From Agathobacter sp. (lineage in GTDB: Bacteria > Bacillota > Clostridia > Lachnospirales > Lachnospiraceae): DNA of 64,000 bases. Below the pieces are notes generated by a model that worked only from the letters and a program-made list of their open reading frames with translations, was not told where the DNA came from and did no database searches. Positions 1 through 64,000 of the stretch are shown here, piece after piece (within the stretch, counting starts at the first letter, position 1; each line of letters opens with the position of its first letter). The position numbers and the translations under genes were made by a program. The stretch covers positions 11,229 through 75,228 of the forward strand of contig JAZUGV010000034.1 of NCBI GenBank assembly GCA_045641385.1, in the 5' to 3' direction.

Positions 1-681
1 GTAGAACGAGAAACCTGGATATGGCAAATATCGAGACATATACGCTACTACAATAAACACTACCTCTCCTACAATCAAAAGCACCGGTTTAATACGATTT
101 CTGTAACGTGCAAACAAAATTCCCAAAACGGAAACAGGAAGCAGGTTAATGGTTCCCTGTGCAACACCTGGCCATTCAGTTAAACCACCCATATACTGAA
201 AGACATATGGAAGGATAATCATAACGGCAATTGCAATTGGTCTTGAAAATTTTCCCTTGCACAAATAAAAAACAACAAAGATAATGCAGGCAATGATAAT
301 CTGAGAAAACATAAACCAGAATGCAGTAGGTATCGCTTCTTCATAAATACCAAAGAGAGCTCCCAAATACCACTTTATGTCCGCACGGTCCAGCGATAAG
401 AGTGCTCTCAAAATATAGATAATAGTAGTCCAGAATGCAATTGGTATCACCAATCTTTGAACACGCTTCATCACCTTATCTGTATCAGCATTCCAGAGAA
501 ACTCTGACATAAAATAAAATGACAAAAACATAAATGCCGAAACTGCGTACCACGAGAACCAGCCAATTCCCTTCTGTATTGGTGTCTCCATTTTTGTTAA
601 AAAGTGATCCTGAATCACGACAAAACACATAAAAATTCTTAAAATTGACACCCAGATATTCATCCCTTTATAAGATCTCAT
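1..681 (-). CDS. Acyltransferase-3 (OafA/YrhL-like) membrane protein, 3' end runs off the window
   Basis: Not in the ORF track. Manual translation from ATG at 681: MRSYKGMNIWVSILRIFMCFVVIQDHF...AVSAFMFLSFYF...KRVQRLVIPIAFW...AFWFMFSQII. These match the R..H, FxxLSxY, RxxRL-P and WF motifs typical of this family. Confidence 0.75.
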   Translation of the reverse strand, partial: MRSYKGMNIWVSILRIFMCFVVIQDHFLTKMETPIQKGIGWFSWYAVSAFMFLSFYFMSEFLWNADTDKVMKRVQRLVIPIAFWTTIIYILRALLSLDRADIKWYLGALFGIYEEAIPTAFWFMFSQIIIACIIFVVFYLCKGKFSRPIAIAVMIILPYVFQYMGGLTEWPGVAQGTINLLPVSVLGILFARYRNRIKPVLLIVGEVVFIVVAYMSRYLPYPGFSFY

Positions 682-766
682 AACTTACAATCATTCCTTT
701 CAAAACAGTTCCCCTTATTATAACAAATCCAATAGATTATACAATCATTCCAAAAAGCCCTGAACC

Positions 767-2659
767 TTAAGCTCTCATATCAAAAGAATATCGATGCACC
801 AGTCCAATTGGCACGTCATCCTTCTTCAAAAAATCCTCAACAAAATTTAATTTCCTGCCCTCATTGACCACAGAAATCTTACAGCTGTAGCCCTTTCTCT
901 TCAACCGCTCTGCCAGCTCCTCTGAATGGCTGGTCACCAGTTTATATGACTCATCGCTGTCAAAATAAAATTTCGTATCGACATTTCGGTCCTTCATCTT
1001 GACAGAAACATCCGTTGACCCAAGATGATCCATATCCAAATGCAAAAACGCAGACAGTTCTCCATCCTCGCTCATCTGGCGCTTGTTGGTAAAAACATAG
1101 AGTTCTCCTGCCGCATTTTTTCCGTTCATCTGAAGTGGAATCTGCACGTACTGGTACATCTGATTTACCTGATTCATAAAATCGACATTGCTTCGAATCT
1201 GATTTGCGGCCTGAAGCAGAGAATCTGCATTTTGCCCCGACTGCTGAACTGCGGATTCAATGCGGTTTATCTGGTCCTTCAAATGCGTGTATAGCTTTGA
1301 AACCTTATCGCTTTCGCCTGCCAAATCCTGAGGTTTTAAGGTCCACTGCTGGCGCATTGCCTCCTTTGTAAGCTCTTTAAATTCTGGAGAACCAAGCAGC
1401 TTTAGTAAATTTTCTCTGACTGCCGTTTGCTCTCCCCGCGTCGCATTGTCAGACAACGCCCCTGCAACCTGTCTTAAGAGCTCCATTGCATTCATATCAG
1501 AGGTGAGCAGTTGATTCCCTGGAAGCGCGTTTGCCTCAAATAAGTTGCTGGTCAGCGCAGATAACTGCGTATTGTTAAACAGACTTCCTAAGCTGCCCTC
1601 CGGACTTGTGTTTGCCTGCAGCCCCTGCTCAGATACCACTGCCTCTCCTGATTCAGTTTCCACCGCTGTCTGTGCTGTCCCATTCTGCGCCACTTCCGCT
1701 GTGCTGATTTCGGCTGTACTCGCATCGATTGTACTCGCATCGATGGTACTTGCATCGATGGTACTTGCGTTCGCACCATTTGCAGTGGCATTGGTTGCAC
1801 TCACACCGACTGCGCCTGTACCATTTGCATCGGCATTGGTTGCGCTTGCAGGAATTGCACCAGCATTTGCCCCAATCGCATTAGCATTGGCCGCATCAGC
1901 ATTGATTGCATCGGCATTGACCACATTGCCATTTTCACCAGCTAATGTCTGTCCCACTTCGCCAGAGCCCAAGCCTGACTCCTCAGTCAAAGTCATAAGT
2001 ACATCCCCAGATAACTTATATAGCTCTGACGCTGTCAGATTTTCGTTGGCAAGTGCAGCTGGAAGCTCATCCATAAACTGATTTAACTCGTTGGTAATCG
2101 CCTGGCGGTCGTTTGCATAGTTCTCAAACTGCGAGATCATCTCCGGCGTGGTAGGAAGCTTCAAATTCTGCATCTCCACTAAGGTTTCAACATTCGCAGT
2201 TGGATTGTTTGCAAGAAGTCGCGACATCTGCGCAATCGAATCACGGTTGATTGGCAATGCCTTTTCCATCATTGCATTCACCATCGTTAAATTGTCTTCG
2301 GTAATTGGTAAATTTGCTGCAGAAAGCGCAGAAATCAAAGTGAGATTCACCTGATTACCATTGATGGTAAACGGTCGAATTGCGATGGTAGCACCATCGT
2401 TTGATTTCACCTGAAAATATAAAGACTGACCAGGCGCAAGCGAAACCGAGCCATCCAATCTGGCGGTCAGCGTCTGGCCGTTGGAAAGGCCCAAAACAGC
2501 CTGTCCATTATGAATCGAATTTACAGTGCCCTCAAAGACATTTCCAGCTTTCATATCCATCACGTGCGATACTAACTGCTGTGTTCCCACCTTTGAGGCT
2601 GCAATTGGAGCGGAGGCAGACGAATTCGCATACTGTCCAATGACATTTGAAAATTGCAT
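767..2659 (-). CDS. Flagellar hook-length control protein FliK-like
   Basis: 630 aa with a low-complexity Ala/Asn/Thr middle. C-terminal domain ...LHLDMDHLGSTDVSV...SFDMRA resembles the FliK C-domain. Position after rnhB is typical for this gene in Clostridia. Confidence 0.7.
   Translation of the reverse strand: MQFSNVIGQYANSSASAPIAASKVGTQQLVSHVMDMKAGNVFEGTVNSIHNGQAVLGLSNGQTLTARLDGSVSLAPGQSLYFQVKSNDGATIAIRPFTINGNQVNLTLISALSAANLPITEDNLTMVNAMMEKALPINRDSIAQMSRLLANNPTANVETLVEMQNLKLPTTPEMISQFENYANDRQAITNELNQFMDELPAALANENLTASELYKLSGDVLMTLTEESGLGSGEVGQTLAGENGNVVNADAINADAANANAIGANAGAIPASATNADANGTGAVGVSATNATANGANASTIDASTIDASTIDASTAEISTAEVAQNGTAQTAVETESGEAVVSEQGLQANTSPEGSLGSLFNNTQLSALTSNLFEANALPGNQLLTSDMNAMELLRQVAGALSDNATRGEQTAVRENLLKLLGSPEFKELTKEAMRQQWTLKPQDLAGESDKVSKLYTHLKDQINRIESAVQQSGQNADSLLQAANQIRSNVDFMNQVNQMYQYVQIPLQMNGKNAAGELYVFTNKRQMSEDGELSAFLHLDMDHLGSTDVSVKMKDRNVDTKFYFDSDESYKLVTSHSEELAERLKRKGYSCKISVVNEGRKLNFVEDFLKKDDVPIGLVHRYSFDMRA
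1701..1768. repeat. 15-bp tandem repeat (GTACTYGCATCGATK) encoding ASTID/ASTAE pentapeptides
   Basis: Units at 1716-1730, 1731-1745, 1746-1760, a partial unit at 1761-1768 and a degenerate unit at 1701-1715. Confidence 0.9.
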
Positions 2660-2681
2660 AGGTTGCCTCCTTTCTCCGTAA

Positions 2682-3443
2682 CTACTCTACAAAGTTTTTG
2701 ATAAAAGATCTTCTGTGAATTGGACATGGTCCAAGTTCTTTTAATGCTTTAATGTGATCTGCTGAGCCATAGCCTTTATTGGATGCAAAGCCATAGCCAG
2801 GATAAATACTGTCGTACTCGACCATCAGTCGGTCTCTGGTGACCTTTGCAATAATGCTTGCCGCTCCAATGGAAATACTCTTTGCATCTCCCTTGATAAT
2901 TGGTACCTGCTTGATTGGCACCTCTGGGATTGTGACTGCATCATTTAATAGCAAATCAGGAAAAACGGAAAGCTTACCAATTGCCTGTCGCATTGCCTCA
3001 TAGGTGGCCTGAAGAATATTGATTTCATCAATGCGTTCTGGCGAATTCACTCCGACAGCATAGGCAACTGCCTTCTCGCAGATTTCATCATATAATTCTT
3101 CTCTCTTTGCCTCTGAAAGCTTTTTGGAATCATTGATGTACAAAATATCACAATCCTTTGGCAAAATAACAGCTCCGGTCATCACAGGCCCAGCCAAAGG
3201 CCCTCGGCCTACCTCATCAATGCCACAGATTAACTCATAATCAGAATATTTCTTTTCAAAAAATTTTAATGCTTCTATACGCTCAAGTTCTGCATGAAAT
3301 TTGTCCATACGTTTTCTTGCAGAATCAACCAGCTTTTTCACGCCCTCGCGCTCATCCGACTGATAGTTCTCAATGAAAGCCATCAGTTCTCTGTCGCTTG
3401 TATTTTTCAGAGCCTCTTTGATTGCCCCTATCTTTTCTTCCAT
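2682..3443 (-). CDS. rnhB: Ribonuclease HII
   Basis: GIDEVGRGPLAGPV, DSKKLS, KGDAKS, AASIIAKVTRD, HRRSF motifs. Confidence 0.97.
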   Translation of the reverse strand: MEEKIGAIKEALKNTSDRELMAFIENYQSDEREGVKKLVDSARKRMDKFHAELERIEALKFFEKKYSDYELICGIDEVGRGPLAGPVMTGAVILPKDCDILYINDSKKLSEAKREELYDEICEKAVAYAVGVNSPERIDEINILQATYEAMRQAIGKLSVFPDLLLNDAVTIPEVPIKQVPIIKGDAKSISIGAASIIAKVTRDRLMVEYDSIYPGYGFASNKGYGSADHIKALKELGPCPIHRRSFIKNFVE

Positions 3444-3457
3444 CGTATCTATAACCC

Positions 3458-4309
3458 TTATGATTTATTGTTTGGAGCCTCTAAGGAAATTCTTCCAAGC
3501 TTTCCGGAACGGAACTCGTCCATCAGCACAGAGGCTGCCTTTGCATAATCTAATTCTCCGCCATTTTTCAGGAAATTGCGATTCCTTGCAATTTCAATCA
3601 GAATGTCAGCTTCCTTTTGTTCTTCCTCCACCTCATAGCGTGCCTTTAAAACACCAGGGTAAGAGTTCTTTAGGAAGGTAATAAGTGCCAGAGAAAGCTC
3701 ATCAATATTTAAGATTTCGTCATTGATGGAGCCAACCAGTGCCAGGCGAAGTCCCACCTCCTGGTCTTCAAACTTTGGCCAGAGAATTCCTGGAGTATCT
3801 AAAAGCTCAACGTTTTTATTCAGACGAATCCACTGCTTTCCCTTTGTGACACCAGGCTTGTTTCCTGTCTTCGCGCAGGCTTTTCCCGCAAAGGAATTGA
3901 TAAAGGTGCTCTTGCCAACATTAGGAATGCCTACTACCATGGCGCGGATAGGACGGTTCTTGATACCGCGCTTTCTGTCGCGCTCAATCTTTTCCTTGCA
4001 GGCCTCCATAATGACATTATGGACGGTATTCATGGCATTTTTGCTACGCGCATCCAGACAGACAACAGAATACCCCTTATCCTTGAAAAAAGCGGTCCAC
4101 TCTTCGGTTCTTCTCTGGTCGGCCAAATCAAATTTATTCATCAAAATGAGACGAAACTTGTTCTTTCCAAGCTCGTCGATATCCGGATTACGGCTGGACT
4201 GTGGCAGGCGTGCATCCACAAGCTCGATGACCAGATCGATGAGCTTGATGTCCTCCTGCATTTGTCGTTTTGCTTTGGTCATATGACCTGGATACCACTG
4301 AAAATTCAT
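3458..4309 (-). CDS. rbgA: Ribosome biogenesis GTPase RbgA/YlqF
   Basis: QWYPGHM N-terminus. Circularly permuted G motifs NKFD, GIPNVGKS, DTPG. Confidence 0.97.
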   Translation of the reverse strand: MNFQWYPGHMTKAKRQMQEDIKLIDLVIELVDARLPQSSRNPDIDELGKNKFRLILMNKFDLADQRRTEEWTAFFKDKGYSVVCLDARSKNAMNTVHNVIMEACKEKIERDRKRGIKNRPIRAMVVGIPNVGKSTFINSFAGKACAKTGNKPGVTKGKQWIRLNKNVELLDTPGILWPKFEDQEVGLRLALVGSINDEILNIDELSLALITFLKNSYPGVLKARYEVEEEQKEADILIEIARNRNFLKNGGELDYAKAASVLMDEFRSGKLGRISLEAPNNKS

Positions 4310-4326
4310 ATTTACCTCTCTACTAT

Positions 4327-4911
4327 TTATCGGACAAAGCCCATGTTTCCTAAAGAAGAAAAGCGAAACCAGGCCTTTCCCTCGATATACTCCTTTTTCA
4401 CAACACCGATATTCGCGTAGCGACTATCCTCGCTGTTGTTGCGATTGTCCCCTAATACAAAGCACTCCCCATTTCCAAGGGTAATTGGTTCCTCTGCAAT
4501 TCCTGGATTTTCGATTGCAGCCACCTCAATCTTTTCCTGATAAATCTCTCCATTGACATAGATGGCGCCATCCTTGATTTGAATGGTGTCTCCAGACCGC
4601 GCAACCACTCTACGAATATAGTAGTGCGACTTTTTATTTCCATTAGGTCGAAATACAATCACATCTCCCAAATCCGGCTGTCCTACCGTGTAGGCTAGGC
4701 GGTTTACCAGTACTGACTCGTTGTTTAACAGTGTATTTTCCATCGAACCTCCGACAACGGTGGTGCGAAGTCCAAACAGATATACCACAAACAGCGATAC
4801 CATCACCACCACCACAATCTGCAGTGTCCACGTTAAAACATCTCGAAATAGAGCCTTATTGAATTGTCTTCTGCGTCGGTTGAAGTTTAAACTTCCTCTT
4901 CTTCTTAGCAT
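4327..4911 (-). CDS. lepB: Signal peptidase I family protein (catalytic Lys position is Arg)
   Basis: One TM, GGSMENTL (catalytic Ser), GDVIVF, YIRRVV, LGDNRNNSEDSR. Confidence 0.85.
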   Translation of the reverse strand: MLRRRGSLNFNRRRRQFNKALFRDVLTWTLQIVVVVMVSLFVVYLFGLRTTVVGGSMENTLLNNESVLVNRLAYTVGQPDLGDVIVFRPNGNKKSHYYIRRVVARSGDTIQIKDGAIYVNGEIYQEKIEVAAIENPGIAEEPITLGNGECFVLGDNRNNSEDSRYANIGVVKKEYIEGKAWFRFSSLGNMGFVR

Positions 4912-4975
4912 CTTTCAACCTGTCTTTCTCAAAAAATTTCGTAACTAATATTATAAAATATCAGTCATAAAAACG

Positions 4976-5011
4976 CAAAAAAAATCCGACCTGATAACTC
5001 AAGTCGGATTT
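4976..5011 (-). terminator. Intrinsic terminator after rplS
   Basis: AAATCCGAC...GTCGGATTT stem followed by a T-run on the minus strand. Confidence 0.8.
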
Positions 5012-5020
5012 CACGCGTTA

Positions 5021-5374
5021 CTATCTTACAAGCTCTTTAACCTTTGCAGCCTTACCTACGCGATCACGTAAGTAGTAAAGCTTAGCACGACGAACTTTAC
5101 CCTTGCGCACGATTTCAACCTTCTCTACGTTTGGAGAGTGAAGTGGCCAGGTCTTTTCTACACCAACACCGTTAGATAACTTACGAACGGTAAAGGTTTC
5201 ACGGTTGCTTCCGCCCTGCTTCTTAATAACAGTTCCTTCGAAAACCTGAACTCTTTCACGGTTTCCTTCCTTGATCTTTCCGTAAACCTTAACGGTATCA
5301 CCAACGGAAAACTCAGGAACTTCCTGCTTTAACTGCTCGTTTTCAATGTTCTTAATAATTTCGTATGCGTTCAT
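5021..5374 (-). CDS. rplS: 50S ribosomal protein L19
   Basis: [34 protein letters not shown]. Start trimmed to ATG 5374 behind a GGAGG RBS. Confidence 0.98.
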
Positions 5375-5395
5375 TTTGTGACCTCCTGTATACTT

Positions 5396-5438
5396 GACGT
5401 TCTTAATGCTACTACTATTTTCACAACAGAGGACCATC
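5396..5438 (-). promoter_or_regulatory. L19 leader (putative ribosomal-protein autoregulatory RNA element)
   Basis: Minus strand GATGGTCCTCTG...AAGAACGTC immediately 5' of the rplS RBS resembles the Firmicutes L19_leader motif. Confidence 0.65.
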
Positions 5439-5462
5439 GCCTTCTTTATTCACAACTTTGAC

Positions 5463-5491
5463 ATTATAGCATGCCATCATCACTAATTCAA
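5463..5491 (-). promoter_or_regulatory. SigA promoter of rplS
   Basis: TTGAAT-17 nt-TATAAT with an extended -10 TG. Confidence 0.75.
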
Positions 5492-5500
5492 TAGTTTTTT

Positions 5501-6742
5501 CTATAACATTTCTGATAAATCTACCACAGCATCAGTGATTCCCTGCACAGTAATCACATTGCAGTTCTCATCCACATAGGTATATAGCTGTGTAAGCTGA
5601 TCCATTGCCTGAATGGCCCCAAGTGCCGTTGCCGCAGCAATCACATTTTCAGCACAATCTATGGTATCCATGTTTTTGTCAATATACTGCACTGCAGCCT
5701 CATAAACCTCATCTGCGTTGGTATACATCACAAGGTAGTTATATAAACAGCTGACAATCTTGCGAACAGACAATTCGCTGTTTGTATCCCCATAGACTAT
5801 GGTGCCGTCTGGATTACTTATCTCTGCGATAAGATTCTCCTCCGATACCACAGAGCCAAAGAGCTGCTCCATAATACATCCTTCTACCGGCTCAGCTGCT
5901 ACTGGTGTCGATGTTTGGCCTGTCACTTCTGCAGGAATCTCCAATGCTCCATCCTCGATTCTTGCATTTACAACAAGCTTTGCCTCCTTAATTTCTGTGC
6001 CAGAAACACCAAGCAGTGCAAGCGTATCTGCAAGCGCCTTCTTTGCCTCATCATCCACAGTAATTTCCAAGGACTTGAAAATCAAAGTATCTTCATCAAA
6101 GGTAGCTGCCATTACAATTCTTCCCTGAATTCCCTTTAACGAAGACAAAGCAGCTCCCATTTCACCGTCTAAATCCGCAAGTTCTTCCATTCCCATCACA
6201 TCGGAAATCTTAATATTTAAAGCAAGCACATATCCCTCACTGGTTCTTGTCAGGGATGCATCGTTGCTGTTTTTGTCATCTATCTTAGCCTGAAGCTTGT
6301 CCAAATACTTCTGTACTTTTGCCTCTTCAACCTCAGAAGTGACCTCTTCCACCTGATTTTCGTCCGCAGGTTCAACCTTCCAGCTGTCAGTAGAGGCAGT
6401 ATAGGTATAGACATAATCCTTTCCATACCAGCTGGTAATGTTTTCTGAAATGGACTCTCCAAGGACGTCAAGATCATAGGTTACATCCAGACAATATACA
6501 TCCTTTGAAAAAACGGCACTACCTTCAGCGCTTGCTGCGACATCTCCCATAAAGGTGCCTTCCACAGCAACACTGTAATCCATATAGAAGGACTGATTCT
6601 CAAGAGAAACGCTTAAATTCTTATTTGCCTCATAAATCTTTTGAACAGTAACCTTTTCCTCTTCACTCTTCTTTGCACATCCGGTAAAAAGAGTAAATCC
6701 TGCGACAACCATCATTGTCGCAAATAATGTTTTCTTTTTCAT
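5501..6742 (-). CDS. Acidic lipoprotein of unknown function
   Basis: MKKK + hydrophobic stretch + lipobox FTGC. GGAGG RBS before ATG 6742. Confidence 0.8.
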   Translation of the reverse strand: MKKKTLFATMMVVAGFTLFTGCAKKSEEEKVTVQKIYEANKNLSVSLENQSFYMDYSVAVEGTFMGDVAASAEGSAVFSKDVYCLDVTYDLDVLGESISENITSWYGKDYVYTYTASTDSWKVEPADENQVEEVTSEVEEAKVQKYLDKLQAKIDDKNSNDASLTRTSEGYVLALNIKISDVMGMEELADLDGEMGAALSSLKGIQGRIVMAATFDEDTLIFKSLEITVDDEAKKALADTLALLGVSGTEIKEAKLVVNARIEDGALEIPAEVTGQTSTPVAAEPVEGCIMEQLFGSVVSEENLIAEISNPDGTIVYGDTNSELSVRKIVSCLYNYLVMYTNADEVYEAAVQYIDKNMDTIDCAENVIAAATALGAIQAMDQLTQLYTYVDENCNVITVQGITDAVVDLSEML

Positions 6743-6763
6743 AATCTCCTCCAAAAACTGCTT

Positions 6764-8230
6764 TTATTTATGCAACCAGAACGAATCCTCTTTTGCCACA
6801 TACATACCAAGTTTTTCCTGCATATCAATGGAAATCTGATTGGTATAGAAAATATAGCCGTATGGAATCTGTCCTGCTTCCAACATTTTGTTATAGAAAT
6901 AGGTTTCCAGCGCAAAGCCTATATGCTTTCTGCGGAACTTTGGCTCTACCTCGAGCATTCCAATGCTGCCATCCACATGCATACCGATGATTCCCGCTGG
7001 CTGGCCCTCATACAGGGCAAGATACATAGGGTCTCGCTCAATTCTATGCTCGATATAATCCGGGTCGTCAAAATTCAGATGATACAGACTCTTTGCATAA
7101 TCCAAGTGCTCCAGTGTAAGTGGAACAATTTCAATTCCAGCACTGTTTGGCTTTCCATCACCGCTATAAAGTCCCTTAATTGGGAGTTTTTCTCTTCTGG
7201 TAAGTGCGCAGGTATGATTCTGATAATCAATATGAAGGCCTAAGGCCTGTGTAATTTCCTCCACACAGCAGCTGCGGTGCTCCATCAGAAGATGTATCTT
7301 TGATAATTCCTCGCTTGAGAGAGCATCTAAAAAGTGCGGTCTGTACGTAACCTGATTTTCATTAGTGCCTGTTAATTCTACCACACCTGCATCCTCATAC
7401 AGTGTATGAAAATAGGTACATGACACCTTTTCCTGAAGAAGCGCTTCTGTTTCATCTGCAAAGATCAACTCCGCGCGTCCACGATTGATCATCTCAATCA
7501 TATCCATATGATGGATTTTATGCTTTGACAGCTGCTTTTTTACAGCTTCAAGCTGTTCATATTCTTTGTACAAATCCGGGCGTCTTTCCTTCGTTCTTGC
7601 GATGGACTGCTCCAATCGCCACTCCCTGATTTTCTTTGAATTTCCGGTCAAAAGCACCTCAGGCACTGCCTTTTTGTGCCATACCTCTGGTCTTGAGTAC
7701 TGTGGATATTCTAATAGTTTCCCCTGAAAGCTCTCTGTCTCTGCAGACACTTCATTGTGAAGGACTCCCGGCACTAATCTTGCAATGGCATCAATCATCA
7801 CCATGGAAGCAAGCTCGCCTCCCGTAAGAACATAATCTCCAATGGAAACATAATCTGTCACGCACTCTTCTAGCACGCGCTCATGAATCCCCTCGTAATG
7901 ACCACAGAGCAAAACCAAATCTTCTTCTCGTGCGAACTCCTCCGCCATCTTCTGAGAAAATGGTTTTCCCTGTGGAGTCACATAAATCACTCTTGATTTT
8001 GGAGTTGCAGTCGCCTTGATTGCCTGGTATACCACCTCTGCCTGCATCAGCATTCCAGCGCCACCACCGTAGGTGTAGTCATCCACACGTTTATGCTTAT
8101 CCTCTGAAAAATCGCGGATATTGACAGCATCAATGGAAATCAGTTTCTGGTCCATTGCCCGCTTTATTATGCTGTCATTCAATCCAGCCATTACCATATC
8201 TGGAAATAATGTTAATACATGAAATTTCAT
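6764..8230 (-). CDS. trmD: tRNA (guanine-N1)-methyltransferase TrmD fused to a C-terminal GNAT acetyltransferase region
   Basis: N-half: LTLFP, DDYTYGGGAGM, CGHYEG, SIGDYVLTGGE, LLEYPQYSRP. C-end: IGMLEVEPKFRRKHIG (acetyl-CoA motif A), EKLGM. Confidence 0.92.
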   Translation of the reverse strand: MKFHVLTLFPDMVMAGLNDSIIKRAMDQKLISIDAVNIRDFSEDKHKRVDDYTYGGGAGMLMQAEVVYQAIKATATPKSRVIYVTPQGKPFSQKMAEEFAREEDLVLLCGHYEGIHERVLEECVTDYVSIGDYVLTGGELASMVMIDAIARLVPGVLHNEVSAETESFQGKLLEYPQYSRPEVWHKKAVPEVLLTGNSKKIREWRLEQSIARTKERRPDLYKEYEQLEAVKKQLSKHKIHHMDMIEMINRGRAELIFADETEALLQEKVSCTYFHTLYEDAGVVELTGTNENQVTYRPHFLDALSSEELSKIHLLMEHRSCCVEEITQALGLHIDYQNHTCALTRREKLPIKGLYSGDGKPNSAGIEIVPLTLEHLDYAKSLYHLNFDDPDYIEHRIERDPMYLALYEGQPAGIIGMHVDGSIGMLEVEPKFRRKHIGFALETYFYNKMLEAGQIPYGYIFYTNQISIDMQEKLGMYVAKEDSFWLHK

Positions 8231-8268
8231 AAATTATCCTCGGTCGCTAAAATTCTATGTCATCATAA

Positions 8269-8299
8269 CAAAAAGAGGTTGCATTAAGCAACCTCTTTT
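8269..8299 (-). terminator. Intrinsic terminator after khpA
   Basis: AAAAGAGGTTGC-ATTAA-GCAACCTCTTTT hairpin. Confidence 0.8.
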
Positions 8300-8308
8300 A
8301 CAAAGTCT

Positions 8309-8539
8309 TTATTGAATAATCTCAACAACAACCTTCTTGTCCTCCTTGGTTGAAGCAGCCTTCACAACAGAACGGATTGCCTTTGCAATACGGCCCTGCT
8401 TTCCGATTACTTTTCCCATATCAGATGGAGCAACACGTAATTCCAAAACGATAGTTCTTCCATTCTCAGTCTCTGTTACAGTGACTTCATCAGGGTTGTC
8501 AACGAGCGCTTTAGCAATTACCTCTACTAATTCCTTCAT
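8309..8539 (-). CDS. khpA: KH-domain RNA-binding protein KhpA (YlqC)
   Basis: [17 protein letters not shown]; follows rpsP. Confidence 0.95.
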
Positions 8540-8565
8540 GATAATCACCTCGTTTGATAGAACTA

Positions 8566-8811
8566 TTATTTCTCGATTCCAGCTGCCTTAAAGATTCTTG
8601 CAACAGTCTCAGTTGGCTGAGCACCGTTAGCTAACCACTTCTTAGCGAGTTCTTCATTTACATGATACTCAGTTGGGTTCTTGGTTGGATCGTAGGTTCC
8701 GATTTCATCGATGCAACGTCCATCGCGAGGTGCGCGAGCGTCTGCTACTACGATTCTATAGAAAGGTGCCTTCTTCTGTCCCATTCTTCTTAATCTGATC
8801 TTTACTGCCAT
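8566..8811 (-). CDS. rpsP: 30S ribosomal protein S16
   Basis: [32 protein letters not shown]. Confidence 0.98.
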
Positions 8812-8904
8812 TTTTGTTTCCTCCTTGGAATAAATTAATTATTTACTTTGTTAGCTTAATATATATGAATTTAATTATTCATCTGTTTCATTGAAAAGGT
8901 GTAT

Positions 8905-10272
8905 CTAGAATGGCAATCCCATGCCCTTAAACATACCCTTTCTCATCTTCTTGCCGCCGAAGCCGCCCATCTGCTTCATCATCTTTTTCATCTGCTCAAA
9001 CTGCTTAATCAGACGATTGACATCTGCCACTTCAACGCCGGCGCCCTTTGCAATACGAATCTTTCTGCTAGGATTCATAATATTTGGATTCTGGCGCTCC
9101 TTTGGGGTCATGGAATAAATAATCGCCTCGGTACGAGCCATCTGCTTTTCTGCAGCATCGGTATCTAGGTTCTTTAAATTCGCGTTGTTCATCCCCGGAA
9201 CCATTCCTGGCATCATTCCCATCAGTGAGGAAAGACCACCCATCTTTTTCATCTGGCTCATAGAATCCAAATACATCTCGAAGTCAAACTCGTTCTTGCG
9301 CATCTTCTGTTCAAGACGCTTTGCTTCTTCCTCATCAATGTTTTCCTGCGCCTTCTCGATGATAGAAAGCACATCACCCATGCCAAGAATTCTTGATGCC
9401 ATGCGCTCTGGATAAAACTGCTCAAGATCTGAGAGCTTTTCTCCCATACCAGCATAGAGAATTGGCTTTCCGGTTACCGCTCTGATGGAAAGAGCCGCAC
9501 CACCTCTGGTATCGCCATCCAACTTGGTAAGGATGACACCATCGATTCCAATTTTTTCATCGAAGGTACTTGATACGTTGACCGCATCCTGACCAGTCAT
9601 CGCATCGACAACCAAAAGTGTCTGGAATACATCACACGCTTCTTTTATTTCAATGAGTTCCGCCATCATTTCTTCATCTACATGAAGTCGACCAGCGGTA
9701 TCAATGATGAGCACATTGCAATTTTGCTTCTTCGCTTCTTCAATGGCTGCCTTTGCAATTTTTGCTGGCTTTTCGTTTGCTCCCATCTCAAAGACTGGAA
9801 CATCCTGTTTTTGTCCATTGATTTTTAACTGCTCGATTGCGGCTGGACGATAAACGTCACAGGCTGCAAGCATGGTGCGCTTGCCTTTGCTTTTCAGCTT
9901 TCCGGCAATCTTTGCGGTTGTAGTTGTTTTACCAGCACCCTGAAGACCTACCATCATAATGACGGTGAGCTCCTGCCCGGGACGAAAAGCGATTTCTACG
10001 GTCTCTGAACCCATCAGAGAAACCATTTCTTCGTTAACAATCTTGATCACCATCTGTCCCGGATTTAATCCGTTCATGACATCCTGGCCGATTGCTCGCT
10101 CTTCAACTGACTTCACAAACTGTTTTACAACCTTGAAGTTAACATCCGCCTCGAGAAGCGCCATCTTAACTTCCTTTAAAGCAGCCTTAACATCAGCCTC
10201 TGTTAAGCGACCTTTGCTGCGAAGATTTTTGAATACATTTTGCAGTTTTTCAGATAAATTATCAAATGCCAT
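8905..10272 (-). CDS. ffh: Signal recognition particle protein Ffh
   Basis: GLQGAGKTT, DTAGR, TKLDGD..GG, Met-rich M domain with SRKIRIAKGAG. Confidence 0.98.
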   Translation of the reverse strand: MAFDNLSEKLQNVFKNLRSKGRLTEADVKAALKEVKMALLEADVNFKVVKQFVKSVEERAIGQDVMNGLNPGQMVIKIVNEEMVSLMGSETVEIAFRPGQELTVIMMVGLQGAGKTTTTAKIAGKLKSKGKRTMLAACDVYRPAAIEQLKINGQKQDVPVFEMGANEKPAKIAKAAIEEAKKQNCNVLIIDTAGRLHVDEEMMAELIEIKEACDVFQTLLVVDAMTGQDAVNVSSTFDEKIGIDGVILTKLDGDTRGGAALSIRAVTGKPILYAGMGEKLSDLEQFYPERMASRILGMGDVLSIIEKAQENIDEEEAKRLEQKMRKNEFDFEMYLDSMSQMKKMGGLSSLMGMMPGMVPGMNNANLKNLDTDAAEKQMARTEAIIYSMTPKERQNPNIMNPSRKIRIAKGAGVEVADVNRLIKQFEQMKKMMKQMGGFGGKKMRKGMFKGMGLPF

Positions 10273-10284
10273 ACTTTTACCTCT

Positions 10285-10650
10285 TTATAACTGCTCTAAT
10301 ATCTTTTGCGCCATCTGCTCCATTTTCTGGAGTGATGCGCTCTGTGCGTCGGTAAGCTCCTTTGCGCTTTCCGCTGACATTGCAGTGATCTCTTTGTGAA
10401 TCACTTCCACGTCTTCCTTGATGGATAAAAACTTTTCAACCAGATGAAGCTTCTCTTCAAAGTCTCCTAACTTCTTATCCAGACGCTTGATCATATCGGA
10501 AACACCCTGTCTTGAAATTCCCTCCTCCTCAGCAATTTCGGAGAGAGACAAATCATTATAGACAACATCCTCGTATATTCTACGCTGATGCTCATTTAAC
10601 ATTTCACCATAAAAATCGTATAAATACGCCTGTCTTATCTTCTTATCCAT
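10285..10650 (-). CDS. ylxM: YlxM/UPF0122 DNA-binding protein
   Basis: [24 protein letters not shown]; directly upstream of ffh. Confidence 0.92.
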
Positions 10651-10678
10651 AATCACACCTTGAGTATACTAACATAGC

Positions 10679-10715
10679 AAAAAAGGAGTGTCAAGTATTT
10701 TTTCTTGACACTCCC
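10679..10715 (-). terminator. Terminator after glmM, overlapping the -35 (TTGACA) of a probable ylxM-ffh promoter
   Basis: GGAGTGTCAAG...CTTGACACTCC + T-run. TTGACA-17 nt-TAGTAT on the minus strand. Confidence 0.7.
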
Positions 10716-10727
10716 TTTGTTTTTTCA

Positions 10728-12056
10728 TTAGGCATTCACAACTGCGTCCTTGATGGTATTGGCCATCTCCTTGCAGAGTACAGCGTCCTCACATTCTACC
10801 ATGACACGCACGAGTGGCTCGGTACCGCTCTTTCGAAGTACCACGCGACCAGTATCCCCCATTCTCTCCTCGCAGGCCTTCACGCAATCCTTTACAGATG
10901 CAGTTTCAAGCGCTGCCTCTGGGTTGTCTACAGTCACATTGATGAGTACCTGTGGATATAAATGAACATCACGCACTAATGCAGAAAGTGGACACTTCTT
11001 CTGAATCATTACACTCATCACCTGAAGTGCAGTTAATACACCATCACCGGTGGTCGCATACTTGCTGATAATAACATGTCCAGACTGTTCTCCACCGACA
11101 TTGTAATCGTGAGCATTCATTTCCTCTGATACATATTTATCTCCAACTGCAGTCTGCACGTTCTTGATGCCCTGGCGTTCAAGTGCTTTGGTGATTCCAA
11201 GGTTTGACATAATTGTGGTAACAACAGTATCGTCCTTTAATGCACCCTTTTCCTTCATAAATACGCCGAGGAGATAGATAATCATATCGCCGTCCACGAT
11301 ATCTCCATTTTCATCGACTGCAAGACAACGGTCTGCATCGCCATCAAAAGAGAATCCTAAATCAAGACGGTTCTGACGAACATACTTCTGAAGTTCTTCA
11401 ATATGAGTCGAACCACAATTCTTATTGATATTAAAACCATCTGGCTGATTGTTAATGACATAGGTATCTGCGCCAAGCATATCAAATACGCTCTTTGCAA
11501 TCATAAAGGAAGCTCCGTTTGCACAGTCAAGACCAACCTTGTATCCGCGCATTGACTCATTGACAGTGGTGGTAAGGTAGTTCATGTAGCGGTTTCTTCC
11601 CTGCATGTAATCCTGCGCACGTCCTACGGCTTCATTTTCTGCAAGCTCAATGGAAATAATGCCATCGATATAGTCCTCACACTGTGCGAGCACTTCCTCA
11701 TCCATCTTCATTCCACTTCCATCGATAATCTTGATTCCGTTGTCATAGAAAGGATTATGACTTGCGGTAATCATAATACCAAAATCATATTTTTCCGTTC
11801 TTGTAATATAGGAAACACTTGGTGTGGTAGTTACATGAAGCAAGTCAACATCACAGCCAGTCGAAGTAAGTCCAGCGACCAGTGCATACTCAAACATGTA
11901 GCCTGAACGACGGGTATCCTTTCCGATGACGCATCTTGCATTGTCGGTCTTCTTTGAATAATAATAGCCTAAGAACTTACCAATCTTTATTGCATGATCA
12001 ACCGTAAGCACCTCATTTACTTTTCCACGAAATCCATCTGTTCCAAAATATTTCAT
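10728..12056 (-). CDS. glmM: Phosphoglucosamine mutase
   Basis: YFGTDG, TASHNP, FDGDADR, GGEQSGH, RKSGTEPLVRVM. Confidence 0.93.
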   Translation of the reverse strand: MKYFGTDGFRGKVNEVLTVDHAIKIGKFLGYYYSKKTDNARCVIGKDTRRSGYMFEYALVAGLTSTGCDVDLLHVTTTPSVSYITRTEKYDFGIMITASHNPFYDNGIKIIDGSGMKMDEEVLAQCEDYIDGIISIELAENEAVGRAQDYMQGRNRYMNYLTTTVNESMRGYKVGLDCANGASFMIAKSVFDMLGADTYVINNQPDGFNINKNCGSTHIEELQKYVRQNRLDLGFSFDGDADRCLAVDENGDIVDGDMIIYLLGVFMKEKGALKDDTVVTTIMSNLGITKALERQGIKNVQTAVGDKYVSEEMNAHDYNVGGEQSGHVIISKYATTGDGVLTALQVMSVMIQKKCPLSALVRDVHLYPQVLINVTVDNPEAALETASVKDCVKACEERMGDTGRVVLRKSGTEPLVRVMVECEDAVLCKEMANTIKDAVVNA

Positions 12057-12128
12057 ATTTTTTCTCCTTAATGTGAATCGTCTGGTCTCACCAAACGATC
12101 CTTAGTTTTCAGTACCGTATTTTGCCTT

Positions 12129-12665
12129 TTAATTGCCGGCGGTCACACGGTCGCTGGCGCGAAGTCCCTCCAGAAGATGAACCTCCATTTTACCAGCCTC
12201 AATATCCACATTTAAAATGCATTCACGAATCGCCGGAAGCAAAATTTCCTCTCCCGATGGAGTGTGAAGCACATAAACATCATTTGCACCTGTTGTCATG
12301 ACATCAAACAGACTTCCAAGGTCCTCGCCTTCATCGGAAACAACACTAAGACCAATCAGGTCTGAAATATAGTATTCATCCTTCTGAAGAGGAATTGCCA
12401 TGTCTCGGGTTACGTAAAGCTCGGCCTGTCGATATTTTTCGACATCGTTGATATTGTCGATGCCCTTAAATTTTAAAATGACCATATTTTTGAAGAATCG
12501 TGCCTGCTGAATTTCAAGCTCAATCTGCTTTTTTTTGTCATCTAAAATTACTTTTTTAATTTTCTTGAAGCGCGCAGGGTCATCTGTGGTAGGAAACACC
12601 TTAACCTCTCCCTTTACGCCATGTGTAGTGGTAATGACACCTACGCGAAATAAATCGTTATCCAT
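12129..12665 (-). CDS. rimM: Ribosome maturation factor RimM
   Basis: HGVKGEVKV, YYISDLIG, TGANDVY, LLPAI. Confidence 0.95.
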   Translation of the reverse strand: MDNDLFRVGVITTTHGVKGEVKVFPTTDDPARFKKIKKVILDDKKKQIELEIQQARFFKNMVILKFKGIDNINDVEKYRQAELYVTRDMAIPLQKDEYYISDLIGLSVVSDEGEDLGSLFDVMTTGANDVYVLHTPSGEEILLPAIRECILNVDIEAGKMEVHLLEGLRASDRVTAGN

Positions 12666-12674
12666 ATATTCCCC

Positions 12675-13895
12675 TTAAATTGAAGTACGAACCACCTTTG
12701 GCATATAGCCCTCTTTCTCGAGTGCCTTTAAAATCTGGTTTTTATGTTCTGTACCAAAGCTCTCTAAGGTAATGCGAAGCTCTACTGCTGCACTTCGGTT
12801 GGTGGTTACAAACTGGTTGTGTTCAAGCTTGATGACATTTCCCTGCTCCGTGGCAAGTGTCTGTGAAACCTTTGCAAGTTCTCCTGGCTTATCCGGAAGC
12901 AGAACAGATACGGTAAAGATACGGTCTCTGAAAATCAGTCCCTGCTGTACCACAGAACTCATGGTGATGACATCCATATTTCCGCCAGATAAAATCGAAA
13001 CAATTCTCTTGTCCTTCACATCTAAATGCTTTAATGCGGCAACGGTAAGAAGACCTGAGTTTTCGACTACCATTTTATGATTCTCCACCATATCGAGGAA
13101 CGCAACGATGAGCTCGTCATCCTCCACAGTGATAATATCATCTAAGTTTTCTTTGATGTATGGAAAAATATTGCTACCAGGAGTCTTTACCGCCGTGCCA
13201 TCTGCGATGGTGCTAACCCCGTCTAAGGTGGTTACCTCTCCCTTTTCAAAGGAAGCCTTCATGCAGGCAGCTCCCGCAGGTTCCACACCAATCACCTTAA
13301 TCTTTGGATTCAAAAGCTTTGCAAGTGTAGATACTCCTGTCGCAAGTCCACCACCGCCAATTGGAACCAAAATGTATTCCACAAGCGGAAGTTCCTTGAA
13401 AATTTCCATTGCAATTGAGCCCTGTCCAGTTGCAACGGCGAGATCATCAAATGGGTGAATAAAGGTATATCCCTTTTCCTCTGCCAGCTTAAGCGCATAT
13501 GCACAAGCCTCATCATACACATCCCCATAAAGCACAACCTCTGCACCGTGACTCTTGGTGCGGTTTACTTTAATTAGTGGCGTTGTCGTAGGCATAACGA
13601 TGGTTGCCTTACAGCCATAGCACTTTGCCGCATAGGCCACGCCCTGAGCATGGTTTCCTGCAGAAGCAGTAATCAAACCTCTGCTTCTCTCCTCATCCGT
13701 TAAGGTACTAATTTTGTAATAAGCGCCACGAAGCTTATAGGCTCCTGTGTACTGCATATTTTCTGGTTTCAGATAAACCTTATTTCCTGTCTGCTCACTT
13801 AAGTAATCACTAAATACGAGCTTCGTCTCAAGTGTTACCTCTTTTACCTTTTCACTTGCCTCTTCAAACTTATCAAGTGTCAACATCGATATCAT
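12675..13895 (-). CDS. ilvA: Threonine ammonia-lyase with C-terminal ACT domain
   Basis: KPENMQYTGAYKLRGA (PLP Lys), SAGNHAQG, PIGGGGL, SGGN, LPDKPGEL. Start may be ATG 13886. Confidence 0.9.
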   Translation of the reverse strand: MISMLTLDKFEEASEKVKEVTLETKLVFSDYLSEQTGNKVYLKPENMQYTGAYKLRGAYYKISTLTDEERSRGLITASAGNHAQGVAYAAKCYGCKATIVMPTTTPLIKVNRTKSHGAEVVLYGDVYDEACAYALKLAEEKGYTFIHPFDDLAVATGQGSIAMEIFKELPLVEYILVPIGGGGLATGVSTLAKLLNPKIKVIGVEPAGAACMKASFEKGEVTTLDGVSTIADGTAVKTPGSNIFPYIKENLDDIITVEDDELIVAFLDMVENHKMVVENSGLLTVAALKHLDVKDKRIVSILSGGNMDVITMSSVVQQGLIFRDRIFTVSVLLPDKPGELAKVSQTLATEQGNVIKLEHNQFVTTNRSAAVELRITLESFGTEHKNQILKALEKEGYMPKVVRTSI

Positions 13896-13941
13896 CTCTT
13901 TTCCTTCAAACTAATTCATAAACAAATTCACTCATGAATGA

Positions 13942-14895
13942 CTATGAGAACAGTGCCTCAACAAAGGCATCCGAATCAAACTTCTCTAAATCCTCGATGG
14001 TTTCTCCTACTCCAATATACTTTACTGGAACAGAAAGCTCGGACTGAATTGCCACTGCAATTCCTCCCTTAGCCGTTCCATCCATCTTTGTAAGCACGAT
14101 TCCTGTAATATCTGTCACCTCTGCAAATTCCTTTGCCTGTGCCAGCGCATTCTGTCCCGTAGTTGCATCGAGAACCACTAAGGTCTCACGATAGGCATCT
14201 GGATATTCGCTGGATAAAATCTTATTGATTTTACCAAGCTCGTTCATCAGATTCTTCTTATTATGGAGACGTCCTGCGGTATCAACTAAAAGTACATCTG
14301 CATTTCTTGCCTTTGCAGCCTGCGTCGCGTCAAAGACAACTGCCCCCGGATCCGAGCCCTCTGCTCCGCCGATCATCTGTACATCTGCGCGATTCGCCCA
14401 CTCCTTAAGCTGGTCCCCTGCGGCAGCGCGAAAGGTATCCGCACCGGCAAGAATCACCTTGCGGCCTGCGCTTGAAAGCTTTCCTGCCAGCTTTCCAACT
14501 GTGGTAGTCTTTCCTACGCCATTGACACCGACCACCAATACAACAGACTTTTCTGACTCGAAGCGGTAAGCCGCCTCCTCCACCATCATCTGCTCCTTGA
14601 TGCTGTCAATTAACAGCTGCTTGCACTCTGCTGGTTCCTTGATGTGCAGCTCTTTTACCTTGCCTCTTAGGTTATCAAGAATTTCCTCGGTCGCACGCAC
14701 ACCGAGATCTCCCATAATCAAAATTTCCTCAAGCTCCTCATAAAAATCTTCATCGATTTTTGAGAAGCCGGAAAAGATACTGTCCAAACCAGAAACAATA
14801 TTATCTCTGGTCTTGGTCAAACCCTTTACCAATCTGGAAAAAAATCCCGTTTTCTTTGGTTCTTCCTGATTTTCGTTTAATAAATTTTCACTCAT
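13942..14895 (-). CDS. ftsY: SRP receptor FtsY
   Basis: [32 protein letters not shown]. Confidence 0.97.
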
Positions 14896-14944
14896 ATTGC
14901 TTTCTTACAGCAAACGCTGTCCTTATCTAGTCACTTCTTAATTC

Positions 14945-17900
14945 TTAGGCATCTAAATCATTTTCAATCAGATTTACTGATACTAACGTAGAAACACCCT
15001 TCTCCTGCATGGTAATACCATAGAGACGGTCAGCCGCGTTCATTGTACCACGACGGTGGGTGATTACGATGAACTGGGTATTCTTGGTAAGCTTCTCTAA
15101 ATAGCCAGCAAATCTTCCTACGTTTGAATCATCAAGCGCAGCCTCAATCTCGTCCAAAAGACAGAATGGCGATGGCTTTAACGCCTGAATCGCAAACAGA
15201 AGTGAAATCGCAGTCAATGCTTTTTCACCACCGGATAACTGCATCATATTCTGAAGCTTCTTTCCTGGTGGCTGAGCAATGACACGAATGCCACACTCTA
15301 AGATATCCTTGTCCTCATCCTCCATGAGTTCAAGGGTACCATGTCCACCTCCAAAGAGCTGCTTAAATACCTTGTCAAACTCGCGCTGAATGTCAGCAAA
15401 CTTTTCAGCGAACTGCTTACGCATTCCCTCGTCAAGCTCCTCAATAATGCCAATCAGTGTCTGCTCTGCCTCAATCAGATCATCGTGCTGTGCCTTTAGG
15501 AATTCATATCGCTCAGAAACTTCCTTGTATTCCTCAATGGCATTGACATTGACATCCCCAAGTGCGCGGATTTCGTCCTTGACTGCCTGAATCAGCTTCT
15601 TTAAATCAGAAAGGCTCTCAAACTCTTCACTGCGAAGCTCTGCAGCCGCATGAGGAGTTAACTCGTATTCTTCCCAGATATAGTTGATCTGAGAATCTAA
15701 AGACTCCTTAAACTTCTCCTGCTGTGAAGTCAGTCGAATCATTTCCTTTTCAAGGTCTGACTCACGCTTTGCAATTTCTTCCTGCTTCTGGAAGAAGCCA
15801 CGATATAAATCGTTCTTTTCATCGCGATTGCTGCGGGCAAGGGCAAGCTGATTTGCAAGTTCAGTATGCTTTGAATCTCCAGCCAAAATCGTCTGACGGA
15901 TTTCCTCGATATCGCTTAATTTCTTTTCGATATCGTTTTTCGCATTCTTTGCATTTTCAATCAGTTCCTGTCTCTCCACATCAAACTTATCGAGTTCTCG
16001 AGTTAATCGCTCGAGGTTTTCATTCAAATAGCCGGCGGTCTGTGATGCATTTGCTTCCTCGATTACAACTGCAGAAACAGCCTTTGAAGCCTCCTCCTCA
16101 AGTCCGCTCTGAGCCTTGATTATCTCAGTAAATCTTGCATTTTCCTCTGCAATCTCAGCCTCTCTCTTCTTATCGAAAGCTTCCTCATCCTCAATCTTTT
16201 GCTTTTCTGCGGTGATTTCACGGATGCTGCCCTCTAACTCATCCCCTTCGCTGCGAAGATTTTCAAAGGCCTTATCACTCTCGCTCTTGCGGGCATTCGC
16301 CTGCTCTAAATTCATGCGGGCGGTATTTTCTTTGATGTATAAATTCTGAAGAGCTACACGAAGATCATTCAATGCCTCTTCGCCTAAAGCACGTGCCATC
16401 TCGATTTCGTCCTTACGTGCAGATAACTCCTCTGTTTTTTTCTCTAACTCCTTCAAATGCTTCTCAAGGTCTTCGATTTCGCGCTTTCTTCCGAGAAGAT
16501 TTGAATTATTCTTGAAGGCACCACCAGTAAGCGATCCACCTGGGCTTAAATACTCACCCTCCAGTGTAACCATGTGCTGGCTATAGTGATTCTTCTTTGC
16601 AATGGCAAGTGCATGTTCAACGGTATCTACCACCAAAACTCGTCCAAGCAGATATGCTGCCACCTCGCGATACTTTTCATCGCAGTGAACTAATTCATTT
16701 GCAACGCCGAGTACGCCAGGCTCATTTAACGAATCCTTATTCTTGTCATTCTTGTTCGCACGGACTGAAGTAAGTGGAAGGAAGGTTGCTCTTCCCAAAC
16801 GATTCTCCTTTAAGAACTGAATCATCTTCTTTGCACAGGCCTCATCCTCAGTGACAATATTTTGGATATTTCCACCGAGTGCAGTCTCGATTGCAGTCTC
16901 ATACTTTTTATCTGTGGTAAGAAGGTCTGAAACAACGCCTAAAATTCCGCGGTTGCTGTCCTTTTGCTCCATAACACGACGGGTACTTGCCCCGTAGCCC
17001 TCGTAACGCTCAGCAAGGTTCTTTAAAGATTCCAGACGCGTTTCCGTCTTATTGTGATCGGTCTTTGCCTCTTCTAAAGCCTTTGCATTTTCGATTGCCT
17101 TAAGCTTCCATTCCTTATCCTTTGCAATCAGGCCCTCTTCTTCCGCCTTCTTTTCCTCTAAAATAACAGAGATTTCTTCAAAGGCAGCCTTTGCCTCTGC
17201 AAGATATGCTTCCTGCTCAGCTTCCATACTCTTCTTAGAAAGGAGTCTCTGATTTAACTCAGCTTTTCGAATATTGGTCTGCTCAAGCATGGTATCCATT
17301 CTCTGCTGGCGAGCCTTGATCGAAGCCTTATTATTCAAAAGACGAATGAGTTCCGCCTGGCCAGCCTCGATGCCGGCATTGCAGCGTGCAATCTCAGCCT
17401 GAATCTCATTTAAGCGGTTCGTTGCCTCACTCTTTTTGGCGGTGATCTGAGCCATTTCCTCATCGAACTTTGCTTTTTTCTCCTCGTACTCAGCCTTTGC
17501 TGCCATGCGCTCAGCCTTCTCTGCATCGATAGCAGACAGACGGGAATTCAAATGCTCATCTGTCATTTCGGCCGTATGAATCTGCTCATTCAAAATAGAA
17601 ATCTGACTCTCAAGCTTTTCCTTCATGACAGAAGAAGTGCTGATTTCTTCCTGTACAGAATTGATTTTTTCCTCGAGTTCTTTGATTTCGCTCTCGAGTT
17701 TTTCATACTCCCCGCGAATCTGCTCATGTTCAAGTCGAACGTCCTGCAAATCCTTATCTACGATTGCGTAGTTCTTTTCCACTTCAGCCTGTCCTGTCTT
17801 AATTCGCTCAGACTCAAGTAAAAACATATTGATATCAAAGGTTTTTAACTCTTCCTTTTTCTTAAGATAGGTTCTCGCCTTTTCTGACTGGCGCTCTAAA

Positions 17901-18511
17901 GGGCCAACCTGGCGCTCCAGCTCGGCTAAAATATCATTGACGCGCACTAAATTTTCACGCTCATTTTCGAGTTTCTTTACAGCGGTGTTTTTTCTCTTTT
18001 TAAACTTAACAATACCAGCTGCTTCATCAAAAAGCTCACGGCGTTCCTCTGGCTTTGAACTTAAGATTCTATCAATCTGGCCCTGTCCAATGATAGAATA
18101 TCCCTCTTTACCGATACCCGTATCATAAAAAAGCTCTGTCACTTCCTTTAATCTGCAGACACTGCCGTTGATCAGGTACTCGCTCTCTCCCGAACGATAT
18201 ACACGACGGGCAATGGTAACCTCCTCATAGTCAAGTGCCAGCTGATGATCAGAGTTATCCAAAGTGATTGCAACATAAGCGTAGCTCTGTGGACTGCGGC
18301 TCTCTGTTCCCGCAAAGATAATATCCTGCATTGATGCACCACGCAGCTGCTTCGCACTCTGTTCTCCTAATACCCAGCGAACAGCATCCGCAACATTACT
18401 CTTTCCAGAACCATTTGGTCCTACAATTCCGGTAATGCCGTTATGAAAATCAAATACTATTTTGTTTGCAAAGGATTTAAACCCATGCACCTCAAGACTT
18501 TTTAAATACAT
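14945..18511 (-). CDS. smc: Chromosome segregation protein SMC
   Basis: GFKSF, GPNGSGKSN, coiled coils, hinge GRATFLPL, LSGGEK, LLDEIEAALD. Confidence 0.98.
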   Translation of the reverse strand: MYLKSLEVHGFKSFANKIVFDFHNGITGIVGPNGSGKSNVADAVRWVLGEQSAKQLRGASMQDIIFAGTESRSPQSYAYVAITLDNSDHQLALDYEEVTIARRVYRSGESEYLINGSVCRLKEVTELFYDTGIGKEGYSIIGQGQIDRILSSKPEERRELFDEAAGIVKFKKRKNTAVKKLENERENLVRVNDILAELERQVGPLERQSEKARTYLKKKEELKTFDINMFLLESERIKTGQAEVEKNYAIVDKDLQDVRLEHEQIRGEYEKLESEIKELEEKINSVQEEISTSSVMKEKLESQISILNEQIHTAEMTDEHLNSRLSAIDAEKAERMAAKAEYEEKKAKFDEEMAQITAKKSEATNRLNEIQAEIARCNAGIEAGQAELIRLLNNKASIKARQQRMDTMLEQTNIRKAELNQRLLSKKSMEAEQEAYLAEAKAAFEEISVILEEKKAEEEGLIAKDKEWKLKAIENAKALEEAKTDHNKTETRLESLKNLAERYEGYGASTRRVMEQKDSNRGILGVVSDLLTTDKKYETAIETALGGNIQNIVTEDEACAKKMIQFLKENRLGRATFLPLTSVRANKNDKNKDSLNEPGVLGVANELVHCDEKYREVAAYLLGRVLVVDTVEHALAIAKKNHYSQHMVTLEGEYLSPGGSLTGGAFKNNSNLLGRKREIEDLEKHLKELEKKTEELSARKDEIEMARALGEEALNDLRVALQNLYIKENTARMNLEQANARKSESDKAFENLRSEGDELEGSIREITAEKQKIEDEEAFDKKREAEIAEENARFTEIIKAQSGLEEEASKAVSAVVIEEANASQTAGYLNENLERLTRELDKFDVERQELIENAKNAKNDIEKKLSDIEEIRQTILAGDSKHTELANQLALARSNRDEKNDLYRGFFQKQEEIAKRESDLEKEMIRLTSQQEKFKESLDSQINYIWEEYELTPHAAAELRSEEFESLSDLKKLIQAVKDEIRALGDVNVNAIEEYKEVSERYEFLKAQHDDLIEAEQTLIGIIEELDEGMRKQFAEKFADIQREFDKVFKQLFGGGHGTLELMEDEDKDILECGIRVIAQPPGKKLQNMMQLSGGEKALTAISLLFAIQALKPSPFCLLDEIEAALDDSNVGRFAGYLEKLTKNTQFIVITHRRGTMNAADRLYGITMQEKGVSTLVSVNLIENDLDA

Positions 18512-18514
18512 TCG

Positions 18515-19198
18515 TTATTCCCCTGATTCTTTTAATAAAAGGAGTGCCGCATAAGCAGCTTCCTGCTCTGCTCCTTTTTTCGTGTGGCCTTCTCCTATGG
18601 TAATCTGCTCACCATCGATCAATGCCGACACTTTGAAATGCTTATCATGGTCTGGGCCTGACTCCTCAATCAGCTCGTAGGTCAGACTCTTATGCATACC
18701 CTGCACAGCTTCCTGCAGGATGGTCTTGCTATCATAAAAGAGCTTTTTGTGCTCAATATCCGTCAATATGAACTTCAGGACAAAATCTTTTGCATTAGCA
18801 AAACCACCATCAAGATAGATTGCACCAATGACAGCCTCAAGAGCATCCGATAAAACGCTATTTCGATTGCGACCACCGGTCTGCGCTTCACCCTTTCCAA
18901 GATAGAGATGCTCTCCGAGATTGATTTCCTTTGTGCAATTTGCAAGTGTTGGTTCACATACCAGACTTGCACGCAGTCTGGTCAGCTCGCCTTCAGGAAG
19001 ATTAGGATAATTCAAAAACAAAAACTCACTGGATACCACTTCAAGAACCGCATCGCCCAAAAACTCAAGGCGCTCGTTATCCATGCCCTTTTTCATATGC
19101 TTCTCATTTGCATAGGAACTGTGAGTCAAGGCCTGTCTCAAAAGACCCATATTTTCAAAGGTATAGCCAATCTTGGCCTCCAATTCATGTTCTTTCAT
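18515..19198 (-). CDS. rnc: Ribonuclease III
   Basis: NERLEFLGDAVL signature and C-terminal dsRBD. Confidence 0.98.
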   Translation of the reverse strand: MKEHELEAKIGYTFENMGLLRQALTHSSYANEKHMKKGMDNERLEFLGDAVLEVVSSEFLFLNYPNLPEGELTRLRASLVCEPTLANCTKEINLGEHLYLGKGEAQTGGRNRNSVLSDALEAVIGAIYLDGGFANAKDFVLKFILTDIEHKKLFYDSKTILQEAVQGMHKSLTYELIEESGPDHDKHFKVSALIDGEQITIGEGHTKKGAEQEAAYAALLLLKESGE

Positions 19199-19225
19199 CA
19201 GAATTCCTTCCCTGTTAATAAATCA

Positions 19226-19258
19226 CAAAAACTCTCGCAACAATTGTCGCGAGAGTTA
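19226..19258 (-). terminator. Terminator/hairpin between acpP and rnc
   Basis: AACTCTCGC...GCGAGAGTT stem with a T-run on the minus strand. Confidence 0.65.
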
Positions 19259-19275
19259 ACTGTTTTTTATGTTGC

Positions 19276-19509
19276 TTATGCGTTTGTCGCATTCTTGATC
19301 TGCTCTACAGCATCTCCAACAGTAACGATGTTTTCAGCATCTTCATTTGAAATTTTGATTCCAAACTCATCCTCTAACTGCATGATGATTTCAAATACAT
19401 CAAGCGAATCAGCTCCGAGGTCATCTACAAACGAAGTATCCTCTGTAATTTCATTCTCATCTACATTTAATACGTCAGCAATTACTTTCTTAAGCTTTTC
19501 AAATTCCAT
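19276..19509 (-). CDS. acpP: Acyl carrier protein
   Basis: DLGADSLD phosphopantetheine motif. Confidence 0.97.
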
Positions 19510-19537
19510 ATTTTTTACCTCTCATATTCCTGTAATA

Positions 19538-20563
19538 TTAATTTTCCTCTGCAGTTTCAGTCGCAGCAAATTTCACTCTTAATTTCTCGTTGATTTCAGC
19601 CTCTGAGAATGACACACACTGTAAGATTGCGTTTTTGATTTCAGTGTTCTTTGAATTGCCATGGGTTTTTACCACAAGACCATTCAGTCCTAACAGAGGA
19701 GCTCCGCCGTAGGTGGAAGCATCAAACGATTTGAGGGTTTTCTTTAAAGCTGGAAGTGCAAGTGCTGCACCAATCTTTGACTTTAAGGTACTCATTAACC
19801 CTGCTTTGATTACAGAAATCAAGGTTGAGCTTAATCCCTCATATAATTTTAAAATGACATTTCCTGTAAAAGCTTCACAGACAATGACATCTGCGCCGCC
19901 GTGTGGAATTTCGCGAGACTCAATACTTCCTACGAAATTGATATCCTCACAGGCTTTCAAAAGAGGCATGGTTTCTTTTACAAGAGCATTTCCCTTTTCC
20001 TCTTCTGCTCCAATATTTACAATTGCTACACGAGGATTCTTGATGCCAACGACATCCTCCATATAGATTGAACCCATACGTGCAAAGGATACCAGATGCT
20101 CTGGTCTTGCATCGACATTCGCACCACAGTCAATCAGTAATGAAACTCCGCTCTCTGTTGGGAGAAGTGGAGCAAGTGGTGGTCTGCGAACTCCCTTAAT
20201 ACGGCCTACGATGGTCTGGCCGCCAACAAGGATTGCACCAGAACTTCCAGCTGAGACAAAGGCATCTGCTTCTTTATTCTTCACAAGCTTCATGCCTACT
20301 ACCATTGAGGAATCCTTTTTCTTTCGGATTGCATCTACTGGTGCTTCTGCCATCTCAATGATTTCACTCGCGTGAACCACTTCAATCTGGCTTGCTGGAT
20401 ATTCATACTTTGCTAATTCTGCGTTTATAACATCTTCCTGTCCTACAAGGATTACCTTCACATCACTGCGAAGCTTTACGGCATCGACCGCACCCTGTAC
20501 AGGAGCAGCTGGAGCATTGTCTCCGCCCATGGCGTCAACAACCACTCGAATCAATTCAGACAT
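19538..20563 (-). CDS. plsX: Phosphate acyltransferase PlsX
   Basis: VDAMGGDNAP, VSAGSSGA, DCGANVD, GGAPLLGL, KTHGNS. Confidence 0.96.
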   Translation of the reverse strand: MSELIRVVVDAMGGDNAPAAPVQGAVDAVKLRSDVKVILVGQEDVINAELAKYEYPASQIEVVHASEIIEMAEAPVDAIRKKKDSSMVVGMKLVKNKEADAFVSAGSSGAILVGGQTIVGRIKGVRRPPLAPLLPTESGVSLLIDCGANVDARPEHLVSFARMGSIYMEDVVGIKNPRVAIVNIGAEEEKGNALVKETMPLLKACEDINFVGSIESREIPHGGADVIVCEAFTGNVILKLYEGLSSTLISVIKAGLMSTLKSKIGAALALPALKKTLKSFDASTYGGAPLLGLNGLVVKTHGNSKNTEIKNAILQCVSFSEAEINEKLRVKFAATETAEEN

Positions 20564-20592
20564 ATCTACCTCCTAGTACGCATCTAAAAGAA

Positions 20593-20621
20593 AATATACT
20601 ATAAAAAAATTGATTTTTCAA
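20593..20621 (-). promoter_or_regulatory. Probable SigA promoter of plsX operon
   Basis: TTGAAA-17 nt-TATATT. Confidence 0.55.
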
Positions 20622-20635
20622 CTTTATATTATGAC

Positions 20636-21703
20636 TTATTTGCATTCGTATTCGATGTGAAAATGTTCTCCAAAAACCAGATTCTTTTCACAGCAGGAAT
20701 CTACGCTGTTTTCTGTAGGACAAACAGAAACTCTCGCATAAGCTCCGCTCATCATTGGAATCTGCGGTGGCATATGCCCAATGTCCAAATCCATAAGTAT
20801 TGGAACGCCAAGTTCGCCCAACACGCCTGTCACTGCGCCATACTGATCTAATCCCATAAAGGATTCCCCATAGATATGCGGGCGTCCAATCAAAAAGGCT
20901 TTGACATGTGAAAACCAGCCAGCCTCCTTTAACCCCCAAAGTGCACGTCGAATTGACATCACATTTAAGTCGCAGGCCTCCAAAAACCAGATAAGACCAT
21001 CCTCCTTATATTTTTCAGAGAATTCTTTCACCTGATCAAAGCGAGTTCCCGCCAAAGTTGTGAGACAATCCAGACAGCCACCGACAAGTCTTCCCTCAAT
21101 CGGATTTGTGTATTGATAAACCACAGGCTTAACCTTCTCTGTCAGATTGTAGCCGGCTAAGGGATGATTTGCATCCTTTATCTGGTTTAATTCCCAAAGT
21201 TCATAGTTGTCAAATGAAAGCTTCTCTCCCTTTAATAAAGAAAGAGTATTGCTCAGTGATTCGTGGAGTGGCTCCTGCCCAAACTCTGGTGCACAGGGGC
21301 CATAAATCGCAGCGGTATCCATCAAAGTTGTCGACAAAAAGGTAAAGTTTGTATTATCAGAATAACCAAGAAACCACTTTGGTTTCGCAAGCTTTAGTTT
21401 TTCATAATCCATAAAGCTGACCGTTTCGCACATCAGCTCTCCGCCTCCACAGGCGATTAACAAATCGCTCTCTTTGCTTTCATAGCTCTCCATCAGTTCT
21501 TTTGCACAAAGCTCAGGGGTATTGCTAATTCCAATTCCGCAATCAGCGTAACAATTCTCTCCTAATACAGTCTGAAACCCCATTTCGTGAAAACGCTTTT
21601 GCGTATGTAAAAACAGTGTATGATAAGGCTCTATGACACAGCCAAAGGATGGTGCCACAAAACCGATGGCTCCACCTTCCTTTAAAAATTCTGGAAATCT
21701 CAT
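20636..21703 (-). CDS. S66 family LD-carboxypeptidase / MccF-like peptidase
   Basis: IGFVAPS, GYSDNT (Ser), WFLE (Glu), IGH (His) triad motifs. Start trimmed to ATG 21703. Confidence 0.88.
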   Translation of the reverse strand: MRFPEFLKEGGAIGFVAPSFGCVIEPYHTLFLHTQKRFHEMGFQTVLGENCYADCGIGISNTPELCAKELMESYESKESDLLIACGGGELMCETVSFMDYEKLKLAKPKWFLGYSDNTNFTFLSTTLMDTAAIYGPCAPEFGQEPLHESLSNTLSLLKGEKLSFDNYELWELNQIKDANHPLAGYNLTEKVKPVVYQYTNPIEGRLVGGCLDCLTTLAGTRFDQVKEFSEKYKEDGLIWFLEACDLNVMSIRRALWGLKEAGWFSHVKAFLIGRPHIYGESFMGLDQYGAVTGVLGELGVPILMDLDIGHMPPQIPMMSGAYARVSVCPTENSVDSCCEKNLVFGEHFHIEYECK

Positions 21704-21776
21704 CGTTCTTCCCTCTATCTGATTCCTAAAACATGATAAAAATAGTACCTTTTTCAATTATAACAGAGAACATACG

Positions 21777-21816
21777 AATAGTAGAAACAAAAATAGAGTT
21801 TCGCTTGCGAAACTCT
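21777..21816 (-). repeat. Dispersed palindromic repeat, copy 1 (copy 2 at 59677-59724)
   Basis: AAAATAGAGTTTCGCTTGCGAAACTCT is 26/27 identical to 59677-59703. Confidence 0.8.
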
Positions 21817-21926
21817 TGCGCCGCTTTTGCGTCGCCTATGCGACATTTTTCATCTGCAAAAGCGTGCGCATCCTCACAGAGCCTTTTTACTGTATAGGAA
21901 ATTGGAGCAATTTCCTATACAGCAAA

Positions 21927-21951
21927 AAAGGAGCGCCAAACGGCACTCCTT
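21927..21951 (-). terminator. Terminator after the 97-aa hypothetical gene
   Basis: Minus strand AAGGAGTGCC-GTTT-GGCGCTCCTT + T-run. Confidence 0.75.
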
Positions 21952-21958
21952 AAAATTC

Positions 21959-22252
21959 TTATGCGGTTCCAAGCTTAAGCTGGTATTTCCATTTCTGCCT
22001 AGAATAATTGATATAGCTCTTGGCATTGCGAAGAATCGAAGATTCCTTGCGATAATGGAACGAAGTACGATACTCAATCTTCTGGCGATTACACCAGTTA
22101 TAGATATCGAGAATACTTACTCTTTGAATATGTCTGAGATTTCTCATAAAAATATCAATCTTTGAAATCTCTTCCTCATTATTTACATATAAATGAAAAA
22201 TGGTATTAGGACACTCGATTACGATCTGTCCACCTCTTTTTTTCTTATCCAT
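21959..22252 (-). CDS. Small basic hypothetical protein (97 aa)
   Basis: AAGGAG RBS, own terminator, fills an otherwise intergenic gap. Confidence 0.7.
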   Translation of the reverse strand: MDKKKRGGQIVIECPNTIFHLYVNNEEEISKIDIFMRNLRHIQRVSILDIYNWCNRQKIEYRTSFHYRKESSILRNAKSYINYSRQKWKYQLKLGTA

Positions 22253-22397
22253 TGTAACTCCTTCGATGATGTCTTATGACTATCGGTGTGTTACTATAGT
22301 ACTATACTAATCAAAGAAAAAAAAGGTTTTTTTCGCATTTTTGCTATCTTGTGCAGAACGTATTTTCGAGTAACAAAATGTAGTATACCCGCTTACC

Positions 22398-24137
22398 TCA
22401 TTTTGCAAACTGACTGCTATAAAGTGTAAAATAAAAGCCCTTTTGCTCGAGTAAGCTCTTGTGATTTCCCTGCTCAATAACTTTTCCATCTCTCATGACA
22501 AGGATGACATCTGCATCCTGAATCGTTGAGAGACGATGAGCAACAATAAAGCTCGTCCTTCCCTCCATCATGGTTGCAAAAGCTTTCTGAATCTTAATCT
22601 CCGTTCTTGTGTCGATGGATGATGTCGCCTCATCCAAAATGAGCATAGGAGGAAGACATAGCATAACTCGGGTGATACACAAAAGCTGCTTTTGTCCCTG
22701 AGAAAGACTGCCTCCATCCTCTCCAATAATCGTGTCATATCCCTTTGGAAGACGACGAATAAAGCTATGCGCATGAGAAGCCTTTGCTGCCATTAGGATT
22801 TCCTCCTCCGTTGCATCTGGCTTTCCCATGATAATATTTTCCCGAATGCTTCCCTTTCTAAGCCAGGTGTCCTGTAACACCATTCCAAAGTTCGTGCGCA
22901 GACTCTTTTTCCCGATTTTTCTGGTAGAGATTCCATCAACGAAAAACTCTCCTTCGTCGGTCTCATAAAATCGCATCAAAAGATTAATCAGCGTTGTCTT
23001 TCCACAGCCAGTAGGACCAACGATTGCGACGCGCTGTCCTGGCTTAACCGAAAGATTAAAATCCTTAATCAGTTCCTTATCCTTCGAATATGAAAATGCA
23101 ACCTGACTGGCCACAATATTGCCCTTCACCTCATTTAACTGGATTACATTCTCCTCCTCTTCTTCTACAGGAGCCTCGATCAGTTCAAAGATGCGGGCTG
23201 CACAGGCAAGCGCATTCTGCATTTCTGTCACCACACTTGAAATTTCATTAAACGGCTTGGTGTACTGGTTTGCATATACCAAAAAGCAGGAAAGCTGACC
23301 CACTGTGATTTTACCGGCGATTCCAAGCATTGCGCCAAAGACGCCAACCGCCGCATACACAAGATTATTGACAAATCTTGTAGATGGATTGACCAGGCTT
23401 GAAAAGAAGGTTGCACGAAGCGAATACTTCTGCAGTCGAAGATTGATTTCATCAAACTGCTCACTCTTTTTCTTCTGCTGCCCAAAGGCATTTACGACCT
23501 TCTGGTTGGAAATAGTTTCGTTAATCAGAGACGTCTGCTCTCCTCTGGTCTCTGACTGCAATTGAAACATGGAGAAGGTCTTTTTTGCAATAAACGACGC
23601 CACAAACAAAGAAAGCGGGGTGATTACAACAACGACGAGAGCAACTCTCCAATCGATGGTAAGCATAAAAATCAGCGTACCAACAATCGTCGCAACTCCA
23701 GTAAAAAACTGATTCATCCCCATCAATAAGCCATCCGCAAAGGTATCCACATCGGCGATGATACGACTGACCATATCTCCGTGTGCATGTGAATCAATAT
23801 AGGAAAGTGGCAGATGATTCAAATGTTCAAAGGCGTCCTTTCGAATATCAAACACAATACGGTAGGTAATTCGATTATGAATCATATTCAAAAGCCACTG
23901 AAGCAGAGCTGTTGCAAGCACAACAAAGCCAGCCTTTACAAGAATCGGACGCATAACCTCAAAGTCAACCTTATGCTCTGCGATGATGGAGTCGATTGCA
24001 TTTCCTGTCAAAATTGGGAAATACAGGGTAAGTCCGACAACACAGGCGGCAAGCATAATGGAAAGCACCATAAAAAACAAATGACGCTTTAAATAAGAAA
24101 GAAGTTTTCGGAAGGTTTCTTTATGATTCTTTTTCAT
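22398..24137 (-). CDS. ABC exporter, fused permease/ATPase (heterodimer subunit 2)
   Basis: 6 TM + GPTGCGKTT, LSQGQKQ, ILDEATS. Confidence 0.93.
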   Translation of the reverse strand: MKKNHKETFRKLLSYLKRHLFFMVLSIMLAACVVGLTLYFPILTGNAIDSIIAEHKVDFEVMRPILVKAGFVVLATALLQWLLNMIHNRITYRIVFDIRKDAFEHLNHLPLSYIDSHAHGDMVSRIIADVDTFADGLLMGMNQFFTGVATIVGTLIFMLTIDWRVALVVVVITPLSLFVASFIAKKTFSMFQLQSETRGEQTSLINETISNQKVVNAFGQQKKKSEQFDEINLRLQKYSLRATFFSSLVNPSTRFVNNLVYAAVGVFGAMLGIAGKITVGQLSCFLVYANQYTKPFNEISSVVTEMQNALACAARIFELIEAPVEEEEENVIQLNEVKGNIVASQVAFSYSKDKELIKDFNLSVKPGQRVAIVGPTGCGKTTLINLLMRFYETDEGEFFVDGISTRKIGKKSLRTNFGMVLQDTWLRKGSIRENIIMGKPDATEEEILMAAKASHAHSFIRRLPKGYDTIIGEDGGSLSQGQKQLLCITRVMLCLPPMLILDEATSSIDTRTEIKIQKAFATMMEGRTSFIVAHRLSTIQDADVILVMRDGKVIEQGNHKSLLEQKGFYFTLYSSQFAK

Positions 24138-24140
24138 AGC

Positions 24141-25859
24141 CTACTCCACCTCCTTCTTATACTGTGAGCTGTGAATTTCCTCGTAGACAGCACAGTTTTT
24201 CAGCAGATCCTCATGTGTTCCAATTCCAGCAACCTCACCATCCTCTAAAACAACAATCCTGTCTGCTGAAAGAATGGACGAGGTTCTCTGTGAAACAATA
24301 AAAACAGTACGGCCTTTACTACTTTCCGCAATTGCCTTTCTTAGGCTTGCATCCGTTGCAAAATCGAGAGCGGAAGAACTGTCATCCAAAATTAAAATCT
24401 TTGGATTTCTCACAAGCGCACGCGCAATCGTAAGGCGCTGTCTCTGGCCACCAGAAAAATTACTGCCGCCCTCTTCAACATGGGCATCCAATCCCTTTTG
24501 GGCAATCACTTCTGTCGCCTGTGCAATTGAAATCGCCTGCATCAGCTCCTCTTCGGTTGCATGTTCATTGCCCCAGAGCAGATTTTCCCGAATGCTCCCC
24601 TGAAACAAAACTGCTTTTTGAGGCACAATTCCGATCACTCCACGAAGCGCCTCATACTGATATTCCTTAACATTTTTGCCGAACACGCAAACCTCGCCGT
24701 CACAGACATCATAAAAACGAGGAATAAGATTCATAAGTGTAGACTTTCCAGCACCCGTTCCACCAATGATGCCCACTGTCTCTCCAGCATTCACAGAAAA
24801 ATCAATCCCTGATAATGCCTGGTCACTCTCAGTATTATAGCGCATAGATGCATTGCGAAATTCTACCGCAAATCCAGCCTTTTCATCCATAGTGGCCAGT
24901 GTTCCCTCCTCCATGGAAGGCTTCATCTCTAACACCTCCTGCACACGGTTTCCGCAGGCGATGGCCTTGTTTATGTTTACAATCAAATTCGCAAGCTTAA
25001 CGAGTTCCACTAAAATCTGAGACATATAATTGACCAGCGCAATGACAGCGCCCTGTGTAATGACTCCGCCAAACACTTCTCTGCCTCCAACCCAGATTAC
25101 CATCAGCGTTGCGAGGTTCACAATAATATAGGTAAGTGGATTCATAATCGCAGAGAGTCTTCCAACGATAAGCTGCATACGCATCAGCTGTCGATTATCC
25201 TCATTGAAGGAAGACATCTCCTCTTCTTCCTTTGCAAAGGCGCGGAGTACTCTTGCTCCCGAGAGGTTTTCCCTTGTACGTAGAAGCACACGATCTAATC
25301 CTTTTTGAACACGCAAAAAAAGCGGAATGCTTGCAAGAATCACACCGAAAACAACAATGGAAAGAAGTGGAATTACGATCACAAAAATCCATGCCACACG
25401 TGCATTTACCGTAAACGCCATCACCATAGCACCAAACACAATAAAAGGCGAGCGCAAAAACAGGCGAAGGGTCAGGTTGAGCACCGACTGAATCTGATTG
25501 ATATCACTGGTGAGTCGCGCAATCAAAGTAGAACTGCCAACCTGGTCCAAATCACTGTAGGCAAGGCTTTCAATATTTTTAAAAACAGAGGATCTGAGAG
25601 CTGTACTAAAACCAACCGCGCTTTTTGCAGAGAAATACTGCCCCGTCACGGAGAGTGCATAGCCAATTGCAGCAAGCAAAATCAGAATTATACAGTTCTG
25701 CCAAATTGCCGTGTAATCTTTTTTTATAATTCCAATATCGATAATGCGAGCCATAACAAGCGGCACCAGCAGGTCGAAGCAGGCCTCAAGCAGCTTAAAT
25801 AATGGAGCTAAAATCGTCTCCTTTTTATAATCTTTCAGATAAATCAAAAGTTTCTTCAT
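24141..25859 (-). CDS. ABC exporter, fused permease/ATPase (heterodimer subunit 1, degenerate site)
   Basis: 6 TM + GGTGAGKS, FSGGQRQ, ILDDSSS, VSQR (typical degenerate half). Start approximate. Confidence 0.92.
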   Translation of the reverse strand: MKKLLIYLKDYKKETILAPLFKLLEACFDLLVPLVMARIIDIGIIKKDYTAIWQNCIILILLAAIGYALSVTGQYFSAKSAVGFSTALRSSVFKNIESLAYSDLDQVGSSTLIARLTSDINQIQSVLNLTLRLFLRSPFIVFGAMVMAFTVNARVAWIFVIVIPLLSIVVFGVILASIPLFLRVQKGLDRVLLRTRENLSGARVLRAFAKEEEEMSSFNEDNRQLMRMQLIVGRLSAIMNPLTYIIVNLATLMVIWVGGREVFGGVITQGAVIALVNYMSQILVELVKLANLIVNINKAIACGNRVQEVLEMKPSMEEGTLATMDEKAGFAVEFRNASMRYNTESDQALSGIDFSVNAGETVGIIGGTGAGKSTLMNLIPRFYDVCDGEVCVFGKNVKEYQYEALRGVIGIVPQKAVLFQGSIRENLLWGNEHATEEELMQAISIAQATEVIAQKGLDAHVEEGGSNFSGGQRQRLTIARALVRNPKILILDDSSSALDFATDASLRKAIAESSKGRTVFIVSQRTSSILSADRIVVLEDGEVAGIGTHEDLLKNCAVYEEIHSSQYKKEVE

Positions 25860-25898
25860 TCGGATCATTCCCTTACCTATTATGAATATCAGTATACG

Positions 25899-25928
25899 AA
25901 AAAGGCCCCCTCTTTTCAAGGGAGCCTA
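25899..25928 (-). terminator. Terminator ending the chemosensory/kinase cluster
   Basis: Minus strand AGGCTCCCTT..AGGGGGCCT + T-run. Confidence 0.7.
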
Positions 25929-25963
25929 TTTCTATAAACATTATGCTTTTCTATGCAAATCGA

Positions 25964-28654
25964 TTAATCATCCAATTCGTAGAATGCGAAGCCGAAGGTT
26001 TCCGTACCAGTAAAAATCGCATTCGAGAAAGAGCTCTTACAGATAATGACATTTTCAAAGCTAATACGATTTGATATTTCTTCCAATATGAAGGACTTTA
26101 AATAAGAAGAACAGCTTGCAAAGGATAAAATAATCAATCGATTGTCAATTCTGCTCATCTTGCGAAGACGAAAGCCCACATACTTTCTCCAAAGTCGCTT
26201 ATCCTCACCACTAAAGAATCCAGATACCGAAACTCTCTTCTGCTTCATACGAAGCATAGGATGCATATGGAAGATGGTTGTAAGAACGGCTGTCATTTTC
26301 GATGCAAAGCCCTTTTTGCTGAGCTGAACTGCATTTGGGGTAATAAATCCACTATCCACCAGCTCACGAGATTCCTGCAACAGCTGAAGAATTTCTTCAA
26401 CAGGCTTACCTAAGCCAGCCAGCCTTGCTGCCTCAAGCACCAAAAGCGCTTCTCCGCAGGATACATGCCCAGAATCAAATACGTGAACATGATCGAAACC
26501 AGCAGCTGCGGACTGTGCATGGGAGAAGGTAACGCCAGAGTTCGATGCAAGAGAAATATGAATGACATCTTCTGCCTCATCCAGATTGTCTGCAAAGAAC
26601 TGCTCAAATTCCTCCACTGAACAGCTGTCTGCAAAAACATCTCTCATAGCTATGTACTGAGACATATTGTCCGTATCAATTTCAACAGAATCTACATAGC
26701 GTCCGTGCTCTGTTCGAATGTACAGATTCTGTACATGAATATCGTGTTTTTGAAGTACACTGCTTGGCAAATCACAGGCACTGTCAGTTGTAATGCGAAC
26801 CTTCTTTTTCTTGCGCACGATTGCCGTATTTCCCTCGGCATTGTCATAATCAGAAACTACTTCTCGGTACTCAACCAAATCCATAGGGATCAGATTCAAA
26901 ATTTCCTGTTCGAGCAAATCAGAACTGATTGGTTTTTCCAGGTATCCATCAAAAACGTTGGCAATCTGAAGTTCTTCTGCCTCATCCTTACTGGTTGCCG
27001 TCAGCGCAATGATTGGAGTTTCCTTACAAAGGCCATTGTCCTGAGCTCGAATTGCGTATAAGGCCTCTTTGCCATCCATATCCGGCATAATATAATCCAT
27101 CAAAATCAAGTGGAAAGCCTTGCGATGCGTCAGCTCTAAACATTCCTTAACGGAAGAAGCTGTATAAATCTGCATTCTTGTTGCTGCAAGCAAACGACTG
27201 GTAACAAGGGTATTTATGCGATTATCATCGACAATCAAAATGCGTACATCAGGAGCCTCAAACTTCTGACGATAATGATAACTGCTCTTTTTTGACTCGC
27301 CAAAGCCAATCACCCCAACTGGAACCTCTTCTACAATTTTCTGAGGAATAATAACGGTAAATACAGAGCCCTTCGTGTAGATGCTGTCGACATGAATGGT
27401 TCCACCCATCAAATCCGTCAACTGCTTAACAATCGAAAGCCCTAATCCATTTCCCTCTACATGGTGATTTTTCCTTTCATCGACACGCTGGAAGGACTCA
27501 AAAATATTTGCAATCTCTTCCTTCTTGATTCCGATTCCAGTATCGGTGACAACCATCTTAAGATTATAGGTGCCATCTGGATTTTTTTCTCCAGACACCT
27601 CCAAAGAAACGCTTCCTGACTCCGTGTACTTGACTGCATTGCTGAGAAGATTTAATGCAATCTGCTTAATACGCTTTTCATCTCCAAAAAGAGTAGAAGC
27701 CATCTGAGGGTCCACTTTAAAATCAAGCTTTAAGTTTTTCTTGTTTGCATGAATGTGGATCAGATCATATAAATTGGTAAACAGCTTCTTGATTTTATAC
27801 TCCGTTGCAATAATATCAAGCTGTCTCATTTCAATTCTGGAGAAATCTAAAATATCATTTACCAGCGAAAGCAAAAGCTCACTGGCATTTTCGATATCAT
27901 TGGAATACTCAACAATCTCATCGGAAGGATTAGAGCGAAGAATCAGTTCGTTTAACCCCATAATTGTGTTGATTGGAGTACGAATTTCATGGCTTAATCC
28001 AGCATACAAATTATTTCTTGAGCGCGATGACCTCTCAAGTTCAATGGCACGCTCATTGGCAATCTTCTGCTGACGCTGATACATACGAATAACGATACGA
28101 AGCAAAAGACCAATGGAAACACCTACTGCGATTACACTGTAAAGGGAGTCCAAATAACTTGCGCGAACACTTTCTGGCTCAATTACCATATCCGGATGTG
28201 CCATTGCAAATATATAGACACAAACATTCATGATAATCGTGATTCCTATATGCACCAAAAATCTCCATCCATCGAACATCAAAAAGATGAAGAAATATCC
28301 CAACAGGAACCAGAGCATTGCACCACTATTTAATCCTCCACCAAACAAAAACAGCATTGGAAATAAAAACACATTTAAAAATAGCGCAAACAATACACTG
28401 GCCACCGTAATCAGCTTACGAATAAAGCTCAGCCAGAGTACCAGAAGCATAAATGCAAACAAAATACCCAGGATGACCATCAAAAACACAGAGGAAGACA
28501 CAAAGATGGTTTCAATCCAGCAGGCTAGTGATACGGCCGTTCCAATAACACCAATGACACGAAACATTCTGTGCTTAATTGGCAGCTCCATCGCTTCATT
28601 CTGTTGATTTATTTCCTTTATTTTTCCTATCAATTTTTGAAAGAATCGTTTCAT
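25964..28654 (-). CDS. Multi-TM hybrid sensor histidine kinase (HisKA-HATPase-REC) fused to a C-terminal DegV/FakB-like domain
   Basis: ~6 TM; LSHEIRTP; NAVKYT, DTGIGI, GNGLGL; REC IVDD..LMD..KP. Then VRITTDSACDLP...VIHISL...FDSGHVSCG (DegV fold). Confidence 0.88.
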   Translation of the reverse strand: MKRFFQKLIGKIKEINQQNEAMELPIKHRMFRVIGVIGTAVSLACWIETIFVSSSVFLMVILGILFAFMLLVLWLSFIRKLITVASVLFALFLNVFLFPMLFLFGGGLNSGAMLWFLLGYFFIFLMFDGWRFLVHIGITIIMNVCVYIFAMAHPDMVIEPESVRASYLDSLYSVIAVGVSIGLLLRIVIRMYQRQQKIANERAIELERSSRSRNNLYAGLSHEIRTPINTIMGLNELILRSNPSDEIVEYSNDIENASELLLSLVNDILDFSRIEMRQLDIIATEYKIKKLFTNLYDLIHIHANKKNLKLDFKVDPQMASTLFGDEKRIKQIALNLLSNAVKYTESGSVSLEVSGEKNPDGTYNLKMVVTDTGIGIKKEEIANIFESFQRVDERKNHHVEGNGLGLSIVKQLTDLMGGTIHVDSIYTKGSVFTVIIPQKIVEEVPVGVIGFGESKKSSYHYRQKFEAPDVRILIVDDNRINTLVTSRLLAATRMQIYTASSVKECLELTHRKAFHLILMDYIMPDMDGKEALYAIRAQDNGLCKETPIIALTATSKDEAEELQIANVFDGYLEKPISSDLLEQEILNLIPMDLVEYREVVSDYDNAEGNTAIVRKKKKVRITTDSACDLPSSVLQKHDIHVQNLYIRTEHGRYVDSVEIDTDNMSQYIAMRDVFADSCSVEEFEQFFADNLDEAEDVIHISLASNSGVTFSHAQSAAAGFDHVHVFDSGHVSCGEALLVLEAARLAGLGKPVEEILQLLQESRELVDSGFITPNAVQLSKKGFASKMTAVLTTIFHMHPMLRMKQKRVSVSGFFSGEDKRLWRKYVGFRLRKMSRIDNRLIILSFASCSSYLKSFILEEISNRISFENVIICKSSFSNAIFTGTETFGFAFYELDD

Positions 28655-28669
28655 ACTTAACACCTTATT

Positions 28670-31444
28670 TTAAAGCTTTGAAAACGCATCATAGGCAGAC
28701 ATAAAATCAGACATTTTAATCTTTTCCTCCACCTGGGAAACAATCTTGTCAAGAGCCTTCTGATTGTACTGCTTTCCTTTCGCGCGCGACAGGACCTCGA
28801 TCATCTTATCTCCATCGAGATCAAACATTGCACTCTCAAGATCCTTTTTCATCTCGCTCATCTGCTCAGCGCTTAATTCTTCCAGAGATGAAAGATCGAC
28901 CTCACTTGATTGCTCTGATGGCATTTCTTTCCCTGCACGTTTCATGAAATCCAAAATTAAAGCCTGATACATCTCATAAACTTCATCGTGGTTATCGCGA
29001 ATGTATGCAATATTATTCTCTTTTCCTGCCATCTCTAAGAGACGGGCTTTTTCAGAAAGAATATCTGCACCAATTGCCTTCATCGAGCTCTTGACCGCAT
29101 GAATCATAATGGTGTAATTGGTCCAGTCTTCCTTTTCGTAAACCTCTTTCAAAGGAAGGTAGTTCTGATCCCCTTTATTGGCGTAGACCTCGATAATCTC
29201 CTCAAAAGCTTCCGGTCCGCCACAATAGAGGTATCCATTTTCCTTATTTAGACTGCTATAGGTATAATTTCCATCCATAGATACATCATCCCCTGACACT
29301 TCAAATACGGTTACATGTCCTTCCGATTGATGATTGTTCTCGTCTTTTCCACCAGAAATCTGAGTACTCTGACTTTCATCGAGATAGACAATATTGTTTT
29401 GTGAAAGAATGCGAAGAAGCATTCTCTCTAATACAGATATTTCAACCGGTTTTTCAACAAAGTCATCAAAGCCTTCCGCCAGAAGCATCTCGCGTGCTCC
29501 AGCCACCGCGTTGGCTGTAAGAGCAACCACAGGAACCTTCTTGAAATAATCTCCACTCTTTTGGCGTAATCGATGAAGACATTCCACACCATCCATCTCT
29601 GGCATCATGTGATCCATGAACACAAAATCATACTTCTGTGACTCGATCATCTCAAGCGCTTCCGCTCCACTTAATGCCTGATCATAAGAAATCTGATACT
29701 TCTTAATCAGTCCTCCGATAACCTTGATATTCATCTCATTGTCATCTACCACAAGGACTTTGGTATTTGGTGCCACAAATCTTTCCGCACGCTTAATCAC
29801 ATTATCCATTGCCTTGACGGAAAGCTCGTTGTTGATTGCCTGTGCGATTGGCATAAGCTGGAATGGCTTAAAAATCTGATAGATATATGGATTTTGAATC
29901 TTATCAGACTGTTCATTATCCAGGATCACTACCAGCTTTAATTTTTGTGCAAGTGTATCAAAAAAGGCGCTATCTTCTAAATACTCGTTCAAGCTGATAA
30001 ACATATGCGTAAATGCGTTGTCTGACTGACGTCGTTTCAGCTCTGCTAAGTTTTTACAAACGCTAGTCTTAATCTTAAACTGACGCACCATCATGGAAAC
30101 AGAACGATGGTATTCCTCTCGCGTCTCTGGAATTAATTTTTCCATATCAAAGTAGATACATACATTCACTGCATCTGGATTCTTCACTGTGACGATTGGT
30201 CTTGAATCCACAACCTTCTGTGGTATTACAATGCGTATTTCTGTACCCTTCTCAAAGCCGCTGTATACAGAAATGGTTCCTCCCATCTTCTGAACAATGG
30301 CTCTTGTAATTGCAAGACCAAGTCCAATTCCACCTGCGGCACGCGTTCTTCCCGCATCTGCCTGATTGTAGGTTGAAAACAGCTTTTCAAGTTCCTCAGG
30401 CTTCATACCACGGCCAGTATCTCGAACTGCAAAGATCAGATTTATTCCGTACTCCTCTTCTCTATGGCTAATATCGATAACAACGCAGCCTCGCTCGGAA
30501 AACTTATATGCATTTCCAACGACATTCATAAGTGCACGGCGAATACGCTTTTCATCACCAATCAGACCTCTTGGAAGGTCCGCCTCATAATTCACCAAAA
30601 GATCAATTGGCTTGTTGCCACTCTGTGCAACCGACATATTTACTAAATCATTGATGGTCGATGAAATATTATAAGTTTCTTCTGCAAGAACGAAATCACC
30701 GTTTTCCAACTCAGAGAAATCTAAAATATCAGACACAACAAACATCAGGTTGCGGCCTGCAACGCAGATGTTATTTAACTCATCCTTGAGTCGTGTTGGG
30801 TCCTCCTCATTTAACAGAATATTACTTAATCCCGAAATGGTATTTACCGGTGTACGAATCTCATGACTCACATTCGCTAAAAAGTCATCCTTGCCCTTCT
30901 GGGCTTTTTGCATGACCACAAAGTTTTCTTCCAGTTTTTCGTGATTTCTGGCACGGACACGGTTGATGAAATATTGAATCAGACAGGTTACCAAAACATT
31001 AAACAGTACGATAATCATCTCTGAAACTTTTGCTGAATCCGCAAAATTTCGGTCCCAGATAAACAGCAGATAGCATCCATGCATCACTATTAATCCAATA
31101 ATGGAAAGAATTGAAGTGGAAGCATAACCGTAGATTGATAAAAGGACACTGATGGATACAAACGGAATCATACAGAAGGTTAATTCCTGTGTATACATAA
31201 TGTAAATCACAAAAACACTCTGCATCATCAGAGTCACAAGAATGACTCTGACCTTTAAATCCTTAAATTTTCCCAATACAATCGCCCACAGGATAAAGCA
31301 GCAGGTTAACATATACCCCGCCACCCAGGATGGGAACTTCTGATAAATTGAACTGACAAACAAAAAAATCAGGTGCAACGATATCACAAATGATACGCTG
31401 ACCTCCATAATTTTTTGCTGTTTATCCCAAATACTATTTTCCAT
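28670..31444 (-). CDS. Multi-TM hybrid sensor histidine kinase with pseudo-REC, REC and Hpt domains
   Basis: VSHEIRTP, NAYKF, DTGRGM, GIGLGL, VVDD..FMDHMMP, Hpt IHAVKSSMKAIGA. Start trimmed to ATG 31444 (GAGG RBS). Confidence 0.9.
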   Translation of the reverse strand: MENSIWDKQQKIMEVSVSFVISLHLIFLFVSSIYQKFPSWVAGYMLTCCFILWAIVLGKFKDLKVRVILVTLMMQSVFVIYIMYTQELTFCMIPFVSISVLLSIYGYASTSILSIIGLIVMHGCYLLFIWDRNFADSAKVSEMIIVLFNVLVTCLIQYFINRVRARNHEKLEENFVVMQKAQKGKDDFLANVSHEIRTPVNTISGLSNILLNEEDPTRLKDELNNICVAGRNLMFVVSDILDFSELENGDFVLAEETYNISSTINDLVNMSVAQSGNKPIDLLVNYEADLPRGLIGDEKRIRRALMNVVGNAYKFSERGCVVIDISHREEEYGINLIFAVRDTGRGMKPEELEKLFSTYNQADAGRTRAAGGIGLGLAITRAIVQKMGGTISVYSGFEKGTEIRIVIPQKVVDSRPIVTVKNPDAVNVCIYFDMEKLIPETREEYHRSVSMMVRQFKIKTSVCKNLAELKRRQSDNAFTHMFISLNEYLEDSAFFDTLAQKLKLVVILDNEQSDKIQNPYIYQIFKPFQLMPIAQAINNELSVKAMDNVIKRAERFVAPNTKVLVVDDNEMNIKVIGGLIKKYQISYDQALSGAEALEMIESQKYDFVFMDHMMPEMDGVECLHRLRQKSGDYFKKVPVVALTANAVAGAREMLLAEGFDDFVEKPVEISVLERMLLRILSQNNIVYLDESQSTQISGGKDENNHQSEGHVTVFEVSGDDVSMDGNYTYSSLNKENGYLYCGGPEAFEEIIEVYANKGDQNYLPLKEVYEKEDWTNYTIMIHAVKSSMKAIGADILSEKARLLEMAGKENNIAYIRDNHDEVYEMYQALILDFMKRAGKEMPSEQSSEVDLSSLEELSAEQMSEMKKDLESAMFDLDGDKMIEVLSRAKGKQYNQKALDKIVSQVEEKIKMSDFMSAYDAFSKL

Positions 31445-31505
31445 AATACTTACCTCTCTCATTTGCGGTACTTTCGCAATCCAGGAATGCTTTTCCAAAA
31501 TTGCG

Positions 31506-31542
31506 AAAATACCGCCTGACCCTGTCAATAGGGCCAGACGGT
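31506..31542 (-). terminator. Hairpin/terminator between the MCP and the hybrid kinase genes
   Basis: Minus strand ACCGTCTGGCCCT-ATTGAC-AGGGTCAGGCGGT followed by ATTTT. Confidence 0.6.
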
Positions 31543-31549
31543 GGTACTA

Positions 31550-33058
31550 CTAAAATTTGCCCATGTCATCACCAAGGGAAATTATTTTTTCTGCTTCATG
31601 TGAATCGAAATTTACTTCTCTCTCTGAAAAAGTAGGTGTAGGAGCTATATCCCCAATCTCTATGCGATCCGTTCCAACTGTCTCCACTGAATTTGGTGCA
31701 GCAACAGGTGCAACTGCCTTTTCCTGTCCCTCCACCTTGACTTCGTCGATCTCAATCTTTGGCTGACGATATTCAAAAGATGGCGCACTTACTTTTGTAG
31801 GCACGACAGTCTTTATTCCAAGCTGATATACAGAAAGAAGTTCCTGCATCTTTGACGCCTGATTTGAAAGTTCAATACTAGCTGCAGCACATTCCTCTGA
31901 TGTTGCTGAGTTTGTAGATACAACCTGCGATACCTGCTCTACTGCCTGGTCAATCTGAGCAATCGCCGTTGCCTGATAATTAGAAGCCTCTGCGATACCA
32001 CGAATGGTAACTTCTGCCTCACGGAACAGCTTTGCAATATGAGCAATGGAAGTTGCTGTATCATTTGCAATCGATGATCCTTTACCGACCTTATCAATCG
32101 AATCTTCAATCAGCTCAGCGGTCTCACTTGCTGCCTGCGCTGACTTTGCAGCGAGGTTACGCACCTCTTCTGCTACTACGGCAAAGCCCTTGCCAGCCTC
32201 GCCTGCTCTTGCAGCCTCAACCGCTGCATTTAATGCAAGAATATTGGTTTGGAAAGCAATGTCATCAATCACCTTAATGATTTTTCCAATGCTTTCAGAT
32301 GAATCATTGATTGCCTGCATTGCCTCCATCATGTCAGCCATGCGCTCGCTACCCTTATCCATCTCGCTGATTGCCTTCACGAACATATCAGCCGCATTGG
32401 TAGCCTCTGTTGCATTCTTCTTTGTCTTATCTGCAACATCGCCAATGGAAACTGTAATCTGCTCGATTGCACTTGCCTGCTCTGTCGAACCCTGTGCTAA
32501 TGCCTCAGATGCGCTTGATACCTCAAGTGCCGCTGTATTTACTTGCTGCGCCGCCTCAGAAATACCACTTAATGCAGACTTGTTTTTCATAACCATATTG
32601 CGAAGAGCATTGTTTAATGCATCTGCATCAGAACGGCTCTCTACATCGATGGTAAGATTACCTTCAGCTACTAAACGTGCCACCTCTGCCTGTGCTCGCA
32701 TGGTTTCTGCAACTGACTGAAACTCATTCATCAATGAGCCAAACTCATTGCGTCCCATATCAATCTGCTCGATATTCACATCTCCTGCAGCCAGCTGTTT
32801 TGCAGTTTCCTCAAGCTTTTGGAAAGAGAGACGAAAATTTCTGAGTAGTGCTGTAATCGAAATGATTAAGAAAATTGCAAGTACCACAAATAAAATTGCG
32901 GTAAAAATACCATATGCTCTCTGTCTTCTTGCAGGGTCACTTACTGTTGTAACTGTTTGAACAGTGGAATAGCCCGCATACAACAGGAATACGATAATCA
33001 CTTCTACAATAGTAAACATTCCCAATATACGATATTTCATTTTGATGTTTTTCATCAC
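31550..33058 (-). CDS. Methyl-accepting chemotaxis protein (2 TM, no extracellular ligand domain, HAMP + MA domain)
   Basis: [34 protein letters not shown] hairpin tip. C-terminal tail ends [10 protein letters not shown]. Confidence 0.95.
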
Positions 33059-33574
33059 TTACTCCTCCTCATCCGCGTTTGATAAAGAAAGCTCTGTCGA
33101 ATCCATATCCCCCAATTCTGTATCATTTAACAGCTTATCTGGATCCAGCAAAAGTTTAACCTCGTCACCTAATTTTCCGATTGCATAAACATATTTATTG
33201 TTTGAGCGGTCAGCCTTTCCAATCGATGGTGAAGGAAGAATATTTTCGTCAGAAAGTTCTACAACCTCTGCAATTTTTTCAACGATCAGACCAACAGTGT
33301 GCTCCTTGTAGTTGATAACTATGATACAGGTGCGATCTGTATATTCAAATGGCTCCTGTTTAAAACGAATTCTGACATCGATGACTGGAATAATCTTTCC
33401 ACGAAGATTGATTAATCCTTTAATGTAATCTTCGCTCTCTGGGATTTCTGTAATATCCTGATATCCAATAATTTCATTCACATAGTCAATTTTTAAGCCA
33501 TAAGTTTCGTTCCCTGACTTAAAGGTCACAAACTTGGTCAATTGAAGTTGTGTTGTTGTAATTTCATCCATCAT
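33059..33574 (-). CDS. cheW: Chemotaxis coupling protein CheW
   Basis: YGLKIDYVNEII, GLINLRGKIIPVID, VGLIVE. Confidence 0.95.
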   Translation of the reverse strand: MMDEITTTQLQLTKFVTFKSGNETYGLKIDYVNEIIGYQDITEIPESEDYIKGLINLRGKIIPVIDVRIRFKQEPFEYTDRTCIIVINYKEHTVGLIVEKIAEVVELSDENILPSPSIGKADRSNNKYVYAIGKLGDEVKLLLDPDKLLNDTELGDMDSTELSLSNADEEE

Positions 33575-33590
33575 TTTTGCTTCACCCCTT

Positions 33591-35714
33591 CTATTCAATC
33601 AGGTTCGCTGCATCTAAAATCAATGCGATACTTCCATCTCCTAACTGTGTACATCCAGTAAGTCCTTTTACCTTCTTTACATAATCAGGAATTGGTTTAA
33701 CTACAATTTCCTGCTTGCCAACCAGTCTGTCTACAAACAGACATAAAGCCTGCTTATCGACCTCTACAATGACCATCATTCCATCTGCAACCTCGGTTGC
33801 ATAGTCATTTAGATGATACCAGTCGCCTACGCGAAGCACCGGATAAATATCTCCACGAATCATCACGCTTTCCGTTCCGTCTGGCTCGCGAATCATCATA
33901 TCCTCAGAGACACTGACAAACTCTTTTACAGAGCCGGTTTCAATGACAAAGGACGTATTTGCAACCTCCATCACAATACCATCGATGATGGCCAATGTCA
34001 GAGGAATCTTTAAGGTCATTGTACTTCCAACGCCCTGCATGCTCTCGATTTCAAGAGAGCCTCCAACCTTCTGAAGGTTTGATACAACAACGTCCATACC
34101 AACGCCTCGTCCAGAAAGTTCTGTAACCTTTTCGTTGGTAGAAAAACCAGGAAGTGTAATAAACTGATAAACTTCCTTATCAGAGTATGCGCTGTCCGGC
34201 TTATTTGGGTCGATAATTCCCTGTTTTCTTGCCTTTGCAAGAATTTTCTGACGGTCAAGACCACCGCCATTGTCAGATACGGAAATCCATACCTTACCTG
34301 ACTCGTTCTTTGCAGATAAGGTAACGCGACCTTTTTCGCGCTTTCCTGCCTTCTCACGCTCTTCCTTTGACTCGATTCCGTGGTCAACAGAATTACGAAC
34401 CAGATGCATAAGTGGATCAGAAATATGCTCGATAATATTCTTATCTACTTCAGTGGTATCACCAATGGTTTCAAACTCAATTTCTTTTCCAAGCTTTCTT
34501 GAACTGTCAAATACGATACGGTTCATCTTCTGGAAGGTCGCCGTCAGAGGAACCATTCGCATGCTCATGATGACATTCTGCAAATCGGTTGAGATTTTTG
34601 TCATCTGTGCAGCTGCCTTGTTAAAGTTATCGAGATACAGGCCCTCCACCTTCAAATCCTGATTCTGTAAAACTACAGACTCAGAAATTACGAGCTCACC
34701 AATCAAATCCATCAGCTGATCCATCTTGCTGATGTCAACAGAGATAAACTGTGTTTTTTCAGCCTTCTTTGGCTTATCTTTCACAAGTTTCTTTGGCTGG
34801 CTTGCTGATTTATTGTCTGAGGCAATAACGAAATCACCCGGAGCAATGGCTGGAGATTCCTTCTCCCCTGCCTTTTTCTCAATCTCCTCAACTGGTGAAG
34901 CCAAATCAATGACCAAATCGTTGCCAGTACCTTCAAATCCAAGCTGATAATCAGACTGTGTACATTCAAAGATATCAACCTTATCGATATCATAACCAGG
35001 CTGAATTAAAGTGCTTAAGGTTTCTTTTGATTTTTTTGTTTTCAACAAAATCTGGAAACCATTTTTGATAATTTCCTCTGCACTATCTGGATTAGTCATG
35101 ATATCATCCGGATAATACATGATTTCATTTGCATGCTCCTTTAATGAAAAGACAAGCTTATAAGCGTGAACGTTTGCAAGCTCAATATTCTCATTGTAGG
35201 AAACATAAATCTTGAAATAGTTGTCGTCGCCTGATGCTGCAGGCGCAATATAGAAGTTGGTTGGAGCTACATGAACATTCTCCTTAACCGCCTTTTTTGT
35301 ACTTTTCCCTTTGATTTTATCCAGGAATTCCTCAATGGTCTTTACTAACTCAGATGAATCACCATCTGGCTGGTCCCCATCGGAAAGCTTGTCAAATTCC
35401 CCAGCGACAAAATCTGCCACATCTAAGACAAGCTCAACTAATTCCATATGTGGTACATTCTTTGGATGAGATTCTCTGATAAAGAAGAATACATCCTCCA
35501 GACGATGCGCTACTGTCGTAATATCATCAAACATCATGATTCCGGAAGAACCCTTGATGGTATGCATCGTTCTAAAAATTTCATTGATGCTGTCCTCATC
35601 AAAGGCATCAGCATCCTTCTGCTCGAGAACGGTATCCTGTAGCTGCTCTAATAGCTGTGTATTTTCATAAAGATACACATCGAGCATATCTCCAGTATTA
35701 AAATCCTCTGCCAT
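33591..35714 (-). CDS. cheA: Chemotaxis histidine kinase CheA
   Basis: P1 FRTMHTIKGSS, LMDLIGELVI, HLVRNSVDHGIE, SGRGVGMDVV, C-terminal CheW-like P5. Confidence 0.97.
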   Translation of the reverse strand: MAEDFNTGDMLDVYLYENTQLLEQLQDTVLEQKDADAFDEDSINEIFRTMHTIKGSSGIMMFDDITTVAHRLEDVFFFIRESHPKNVPHMELVELVLDVADFVAGEFDKLSDGDQPDGDSSELVKTIEEFLDKIKGKSTKKAVKENVHVAPTNFYIAPAASGDDNYFKIYVSYNENIELANVHAYKLVFSLKEHANEIMYYPDDIMTNPDSAEEIIKNGFQILLKTKKSKETLSTLIQPGYDIDKVDIFECTQSDYQLGFEGTGNDLVIDLASPVEEIEKKAGEKESPAIAPGDFVIASDNKSASQPKKLVKDKPKKAEKTQFISVDISKMDQLMDLIGELVISESVVLQNQDLKVEGLYLDNFNKAAAQMTKISTDLQNVIMSMRMVPLTATFQKMNRIVFDSSRKLGKEIEFETIGDTTEVDKNIIEHISDPLMHLVRNSVDHGIESKEEREKAGKREKGRVTLSAKNESGKVWISVSDNGGGLDRQKILAKARKQGIIDPNKPDSAYSDKEVYQFITLPGFSTNEKVTELSGRGVGMDVVVSNLQKVGGSLEIESMQGVGSTMTLKIPLTLAIIDGIVMEVANTSFVIETGSVKEFVSVSEDMMIREPDGTESVMIRGDIYPVLRVGDWYHLNDYATEVADGMMVIVEVDKQALCLFVDRLVGKQEIVVKPIPDYVKKVKGLTGCTQLGDGSIALILDAANLIE

Positions 35715-35762
35715 ACTCCCCTACTCCTTTCTATTCTAATCAAGCTTTTGGATAAATCCGCT

Positions 35763-36155
35763 CTAGATTAAACCAATTTTCTTTAATGCCTGCTCGAATT
35801 TATCCTGGTCGATTGGCTTTCCAGAATAGATGGTGCAGCCTAATTCAAAGGCCATCTTCACATTCTTTTCATCATTTAATGCGGTAGTCATGATTACCTT
35901 AGCCCCATCCTCTAAAGCAATGCCATGATCCTTCTCAAGATTACGAATTCCCATAAGAGCCTGATATCCATCCATAACTGGCATCATGATATCGAGACAT
36001 ACCAAATCATATGGTGCATCCTCTTCTAATGCCATCATAAAAGCGTCAACTGCTTCCATTCCGTCTACAGTAACATCACACTCACCATACTTTGATAAGA
36101 AATTTGTCATAAATTTACGTGTTACAAAATCGTCCTCTGCTAATAAGATTTTCAT
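35763..36155 (-). CDS. Single-domain response regulator (CheY-like)
   Basis: LAEDD, CLDIMMP, IMTTA, GKP. Confidence 0.9.
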   Translation of the reverse strand: MKILLAEDDFVTRKFMTNFLSKYGECDVTVDGMEAVDAFMMALEEDAPYDLVCLDIMMPVMDGYQALMGIRNLEKDHGIALEDGAKVIMTTALNDEKNVKMAFELGCTIYSGKPIDQDKFEQALKKIGLI

Positions 36156-36168
36156 ACTTTCTTCTCCT

Positions 36169-37197
36169 TTACATCTTATTAATAACCTGATAGGTTTTTC
36201 TTGCTACATCTTCTAGTTTCACCTGGTATTCAACAGCCCCCAGTTCATAGGCCACCTTCGGCATACCATAAACCACACAGCTGTCTTCATCTTCACCAAT
36301 GGTATGTGCCCCAGCCTTTCTCATATTTAAAAGACCTTTTGCACCATCTCCACCCATTCCGGTGAGAATAATTCCTACTGCCCGATCCTTTGCAACCTTT
36401 GCAACGGAATTAAACAGCACGTCCACGGATGGACAATGACCATTTACCTTTGGTCCTTTTTTGATTGTAACCTGGAATTCATCGCCACTGCGGATTAATT
36501 CCATATGAGCATCGCCACCTGGGGCAATGAGTACCTGCCCTGGTTTGACGTAGTCTCCATTTTTCGCTTCTTTCACCAACACTCTGCACTGATCATTCAG
36601 ACGATTGGCATACATCTCTGTAAATCCAGGAGGCATGTGCTGAACAATGACGGTTCCTGGTATGTCCGGTCCAAACTCTTTGATTACCGAAGCAATCGCC
36701 TGCGTACCTCCTGTGGAAGCGCCTATGGCAACGATGATATCCTGCTTTTCCCGCGCAAGTTTTACATCGGTTGCCGTTTGTAAACTCTTTTTGATATTTC
36801 CGATTTTAGCGACTGATGCCACCTTAATCTTGACAGGAAGTTCTCTTGAAATGAACTCCTCTAATTCTACACGGTCTGTCGCCTTTGGTTTTGCAACAAA
36901 TTCTACTGCTCCGGCCTTCATTGCATCAAAAACCTTATCACTCAATGCCGAAATCACAACCACCGGCATTGGATACTGTGGCATAAGCTTTCGTAAAAAC
37001 TCCAATCCATCCATTCTTGGAAGTTCAATATCGAGAGTCATTACATCTGGCTTTAATGCAACGATTGCATCTCTGGCTTCAAATGCATTTTGGGCCGTCC
37101 CCACAATCTCAATTGCCGGATCCTTACTTAAATTCCGCACCAATAGCTCGCGAAAAACCAGCGAATCGTCGACAATTAGTACCCTGATTTTCCTCAT
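36169..37197 (-). CDS. cheB: Chemotaxis methylesterase CheB
   Basis: REC + GASTGG, QHMP, PSVDVLF, LTGMGGDG, VYGMP. Confidence 0.97.
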   Translation of the reverse strand: MRKIRVLIVDDSLVFRELLVRNLSKDPAIEIVGTAQNAFEARDAIVALKPDVMTLDIELPRMDGLEFLRKLMPQYPMPVVVISALSDKVFDAMKAGAVEFVAKPKATDRVELEEFISRELPVKIKVASVAKIGNIKKSLQTATDVKLAREKQDIIVAIGASTGGTQAIASVIKEFGPDIPGTVIVQHMPPGFTEMYANRLNDQCRVLVKEAKNGDYVKPGQVLIAPGGDAHMELIRSGDEFQVTIKKGPKVNGHCPSVDVLFNSVAKVAKDRAVGIILTGMGGDGAKGLLNMRKAGAHTIGEDEDSCVVYGMPKVAYELGAVEYQVKLEDVARKTYQVINKM

Positions 37198-37206
37198 GTC
37201 CCCTCA

Positions 37207-38019
37207 CTACCTTTTCACCTTACGGAAGATTGATGGCTCCACCATCTCAAATGGAACCGCCTCCCTGTCTACTGTTTCCGTTTTACCTACAATTAGATAT
37301 CCCCCATCCTCTAATGCATCATAAATGCGGGCTACAAGGTCATTTTTTGTTTTCTGATCAAAATAGATCATTACATTTCGAAGCAATACCACATGAAGCG
37401 GATTCTTAAATGGAAGACGATCCATCAAATTGAACTGTCGAAACATAATCTGTTTCTTGATGTCGTCCGTCATCTCATACAAATCAGTTCCCAACACCTG
37501 ATGCATGTATCTTCTTCTCCAGCTTTCAGGTACATCTTCGATTTGCTCTCCTGTATATAGGCCCCTCTGTGCCTTCTGTAATACCTCTGTCGAAATATCC
37601 GTTGCCAGTATGGTCGTATCCCAGTTTACAATGTCAAAGCCAAAGAAATCATTGACTAACATTGCAAGCATATATGGTTCTTCGCCAGTCGATGAAGCTC
37701 CGCACCAGATTCTGATATCATGCGTATCTGCCTCTTTTTTGCGAAGTTCTGGCAAAATTGTTTGTTTTAAAAAATCAAAATGTTCGAACTCCCTCATAAA
37801 GAAGGTATGGTTCGTTGTCATAAAGTCTACCAGCGTCTTTTCCATGCGGCCGGTAATGTCCGATTCTACAGCATCCATATACTCTGTATAGGTTCGATAG
37901 CCATTTTGAGAAAGATAGTTGTCCAACCGTCCAACGATAATCTCCTTTTTGCGGCTCAAATCTATGCCGTAGCGACGCTTGATATGCTTATAAATTCGCT
38001 CAAATTCCTGATCAGTCAA
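37207..38019 (-). CDS. cheR: Chemotaxis methyltransferase CheR
   Basis: TTNHTFFMRE, SSTGEEPY, ATDIS, RNVMIYF. TTG start after GGAGG. Confidence 0.96.
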   Translation of the reverse strand: MTDQEFERIYKHIKRRYGIDLSRKKEIIVGRLDNYLSQNGYRTYTEYMDAVESDITGRMEKTLVDFMTTNHTFFMREFEHFDFLKQTILPELRKKEADTHDIRIWCGASSTGEEPYMLAMLVNDFFGFDIVNWDTTILATDISTEVLQKAQRGLYTGEQIEDVPESWRRRYMHQVLGTDLYEMTDDIKKQIMFRQFNLMDRLPFKNPLHVVLLRNVMIYFDQKTKNDLVARIYDALEDGGYLIVGKTETVDREAVPFEMVEPSIFRKVKR

Positions 38020-38030
38020 GTATATGCCTC

Positions 38031-39104
38031 CTAGACAAACTGTCTATAAATTTTCTTTACAACCTTATAGATATTCGGATTAAACTTGCTGTCAGCATCT
38101 ACATCCATAATCGCAATTGCCTCGTCAATAGAGTAGGCATCTCGGTAACTACGATCTTCTGTCAACGCACAAAATTCACCGACAATCGCTACAATCTGTG
38201 CGGACAATGGAATCTGGTCGCCCTTCTTTTGTGCTGGATAGCCTGATCCATCGTAGTTCTCATGATGATAGTGTGCAATTTCCTTTGACATATGAATAAA
38301 GCTGTTAAATTCGCCATTTCCCTCAATGTCGCGAAGAATTCTTGCGCCAAGGCTGGTATGGCTCTTTACAATTTGAATTTCATCTTCTGTCAGGGCATCC
38401 TGCTTCTGCAATAAGGACGAAGGAATCGATACGTTGCCCAAATCACAAAGAGGTGCAGAAAGCTCGATGGTATCAATGTAGGAATCTGATATTTCATTTT
38501 CAAACAGTGGCGAAAGCTGAAGTGCTTCTGCGAGAATTCTGCAATTTCTGCTCAGACGCTCCATATGTGTCTCGTCATAATTTGCATTCTCACGTGCCAC
38601 GCGGATTAATGCGTACAAAACATTCTTCTTTTCTTTTTCATTCTGTACCACCTGCTCTGTCACGGAACTCTGAAGTCTTCTGGTGAGTTCCTGAAGCTCT
38701 CTTCCAGACTCAACTGCCTTAAGGTGTACAGCAACTCTTGCCTTAACAACCTCTGGAATAAATGGCTTTGTCACATAATCAGCTCCACCGATTTCAAAGC
38801 CTTTTACAATATCAGCCGGGTCATCATAAGCCGAGATAAAAATCACTGGAATTTCACGAGTTCGAGGATCCTCCTTTAAAATTTTACAAAACTCGTGTCC
38901 ATTCATAACAGGCATTGCAACATCTGAAATTATGAGGGAAAGTGGAAAACGCTCAACAATCTTTAGGGCCTGTTCTCCATTCTCCGTCAAAATTGGCTTA
39001 TATCCCATTTCTGAAATGATGTCACGAAGTGCAAAACGATTTGTCTCAACATCATCCACAATCAGGATATTTGTCGAATTTGTATCTGCCATTTTAACTA
39101 CCAT
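38031..39104 (-). CDS. REC-HD-GYP protein with degenerate metal-binding motifs
   Basis: Intact REC; HHENYDGSGYP present but HD reads PLCDLGN. Start may be ATG 39092. Confidence 0.85.
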   Translation of the reverse strand: MVVKMADTNSTNILIVDDVETNRFALRDIISEMGYKPILTENGEQALKIVERFPLSLIISDVAMPVMNGHEFCKILKEDPRTREIPVIFISAYDDPADIVKGFEIGGADYVTKPFIPEVVKARVAVHLKAVESGRELQELTRRLQSSVTEQVVQNEKEKKNVLYALIRVARENANYDETHMERLSRNCRILAEALQLSPLFENEISDSYIDTIELSAPLCDLGNVSIPSSLLQKQDALTEDEIQIVKSHTSLGARILRDIEGNGEFNSFIHMSKEIAHYHHENYDGSGYPAQKKGDQIPLSAQIVAIVGEFCALTEDRSYRDAYSIDEAIAIMDVDADSKFNPNIYKVVKKIYRQFV

Positions 39105-40522
39105 CCTTCTACTTCTGAAAGCAGACTCATCAAAGTAGTATGTCCCTCAATTGCTGCCTCATAGTCTTCTTTTTGCACATTCATTTTCAGACGAAGTGCT
39201 GTCGTCTTAATATCCTTAGGCGCCTCCTGTGTCAGTTTCTTTACAGTATCGCCAAACATCTCCGCTTTTTCCCAGTTTTCCATTTCAATACAAAGAACCA
39301 GCTTTGATAACTTTTTCTTAAGCTCATCCAAATTTTCTGCGGTACCAAATTTCCAGATTTCTTCCTGAATGCCAAAGTCATCTAAGGATTTCTTTTCTGT
39401 GCTAAAGTTTGGTACATAATTTAAGTTCTCTGTCATTCCCTCTGGCACCTTTAACCAGATATGGAAAGAGAACATAGAGCCTTTTCCATACTCACTTTCA
39501 AGATGAATACTTCCTTCCATCATCTCCACTAACTGCTTGGTAATATTTAGACCAAGACCTGTTCCCCCGAACTTGCGGGAAATAGAAGCATCCACCTGCG
39601 AAAAGCTTTGGAACAGTTTATCCTGATTTTCCTTTGAAATTCCAATTCCCGAATCAATCACCAGGAAAAACAGTTCGATTTTATCCTCAATCTGCGCTGT
39701 CTTTACTACCTCAAGAATAATCTTTCCTACAGAAGTAAATTTCACCGCATTGGATAACAGGTTATTTAATATTTGTACAATTCGAAGTTCATCACCAATC
39801 AGCTTCTCTGGAATATCCGGTGAAACCGTCAGTGTGAAATCGAGACCTTTTTCGTTGATTTTATTTTTATGATTTGAGACAGCATAATCAATCATATCCC
39901 TGAAAACAAATTCTCTGTCTTCCAGGGTAAATTTTCCTGCCTCAAGTTTAGAAAAGTCTAAGACATTGTTAATGATGGCATGCATATCCTGACATCCACG
40001 CTCAATCAGCTGGAGCAGTCTCTGCTTTGCAGGGTCTGTTTCCATCTCAAGGAGTTCTCTTGTGTTGCCAGAAATACCATTTACCGGGGTACGAAGTTCA
40101 TGCGTAACATTTGCCGTGAACTCAGATTTTACTTTTAGTGCATCTTCGATTTGCTTGTCAATTGCATCAACCTTACGCTTTAGTGCCACACGCTCAGTTG
40201 CATCATATGCATTGATCAGAAGGCCGCCCTCCTCCAGAGGATAAATCCTCGTCAATGCTGGAAAACAGGTGCGATTTTTTCTGTATGCGTCCGAACGGAT
40301 ATCACTTCCATTCATTGGCTCGTTGCAAATTAATTTTCCATCCTCAAAAGAAAAAACCGTAGGATAAATATCTACAATTGAAAATTCATTGATGGATTCA
40401 CCATATTCAAGCGTGCTTTTCGCAGTCTGATTCGCATAAAAAATATGTCCTGATGGTTCTGCCACCAGAATTAATTCTTGAGTATGATCCATTGAAAAAC
40501 GAAGAATGCTATCAATATTCAT
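39098..40522 (-). CDS. Soluble PAS-domain histidine kinase with a C-terminal Hpt-like helical domain
   Basis: PAS-like N-terminus, VTHELRTP, NAVKFT, DSGIGI, GGTGLGL. Start trimmed to ATG 40522. Confidence 0.88.
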   Translation of the reverse strand: MNIDSILRFSMDHTQELILVAEPSGHIFYANQTAKSTLEYGESINEFSIVDIYPTVFSFEDGKLICNEPMNGSDIRSDAYRKNRTCFPALTRIYPLEEGGLLINAYDATERVALKRKVDAIDKQIEDALKVKSEFTANVTHELRTPVNGISGNTRELLEMETDPAKQRLLQLIERGCQDMHAIINNVLDFSKLEAGKFTLEDREFVFRDMIDYAVSNHKNKINEKGLDFTLTVSPDIPEKLIGDELRIVQILNNLLSNAVKFTSVGKIILEVVKTAQIEDKIELFFLVIDSGIGISKENQDKLFQSFSQVDASISRKFGGTGLGLNITKQLVEMMEGSIHLESEYGKGSMFSFHIWLKVPEGMTENLNYVPNFSTEKKSLDDFGIQEEIWKFGTAENLDELKKKLSKLVLCIEMENWEKAEMFGDTVKKLTQEAPKDIKTTALRLKMNVQKEDYEAAIEGHTTLMSLLSEVEGW

Positions 40523-40568
40523 CTGCCACCCCCCAGAATTATAAAATACCCACAAATAATTATAGTTA

Positions 40569-40616
40569 TTTTGGACTATAAACACAAGCAATTTGTAGGA
40601 ATTTTATAGTCCAAAA
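40569..40616. terminator. 14-bp inverted repeat between ilvN and the chemosensory operon (terminator or operator)
   Basis: TTTTGGACTATAAA ... TTTATAGTCCAAAA. Confidence 0.5.
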
Positions 40617-40626
40617 ACACTATTTT

Positions 40627-41133
40627 TTATCGGCATCCAGTGCTGATAGATTCGATTGCAACTGCGCCCCCACGCACAACCGAAATCTGCTTGAATTTTG
40701 CCTTTAACAGAGCGATCAGATCGTTGTTTCTGTGTTCTGTCAGGTGACTCTCCAAAATCACACTGTCAGAAGAAATATCTACCACATCCACGTTAAACAC
40801 CTGCGCAATCTGAAAAACTTCTGTAATCTGTGCGGTATCTAACTTGTTCACCTGGGCGAACAGAATTTCCTTCATATGGAGTGCTTTGTCTGTAAGGTCA
40901 AGGACCTTAATCACCTCCACCATACGGTTTAACTGCTTTTTGATCTGTTCAAAGGTGATATCATCACTCTTTACGCAAATCGTCATTCTTGAAACAGTCT
41001 CATCCTCGGTTTCACCAACCGTTAGCGACTGCAAATTATAGCTTTTTCCGGAGAACAGTCCGGATACCTTTGCCAAAACGCCGACCTGATTTTCTACATA
41101 GAGGGCGATCCAGCGGTTCTTCATCTCTGACAT
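40627..41133 (-). CDS. ilvN: Acetolactate synthase small subunit
   Basis: ACT domain VENQVGVLAKVSGLF..NLQSLTV; follows the large subunit. Confidence 0.92.
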   Translation of the reverse strand: MSEMKNRWIALYVENQVGVLAKVSGLFSGKSYNLQSLTVGETEDETVSRMTICVKSDDITFEQIKKQLNRMVEVIKVLDLTDKALHMKEILFAQVNKLDTAQITEVFQIAQVFNVDVVDISSDSVILESHLTEHRNNDLIALLKAKFKQISVVRGGAVAIESISTGCR

Positions 41134-41143
41134 AACTGCCTCC

Positions 41144-42865
41144 TTACTTTAAAATCATCTCGCTCATTGGGTTTCCTCCCTTTACCATAGGGAGAACGAT
41201 TTCATCCGAAGAAATCACACACTCAATCAGTCGAGGAACATTCTTATGCTTCTTTGCCTCTGCAAAAGCTGCTTCAAGCTCTGCCTCAGATTCTACACGA
41301 ATACCAAAGCCACCATAGCTTTCAATCAGCTTGACAAAATCAGGCGTATACTTAGGACATTTATCGCTTGGTCCCTTACAATCTGATGGGCAGGTGGTGC
41401 GCTTCCTCAAACAGGTTGAAGAATAACGTTTTCCATAGAACAGCTGCTGCATCTGACGAACCATACCCAAATACTGGTTGTTGAGCAGGCAAATAGTCAC
41501 GTCTGCGCCCTGTACAACTGCAGTTGCAAGTTCCTGGATATTCATCTGAAGGCCGCCGTCTCCGGTAACACAGACAACTTCCTTATCTGGATTTGCAATT
41601 TTTGCTCCAATGGCAGCTGGGAGGCCAAAGCCCATGGTACCAAGTCCGCCGGAGGTTAAAAATCGCTTTGGGCCTTCCACCTCAAGGTACTGGCTTGCCC
41701 ACATCTGATGCTGACCAACATCCGTAGCATAAATGCCGTCTGGATACTGTCTGTTGATCTCCTCCATAACCATCTGAGGAGAAAGCCCTCTGTCTCTTCT
41801 CATCTCGAGAGGATTTTCCTTCTGCCATTCATCAATCTGAGATTTCCAGGCTTTTGTATTCTTCTCTTCCGCCCACTCCAAAAGTTTTTCTAAAGTAAGC
41901 TTTGCATCCGCTACCACAGGAACATCTACAACGACATTACGCGAAATGGATGCCGCATCAATATCGATATGTACGATTTGCGCATGAGGAGCAAATTCAT
42001 TCAAATCGCCTGTAATACGGTCATTAAAGCGGGTACCGATGGAAAATAATACGTCACATTCGCTGACCGCCTTGTTTGCTGCAAAGCGTCCATGCATACC
42101 ACAGTTTCCGACATAAAGCGGATGATTGGTAGGGATGGCTCCCTTTCCCATCACGGTGGTAACCACAGGGACATTCATCTTCTCTGCAAACTCGCGAAGA
42201 AGCACATTTGCATCCGAAATATGAATTCCACCGCCGGCAAGAATGATTGGCTTCTTTGCAGACTTAAGGAGCTTATAACCTTTTTTCAGCTGACCAATAT
42301 GAACACTGGTGTTTGGCTTGTAGCCACGCATATCCACTTTTTCAGGATATTCTGCTGGGCCGGAAGAGGTCTGAATATCCTTTGGAATATCAATTAATAC
42401 AGGACCTGGTTTTCCAGTTCTTGCGATTTCAAACGCCATTTTGATAATCTTTCCAAGCTCCTGACGATTGTGAACTGTCACAGAGTATTTGGTGATGGAA
42501 CGGGTCATGCCGACAATGTCGACCTCCTGAAACGCATCATTTCCAATCAGTGCCGTAGGCACCTGTCCAGTGAAGCACACCAGCGGAACGCTGTCGTAAA
42601 ATGCATCTGCAATTCCTGTAACGGTGTTGGTTGCACCAGGACCAGAGGTTACGATACATACGCCAACCTTACCTGTAGACTTTGCATAGCCTTCCGCCTC
42701 ATGCACGAGTGCCTGCTCATGACGTGGCAACACAACATTTAAGCCGTCAGTTTTATACAGCTCATCAAACACATCAATAATATTTCCGCCCGGGTAGGCG
42801 AACACAGTATCTACGCCTTCCTCTAAAAGCGCTTTTACAAATAATTTTCTTCCTGTAATATCCAT
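41144..42865 (-). CDS. ilvB: Acetolactate synthase large subunit
   Basis: RHEQ, TSGPGATN, DAFQE, DVGQHQMW, GDGGLQMN TPP motif. Confidence 0.95.
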   Translation of the reverse strand: MDITGRKLFVKALLEEGVDTVFAYPGGNIIDVFDELYKTDGLNVVLPRHEQALVHEAEGYAKSTGKVGVCIVTSGPGATNTVTGIADAFYDSVPLVCFTGQVPTALIGNDAFQEVDIVGMTRSITKYSVTVHNRQELGKIIKMAFEIARTGKPGPVLIDIPKDIQTSSGPAEYPEKVDMRGYKPNTSVHIGQLKKGYKLLKSAKKPIILAGGGIHISDANVLLREFAEKMNVPVVTTVMGKGAIPTNHPLYVGNCGMHGRFAANKAVSECDVLFSIGTRFNDRITGDLNEFAPHAQIVHIDIDAASISRNVVVDVPVVADAKLTLEKLLEWAEEKNTKAWKSQIDEWQKENPLEMRRDRGLSPQMVMEEINRQYPDGIYATDVGQHQMWASQYLEVEGPKRFLTSGGLGTMGFGLPAAIGAKIANPDKEVVCVTGDGGLQMNIQELATAVVQGADVTICLLNNQYLGMVRQMQQLFYGKRYSSTCLRKRTTCPSDCKGPSDKCPKYTPDFVKLIESYGGFGIRVESEAELEAAFAEAKKHKNVPRLIECVISSDEIVLPMVKGGNPMSEMILK

Positions 42866-42929
42866 TTTTTTCTCCTAATCTCTTATTTGTCTTTCTAAAT
42901 TAGGCATTCATAAAATGATAGGTATCCAA

Positions 42930-43421
42930 TTATGCTTTCTTCTCATATTTGTAGAAGAAATATTCCAAATCAAAATAGGTCTGTTCTTCGCTGTCTGCGG
43001 TAATCTCCCACTCTGGCTTTTCATCCAGATTCGGGAAATAGGCATCTGCATCATACTCAAAATTAATTTTCGTAATATGAGCAACATCGCATTCGTCTAA
43101 CAGCTGTGCATAAATTTTTTCCCCACCAATCACATAAATGTCTTCGCTTGGGTATTTTTCCAATTCTGCGTGAAGCTCGTCCATACTGTGGACGACGACT
43201 GCACCGTGGCCATCATAATTTTTGTCATGAGTCATCACAATGTTGACTCGATTCTTAAGCGGGAGGCCATTTGGAAAGCTTTCAAGGGTCTTTCGACCCA
43301 TCACGACGACTTTTCCCGTGGTGGTTTCACGAAAGAACTTCATATCCGCCGGAATAGAAACCAGTAGCTTATTGTTCTTACCGATTGCCCAGTTGTTGTC
43401 TACTGCTGCGATTAAATTCAT
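42930..43421 (-). CDS. folA: Dihydrofolate reductase
   Basis: IAAV..IG, DMKFF, MGRKT, LKNR, VIGG, DAYFP. Confidence 0.95.
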   Translation of the reverse strand: MNLIAAVDNNWAIGKNNKLLVSIPADMKFFRETTTGKVVVMGRKTLESFPNGLPLKNRVNIVMTHDKNYDGHGAVVVHSMDELHAELEKYPSEDIYVIGGEKIYAQLLDECDVAHITKINFEYDADAYFPNLDEKPEWEITADSEEQTYFDLEYFFYKYEKKA

Positions 43422-43478
43422 AGTACATCTCCTTGTCTGTAGTGAATGCTACAGTTCTATTTCATTTCCGTTGCCAGA

Positions 43479-44327
43479 TTAGATGGCAATTGGAATATTC
43501 TTAATCTGCTCACCAGTAATATAATCAGTGATTGTGATATCCTTGGTTGTAAACTGGTAAAAATCCTTAATCTCAGGATTCAATTCAAATTTTGGAGCAG
43601 CAAACTGCTCTCTTGTGATTAATTCTTTGATAATTGGAACATGGCGGTCATAAATATGTGCATCTGCGATAACATGCACTAATTCGCCAGCCTCCATGTC
43701 ACACACCTGTGCAAGCATATGTACAAGAACCGCATACTGACATACGTTCCAGTTGTTGGCGGCAAGCACATCCTGCGAGCGCTGGTTTAAAATCGCATTT
43801 AAGGTAAGCTTGTCATGACCAGGCTTCTGGGTCACATTAAAGGTCATGCTGTAAGCGCATGGATACAAGTGCATCTCACTCAAATCCTGATGCACATAGA
43901 TGTTGGTCATGATTCTTCTTGAAAATGGATTATTCTTCAGGTCATAAATCACGCGATCCACCTGGTCGAACAGGCCTTCCTTGTACTGATGCTTCACACC
44001 AAGCTGATAGCCATAGGCCTTTCCAATGGAACCTGTCTCATCAGCCCATTCGTCCCATACCGTAGAATTCAAATCGTTGATATTGTTCGACTTGCGCTGC
44101 CAAATCCAAAGCATTTCCTCGGTACAGGTTTTAATTGCAGTCTTTCTCAAAGTAATTGCTGGGAATTCCTTGGAAAGATCATAGCGGTTAACCACACCAA
44201 ACTTTTTGATGGTATAGGCGCTTGTTCCGTCCTCCCAATGTGGACGAACCTTCTCTCCCTCTGTACTGGTTCCATTTTCCAAAATGTCCTTGCACATTGC
44301 GACAAAGACCTGATCTGCATAACTCAT
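43479..44327 (-). CDS. thyA: Thymidylate synthase
   Basis: VWDEW, YGYQ, SRR, LYPC, QRSQD, DAHIYDRH. Confidence 0.96.
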   Translation of the reverse strand: MSYADQVFVAMCKDILENGTSTEGEKVRPHWEDGTSAYTIKKFGVVNRYDLSKEFPAITLRKTAIKTCTEEMLWIWQRKSNNINDLNSTVWDEWADETGSIGKAYGYQLGVKHQYKEGLFDQVDRVIYDLKNNPFSRRIMTNIYVHQDLSEMHLYPCAYSMTFNVTQKPGHDKLTLNAILNQRSQDVLAANNWNVCQYAVLVHMLAQVCDMEAGELVHVIADAHIYDRHVPIIKELITREQFAAPKFELNPEIKDFYQFTTKDITITDYITGEQIKNIPIAI

Positions 44328-44456
44328 ATATTATCTCCATTTCTATTTATCTAAAAATATCTATCTTTTATGATAACCATAATCACGTTTAACAAGATAT
44401 AGTGGGTACAAGATACACTACAATACCATTTTATCCAATATAGTGTAGAAATGCAA

Positions 44457-44513
44457 AGAAAAAAGCACAAGTTTTTGTATATCCAACAGAAATACAAAAA
44501 TTGTGCTTTTTCT
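44457..44513. terminator. Long AT-rich hairpin downstream of the 59-aa gene
   Basis: AAAAAGCACAAGTTTTTGTAT ... ATACAAAAATTGTGCTTTTT. Confidence 0.55.
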
Positions 44514-44557
44514 ACATCCTATAGCAGATTTACATCTGTTTTTTCTAATTGTGCGTC

Positions 44558-44737
44558 TTACTTTACTCCTTCTGGCTTCGTGTGGAATGCACAGGCTTTG
44601 CAGATCCCCTTCCAACCAATAATTCTTTTTACCTTCTTTGGAAGTTCTCTTCCATTTTTATCCTTATAGGCCTCTAATCGAATGCAAAGACATTCTTCCT
44701 CATCAATTTTTTCTCTGTCTAAAATTGGACACTCCAT
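44558..44737 (-). CDS. 59-aa Cys-rich small protein (below the ORF-track cutoff)
   Basis: Manual translation MECPILDREKIDEEECLCIRLEAYKDKNGRELPKKVKRIIGWKGICKACAFHTKPEGVK. GAGG RBS, downstream hairpin. Confidence 0.7.
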   Translation of the reverse strand: MECPILDREKIDEEECLCIRLEAYKDKNGRELPKKVKRIIGWKGICKACAFHTKPEGVK

Positions 44738-44778
44738 AAATAACCTCTATAAAACAAATTTTTAAACATAAAAACGGA

Positions 44779-46362
44779 TTAATATTTGAACACTTCAAGC
44801 ATTGCACAGCCTGGCATTTCCCCAAGCTTAATCATCATTTGCTCATCGCCGTTTAACACACGTCCAGCCTTCCACTGACCGTCTACAAACTCACCTTCTT
44901 CATAACGCAATACGTTGACCTTGAAATTCTCATCTCCCTTTGGTCTGAAGGTAAAGGTAGACTGCATTCCTACGAGCAGGAACTTATTTTCATCGAGTTC
45001 AATCACGATTCCACCGGCAATTGGCTTTCCAGAAAACTGTGGCGCATATGCAATCTGAATATCGTAGCCACTCATCTTGCATAGACATCCATAGTCTGTC
45101 GCTGATTTTTTCACATAAGAAAACAGCTTATCTGTGCCGCGATACTTCAAAAGAAGTGGTTTTAACTGCTCAATCAGACCATAGGCCTTTCCCAGATATG
45201 CCGCACTTCCTGCGATATCGAAGGCTGATGGATCAATATTTAAAGCGATCATAACCTCCATTGGTGGCTTATCAATTGCCGAAGGATCCATATTTAATTC
45301 TTCGATTCCAAATGGTGAATAGCAGATTGCATTGTGCTTTCCAAAAGCATAGAGACAATAAGCCGCAGAAACTGCGTCCTTTCTTACCTCTGGAATGACA
45401 AGTGGATTTCCCTCGTAATGATACTCATCTAATACTGCTGGGACATAAGGTACATAGATATCTGGTGCAAGTGCGAATAAAGATGGCGCGCAGGTCTTCC
45501 AGATTGGGTGCATCTCACGAACAGCCCCTCCAGATGGATAAGAACCAGCATACCATGGATACTGCTTTAGCCAGGCATTTGCATAGCAAGGAAGATTATA
45601 TTCCTTCTTTCCACTCTTTGCGATGCGCTCTACTGCAGAAGAAAATGCATAGGCCATCATCGATTCCTCAGCGTCCTCGCCAAAAGCCTCTCTCCAGGTC
45701 ATTCCTTCCTGCAATGTTGGCAGGTTCTTGTATGCAGCATTTCCTAAAATGGTCATATTATAATTGCGGATAAAGTCTGCAGGAACAGGCGCATGAAATA
45801 CCTGATTTGCAGAATCCGAATAATCACGGTTCGTTCCAAGAAGACCGATTTCATTCTCAACCTGAATGAAAAGCACAGTAGTTTGGTCTTCATCCACAGA
45901 TTTGATAAACTGCATCAGCTTTGCAAAAGCAAATGCATCCTTTTCCACTGCTGCCTCACAAAATGGAGAAATTGTATTGATTGGCTCTCCATTAATTTTT
46001 TTTACACGATAATAAATGTTTGTCTCTTTTTTCACCCAGCCAGGAACATACATAGATTCTGAGTTCTTCCATAATCCAAACCACAGGAAGATTAACTTCA
46101 TCTCATTCTCACGCGCCTGATGAATCAAGCCTTCTACTAAAGAAAAATCAAATTCCCCCTCCTTTGGTTCGATGGATTCCCATGCAACAGGAACAATGAC
46201 AGAGTTCATATTAAGTCCCTTTAAATTTGGCCAGACATTCTTCTCCATGTATTCAAGCGAACTTGAGCTCGAATTATGGATTTCACCTGCCAGGCAAAAG
46301 AAAGGCTTTCCATCTACGTATAAAGTTTCAATTCCTTGATCCTTTCTAATTTCTGGTAACAT
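44779..46362 (-). CDS. GH35-related beta-galactosidase-like protein (DUF5597-type)
   Basis: LYVDGKPF, GEIHNSS, LWFGLWKN, IQVENEIG, APDIY, LNGDE. Confidence 0.8.
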   Translation of the reverse strand: MLPEIRKDQGIETLYVDGKPFFCLAGEIHNSSSSSLEYMEKNVWPNLKGLNMNSVIVPVAWESIEPKEGEFDFSLVEGLIHQARENEMKLIFLWFGLWKNSESMYVPGWVKKETNIYYRVKKINGEPINTISPFCEAAVEKDAFAFAKLMQFIKSVDEDQTTVLFIQVENEIGLLGTNRDYSDSANQVFHAPVPADFIRNYNMTILGNAAYKNLPTLQEGMTWREAFGEDAEESMMAYAFSSAVERIAKSGKKEYNLPCYANAWLKQYPWYAGSYPSGGAVREMHPIWKTCAPSLFALAPDIYVPYVPAVLDEYHYEGNPLVIPEVRKDAVSAAYCLYAFGKHNAICYSPFGIEELNMDPSAIDKPPMEVMIALNIDPSAFDIAGSAAYLGKAYGLIEQLKPLLLKYRGTDKLFSYVKKSATDYGCLCKMSGYDIQIAYAPQFSGKPIAGGIVIELDENKFLLVGMQSTFTFRPKGDENFKVNVLRYEEGEFVDGQWKAGRVLNGDEQMMIKLGEMPGCAMLEVFKY

Positions 46363-46563
46363 ACAACCCCTCCTAAAATAGAATATAATTCAGTATAGCA
46401 CATCTATTCCCCAAAAAGTGATGTTTCTTTTATGGCGACGTGGAAAATTGACTGCAGGCTTTACTATCTATAAAATTTCAAAAATTTTTTTAATATATAA
46501 AACCAAATCCAATCTCGATGTCTCTATCCGTTATCAGCAAAAGATTATTTGGAGGGTTTTACA

Positions 46564-47454
46564 ATGAATACAGCAAAAAAATTACTTATCATCATTCCAC
46601 TTGCAATCGCAACCGTCTATGTATTAGGGCTAAGCTTTCGAGTGTTCGCGATTGCTTCCGACCGCAGTCACTTAAGACAGGTCAATATTAATTCGACCAA
46701 CGATTATGTAATCAACACCGGTGATACTTCAGACAATACGACAGCTGCAAACGACACTCCTGGAAACAGTTCTTCTACCAATAGTAAGCGAACAGCAGCC
46801 ACTACAAAACAGACCACAAAAACCGCCGAAAGCACCTCAACGGTCTATAGCGGTAGCAATCCAGACTGGACAAATGTGCGCTACGACTGGACCAGTTCTA
46901 AGGGAACTCACAATTTATATATCAGCCTTAACCTTGACCGCAATGCCTATAACTACTATTGCAGTTACAAGAACCGTCCATCCACCCCAAGTCAGTTAAG
47001 CGTCTGTGTACAGGAAGCATATAATAAACAGCTGGTTGAAGAGCTGGTCAAATGCTTCAGACAGATTCAGTCAGACTGTGGCTACAGCGACGGCGAATTA
47101 GCTTATGAAGTAATCTACTTCGTGCAGAATTGCATCACCTATCAGAAGGATATTGATGGTACTGGCGAAAGAGAACATTATAAATTCCCAATCGAAACCA
47201 TCTTCTCTAAGCGCGGAGACTGCGAGGATGTATCGATTTTAATGTCAGCCCTGTTATCTGAACTCGGATACGGAAATGTATTCCTCACCTATACCGACCA
47301 TGTAATGGTTGGCATAAAGGGGTCTTCCTTATCAGGAACCTACTACAACTACAATGGCACAAAATATTACACTTTGGAATGCACGAGCGTTTGCCAGGTT
47401 GGTTTTGCTGGCGACTATGCTAACAAGAGCGCAAAAATTTACTACCCATACTAA
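46564..47454 (+). CDS. Membrane-anchored/secreted transglutaminase-like cysteine protease-fold protein
   Basis: N-terminal TM/signal, Thr/Ser-rich linker, FPIET..GDCED, DHVMVGI, YYTLECT. ATG 46564 after GGAGG. Confidence 0.72.
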   Translation: MNTAKKLLIIIPLAIATVYVLGLSFRVFAIASDRSHLRQVNINSTNDYVINTGDTSDNTTAANDTPGNSSSTNSKRTAATTKQTTKTAESTSTVYSGSNPDWTNVRYDWTSSKGTHNLYISLNLDRNAYNYYCSYKNRPSTPSQLSVCVQEAYNKQLVEELVKCFRQIQSDCGYSDGELAYEVIYFVQNCITYQKDIDGTGEREHYKFPIETIFSKRGDCEDVSILMSALLSELGYGNVFLTYTDHVMVGIKGSSLSGTYYNYNGTKYYTLECTSVCQVGFAGDYANKSAKIYYPY

Positions 47455-47537
47455 TTATTTCAGTTTCATTGATATACCCACCATATTGCACTTTATAAGA
47501 AATTGTTCCAATTTCCACTAAAGTGAAAAGACGAAAC

Positions 47538-47568
47538 AAAAAGGTCAGCTACACGGCTGACCTTTTTG
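47538..47568. terminator. Bidirectional terminator between convergent genes
   Basis: AAAAAGGTCAGC-TACACG-GCTGACCTTTTT. Confidence 0.85.
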
Positions 47569-47588
47569 CTTTCAAAATTCAACTAAGA

Positions 47589-47981
47589 TTAAAATGTAAT
47601 TGTCTCAGGCTCCTTGGTGAAGGAAGAAATTGTTGCAACTGCATTCTTGAAATAGTATACAACTGTATTTCCATCATCTGCCTTGTAAGCATTCTGAAGG
47701 CTTGGATATGCATCAAGCATAGACTGACGAGCCTCAATACGATCATCCTCAACCAGCTCTCCTGCAACACGAATCCACTCTCCGTTTTTGAATGCACAAA
47801 CCTCTACCTTTGGATTGGCAACAATCTGCTTTGAAACATCCTTAACCTTACCTGTCTGAATGTAAAGCTTTCCCTCAAAGATATGAGCAGTACCGAAAGG
47901 ACGGACACGAGGCTGATCCTGCTCAACGGTTGCAAGATAATATACTCCTGCCTCTTTTAAAAACTGACATACTTTTTCCAT
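47589..47981 (-). CDS. Pyridoxamine 5'-phosphate oxidase-like FMN-binding protein
   Basis: YYLATVE..QPRVRPFG, KQIVANPKVE. Confidence 0.85.
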   Translation of the reverse strand: MEKVCQFLKEAGVYYLATVEQDQPRVRPFGTAHIFEGKLYIQTGKVKDVSKQIVANPKVEVCAFKNGEWIRVAGELVEDDRIEARQSMLDAYPSLQNAYKADDGNTVVYYFKNAVATISSFTKEPETITF

Positions 47982-48083
47982 AGTGTTATACCTCCTAATA
48001 TCATATTTCCTAATATCATCTCTTGCATCACAAGAAACACCTTTATTATACCCATTTTCCTAGCTTATGAAAAGAACTATAGC

Positions 48084-48643
48084 AAAAAGACCAGATATAT
48101 AATCTGGGCTTTTAATTTGAAATCTGTATCAGCCCACTGCGGCCATACTCTCTGGTTCCGCGATACTCGTTGCTCAAAACCACAACAACAGATTTATCTT
48201 CTATAGAAAATTACGTTTTACAAATTTTCCGTGCCGATTTTTCAAAAGTTTCCAGTGGTCTCTGCCTTAGGGAACCGCCCTTTCGTTAGAGTAAAGTGTG
48301 CAGTCCTTAGTGCCTGTGAAGCCTGAGGCACCGCATACGCGCCGGATGCGCGTATAGACATGCATAAGCCAGGGAAGGCGGTTCAGGTCGTGCGGTGCAC
48401 CATCAGGCTTCACAGACACATAGAACTGGTAGCTTTACGGCCACAAAGGCGTTCCTAAGGCAGAGGCCACCGGAAACTAAGAAAAAGCGCATTCCCTAAA
48501 TTGGAACGTAATTTTCTATAGAAGATAAATCCCGCCTTGTGTGATATTTAAGCAGCCGTATCCTTTGCGTGGAAACAGAGTGTATGGCTGCAGTGGACTC
48601 TGAAAGAGTTCAAAAAAAGACCAGGTACACACCTGGTCTTTTG
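48084..48643. repeat. ~560-bp imperfect palindrome (long inverted repeat) bounded by two related terminator-like hairpins; non-coding
   Basis: Nested complementary blocks centred near 48363: 48134-48148/48582-48596, 48191-48217/48505-48531 (27/27), 48247-48271/48454-48478, 48310-48326/48403-48419, 48328-48335/48391-48398. Confidence 0.92.
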
Positions 48644-48655
48644 CATTTGATTTTC

Positions 48656-49639
48656 TTATCTAGGAACCACTTTGGTCACGAAATCAGCCAGCCCATCCTC
48701 TAATGCTTCCTCCAAATCATCCTGGAATGAATACTTATATACGTTGACATAAGATGTTCCCAGCTCTGATTCGTTTGGACTGTTTTGACACCACTCATAG
48801 GTATCTGTGTTTGCATTGTACTGATAATAGTTGATTACGCTATCCTCGCCATGCAGATTTGGCTCATTTTTGATCCAGTTGGTATCCAGGAAAAATACAG
48901 AAGTGCTGTCATCCATATATTCCACATAAATATCATCTGCTGCAATATCATTGACATCATAGATTCTATAATCCCAGTCTGCTGAGGCAGGAGAAGCCAG
49001 CAGACAGATAATCAGTTCCTCGCGTTCATCATGGTCGATATCCATAATGATGAAGTAGTTTTCCGGCTTTTTTAGGCTGTTATCTACATTTCCATAAATT
49101 GGGAACGTGCCGTTTGTTCGCATCTCCTCAATTTTGCCAAGATAATATCTGCGGCGATCCAAGGACTCCTGGTATTTTGCATCATAGCGTTCCTGGTAGT
49201 CGTCGACTTCTTCCACTGGTGGCTCTCCCTCAACTATCTCCGACGCTGGATTCTGCACTTTTGGGACATTTTTGTTTTGCATCTTTACAAATCCTGCAAT
49301 CGAAACAACAGAAAGAATCAAAACCACTCCACAGGCAATCCCAATACCTGCAAGCGCACCTACCGACAATCCTGTTTTTGCAGCCAGTGAGCCTGCCTTA
49401 GCTGCCCCCTGTGCCAAGCCTTTTCCTGCAGCGCCACTCTGTGCCTGGGCTGCTACTCCCTGTGGCTGAGTCGCATTCTGCGTTCCTCCAATGCTTGGGC
49501 CAGCACTGCTGCCCTGTGGCTGTGCCACGTTTTGTGCCCCTCCAATCCCAGAGCCTGTTACAGGGCCCACAGCGGTCCCGCATTTAATGCAAAACTTTGT
49601 GCCAGACTGTAGGTTTGTTCCGCAATTTTTACAAAACAT
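48656..49639 (-). CDS. Zinc-ribbon domain single-pass membrane protein
   Basis: MFCKNCG...FCIKCG, Gly/Ala/Gln linker, TM, acidic ectodomain with DIDHDEREEL. ATG 49639 after GGAGG. Confidence 0.85.
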   Translation of the reverse strand: MFCKNCGTNLQSGTKFCIKCGTAVGPVTGSGIGGAQNVAQPQGSSAGPSIGGTQNATQPQGVAAQAQSGAAGKGLAQGAAKAGSLAAKTGLSVGALAGIGIACGVVLILSVVSIAGFVKMQNKNVPKVQNPASEIVEGEPPVEEVDDYQERYDAKYQESLDRRRYYLGKIEEMRTNGTFPIYGNVDNSLKKPENYFIIMDIDHDEREELIICLLASPASADWDYRIYDVNDIAADDIYVEYMDDSTSVFFLDTNWIKNEPNLHGEDSVINYYQYNANTDTYEWCQNSPNESELGTSYVNVYKYSFQDDLEEALEDGLADFVTKVVPR

Positions 49640-49798
49640 AAAAATACCTCCAAATATTTTATCCAAAACTATGATGTCCTAAGGAAATGTCCAAAACATC
49701 CCTTTTATAACAGAAGGATACCCTAAATCCTTCATCGGTTTTAGAAAATTCTATTTTTTGATATTTTATCATTGAATTTGCTTTTTGCCTATCTGCAG

Positions 49799-50695
49799 CT
49801 AGTGTTTCTTTTCAGAGATTGCAATACAGCCAATATATAGGGCAATGAATACCACTACTGTAATTACCATGATAAGCATCATCTGCCCAACACCGACTAC
49901 ATTTCCATGGAACGAAATCCTGCAATCCAAGGAAGCTGCTATGCCATCGACCACCTCACTTGGAAATCCAGTCTCTTCCATTTCGGCAAACACACCTGCG
50001 AGCGCATGATTTTTCAACATGGATGTACCATAGGTGCCTGGAAGAAACTTTAAGGCCTTCTGTAATCCCTCTCCAAAATTGGAAATTGGCATATACGCGC
50101 CACAAATAAATCCATAGCCGGCGCTGATGATAGCACTTACTCCTGACAACTGTCCCTGCGTCTTAAGTGGATAGCAGACGATACTCGAAATTGATGCACC
50201 AAATAAAACCAATACTATCAAATCCACCAAAATTAAAAGGACATCCGTAACCCCAAGATACCAGCCCATTGTTGCCATATAAATCAAGCCAAGCACAAGG
50301 GCTACCAAATTGACCATCAGAGAATTCAAAACAGTAGCCACAAAATAGCCAAATGCAATCTTACTCTTTTCCACTGGTGCTACCGCAAAATCCTTAATTG
50401 CGCCACTTACGCGGTCCGAAACCATAGTAAGATTTACACAGAAAGAAACGGTGATACAGCTGACTGCAAGAAGTGCCGCCACCAGCTGACCAGCGACCGT
50501 TCCATTGATTAATTTGTCACTTACCTCCATAAATTCTGGCAGACTTGAACGAAAGCTGTCTCGATAAACGTTTGCCAAAAAAGTTGCATAGAGCACGATT
50601 AAAATCAACGGAGTAACCAGGGAAGTAAATAACATTCCCTTGTCCTTAAAGAAAAGCTTTCTATTTCTACGAATTAATGCAAATGTTGTCTTCAC
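49799..50695 (-). CDS. ABC-2 type permease
   Basis: ~6 TM; adjacent to the ATPase gene. Confidence 0.88.
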   Translation of the reverse strand: MKTTFALIRRNRKLFFKDKGMLFTSLVTPLILIVLYATFLANVYRDSFRSSLPEFMEVSDKLINGTVAGQLVAALLAVSCITVSFCVNLTMVSDRVSGAIKDFAVAPVEKSKIAFGYFVATVLNSLMVNLVALVLGLIYMATMGWYLGVTDVLLILVDLIVLVLFGASISSIVCYPLKTQGQLSGVSAIISAGYGFICGAYMPISNFGEGLQKALKFLPGTYGTSMLKNHALAGVFAEMEETGFPSEVVDGIAASLDCRISFHGNVVGVGQMMLIMVITVVVFIALYIGCIAISEKKH

Positions 50696-51603
50696 TACTG
50701 CTCACCTCCTAAAACCTTTCCGGTGACGGCAAGAAAGACATCATCCATACCGCCCTTGATTACCTCGTAATCTTTCATCAAATCCTGATGCTCGACAATC
50801 AGTTTGGTCGCCTCTTCGGTATTTTCCACATAAAGCTTAAAGCCATCTCGAATGGCAGTATATTCTTTATTCAGCGACTGAATCTGCTCCTCTGTCACAC
50901 CGTAAATCATAATACTGTCCTTAACATACTGATTTTTCAATTCGAGTGGCGTTCCCTCTGCAACAATTTTTCCGCTGTCTAAAATTACTACGTAGTCAGC
51001 CGATACCGCTTCCTCCATATAGTGAGTAGTCAGAAATACTGTCATTTCTTCCTTTTTTCGCAATTCCTCCACAACATCCCAAATCATTTTTCTGGTCTGT
51101 GGGTCTAAGCCTGTGGTTGGCTCATCCAAAATCAAAATTTCCGGCTTATGAAAAATCGCTCTTGCGATATCGATTCTTCTCTTCTGTCCCCCAGAAAGCT
51201 TGCCGATTGGGCGATTGATATAATCATCAAATTTCAATATATCAATGAGCTCCTTTAATCGATTTTCAAAGGCAGCCCCTGTAATACCGTAAAGAGCCGC
51301 ACGGCTTTTCAAATTATCATACACGCTGAGCGCTTTATCGAGCACACTGTCCTGAAACACTACCCCAATCTGACCCTTTATCTGATCGATTTGCTTTGTT
51401 GTATCCATTCCATTGACTAGCACTTCGCCACTGTCCTTTTTTAGTTGTCCGCACATGATTGAGATCGTTGTACTTTTTCCAGCGCCGTTCACTCCTAAAA
51501 AAGCAAATAACTCCCCTTTTTTCACGCGAAAGCTGATATCATTTACGGCCTTCACATCCTTGAAGGACTTACATAAATGGTCAATTTGAATAATGTTTTC
51601 CAT
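50695..51603 (-). CDS. ABC transporter ATP-binding protein
   Basis: GVNGAGKST, LSGGQ, ILDEPTTGLD, TTHYMEEA. Confidence 0.93.
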   Translation of the reverse strand: MENIIQIDHLCKSFKDVKAVNDISFRVKKGELFAFLGVNGAGKSTTISIMCGQLKKDSGEVLVNGMDTTKQIDQIKGQIGVVFQDSVLDKALSVYDNLKSRAALYGITGAAFENRLKELIDILKFDDYINRPIGKLSGGQKRRIDIARAIFHKPEILILDEPTTGLDPQTRKMIWDVVEELRKKEEMTVFLTTHYMEEAVSADYVVILDSGKIVAEGTPLELKNQYVKDSIMIYGVTEEQIQSLNKEYTAIRDGFKLYVENTEEATKLIVEHQDLMKDYEVIKGGMDDVFLAVTGKVLGGEQ

Positions 51604-51850
51604 ATTCTCTCCCCTCTCTTGAGCGCATCCTTTCATTTCTGGTAACAGCACCGCCACTTATGCGCTCAAAAATTATAATAACAGTATTGCATAAGTATAT
51701 CAAAAAGAGTCCTTTGCTCTGCACCCGTTTTTCAATATTAAGAAAGAATTAAGAGTCACCTGTTTTGATATATGCTAAATTATAAATGCACAGCAGGAAA
51801 CACTTTCCCATGATGTGCACTGTAGTATTTTTTTAGAGGAGAATAAAACC

Positions 51851-52840
51851 ATGAAAAAAAAGATTTGTTTACTATTGCTCGCAGGAATGTTGCTCACTGG
51901 CTGTGCTGCTTCATCAAACGATAATAGCAGCAAGAATCCAGCAAACATCACCACAGAAAACAGCGAAACAGACAATACAAGCATCGAGCTTAAGGACCCA
52001 ACCGATGCCAGTCTCTTCGTTGAAGAGGGGGATTATCTCTTTGTTGAAGGTACTGTTAGCAGTTCCGTTGAAGGAATCGAGGAATCCGGAAAGATCACAG
52101 AAAAGTATATTCATGTTGCAAAAGATGAACCTATTTTCAACAGTGAGTTTTTAGAGCCAGGAAGTAAAGAGGCTATTGATAACATGTCAACTGCCTTAAA
52201 TCTTCATGTAGATGAGAGCTTTGCATTTTCGATGGAAGGTGGCGATGGCCTTTATAACTACACCTATAAAATCAAAGAGATCATCAAACCAGATTGGATA
52301 CTCACAGTTGCAAAAAGCTCAAGGGAGAATGCCACCACAGATGAGGACACCATGGCCTTTTTAAATGAATGGGTAAATGCTTCCAACAACTATGGATTTT
52401 TACTCTCAAACTACGAAAATGTCTGTAATGTGGATCTTTCTGAACTGTTCCATGCATTTCCAACTACTGAAGGCTCAGAAATCACGGAAGAAGACATTGC
52501 AAATGTTCTTGATATGTGGGGTGGCAACGGAGAAGACTTTGAGTTAAACAAAGCCACTACCGCCGAACTGGATGACTATCTGCTTCAGACCACAGGCCAT
52601 CGCTTAAGCGAAATGACTCGCTATGAGGAGGACATGAGTGTGCGCTACTGCCAAAAAAATGACACCTACTATAGTAATGTCACTGATACCAACTACTGTT
52701 CCTTCACCTGCCTCACCTGTCTGAAGATCGGTGACTATAAATATGCACTGTGTGGTGGCCTTTATGGCAACATCACCGTTTTGGTATTAGATGAAAACAA
52801 TCTCGTCGTATCTAACACCATGTTAAACTCATTGTATTAA
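51851..52840 (+). CDS. Acidic lipoprotein of unknown function
   Basis: MKKK + hydrophobic + LTGC lipobox. GAGGAG RBS before ATG 51851. Confidence 0.82.
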   Translation: MKKKICLLLLAGMLLTGCAASSNDNSSKNPANITTENSETDNTSIELKDPTDASLFVEEGDYLFVEGTVSSSVEGIEESGKITEKYIHVAKDEPIFNSEFLEPGSKEAIDNMSTALNLHVDESFAFSMEGGDGLYNYTYKIKEIIKPDWILTVAKSSRENATTDEDTMAFLNEWVNASNNYGFLLSNYENVCNVDLSELFHAFPTTEGSEITEEDIANVLDMWGGNGEDFELNKATTAELDDYLLQTTGHRLSEMTRYEEDMSVRYCQKNDTYYSNVTDTNYCSFTCLTCLKIGDYKYALCGGLYGNITVLVLDENNLVVSNTMLNSLY

Positions 52841-52874
52841 TCCAAACTTATCGAATCAATAATACAGAAAAAAC

Positions 52875-52923
52875 AAAGGCCATAGACAAAAGGGATTTCC
52901 TTTCGTTCTATGGCCTTCTTTTA
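52875..52923. terminator. Bidirectional terminator between convergent genes
   Basis: AAGGCCATAGA...TCTATGGCCTT. Confidence 0.7.
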
Positions 52924-52945
52924 TTTTAAAATAAGTTGCCGAACT

Positions 52946-53506
52946 TTAAAGCCAAGTTTCAACGCCTTCCTTTCTTGAAGGTCTGGCACTTGGAACAGTC
53001 TCAGGATAGCCCATGACAAGCGTTCCCCTCACCTCGTATCCCTCAGGCACAAAGTGAGACTTGTTCTTTGCGGTCTCCTCTGTCACAAAAACATCCTGCG
53101 AGAAAACAGTCAGCCAGGTTGCGCTAAGTCCCAAAGACTGGGCTGCGTTCATAATATTTCCAGCTGCAAGATATGGTCCTGCAAGAGGCCATGGAACATC
53201 TGTTGGACCAGAAATCATAATGACAACCGGAGCCCCAAAATAGTCATTTGGAAATGGCCAGGTTGCTCCAGGAGGTGCAAGTCTCTTGAAATCCTCTGGC
53301 TCTGGGCCAACCGATTTCAAAAGCAGCTCCTTCTCCTCTTCTTTCGTAATAATTGTAAAATGCCATCCCTGCATATTATGGCCGCTTGGCGCATATTTTG
53401 CTGCGTCAATGATTGCCTCAAGCACCTCTCGCTCTACTGGCTTGTTTGAATACTTGCGGCAGCTGAAGCGCTGCTTCATGTTCTGTAAAACCTCATTTGT
53501 AATCAT
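52946..53506 (-). CDS. Nitroreductase family protein
   Basis: RFSCRKY, APSGHNMQGWHF, AAQSLGL, MGYP. Confidence 0.9.
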   Translation of the reverse strand: MITNEVLQNMKQRFSCRKYSNKPVEREVLEAIIDAAKYAPSGHNMQGWHFTIITKEEEKELLLKSVGPEPEDFKRLAPPGATWPFPNDYFGAPVVIMISGPTDVPWPLAGPYLAAGNIMNAAQSLGLSATWLTVFSQDVFVTEETAKNKSHFVPEGYEVRGTLVMGYPETVPSARPSRKEGVETWL

Positions 53507-53520
53507 AGTCCCTCCACAAT

Positions 53521-55494
53521 TTATACCCTTGTCAAATAGTTACGTATTACGGACTCTAATTTTGCCGTAACAATTGGTTTATCTAAATATTCATTAAACC
53601 CTTCTTTTAAGTAATATTCCTTCGCCCCAGACTGCGCATTCGAGGTCAGCGCTACTGCAGGTACTTTTGCATACTCTCCACCCAAATCACGCATTTTATG
53701 AAGCGTCTCAATGCCATCCAAATCTGGCATCATATGGTCAATAAACACCAAATCATATTGATTTTTTTGCATCATCATAAGACCAGTTTTTCCACCGTTA
53801 GCCAGATCAACACGTGCCCCATAAGGCTTAAGCAATGCAGATACTACTCTTAAATTCATCGGCATGTCATCGATGACAAGAATTCTTTTTTCAGATGCAT
53901 CAAAAGACTTTTCATCTTTCTCTACTGCTGCCTCAATGTTAACCACTTTTTGTGGAAGCACAAAAGAAAAAGTAGAGCCCTTTTGGTAGACACTTTCCAC
54001 GCTTAAGGTTCCGCCCATCTGTTCCAGAAGCGAAGTCACAATATAAAGACCAAGCCCTGTGCCCTCGATTTTTTGGGCGAAGCCAAGTCCCACTCGCTTA
54101 TAGGCGCTGGTCAGTTTATCAAGATCTTCTTCTATAATTCCAATGCCTGTGTCCTTTACCGTCACTTTGAGAGCGAATTCTCCACTCTTTTCTGTAATTC
54201 CTTCGATACCAAAGAATACATTTCCTTCTGTTGTATATTTTACTGCATTTGTAAGCAAATTCATAATAATTTGCGTTACGCGAACAACATCTCCATATAA
54301 GCGCTTTGGAAGCTCTGGCGAAATATCCACCAAAAAGCCCAAATCCTTTTCAAGCACCTGCGCGCTAATCATAGTACCAATTTCGTTTAGCATTTCTTCT
54401 GGAGCATACTCAACCTCGACTATCTCCATTTTTCCAGCTTCAATTTTTGAGCTGTCCAAAATGTCATTGATCAGTCCAAGCATATATTTTCCAGAGTTTC
54501 GGATGTCTTTTGCATACCTCTGAATTTCAGGCTCTGTAGAATCACGCAGGATGACCTCGTTTAGTCCAAGAATCGAATTTAATGGAGTTCGAATCTCATG
54601 TGACATATTCGAAAACAGCTTCGTTCTGGCCTTTGTTGCCTCCATCAGCTTTTCGTTTTGCTCTGCAACCGCATTCACCACGCTGTCCTGAGAAAGAAGT
54701 TCCTTCATCTCCTCCTCGATATCCTCTACCGTGTAGATAAATCTTGGATTATTGCGACTAAAATCTCGCGTCCGCGCAAATGCCAGACGCGACCAGACAT
54801 ATTTGCCACTCAAATTTCTCATGCGGAGTACGATATGAAAGCTAGGTCGTTGCTCCAACTGATTGATAATATGCTCCGGCGAGGACACACGCAAAAAATT
54901 ATCCTTCTCCGACTCCATAACAACCGTCGATACTCTAAGTCTCCAGTCTGAATAGCTAAGGTTCGCATAATTTCTATTTTGCATACTGAGTTCTGCCACA
55001 TTTGAGTTGAGACATAAATCTTTTTTTAAATCGACAATCATTGAAAATAGATAATTATTCTGCAATGCATCAATTTTTTCGGAATTCAAATCCCCATTTT
55101 CGCTGAAGCGTTCCAAACGTCGAAAAGCTACTACCGATTCCTCTTCCGAAATTTTTCGCATGGAAAGCCGATACAGTCTTTCATTCTCCCCCAGGGATAG
55201 ATGAATTTCACTTTCAAATCGTTCCTTTTCAAAAACGGTTTTATCCCAGAACATCTGGTACCCCTGATCAATTCCTGCATCCACGCTCTTTGTTTGGCAA
55301 AATAAATTCGCAAACAGCTCTGTTCTGTCAGAGCACTTCTTCAAATAGACATCCCATGCCTCATCCGACTTAATGATTTCATAATGTTCTGTCTTGTTAT
55401 TGACCAAAAGAATGCAGTCCAATTCCTCGAAATTGCGCAAAAGAATGCGATTCATTTGCTTTGGATATTTGGTCATAATCTGCTCAAATTTCAT
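53521..55494 (-). CDS. Soluble hybrid histidine kinase (PAS-like-HisKA-HATPase-REC)
   Basis: MSHEIRTP, NAVKYT, DTGIGI, EGTGLGL, VIDD..FIDHMMP..KP; no TM. Confidence 0.9.
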   Translation of the reverse strand: MKFEQIMTKYPKQMNRILLRNFEELDCILLVNNKTEHYEIIKSDEAWDVYLKKCSDRTELFANLFCQTKSVDAGIDQGYQMFWDKTVFEKERFESEIHLSLGENERLYRLSMRKISEEESVVAFRRLERFSENGDLNSEKIDALQNNYLFSMIVDLKKDLCLNSNVAELSMQNRNYANLSYSDWRLRVSTVVMESEKDNFLRVSSPEHIINQLEQRPSFHIVLRMRNLSGKYVWSRLAFARTRDFSRNNPRFIYTVEDIEEEMKELLSQDSVVNAVAEQNEKLMEATKARTKLFSNMSHEIRTPLNSILGLNEVILRDSTEPEIQRYAKDIRNSGKYMLGLINDILDSSKIEAGKMEIVEVEYAPEEMLNEIGTMISAQVLEKDLGFLVDISPELPKRLYGDVVRVTQIIMNLLTNAVKYTTEGNVFFGIEGITEKSGEFALKVTVKDTGIGIIEEDLDKLTSAYKRVGLGFAQKIEGTGLGLYIVTSLLEQMGGTLSVESVYQKGSTFSFVLPQKVVNIEAAVEKDEKSFDASEKRILVIDDMPMNLRVVSALLKPYGARVDLANGGKTGLMMMQKNQYDLVFIDHMMPDLDGIETLHKMRDLGGEYAKVPAVALTSNAQSGAKEYYLKEGFNEYLDKPIVTAKLESVIRNYLTRV

Positions 55495-58118
55495 TTGCTA
55501 CCTGCTGTTCTTTCCTCTAATAAAGCAATTCCCTGCTCATAGTCAAACTCTTCATAGGCTAGTTTTACCTTGTCAAATAGAGCTTTATCATCATCGTCTA
55601 AAGCAACCTGCTCTATCTGTTCCATCGCTTCCTCAATGAGGTCAATGCTGTAATCCAAAAAGCCTAGTGACAGCTGCTTAAACAGCTGATCCACATCTTC
55701 CCTCGCCATTTCAACTTTGGTGCCCTTGTCTTCCTCCACCTCATTCAGCAGCATATAATTTTTTTCTCTTCCAACAAGTTCAATCGTCTCTCTTAAATTA
55801 TTAAGAAACTCCTGCATATGCGCTTCAACATATAGGGAATGCCCAGCCTTAACTGCCATTTCCATAACCTCAGCCAAATCACCCATCACAGGATAATTGA
55901 TCTGTCTGCTAAGGCCTTTTATACCGTGAACCTTTATGCGAAACAGTGCGATATCCTCTTTATATATCTTTGGAAGTTCCTCCAAAAGAGGCGTCATTTC
56001 CTTTACGTAGGACTCTAAGATCTGGCAATACTGCTTCTTTTGGCTGTGTAAGCTGTGCTTTAATAAATCCTCAGAAGGCAGCATGCGCTTCTCTTCATCC
56101 ATGTATCCCTCGATACATTTCTTTAGCAGCACGCGATCCACCGGCTTAAAGATGCAGTCCATAAAGCCATAAACATCCTTTAGTTCATTCACATTAACGG
56201 AATGATCGGCTGTCACTGCTATGATTGGCACCTCAGAGAATTCACGTATTAGTTTTCCTGCATCCTCTCCCGAGAGCCCAGGCATCATGAGATCCATAAA
56301 AATCATATCCGGCATTTTCGTTTTTGCCAGTTCCACTGCCTGATCCCCGTCCTCTGCCTCGATCACCTTGACCTTCCATGGCTTTGTCAGTTCTTCCAAA
56401 ATCTGACGATTAACAGCAATGTCATCTACCACCAAAATCGTGGCATCCGGATAAATATATTGTGGCGAAACGGTATCCTCAATAAATTTACTCAAATCCA
56501 CAAAATCGCTTGCACGCTTTTGCACAGGCGACAAATAACCGCAAGGAACCTGATTCTGATACAGTTCAAGATGTATTACATCATTTTCACCCTGACGATC
56601 AATGGATAAAGTTCCGCCCAAAAGCGAAACAAACTTTCTTGCAACCACGACCTCTAAGTTATTACTCATTTCCTGAGGAAATTCTGTTCGTCCATCATAG
56701 TCTATATCACAGACTATTTTCACGCGCTGTGTCGCAATATGTGCCTCAAACCAAACATGAAGGACAACCTTCCCCCCCTGACAATTATCCACATTTGTCA
56801 TAATCAGATTGCAAAGGACATCGCGAATTCGGTTCTCATCTCCCTCTAATATTTCAGGATAATTTGTATGGATGTTTACCTGATAATCAATGGACTGCAA
56901 AGCCAGATAATGAATCAGCTTTGTAGAAATTTCATACACCAGATCATCCACCTTATACGCGGCATTTTGCATTTCAATGCCTTCTACCTCAAACACGGAA
57001 GAATCATATACCGCATTTGAAAGGCTGAGCATTTTTTCGCCAGACATCTGCATCTGTCTTAACAGTTTTTGATCAAAAGGAGATAAATTCTTACGTCCCT
57101 GCAAAATTTTACTAACACCTAAGATTGCATGAAGAGGGCTCCGAATCTCATGGCTAAGCTGAGCGATAAAGCCGTTTCTTTCCATCAGCATTTTTACCGC
57201 ATCCTCAGCATGTTCCTGCGTTGTCAGAATTTCATTCTGCATCTTTGTGATATCAACCACAGAAAAAATATAGCCCTTTAAATGTTTTCTGTGGTAAACC
57301 GGTGTACGGGTCATTTGCAGGTGCTTTCCGCCCAGATCAAATTCGTATGGGTTTGTAAAGGTAAGAAACTCCTTAAGCCACGGTCCATCCGCGAGCAGCT
57401 CTCTTAAAAAATTCTCCGCCTCTGCATTTGCACTGAGCATGTATCCGTTTTTATCAACCAGTAAAAGCGCAAAATCAGAATATTTATATACATCCTCCTG
57501 CAAAAACAGCTTATCATCTACCAACTGGTCACTAATCATAAGATACATAAAGATTAAGCAGACCACATCTAAACACAGGCACATGGAAATCGAACCAGGA
57601 ACCCCAAGATGATTTACTAAAAATAAATCTGCACTTGGCAAAAAAATTGAAACATATAGGAGAACACTCACCTTACGACTAGCCTTCTTCTTCGTATAAC
57701 GAAACATGAGGATTAACACAATGGCAATCATTGTCAGCATGTATACCCAACACATAATCTGATAGATGACCATATAATCCAACTGATGTCGCGAGTAATC
57801 AAAGATGATGTAATCTGTAATCAAAAGACTGACAAAAAAGAGCAAATCAAGAGGCAATGGCCAGTGAAAATCCACAAAATCAATCAGATAATTCATAACA
57901 AGATAAATCATCTGCAAAATCAGCAGATGCTTTAATATCTGAAAGCTCAAATGTTCCCCTGTCGCTGCCTCAACAATCAAATATATTTCGTATAAAGCAA
58001 CCAAGCCCAAGACTAACGGAAGCAGTCTATGGGCTCTTGAATGCGTTTGAAGTACAATATAAAGTTCCAAAACAATAAAAGTTAATAATAAAGAAACACT
58101 GAAAAAAGCTACTGTCAT
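55491..58118 (-). CDS. Multi-TM hybrid kinase-like protein (PAS-HisKA-degenerate HATPase-REC-Hpt)
   Basis: ~7 TM; LSHEIRSP; N and G boxes eroded; REC VVDD..FMD..KP; Hpt VHGIKG. Confidence 0.82.
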   Translation of the reverse strand: MTVAFFSVSLLLTFIVLELYIVLQTHSRAHRLLPLVLGLVALYEIYLIVEAATGEHLSFQILKHLLILQMIYLVMNYLIDFVDFHWPLPLDLLFFVSLLITDYIIFDYSRHQLDYMVIYQIMCWVYMLTMIAIVLILMFRYTKKKASRKVSVLLYVSIFLPSADLFLVNHLGVPGSISMCLCLDVVCLIFMYLMISDQLVDDKLFLQEDVYKYSDFALLLVDKNGYMLSANAEAENFLRELLADGPWLKEFLTFTNPYEFDLGGKHLQMTRTPVYHRKHLKGYIFSVVDITKMQNEILTTQEHAEDAVKMLMERNGFIAQLSHEIRSPLHAILGVSKILQGRKNLSPFDQKLLRQMQMSGEKMLSLSNAVYDSSVFEVEGIEMQNAAYKVDDLVYEISTKLIHYLALQSIDYQVNIHTNYPEILEGDENRIRDVLCNLIMTNVDNCQGGKVVLHVWFEAHIATQRVKIVCDIDYDGRTEFPQEMSNNLEVVVARKFVSLLGGTLSIDRQGENDVIHLELYQNQVPCGYLSPVQKRASDFVDLSKFIEDTVSPQYIYPDATILVVDDIAVNRQILEELTKPWKVKVIEAEDGDQAVELAKTKMPDMIFMDLMMPGLSGEDAGKLIREFSEVPIIAVTADHSVNVNELKDVYGFMDCIFKPVDRVLLKKCIEGYMDEEKRMLPSEDLLKHSLHSQKKQYCQILESYVKEMTPLLEELPKIYKEDIALFRIKVHGIKGLSRQINYPVMGDLAEVMEMAVKAGHSLYVEAHMQEFLNNLRETIELVGREKNYMLLNEVEEDKGTKVEMAREDVDQLFKQLSLGFLDYSIDLIEEAMEQIEQVALDDDDKALFDKVKLAYEEFDYEQGIALLEERTAGSK

Positions 58119-59555
58119 TTAACCAATCACTCCATCAACAATTCTTTCAATTTCCGACTTCAAAAAGACCTCATTGTAGGGGCGAAGCACATATCCAGCT
58201 GGATTAAGCGCTTTACACTTTAATACGGTCTCTCTGTCAGCAAGCACAGTAACAAAAATAATAGGCACCTTATTTTTTGTCATATTCTGAATGCGGGTTG
58301 CCGCCTCAATACCGTCCATGTCCGGCATATCGATATCCATAAGAATCAAATCTGGATATTCTTTTTTCAGTATACAGCCAATTGCCTGTTCTCCAGAACG
58401 CAACAGGTTTAATTCGTATTCATTCTTTAACATAGCGCGAAGCATGGCAAGATTCGTCTTCATATCATCTACAACCATAATTTTTTTCTTTCGCGCCTGT
58501 TCAATCGTCCTTGAACGAATCTTTTCTCCCTCCAAATCAGGAGAATCTGTATCCCCTCCAGTAATTGTGATTGTGAGATTTTTGTCATCCGACAAATCAA
58601 GCAGCGCACCATTTTCCAATTTCACAACCGGACGAAGTACATGGCCACCTCGATTCTCATAGACAATCGCTTTCTCGCCATTGGAAAGAGTTACCATCTG
58701 TCCCTTTTGATAAATTGGAACATACTTTAGCAGAACATTTACAATCTCCGGCTGAAATAAAACCCCTGATGCTCCCATCAGATACTCTGCCGCTTCCCCT
58801 GGCGAATATGGATTTTTATAAGGACGCTTCGAAATCAAAGCATCGTACACATCTGCAACATGGATGATGCTTGCAAACAATGGAATATCATCATACATAA
58901 GTCCACGAGGGTAACCTGTACCATCATAATTTTCATGATGAAATAGCACCGCATTTTTAACATTGGAAGAGATATCCCAGCGCTCTGCCAAAATCTTATG
59001 AGACAGTTCCGCGTGTGTCTTAATTGTCTCATACTCTTCCTTTGTGAGACGATCTGGCTTATTTAGAATCTCTGTTGGTATCATCATCTTGCCAAGGTCG
59101 TGCAGTAAAGCCGCAAGTACCAGCTGATACTGCTGTTCTGCCTCAAGTTGCATACCGATTCCAATGGCACCGCAAAGTACAGCAACATTCACAGAATGCG
59201 CATAGGTATAATTGTCGTAAGCGCGAATATCTCTGATATCAAAGGAAATCTCACTGGATTCCAAAAGCTCATCTACAATTTTCTTTGCCACCTCAAGACA
59301 GCCATCAATATTCCCATCTACAAGATATCGGATTCCCTCCTGTCTCATCGCCTCTGGGATTGCCTCCTTGATGTCGATATCTCTTGAAATTTCATCATCG
59401 ATATAAACGCCAAAGATCCCTCTGTTCTCAAGGCCTTCAATATATTCTTCTGTAAGGATGCAGCCTCGGCCAATTAAGGTGCGACCATGCTCATCATAAA
59501 TATCACGTGCCAGGACCATTCCCGGCTCAGCCAGCTCTATATTAACGATTCTCAT
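58119..59555 (-). CDS. HD-GYP phosphodiesterase with C-terminal REC domain
   Basis: HSVNV, LLHDLGK, HAELS, HHENYDGTGYP, VADVYDAL, RPYK. C-terminal REC VVDD..LMD. Confidence 0.9.
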   Translation of the reverse strand: MRIVNIELAEPGMVLARDIYDEHGRTLIGRGCILTEEYIEGLENRGIFGVYIDDEISRDIDIKEAIPEAMRQEGIRYLVDGNIDGCLEVAKKIVDELLESSEISFDIRDIRAYDNYTYAHSVNVAVLCGAIGIGMQLEAEQQYQLVLAALLHDLGKMMIPTEILNKPDRLTKEEYETIKTHAELSHKILAERWDISSNVKNAVLFHHENYDGTGYPRGLMYDDIPLFASIIHVADVYDALISKRPYKNPYSPGEAAEYLMGASGVLFQPEIVNVLLKYVPIYQKGQMVTLSNGEKAIVYENRGGHVLRPVVKLENGALLDLSDDKNLTITITGGDTDSPDLEGEKIRSRTIEQARKKKIMVVDDMKTNLAMLRAMLKNEYELNLLRSGEQAIGCILKKEYPDLILMDIDMPDMDGIEAATRIQNMTKNKVPIIFVTVLADRETVLKCKALNPAGYVLRPYNEVFLKSEIERIVDGVIG

Positions 59556-59676
59556 ATGAATTTCCTCTATGTATAAAATGCTTTTTGCGGCTATATTATA
59601 GCACTTTGGAACTAGTTATCAAAGTACTACTTTCAGCCACAGGCGATACAAATGGCTTTTTCTTCGTCTTATACGT

Positions 59677-59724
59677 AAAATAGAGTTTCGCATGCGAAAC
59701 TCTATTTTTAAACATTCTACTATT
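59677..59724 (+). repeat. Dispersed palindromic repeat, copy 2 (perfect 32-bp palindrome 59677-59708); may also act as terminator of the PAS gene
   Basis: AAAATAGAGTTTCGCA|TGCGAAACTCTATTTT. Confidence 0.8.
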
Positions 59725-59738
59725 TTTTAATTGACATT

Positions 59739-60137
59739 TTACTTATCAATCAAATTGGTATCAAAGATGAATACACAGAATACCGGGCCATAATCCACAG
59801 TATCCACCAATTTTCCATAATCAGAGATGGTATGAATCTCTCCGTTTTTGCGAATGATTCGATACTCTACATGGTCGTACTTTTCATCATTTGCCTTTAC
59901 CTGCTGCCAGATAACATCCTCAACAGCATCAATATCATCCGGATGAACCATGCCTGGGAACGTATTCCCTGTCAATTCAACGAATTCTTCCATCGTTTCG
60001 CAACCATAAATCCTGATTGCAGCCTGATTGATGTGGATGATTTCCTCCGTCATATCCGCCTTATAGATGTAATAACCGCCTGGAATCATTTCCACTAAGT
60101 CTTCTGGTTTTAAAATACTAAGTTTCTTCTCTTCCAT
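59739..60137 (-). CDS. Stand-alone PAS domain protein
   Basis: IPGGYYIY..INQAA..YG, MVHPDD, VEYRIIRKNG. Confidence 0.82.
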   Translation of the reverse strand: MEEKKLSILKPEDLVEMIPGGYYIYKADMTEEIIHINQAAIRIYGCETMEEFVELTGNTFPGMVHPDDIDAVEDVIWQQVKANDEKYDHVEYRIIRKNGEIHTISDYGKLVDTVDYGPVFCVFIFDTNLIDK

Positions 60138-60262
60138 AATGTATATCCCCATATCATTTATATATCACAACCTAACTTTAATGATATGTAAATGCACGAT
60201 AGAATGCAATGAGAAATATGCATTTTACTACAAAAAAATTGATTTATTATACACAAATATGA

Positions 60263-60291
60263 TTGCGAAACCACAAAAAGGATGATATCAT
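60263..60291 (+). promoter_or_regulatory. Possible SigA promoter of the MCP gene
   Basis: TTGCGA-17 nt-TATCAT with extended -10 TG. Confidence 0.45.
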
Positions 60292-60336
60292 TTAGGAAAA
60301 TGGTACCATAAACAATCACAATAAAGGAGATGACAA

Positions 60337-61831
60337 ATGGAAGAAAAGAAACCAGAATTTCGATTTAGTTCAGAGGATGTACGCTATTATTTTATGAACC
60401 GTATCTACATCGTCTGCTCAAGCCTGATTTGGGCGGTCTACATTGTATATTCCGTTATCAAAGCAACCAGCCGAACCCTTCCAATGTGGATTGTTAACGG
60501 ACTAGCTGCCGCTGCAATCTTTTTTTCTGATTGCAAACATTATTACTCAGAGGAAAAAACTACTTCCCAAAGGGTTAAAGACGATTGCTGCGATTGAGGT
60601 TGCAGGTGTAGCCTTATTCCTTGGGCTCGTAACAGATGCAGAGTTTATCTACATCATTTTCCCACTCGTTTTGGTTCTTCAGATTCCATATTATGATATC
60701 AAGGATTTCCAGCGTGGACAGATTGGAGTCACGGTCTTCTTTTTAATCGTAGTCGTAAAGCGATTTATTTTTAACGATTATATGCACGCAAGTAACTGGT
60801 GCACCGTCATCGTTGTATGGATGTCTATCATCTTCGTCGGTGTTGTTCAGACAGCGTCCAAGCGATTCTTTGACGACGCGCTTGGATATGCAGAATATCA
60901 GGCAAGTCAACAAAAACAGGTTATGGATGATATCATTGATTTATCTCAGGTTGTTTCAAATAAGACCGAAGAAAGCACCGGCCTCGTTGAAGATTTGCTG
61001 AGCAAGACTGATCGCGTTGCCCACAGTATGCAGGAAATTGCAGCAGCTGCTGCAGAAACAGCTGAGGGAATCACCGAGCAAAATGCAATGACCCAGACCA
61101 TTAACGAGGTTGTACATCGTACAGAGTCACATTCAAAGGCTATGGTCGAGATTGCAGTTTCATCAAATGATAACATCAAGACAAACTTACTTGAGTTAAA
61201 GGCATTAAAGGAACAGGCAGATTATATCAAGGAAACCAACCAGTTAGTTGCAAACTCAATGATGCGTCTGCAGGAAAAGACCAAAGAGGTTGGCGAAATC
61301 GCCAATATCATTCTTGGAATTTCAAGTCAGACAAATCTCCTCTCGCTGAATGCATCGATCGAGAGTGCACGAGCTGGAGAAGCTGGAAAGGGCTTTGCCG
61401 TTGTTGCTGACGAGATTCGTGGCTTATCCGATGAGACCAAGGATGCTACAGAGAATATCCGCAAGATCACAGATGAGCTCGTTGCAAACGCACAGGAAGC
61501 TGCTGATTCTGTAGCAATCTCATTAAAAGAAGCAGAAAATCAGAATGAAAAGATTAATTCTGCCGTAGAAACCTTCCAGGCTCTTGGCGACAATATGTCT
61601 GAGCTGATTTCAAACATCAATGAAATCGATAAAGAAATCAGCGGTATTGCAAGCTCTACCAACAAGATTACAGATAACCTTGAGCGCATCTCCGCTTCAA
61701 CACAGGAGGTAACTGCAAGCGCTGATGTGGTAAGCGAGATTTCCATTGACAATCTAAGGTCCGCTGGAATTGTAAAGGATGCCATTGATGCAATCGAAAA
61801 CCAGACCAATGGATTAAAGAAATTTTTCTAA
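60337..61831 (+). pseudogene. Multi-TM methyl-accepting chemotaxis protein split by a +1 frameshift in a T7 tract (60520-60526)
   Basis: ORFs 60337-60597 and 60671-61831 join into one 497-aa frame if one T is removed. MA tip [34 protein letters not shown]. Confidence 0.82.
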
Positions 61832-61851
61832 CCTCATATCCAAACGCAAGA

Positions 61852-61880
61852 AATCCCAGAGCACAGCTCTGGGATTTTTA
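61852..61880. terminator. Bidirectional terminator
   Basis: AAATCCCAGAGC-ACA-GCTCTGGGATTT. Confidence 0.8.
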
Positions 61881-61884
61881 TTAA

Positions 61885-64000
61885 TTAAGCACCACATGCA
61901 GAACAATATCCAAAGACCTCAGCGGCCCAGGTGATGCTCCACTCCATTTTGTCGTAATTGCCATCCTCATGTACCATTACCGCTCCATACGGTGCAAAGG
62001 CTGCATTATAGGTATCCTCGTCACACACATCTCCGTGCAAATAATAGATGGTATCCCAATGAAATCTCATATAAGCGGACAATTCGCACTTCGCTGTTCC
62101 ATCCTTTATTCTGTAAGCCTTGTCGTAGATATAATCTTCGTCATCGCTATAGATGATAAAACAGCCTGACATTGGTGTATACCTATTTACGCTAGTCGAA
62201 TAATAATTTCCTGCCCAATAATTTTCGTAATTCTCTTTCGGATTTTCCACACATTCAAAGGCCTTTCCATTCGCATAAGAAAACACTGTAGCATATCCGC
62301 TCTCTGCCACCGCAATCAGCTCTGGAATGTTATCATCTGTAATATAGACAAACTCAAATTTTTTATAGCTATCAGAAGTCATATAGGTATCCTCAGCCTC
62401 TGAAACGGCCTGCTCATAGGCCGCAACCACAGCCAGTGGATTCTCTTCATCATCTTTAATGTTTCTACTATCCTCTCCACTTCTTGCAACATAGGATGCA
62501 AGGATAAAGTCATTTTTTATTCCACCTTGAACAGCCATTGCATTTGCATAAAACAGATAATGCGTCATATTCAGCTCCTCTGTTACCTTTGCAACCACTT
62601 CACTATCTGGAATCAAATCCATAAAAAGGCCATACCACACCATGTCTGCAAGGCGCTCAACTCCAAATGCATCACAAATGCCATAGCCAGCATTCATGTA
62701 TTCTACATACTCTGAATTCTGCGCATTTTCAAGAAAACTTCGATCACTGTTATTTGCCGATATATAAGCAGAATATTCTGTCACAAAATTATTGCCGTCA
62801 TAATAGGATAAAATTGCACCACGCTTAAAAGCTTCAAGAACGTGCCAATTCATACCTTTTGTTTGCTCAAGAATATACACAAATTCTCCGCGTTCACAAT
62901 AAGCAACATAATTCTCCCCCGTATCGAGGAAATCCAAATGAGCGCCCTCCTTTGTCGCCGCAAGAACAAGCGAGCCTGGTTCAGCATCAAATTCATACAT
63001 CTGAAGCTCGTAAGCGTTGTCAGCTCCCGTACTCATTACGACGAGCAGCTCATCACTATCATCCTTATCAAAGTCGTAAATCTCATATCCGATATATCCT
63101 GCCTGGAATGCTCCATCAAGGGATTCTTGTCCATAGTCTCCATTCTCAATGACATTCACTCTTGTACCAGAGACATCTACATAACCTGTCAAAAAGGCAT
63201 CCGTCGCACTGTAAATATCCGCAAAGCCACTGGTTGGAACCTTCTTTTTCGCGCCGCCAATCACGCCCGTAAACACCAAAGTAGCAGTTGCAACACCTGT
63301 TGCTGCGGCTACTCCTGCCACAGCGATTCCAATTTTTACTCCAAGCTTCATTCCTGTTTTTGCAACAGCTTTTGTTGCAGCTGCTGCAAGCGGCTTTGCA
63401 GCCATATTACTGTTTGCAGCTGCAGAAACAGGCGCAACAGGTGATGCTGTATTCGCACTCAGATTAGCATCTGCAGCTGCAGCCACCCCACGCGTTACGG
63501 TGGCAGCACCTGCAGCGCTGGCGATGCTTGTGCCTGCGCCCTGAATTGCGTTATATAGAATATGACCTGCCGCCTGATATAATTGCGGTGAAGCAGATAC
63601 CGATGCGAACTCCATGCGAAGCAGCCATAAGAAAAATGGAATTGGTGCAAGTCCATAAAGCTTTGTACCGCTCTTCTCCAAAGAAAGCACCTGATTTTTA
63701 ATCTTTTGTCTGCCATAGTTTAAGCGACTCTTTACAGTATTTTCTGAAAGATTCAAAAAGGCGGCAATTTCTTTTACGCTCCACTCCTGCAAATAGAACA
63801 TCGTCACACAGATTCTTTGTTCTTCCGATAAATCGTCGACAATCGCACGAATCATTCGCGCATTTTCTTCCTGTTCAAAGGCCTGTTCAGGCTGTGCATA
63901 GAAGCGGGTATCCTCAATAAAATCTTCTACTGCGCCATCCATCTCACTTTCAGCCTGTGAAAACAAAAGTGGTGTTGTTTTACGAATCTCATTTAGGGCT
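61885..64000 (-). CDS. ECF-type sigma factor fused to an Ala-rich linker, TM helix and large extracellular domain (5' end outside window)
   Basis: Sigma region 4 LSEEQRICVTMFY..SVKEIA..SENTVKSRLNYGR. The frame stays open to the window edge. Confidence 0.82.
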   Translation of the reverse strand, partial: ALNEIRKTTPLLFSQAESEMDGAVEDFIEDTRFYAQPEQAFEQEENARMIRAIVDDLSEEQRICVTMFYLQEWSVKEIAAFLNLSENTVKSRLNYGRQKIKNQVLSLEKSGTKLYGLAPIPFFLWLLRMEFASVSASPQLYQAAGHILYNAIQGAGTSIASAAGAATVTRGVAAAADANLSANTASPVAPVSAAANSNMAAKPLAAAATKAVAKTGMKLGVKIGIAVAGVAAATGVATATLVFTGVIGGAKKKVPTSGFADIYSATDAFLTGYVDVSGTRVNVIENGDYGQESLDGAFQAGYIGYEIYDFDKDDSDELLVVMSTGADNAYELQMYEFDAEPGSLVLAATKEGAHLDFLDTGENYVAYCERGEFVYILEQTKGMNWHVLEAFKRGAILSYYDGNNFVTEYSAYISANNSDRSFLENAQNSEYVEYMNAGYGICDAFGVERLADMVWYGLFMDLIPDSEVVAKVTEELNMTHYLFYANAMAVQGGIKNDFILASYVARSGEDSRNIKDDEENPLAVVAAYEQAVSEAEDTYMTSDSYKKFEFVYITDDNIPELIAVAESGYATVFSYANGKAFECVENPKENYENYWAGNYYSTSVNRYTPMSGCFIIYSDDEDYIYDKAYRIKDGTAKCELSAYMRFHWDTIYYLHGDVCDEDTYNAAFAPYGAVMVHEDGNYDKMEWSITWAAEVFGYCSACGA

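What the first reader, a model, noticed from the sequence alone, without database searches (positions are those of the whole stretch)
48084..48643. ~560-bp non-coding palindromic element predicted to fold into a giant rod-like hairpin, capped by twin terminator-like hairpins
Seen: the gap between the PNPOx-like and zinc-ribbon genes has no ORF in the track and is self-complementary about one axis (~48363). Paired blocks are 48134-48148/48582-48596 (14/15), 48191-48217/48505-48531 (27/27), 48247-48271/48454-48478 (23/25), 48310-48326/48403-48419 (16/17) and 48328-48335/48391-48398. The strong blocks start 57, 56 and 63 nt apart, separated by weaker segments that would form internal loops. Many arm differences are transitions (G-U compatible) but are split between strands, so the functional strand is unclear. 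The apex (48336-48390) is itself structured: ATACGCGC-CGGAT-GCGCGTAT plus GAC..GCC-AGGGAA-GGC..GTC. The two ends are related hairpins, AAAAAGACCAG..CTGGGCTTTT and AAAAAGACCAG..CTGGTCTTTT. Established: long palindromes are normally unstable in bacterial chromosomes. Inference: persistence with patchy conservation suggests selection on structure. Options are an undescribed long ncRNA or RNase III substrate, a REPIN/MITE-like non-autonomous element mobilised as folded ssDNA, or a DNA copy of a viroid-like rod RNA. It matches no RNA family I recognise.
Basis: partly seen in the sequence, partly recalled or inferred. Interest (0 to 1): 0.85.

Follow-up and report, generated by a model that had tools for sequence, protein, structure and literature searches.

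The report
Long-armed TwoAYGGAY repeat with twin terminators
This 600-base fold-back sequence is real and is one worn copy of a repeat found about 21 times in this genome; its centre is the catalogued but unexplained TwoAYGGAY RNA motif, and it likely spreads as a small parasitic DNA element that brings its own predicted transcription stops.

Summary
The rod is real (fold z -19 to -21). It is neither unique nor unclassified. About 21 copies lie in this genome. The apex is Rfam RF01731 TwoAYGGAY: 13 sister copies pass the curated cut-off, while this decayed copy scores 36.3 against a cut-off of 43 bits. The family occurs in 66 of 151 genus genomes, at 1 to at least 17 copies.

New here is the architecture: arms of about 250 bases, with stems that vary between copies but stay paired (29 of 51 core pairs covary), fixed internal loops, and terminator-like ends that belong to the element. 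14 of 18 copies sit between convergent genes. Three orthologous gaps in relatives lack the element. Arms show signs of copying onto each other, sometimes taking in a neighbouring gene's last codons, so covariation does not prove an RNA. The arms show no strand bias. I found no mobilising enzyme, and no RNA run was listed.

Verdict: a long-armed variant of a known repeat-like motif, probably a non-autonomous mobile element; moderate interest.

The parts
48057..48666 (.). Whole fold-back unit, including the outermost copy-specific inverted segments (about 610 bases)
48057..48072 (+). Degenerate inverted copy of 48651-48666, which includes the last 11 bases of the zinc-ribbon gene (inferred capture of host sequence)
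   Evidence: 12/16 match, (I13)
48084..48113 (.). Left terminator-like end hairpin, similar to the end hairpins of several sister copies
48114..48293 (+). Left arm: variable stems separated by internal loops conserved across the family
48191..48217 (+).
48294..48435 (+). TwoAYGGAY core (Rfam RF01731), 36.3 bits, E 1.4e-4, below the 43-bit cut-off
   Evidence: sister copies
48335..48355 (+). Apex hairpin 1, loop CGGAT (GGA kept in 17 of 18 copies)
48357..48389 (+). Apex hairpin 2, loop AGGGAA at 48371-48376 (ANGGAN in 18 of 18 copies)
48436..48611 (+). Right arm, complementary to the left arm except at the conserved loops
48612..48642 (.). Right terminator-like end hairpin; on the - strand it is followed by a T run and would stop the zinc-ribbon gene's transcript
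47589..47981 (-). Flanking host gene, PNPOx_N family (not part of the element)
48656..49666 (-). Flanking host gene, zinc-ribbon protein (not part of the element)

Best explanation
It is one slightly decayed copy of a dispersed, non-coding fold-back repeat built around a TwoAYGGAY core, which likely spreads as a non-autonomous mobile element, moved by an unidentified enzyme that probably recognises the folded single strand. Shown: about 21 copies, the Rfam match, orthologous gaps without the element, a strong preference for gaps between convergent genes, paired but copy-specific stems, and conserved loops. Inferred: (1) it lands at gene 3' ends and is tolerated because its own two end hairpins would terminate the neighbouring transcripts; (2) the arms are kept complementary largely by one arm being copied onto the other during replication (template switching or gene conversion), which sometimes also copies flanking host DNA; (3) the internal loops and the two GGA loops survive that copying because only copies that keep them are recognised and spread, or are useful; (4) when transcribed, the GGA loops may bind CsrA, as proposed in print but untested.
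For: Copies: 17 full, 1 apex-deleted, 4 contig-end halves, 1 one-arm fragment. Family: 13 G000 matches over the RF01731 cut-off; RF01731 in 66 of 151 genus genomes at 1 to at least 17 copies, whereas CsrA is in 138 of 157. No shared neighbour gene; flanks are unrelated host genes such as purB, groEL, citrate synthase, upp, murE. Gaps without the element: citrate synthase/PH-domain gene in G070 is 43 bases with one terminator against about 580 here; groEL/degV lacks it in 5 of 5 relatives; DUF6553/LiaF lacks it in G076. Convergent context: 14 of 18 copies against 153 of 1132 gaps of 30 bases or more (binomial p 1e-9). End hairpins are shared among copies and unlike the host terminators at the citrate synthase and purB sites; of 25 pattern hits, 19 are at elements. 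Arm copying: end hairpins match better inverted than direct in 15 of 16 copies, loops included; 60 of 138 compensated changes in the 14 closest copy pairs are transversions (summed; pairs not independent); in G007 a right-arm module is replaced by the mirror of the left type, and left arms hold right-type modules; at G007 L082 the right arm holds a non-coding inverted copy of about the last 12 codons of the left gene; coding ends of the 14 convergent flanks resemble each other more than cross-locus pairs (permutation p 2e-4) and more than 136 element-free convergent gaps (p 0.005 and 0.0002).
Against: No mobilising enzyme found: no Y1_Tnp, RVT_1, DUF772 or IS110 in G000 (the genome is 85% complete), and high copy number is not associated with Y1_Tnp (15 of 22), IS1182 (8 of 22) or IS110 (14 of 22). 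No target-site duplication and no conserved terminal repeat. Copies are at most 90% alike, so no recent burst is visible here. The empty gaps come from other species (dnaE fragment 82-89% identical), so loss in relatives cannot be excluded and no insertion point is mapped. Some sites persist across species (upstream of dnaE in 5 of 30 genomes), which also fits host function. Upp/dapdh and the L017 and L019 loci were not syntenic, and G070 has an extra gene at the L018 locus, so these gave no test. The window copy is one of the 4 non-convergent copies, and its end hairpins score 15 direct against 14 inverted.
Confidence: 0.62

Rival explanations
1. A host regulatory RNA family: each copy is transcribed and binds CsrA dimers through its two GGA loops (a Firmicute CsrB-like sponge or 3'-end regulator), and the long stem protects or processes the RNA.
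For: GGA loops kept in 17 of 18 and 18 of 18 copies while the stems vary; RF01731 is in clan CL00106 and PMC4333381 proposes CsrA binding (passages); CsrA is in G000 and in 138 of 157 genus genomes; some sites are shared between species.
Against: Absent from 85 of 151 genus genomes although CsrA is nearly universal. Only two sites per 600 bases. End hairpins would block read-through from both sides, and the promoter scan found no site pointing into the rod beyond chance level (2 found, 1.5 expected). No strand bias in the arms. Strict AYGGAY holds in only 2 of 18 and 4 of 18 loops.
Confidence: 0.2
2. A REPIN in the strict sense, cut and pasted by a REP-associated tyrosine transposase (RAYT).
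For: Extragenic hairpin with compensatory changes, as for REPINs (PMC3116915 passages); inverted doublets and tandem arrays occur in relatives; the preprint links Pseudomonas TwoAYGGAY to REP arrays.
Against: No Y1_Tnp in G000 or in 7 of 22 high-copy genomes, including complete G068. RAYT-like loci in G007, G076 and G175 are not flanked by the element; 0 of 29 Y1 loci carry the apex pattern (the pattern finds only 18 of 30 known loci). The most conserved part is a single asymmetric apex, not two inverted REPs.
Confidence: 0.1
3. A DNA copy of a viroid-like or otherwise self-replicating rod RNA, integrated by reverse transcription.
For: Rod fold with alternating helices and conserved loops; high stem divergence between copies.
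Against: No ribozyme or viroid family hit; no RVT_1 in 3 of 5 element-rich genomes, G000 included; no permuted or tandem full-length copies in G000; ends are terminators and copy-specific host sequence; 0 hits in viral contigs with two patterns.
Confidence: 0.04
4. A decaying local inverted duplication, or an assembly artefact.
For: This copy departs from the family consensus at 22 conserved positions. All 4 differences shared by two other runs restore pairing or consensus. No contig spans the whole rod.
Against: About 21 dispersed copies with the same asymmetric loops; homologous cores in 15 other genomes; the left arm is recovered in two other studies.
Confidence: 0.02

Closest known systems
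TwoAYGGAY RNA motif, Rfam RF01731 (Weinberg et al. 2010, PMC2864571: table row and supplement passages seen; PMC4333381: passages seen; bioRxiv 10.64898/2026.09.22.753630: abstract and passages seen)
   Same: Two GGA-loop hairpins on a common basal stem; multi-copy, intergenic, variable copy number; Clostridia. The preprint already says that Bacillota members have an elongated basal stem and suggests mobile-element-like expansion and Csr binding.
   Different: Rods here are about 600-650 bases (up to about 1.5 kb in G007) against a 168-position model, and about 240-460 bases for most self-inverted matches at 37 genus loci. They have several extra conserved internal loops and paired terminator-like ends. 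Loops are relaxed to ANGGAN/NGGAN. The preprint's supplements (figs S28-S29, Supplementary Text) and Weinberg's Additional file 1 could not be read and may already describe long Bacillota stems.
REPINs mobilised by RAYT (PMC3116915, passages seen)
   Same: Non-coding extragenic hairpin repeats with compensatory changes; doublets and tandem arrays.
   Different: Five to ten times longer; the conserved part is a central asymmetric apex; no associated RAYT found.
Prokaryotic MITEs and palindromic repeats (ERIC, Correia, RUP, bcr1; names recalled; review PMC3184786 seen as a search listing only)
   Same: Non-autonomous, dispersed, fold-back, intergenic.
   Different: No conserved terminal inverted repeat or target-site duplication found; the ends are copy-specific.
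Template-switch correction of imperfect inverted repeats (PMC5941160 passages; PMC8794818 abstract and outline)
   Same: Arm homogenisation, multi-base compensated changes, reverse-complement copies of nearby sequence.
   Different: Here it acts on arms hundreds of bases long that nevertheless keep fixed asymmetric loops.

Membership tests
TwoAYGGAY (RF01731) | Score at or above the Rfam gathering cut-off (43 bits) | tested here: inconclusive
   Window copy 36.3 bits, E 1.4e-4 (missed in the wider scan); 13 paralogous copies 45.8-82.1 bits. Member by paralogy, below the cut-off itself.
TwoAYGGAY (RF01731) | Two sequential hairpins on a common basal stem | tested here: met
   Consensus fold and covariation: 29 of 51 pairs, 0 of 500 shuffles reach it, slid controls 6-10 pairs
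TwoAYGGAY (RF01731) | AYGGAY in both terminal loops | tested here: not met
   Window loops are CGGAT and AGGGAA; strict AYGGAY in 2 of 18 and 4 of 18 copies; GGA core in 17 of 18 and 18 of 18. Many relatives have the strict motif.
TwoAYGGAY (RF01731) | Expressed as RNA and binds CsrA (proposed, not established) | not testable with these tools
   Needs RNA data or a binding assay
REPIN/RAYT | Two inverted REP units forming the hairpin | tested here: not met
   Single asymmetric apex in G000 copies; doublets only in some relatives
REPIN/RAYT | Cognate RAYT gene flanked by the repeat | tested here: not met
   (G000 is 85% complete)
MITE of a DDE insertion sequence (for example IS1182) | Conserved terminal inverted repeats shared with an IS | tested here: not met
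   Outer ends are copy-specific; no DUF772 in G000, nor in complete high-copy genomes G068 and G069. IS ends were not aligned systematically.
MITE of a DDE insertion sequence (for example IS1182) | Direct target-site duplication | tested here: inconclusive
   End segments are inverted rather than direct in 15 of 16 copies; later arm copying could have erased a direct duplication; none seen at G069's sharp ends
Mobile element (generic) | Orthologous sites without the element | tested here: met
   3 sites, in other species only
Viroid-like or retroviroid RNA | Self-cleaving ribozyme, circular or multimeric forms | tested here: not met
   No ribozyme family hit; RNA circles not testable here

The most novel reading that the evidence does not exclude
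Bacillota TwoAYGGAY rods are a class of transposase-free or host-enzyme-driven mobile elements that replicate through a folded single strand, install their own twin terminators so that insertion at gene ends is harmless, grow and self-repair by copying one arm onto the other (rewriting neighbouring genes' last codons), and use host CsrA bound at the apex to control or enable their spread.
Probability: 0.15. Interest if true: 0.8.

Novelty: new variant of a known kind. Interest (0 to 1): 0.4.

Why it matters
TwoAYGGAY has been catalogued since 2010 without a function, and both a CsrA-sponge role and mobility have only been suggested. This family adds gaps without the element in relatives, element-borne terminators, and signs that arm covariation can come from DNA copying rather than selection on RNA. 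That last point is a caution for covariation-based ncRNA discovery in palindromic repeats. Long, loop-punctuated rods with many natural variants give ready substrates for testing CsrA binding, RNase III cleavage and mobility. The core family itself is known, so the surprise is moderate.

Tried and rejected
The first Rfam scan of 47400-48800 listed nothing relevant; TwoAYGGAY appeared only on sister copies and on a 191-base scan. Plain DNA searches found no homologue in 60 relatives and one real match among 156 genus genomes; the covariance model was needed (15 of 150; 1 of 150 across the class). Pattern scans: viral contigs 0 and 0; genome contigs 3 hits, none confirmed by the model; metagenomes 2 hits, one weak apex match.

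Partner enzymes: no recurring neighbour; Y1_Tnp, RVT_1, DUF772 and IS110 absent from G000 or uncorrelated. The Fisher tables were counted by hand; copy numbers there are capped at 17 and six genus genomes were outside the RNA draw.

My first idea that the end hairpins are captured host terminators was dropped after the comparison (the groEL site is ambiguous). My note that inverted arms enter both genes at G007 L082 was corrected: only the left gene's end is copied. The wobble count over-extended into flanks and was replaced; the 38 against 19 excess in consensus helices is probably due mostly to one near-invariant U.G pair. The apex pattern failed, so loop counts come. Sequencing runs: no RNA holder listed; no joint showing an empty site. 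Synteny tests at upp, L017 and L019 were uninformative. Paper searches found no description of twin-terminator rods; the library is partial.

Full report
Observation. The gap between the PNPOx-like gene (47589-47981, -) and the zinc-ribbon gene (48656-49666, -) holds the stated inverted blocks at the stated identities, around an axis at 48361-48365. Both strands fold as one rod, z -18.8 and -20.6 as RNA and z -17.0 as DNA. Symmetry reaches about 48057-48666, into the last 11 bases of the right gene. Contigs from two other runs in two studies contain this copy's left arm at about 97% identity, and loose ends identical to stems of two other copies. An artefact is therefore unlikely, although no contig spans the rod.

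It is a repeat family. BLAST and profile searches of the host genome (2.5 Mb, 85% complete) give 17 full copies, one apex-deleted copy, four contig-end halves (two elements) and one single-arm fragment, about 21 elements. Copies are at most 90% alike. Alignment shows variable stems, paired within each copy, alternating with conserved asymmetric loops, a conserved three-way apex and terminator-like hairpins at both ends. In the core, 29 of 51 pairs change on both sides; 0 of 500 shuffles reach this and slid controls give 6-10. The window copy is among the more worn: 22 departures at well-conserved columns (range 2-49), and the four differences shared by two other runs all restore pairing or consensus. 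Open frames inside the element are not conserved.

The core is TwoAYGGAY. My first Rfam scan missed it. An earlier AI note (e1-7390398) named the motif, and I tested it. 13 G000 copies pass the RF01731 cut-off, relatives score up to 134 bits, and the window copy scores 36.3 bits, E 1.4e-4, at 48294-48435 +. Loop 2 is ANGGAN in 18 of 18 copies and loop 1 keeps GGA in 17 of 18, but strict AYGGAY is rare here. In print, the motif is listed for Clostridiales (PMC2864571, table row) and proposed to bind CsrA (PMC4333381, passages). A 2026 preprint describes it as variable in copy number, mobile-element-like, and with an elongated basal stem in Bacillota (10.64898/2026.09.22.753630, passages). That preprint's supplements and Weinberg's Additional file 1 were not readable and may bear on novelty.

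Evidence for mobility. Neighbours are unrelated host genes with no recurring partner. 14 of 18 copies sit between convergent genes against 153 of 1132 gaps genome-wide with a crude ORF caller. Three orthologous gaps lack the element: citrate synthase/PH in G070 (43 bases, one terminator), groEL/degV in 5 of 5 relatives and DUF6553/LiaF in G076. Three other loci were not syntenic. The end hairpins resemble each other across copies and not the host terminators at the citrate synthase and purB sites, so they are probably carried by the element. Against simple recent transposition: no near-identical burst here, no target duplication, and a site upstream of dnaE occupied in 5 of 30 genomes by differing elements in both orientations.

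How the arms stay paired. Several signs point to copying between arms. End hairpins match better inverted than direct in 15 of 16 copies, loops included; the window copy is the exception. Sixty of 138 compensated changes among the 14 closest pairs are transversions, which cannot pass through G.U (summed; pairs not independent). There is no strand bias in wobble types (121 against 117). In G007, rods up to about 1.5 kb carry nested repeats of an arm module, some converted to the opposite arm's type. At one G007 locus the far arm holds a non-coding inverted copy of about 12 terminal codons of the near gene. In G000, coding ends of the convergent flanks are more alike in inverted orientation than cross-locus pairs (p 2e-4) or 136 element-free gaps (p 0.005, 0.0002). 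In the window copy the 27/27 block lacks a loop that its closest sisters keep. Template switching is a documented source of such patterns (PMC5941160 passages; PMC8794818 abstract). That the loops persist in most copies implies selection on them, at the level of the element or of the host; this step is inference.

The mobiliser is unknown. G000 has no Y1_Tnp, RVT_1, DUF772 or IS110 match. Among 22 well-assembled high-copy genomes, 15 have Y1_Tnp, 8 IS1182 and 14 IS110, no different from the rest (Fisher p 0.31, 1.0, 0.21). Complete G068 lacks both Y1_Tnp and DUF772. None of 68 transposase loci carries the apex pattern (the pattern finds 18 of 30 known loci). Earlier AI notes proposing direct terminator duplication and an IS1182 link (e1-1222135, e1-7030202) concern other genomes and were not borne out here.

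Verdict. A real, decayed member of a long-armed, terminator-capped variant of the TwoAYGGAY repeat, most likely a non-autonomous mobile element (0.62); a CsrA-binding host RNA is the main rival (0.2). The family is known and its mobility already suspected. What is added is the architecture, the gaps without the element and the evidence for arm-to-arm copying. Interest 0.4.

Noticed in passing
G069, L182-L189 (about 2740-3770): Divergent TwoAYGGAY doublets of about 0.93-1.03 kb with sharp, mutually inverted ends and no evident target duplication; 86-95% identical between copies, so a better system for mapping mobility.
   Followed up: partly
G007, L080, L082, L084, L085: Rods of 1.0-1.5 kb with two to three nested copies of a 170-base arm module and long copy-specific outer arms.
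   Followed up: partly
L083:5100-5704 (G007:C55 end): Tandem array of truncated apex units with a period of about 212 bases next to a full rod, running off the contig end.
   Followed up: no
Upstream of dnaE: L197, L198, L199, L213, L219: TwoAYGGAY elements of different sequence and orientation in 5 of 30 genomes; a hot spot or an old shared site.
   Followed up: partly
G000:C38:2700-2930 (L030) and G000:C19:838-982: An apex-deleted copy and a one-arm fragment of the element.
   Followed up: partly
G000:C63:21884-27307: A 1807-codon ORF bracketed by two closely related copies (89% alike) in opposite orientation; protein not annotated.
   Followed up: no
L100 (G076:C26), L102 (G175:C31), L273:760-930: RAYT-like Y1 transposase genes flanked by other short repeats, and an unrelated palindromic repeat in the G076 gap where G000 has the rod.
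   Followed up: partly
L038:1046-1104; L345, L346 (G183): Weak apex match in a metagenome contig, and two core matches in another family of the class.
   Followed up: no
window 47534-47571: Ordinary bidirectional terminator-like hairpin between the transglutaminase-like gene and the PNPOx-like gene.
   Followed up: no
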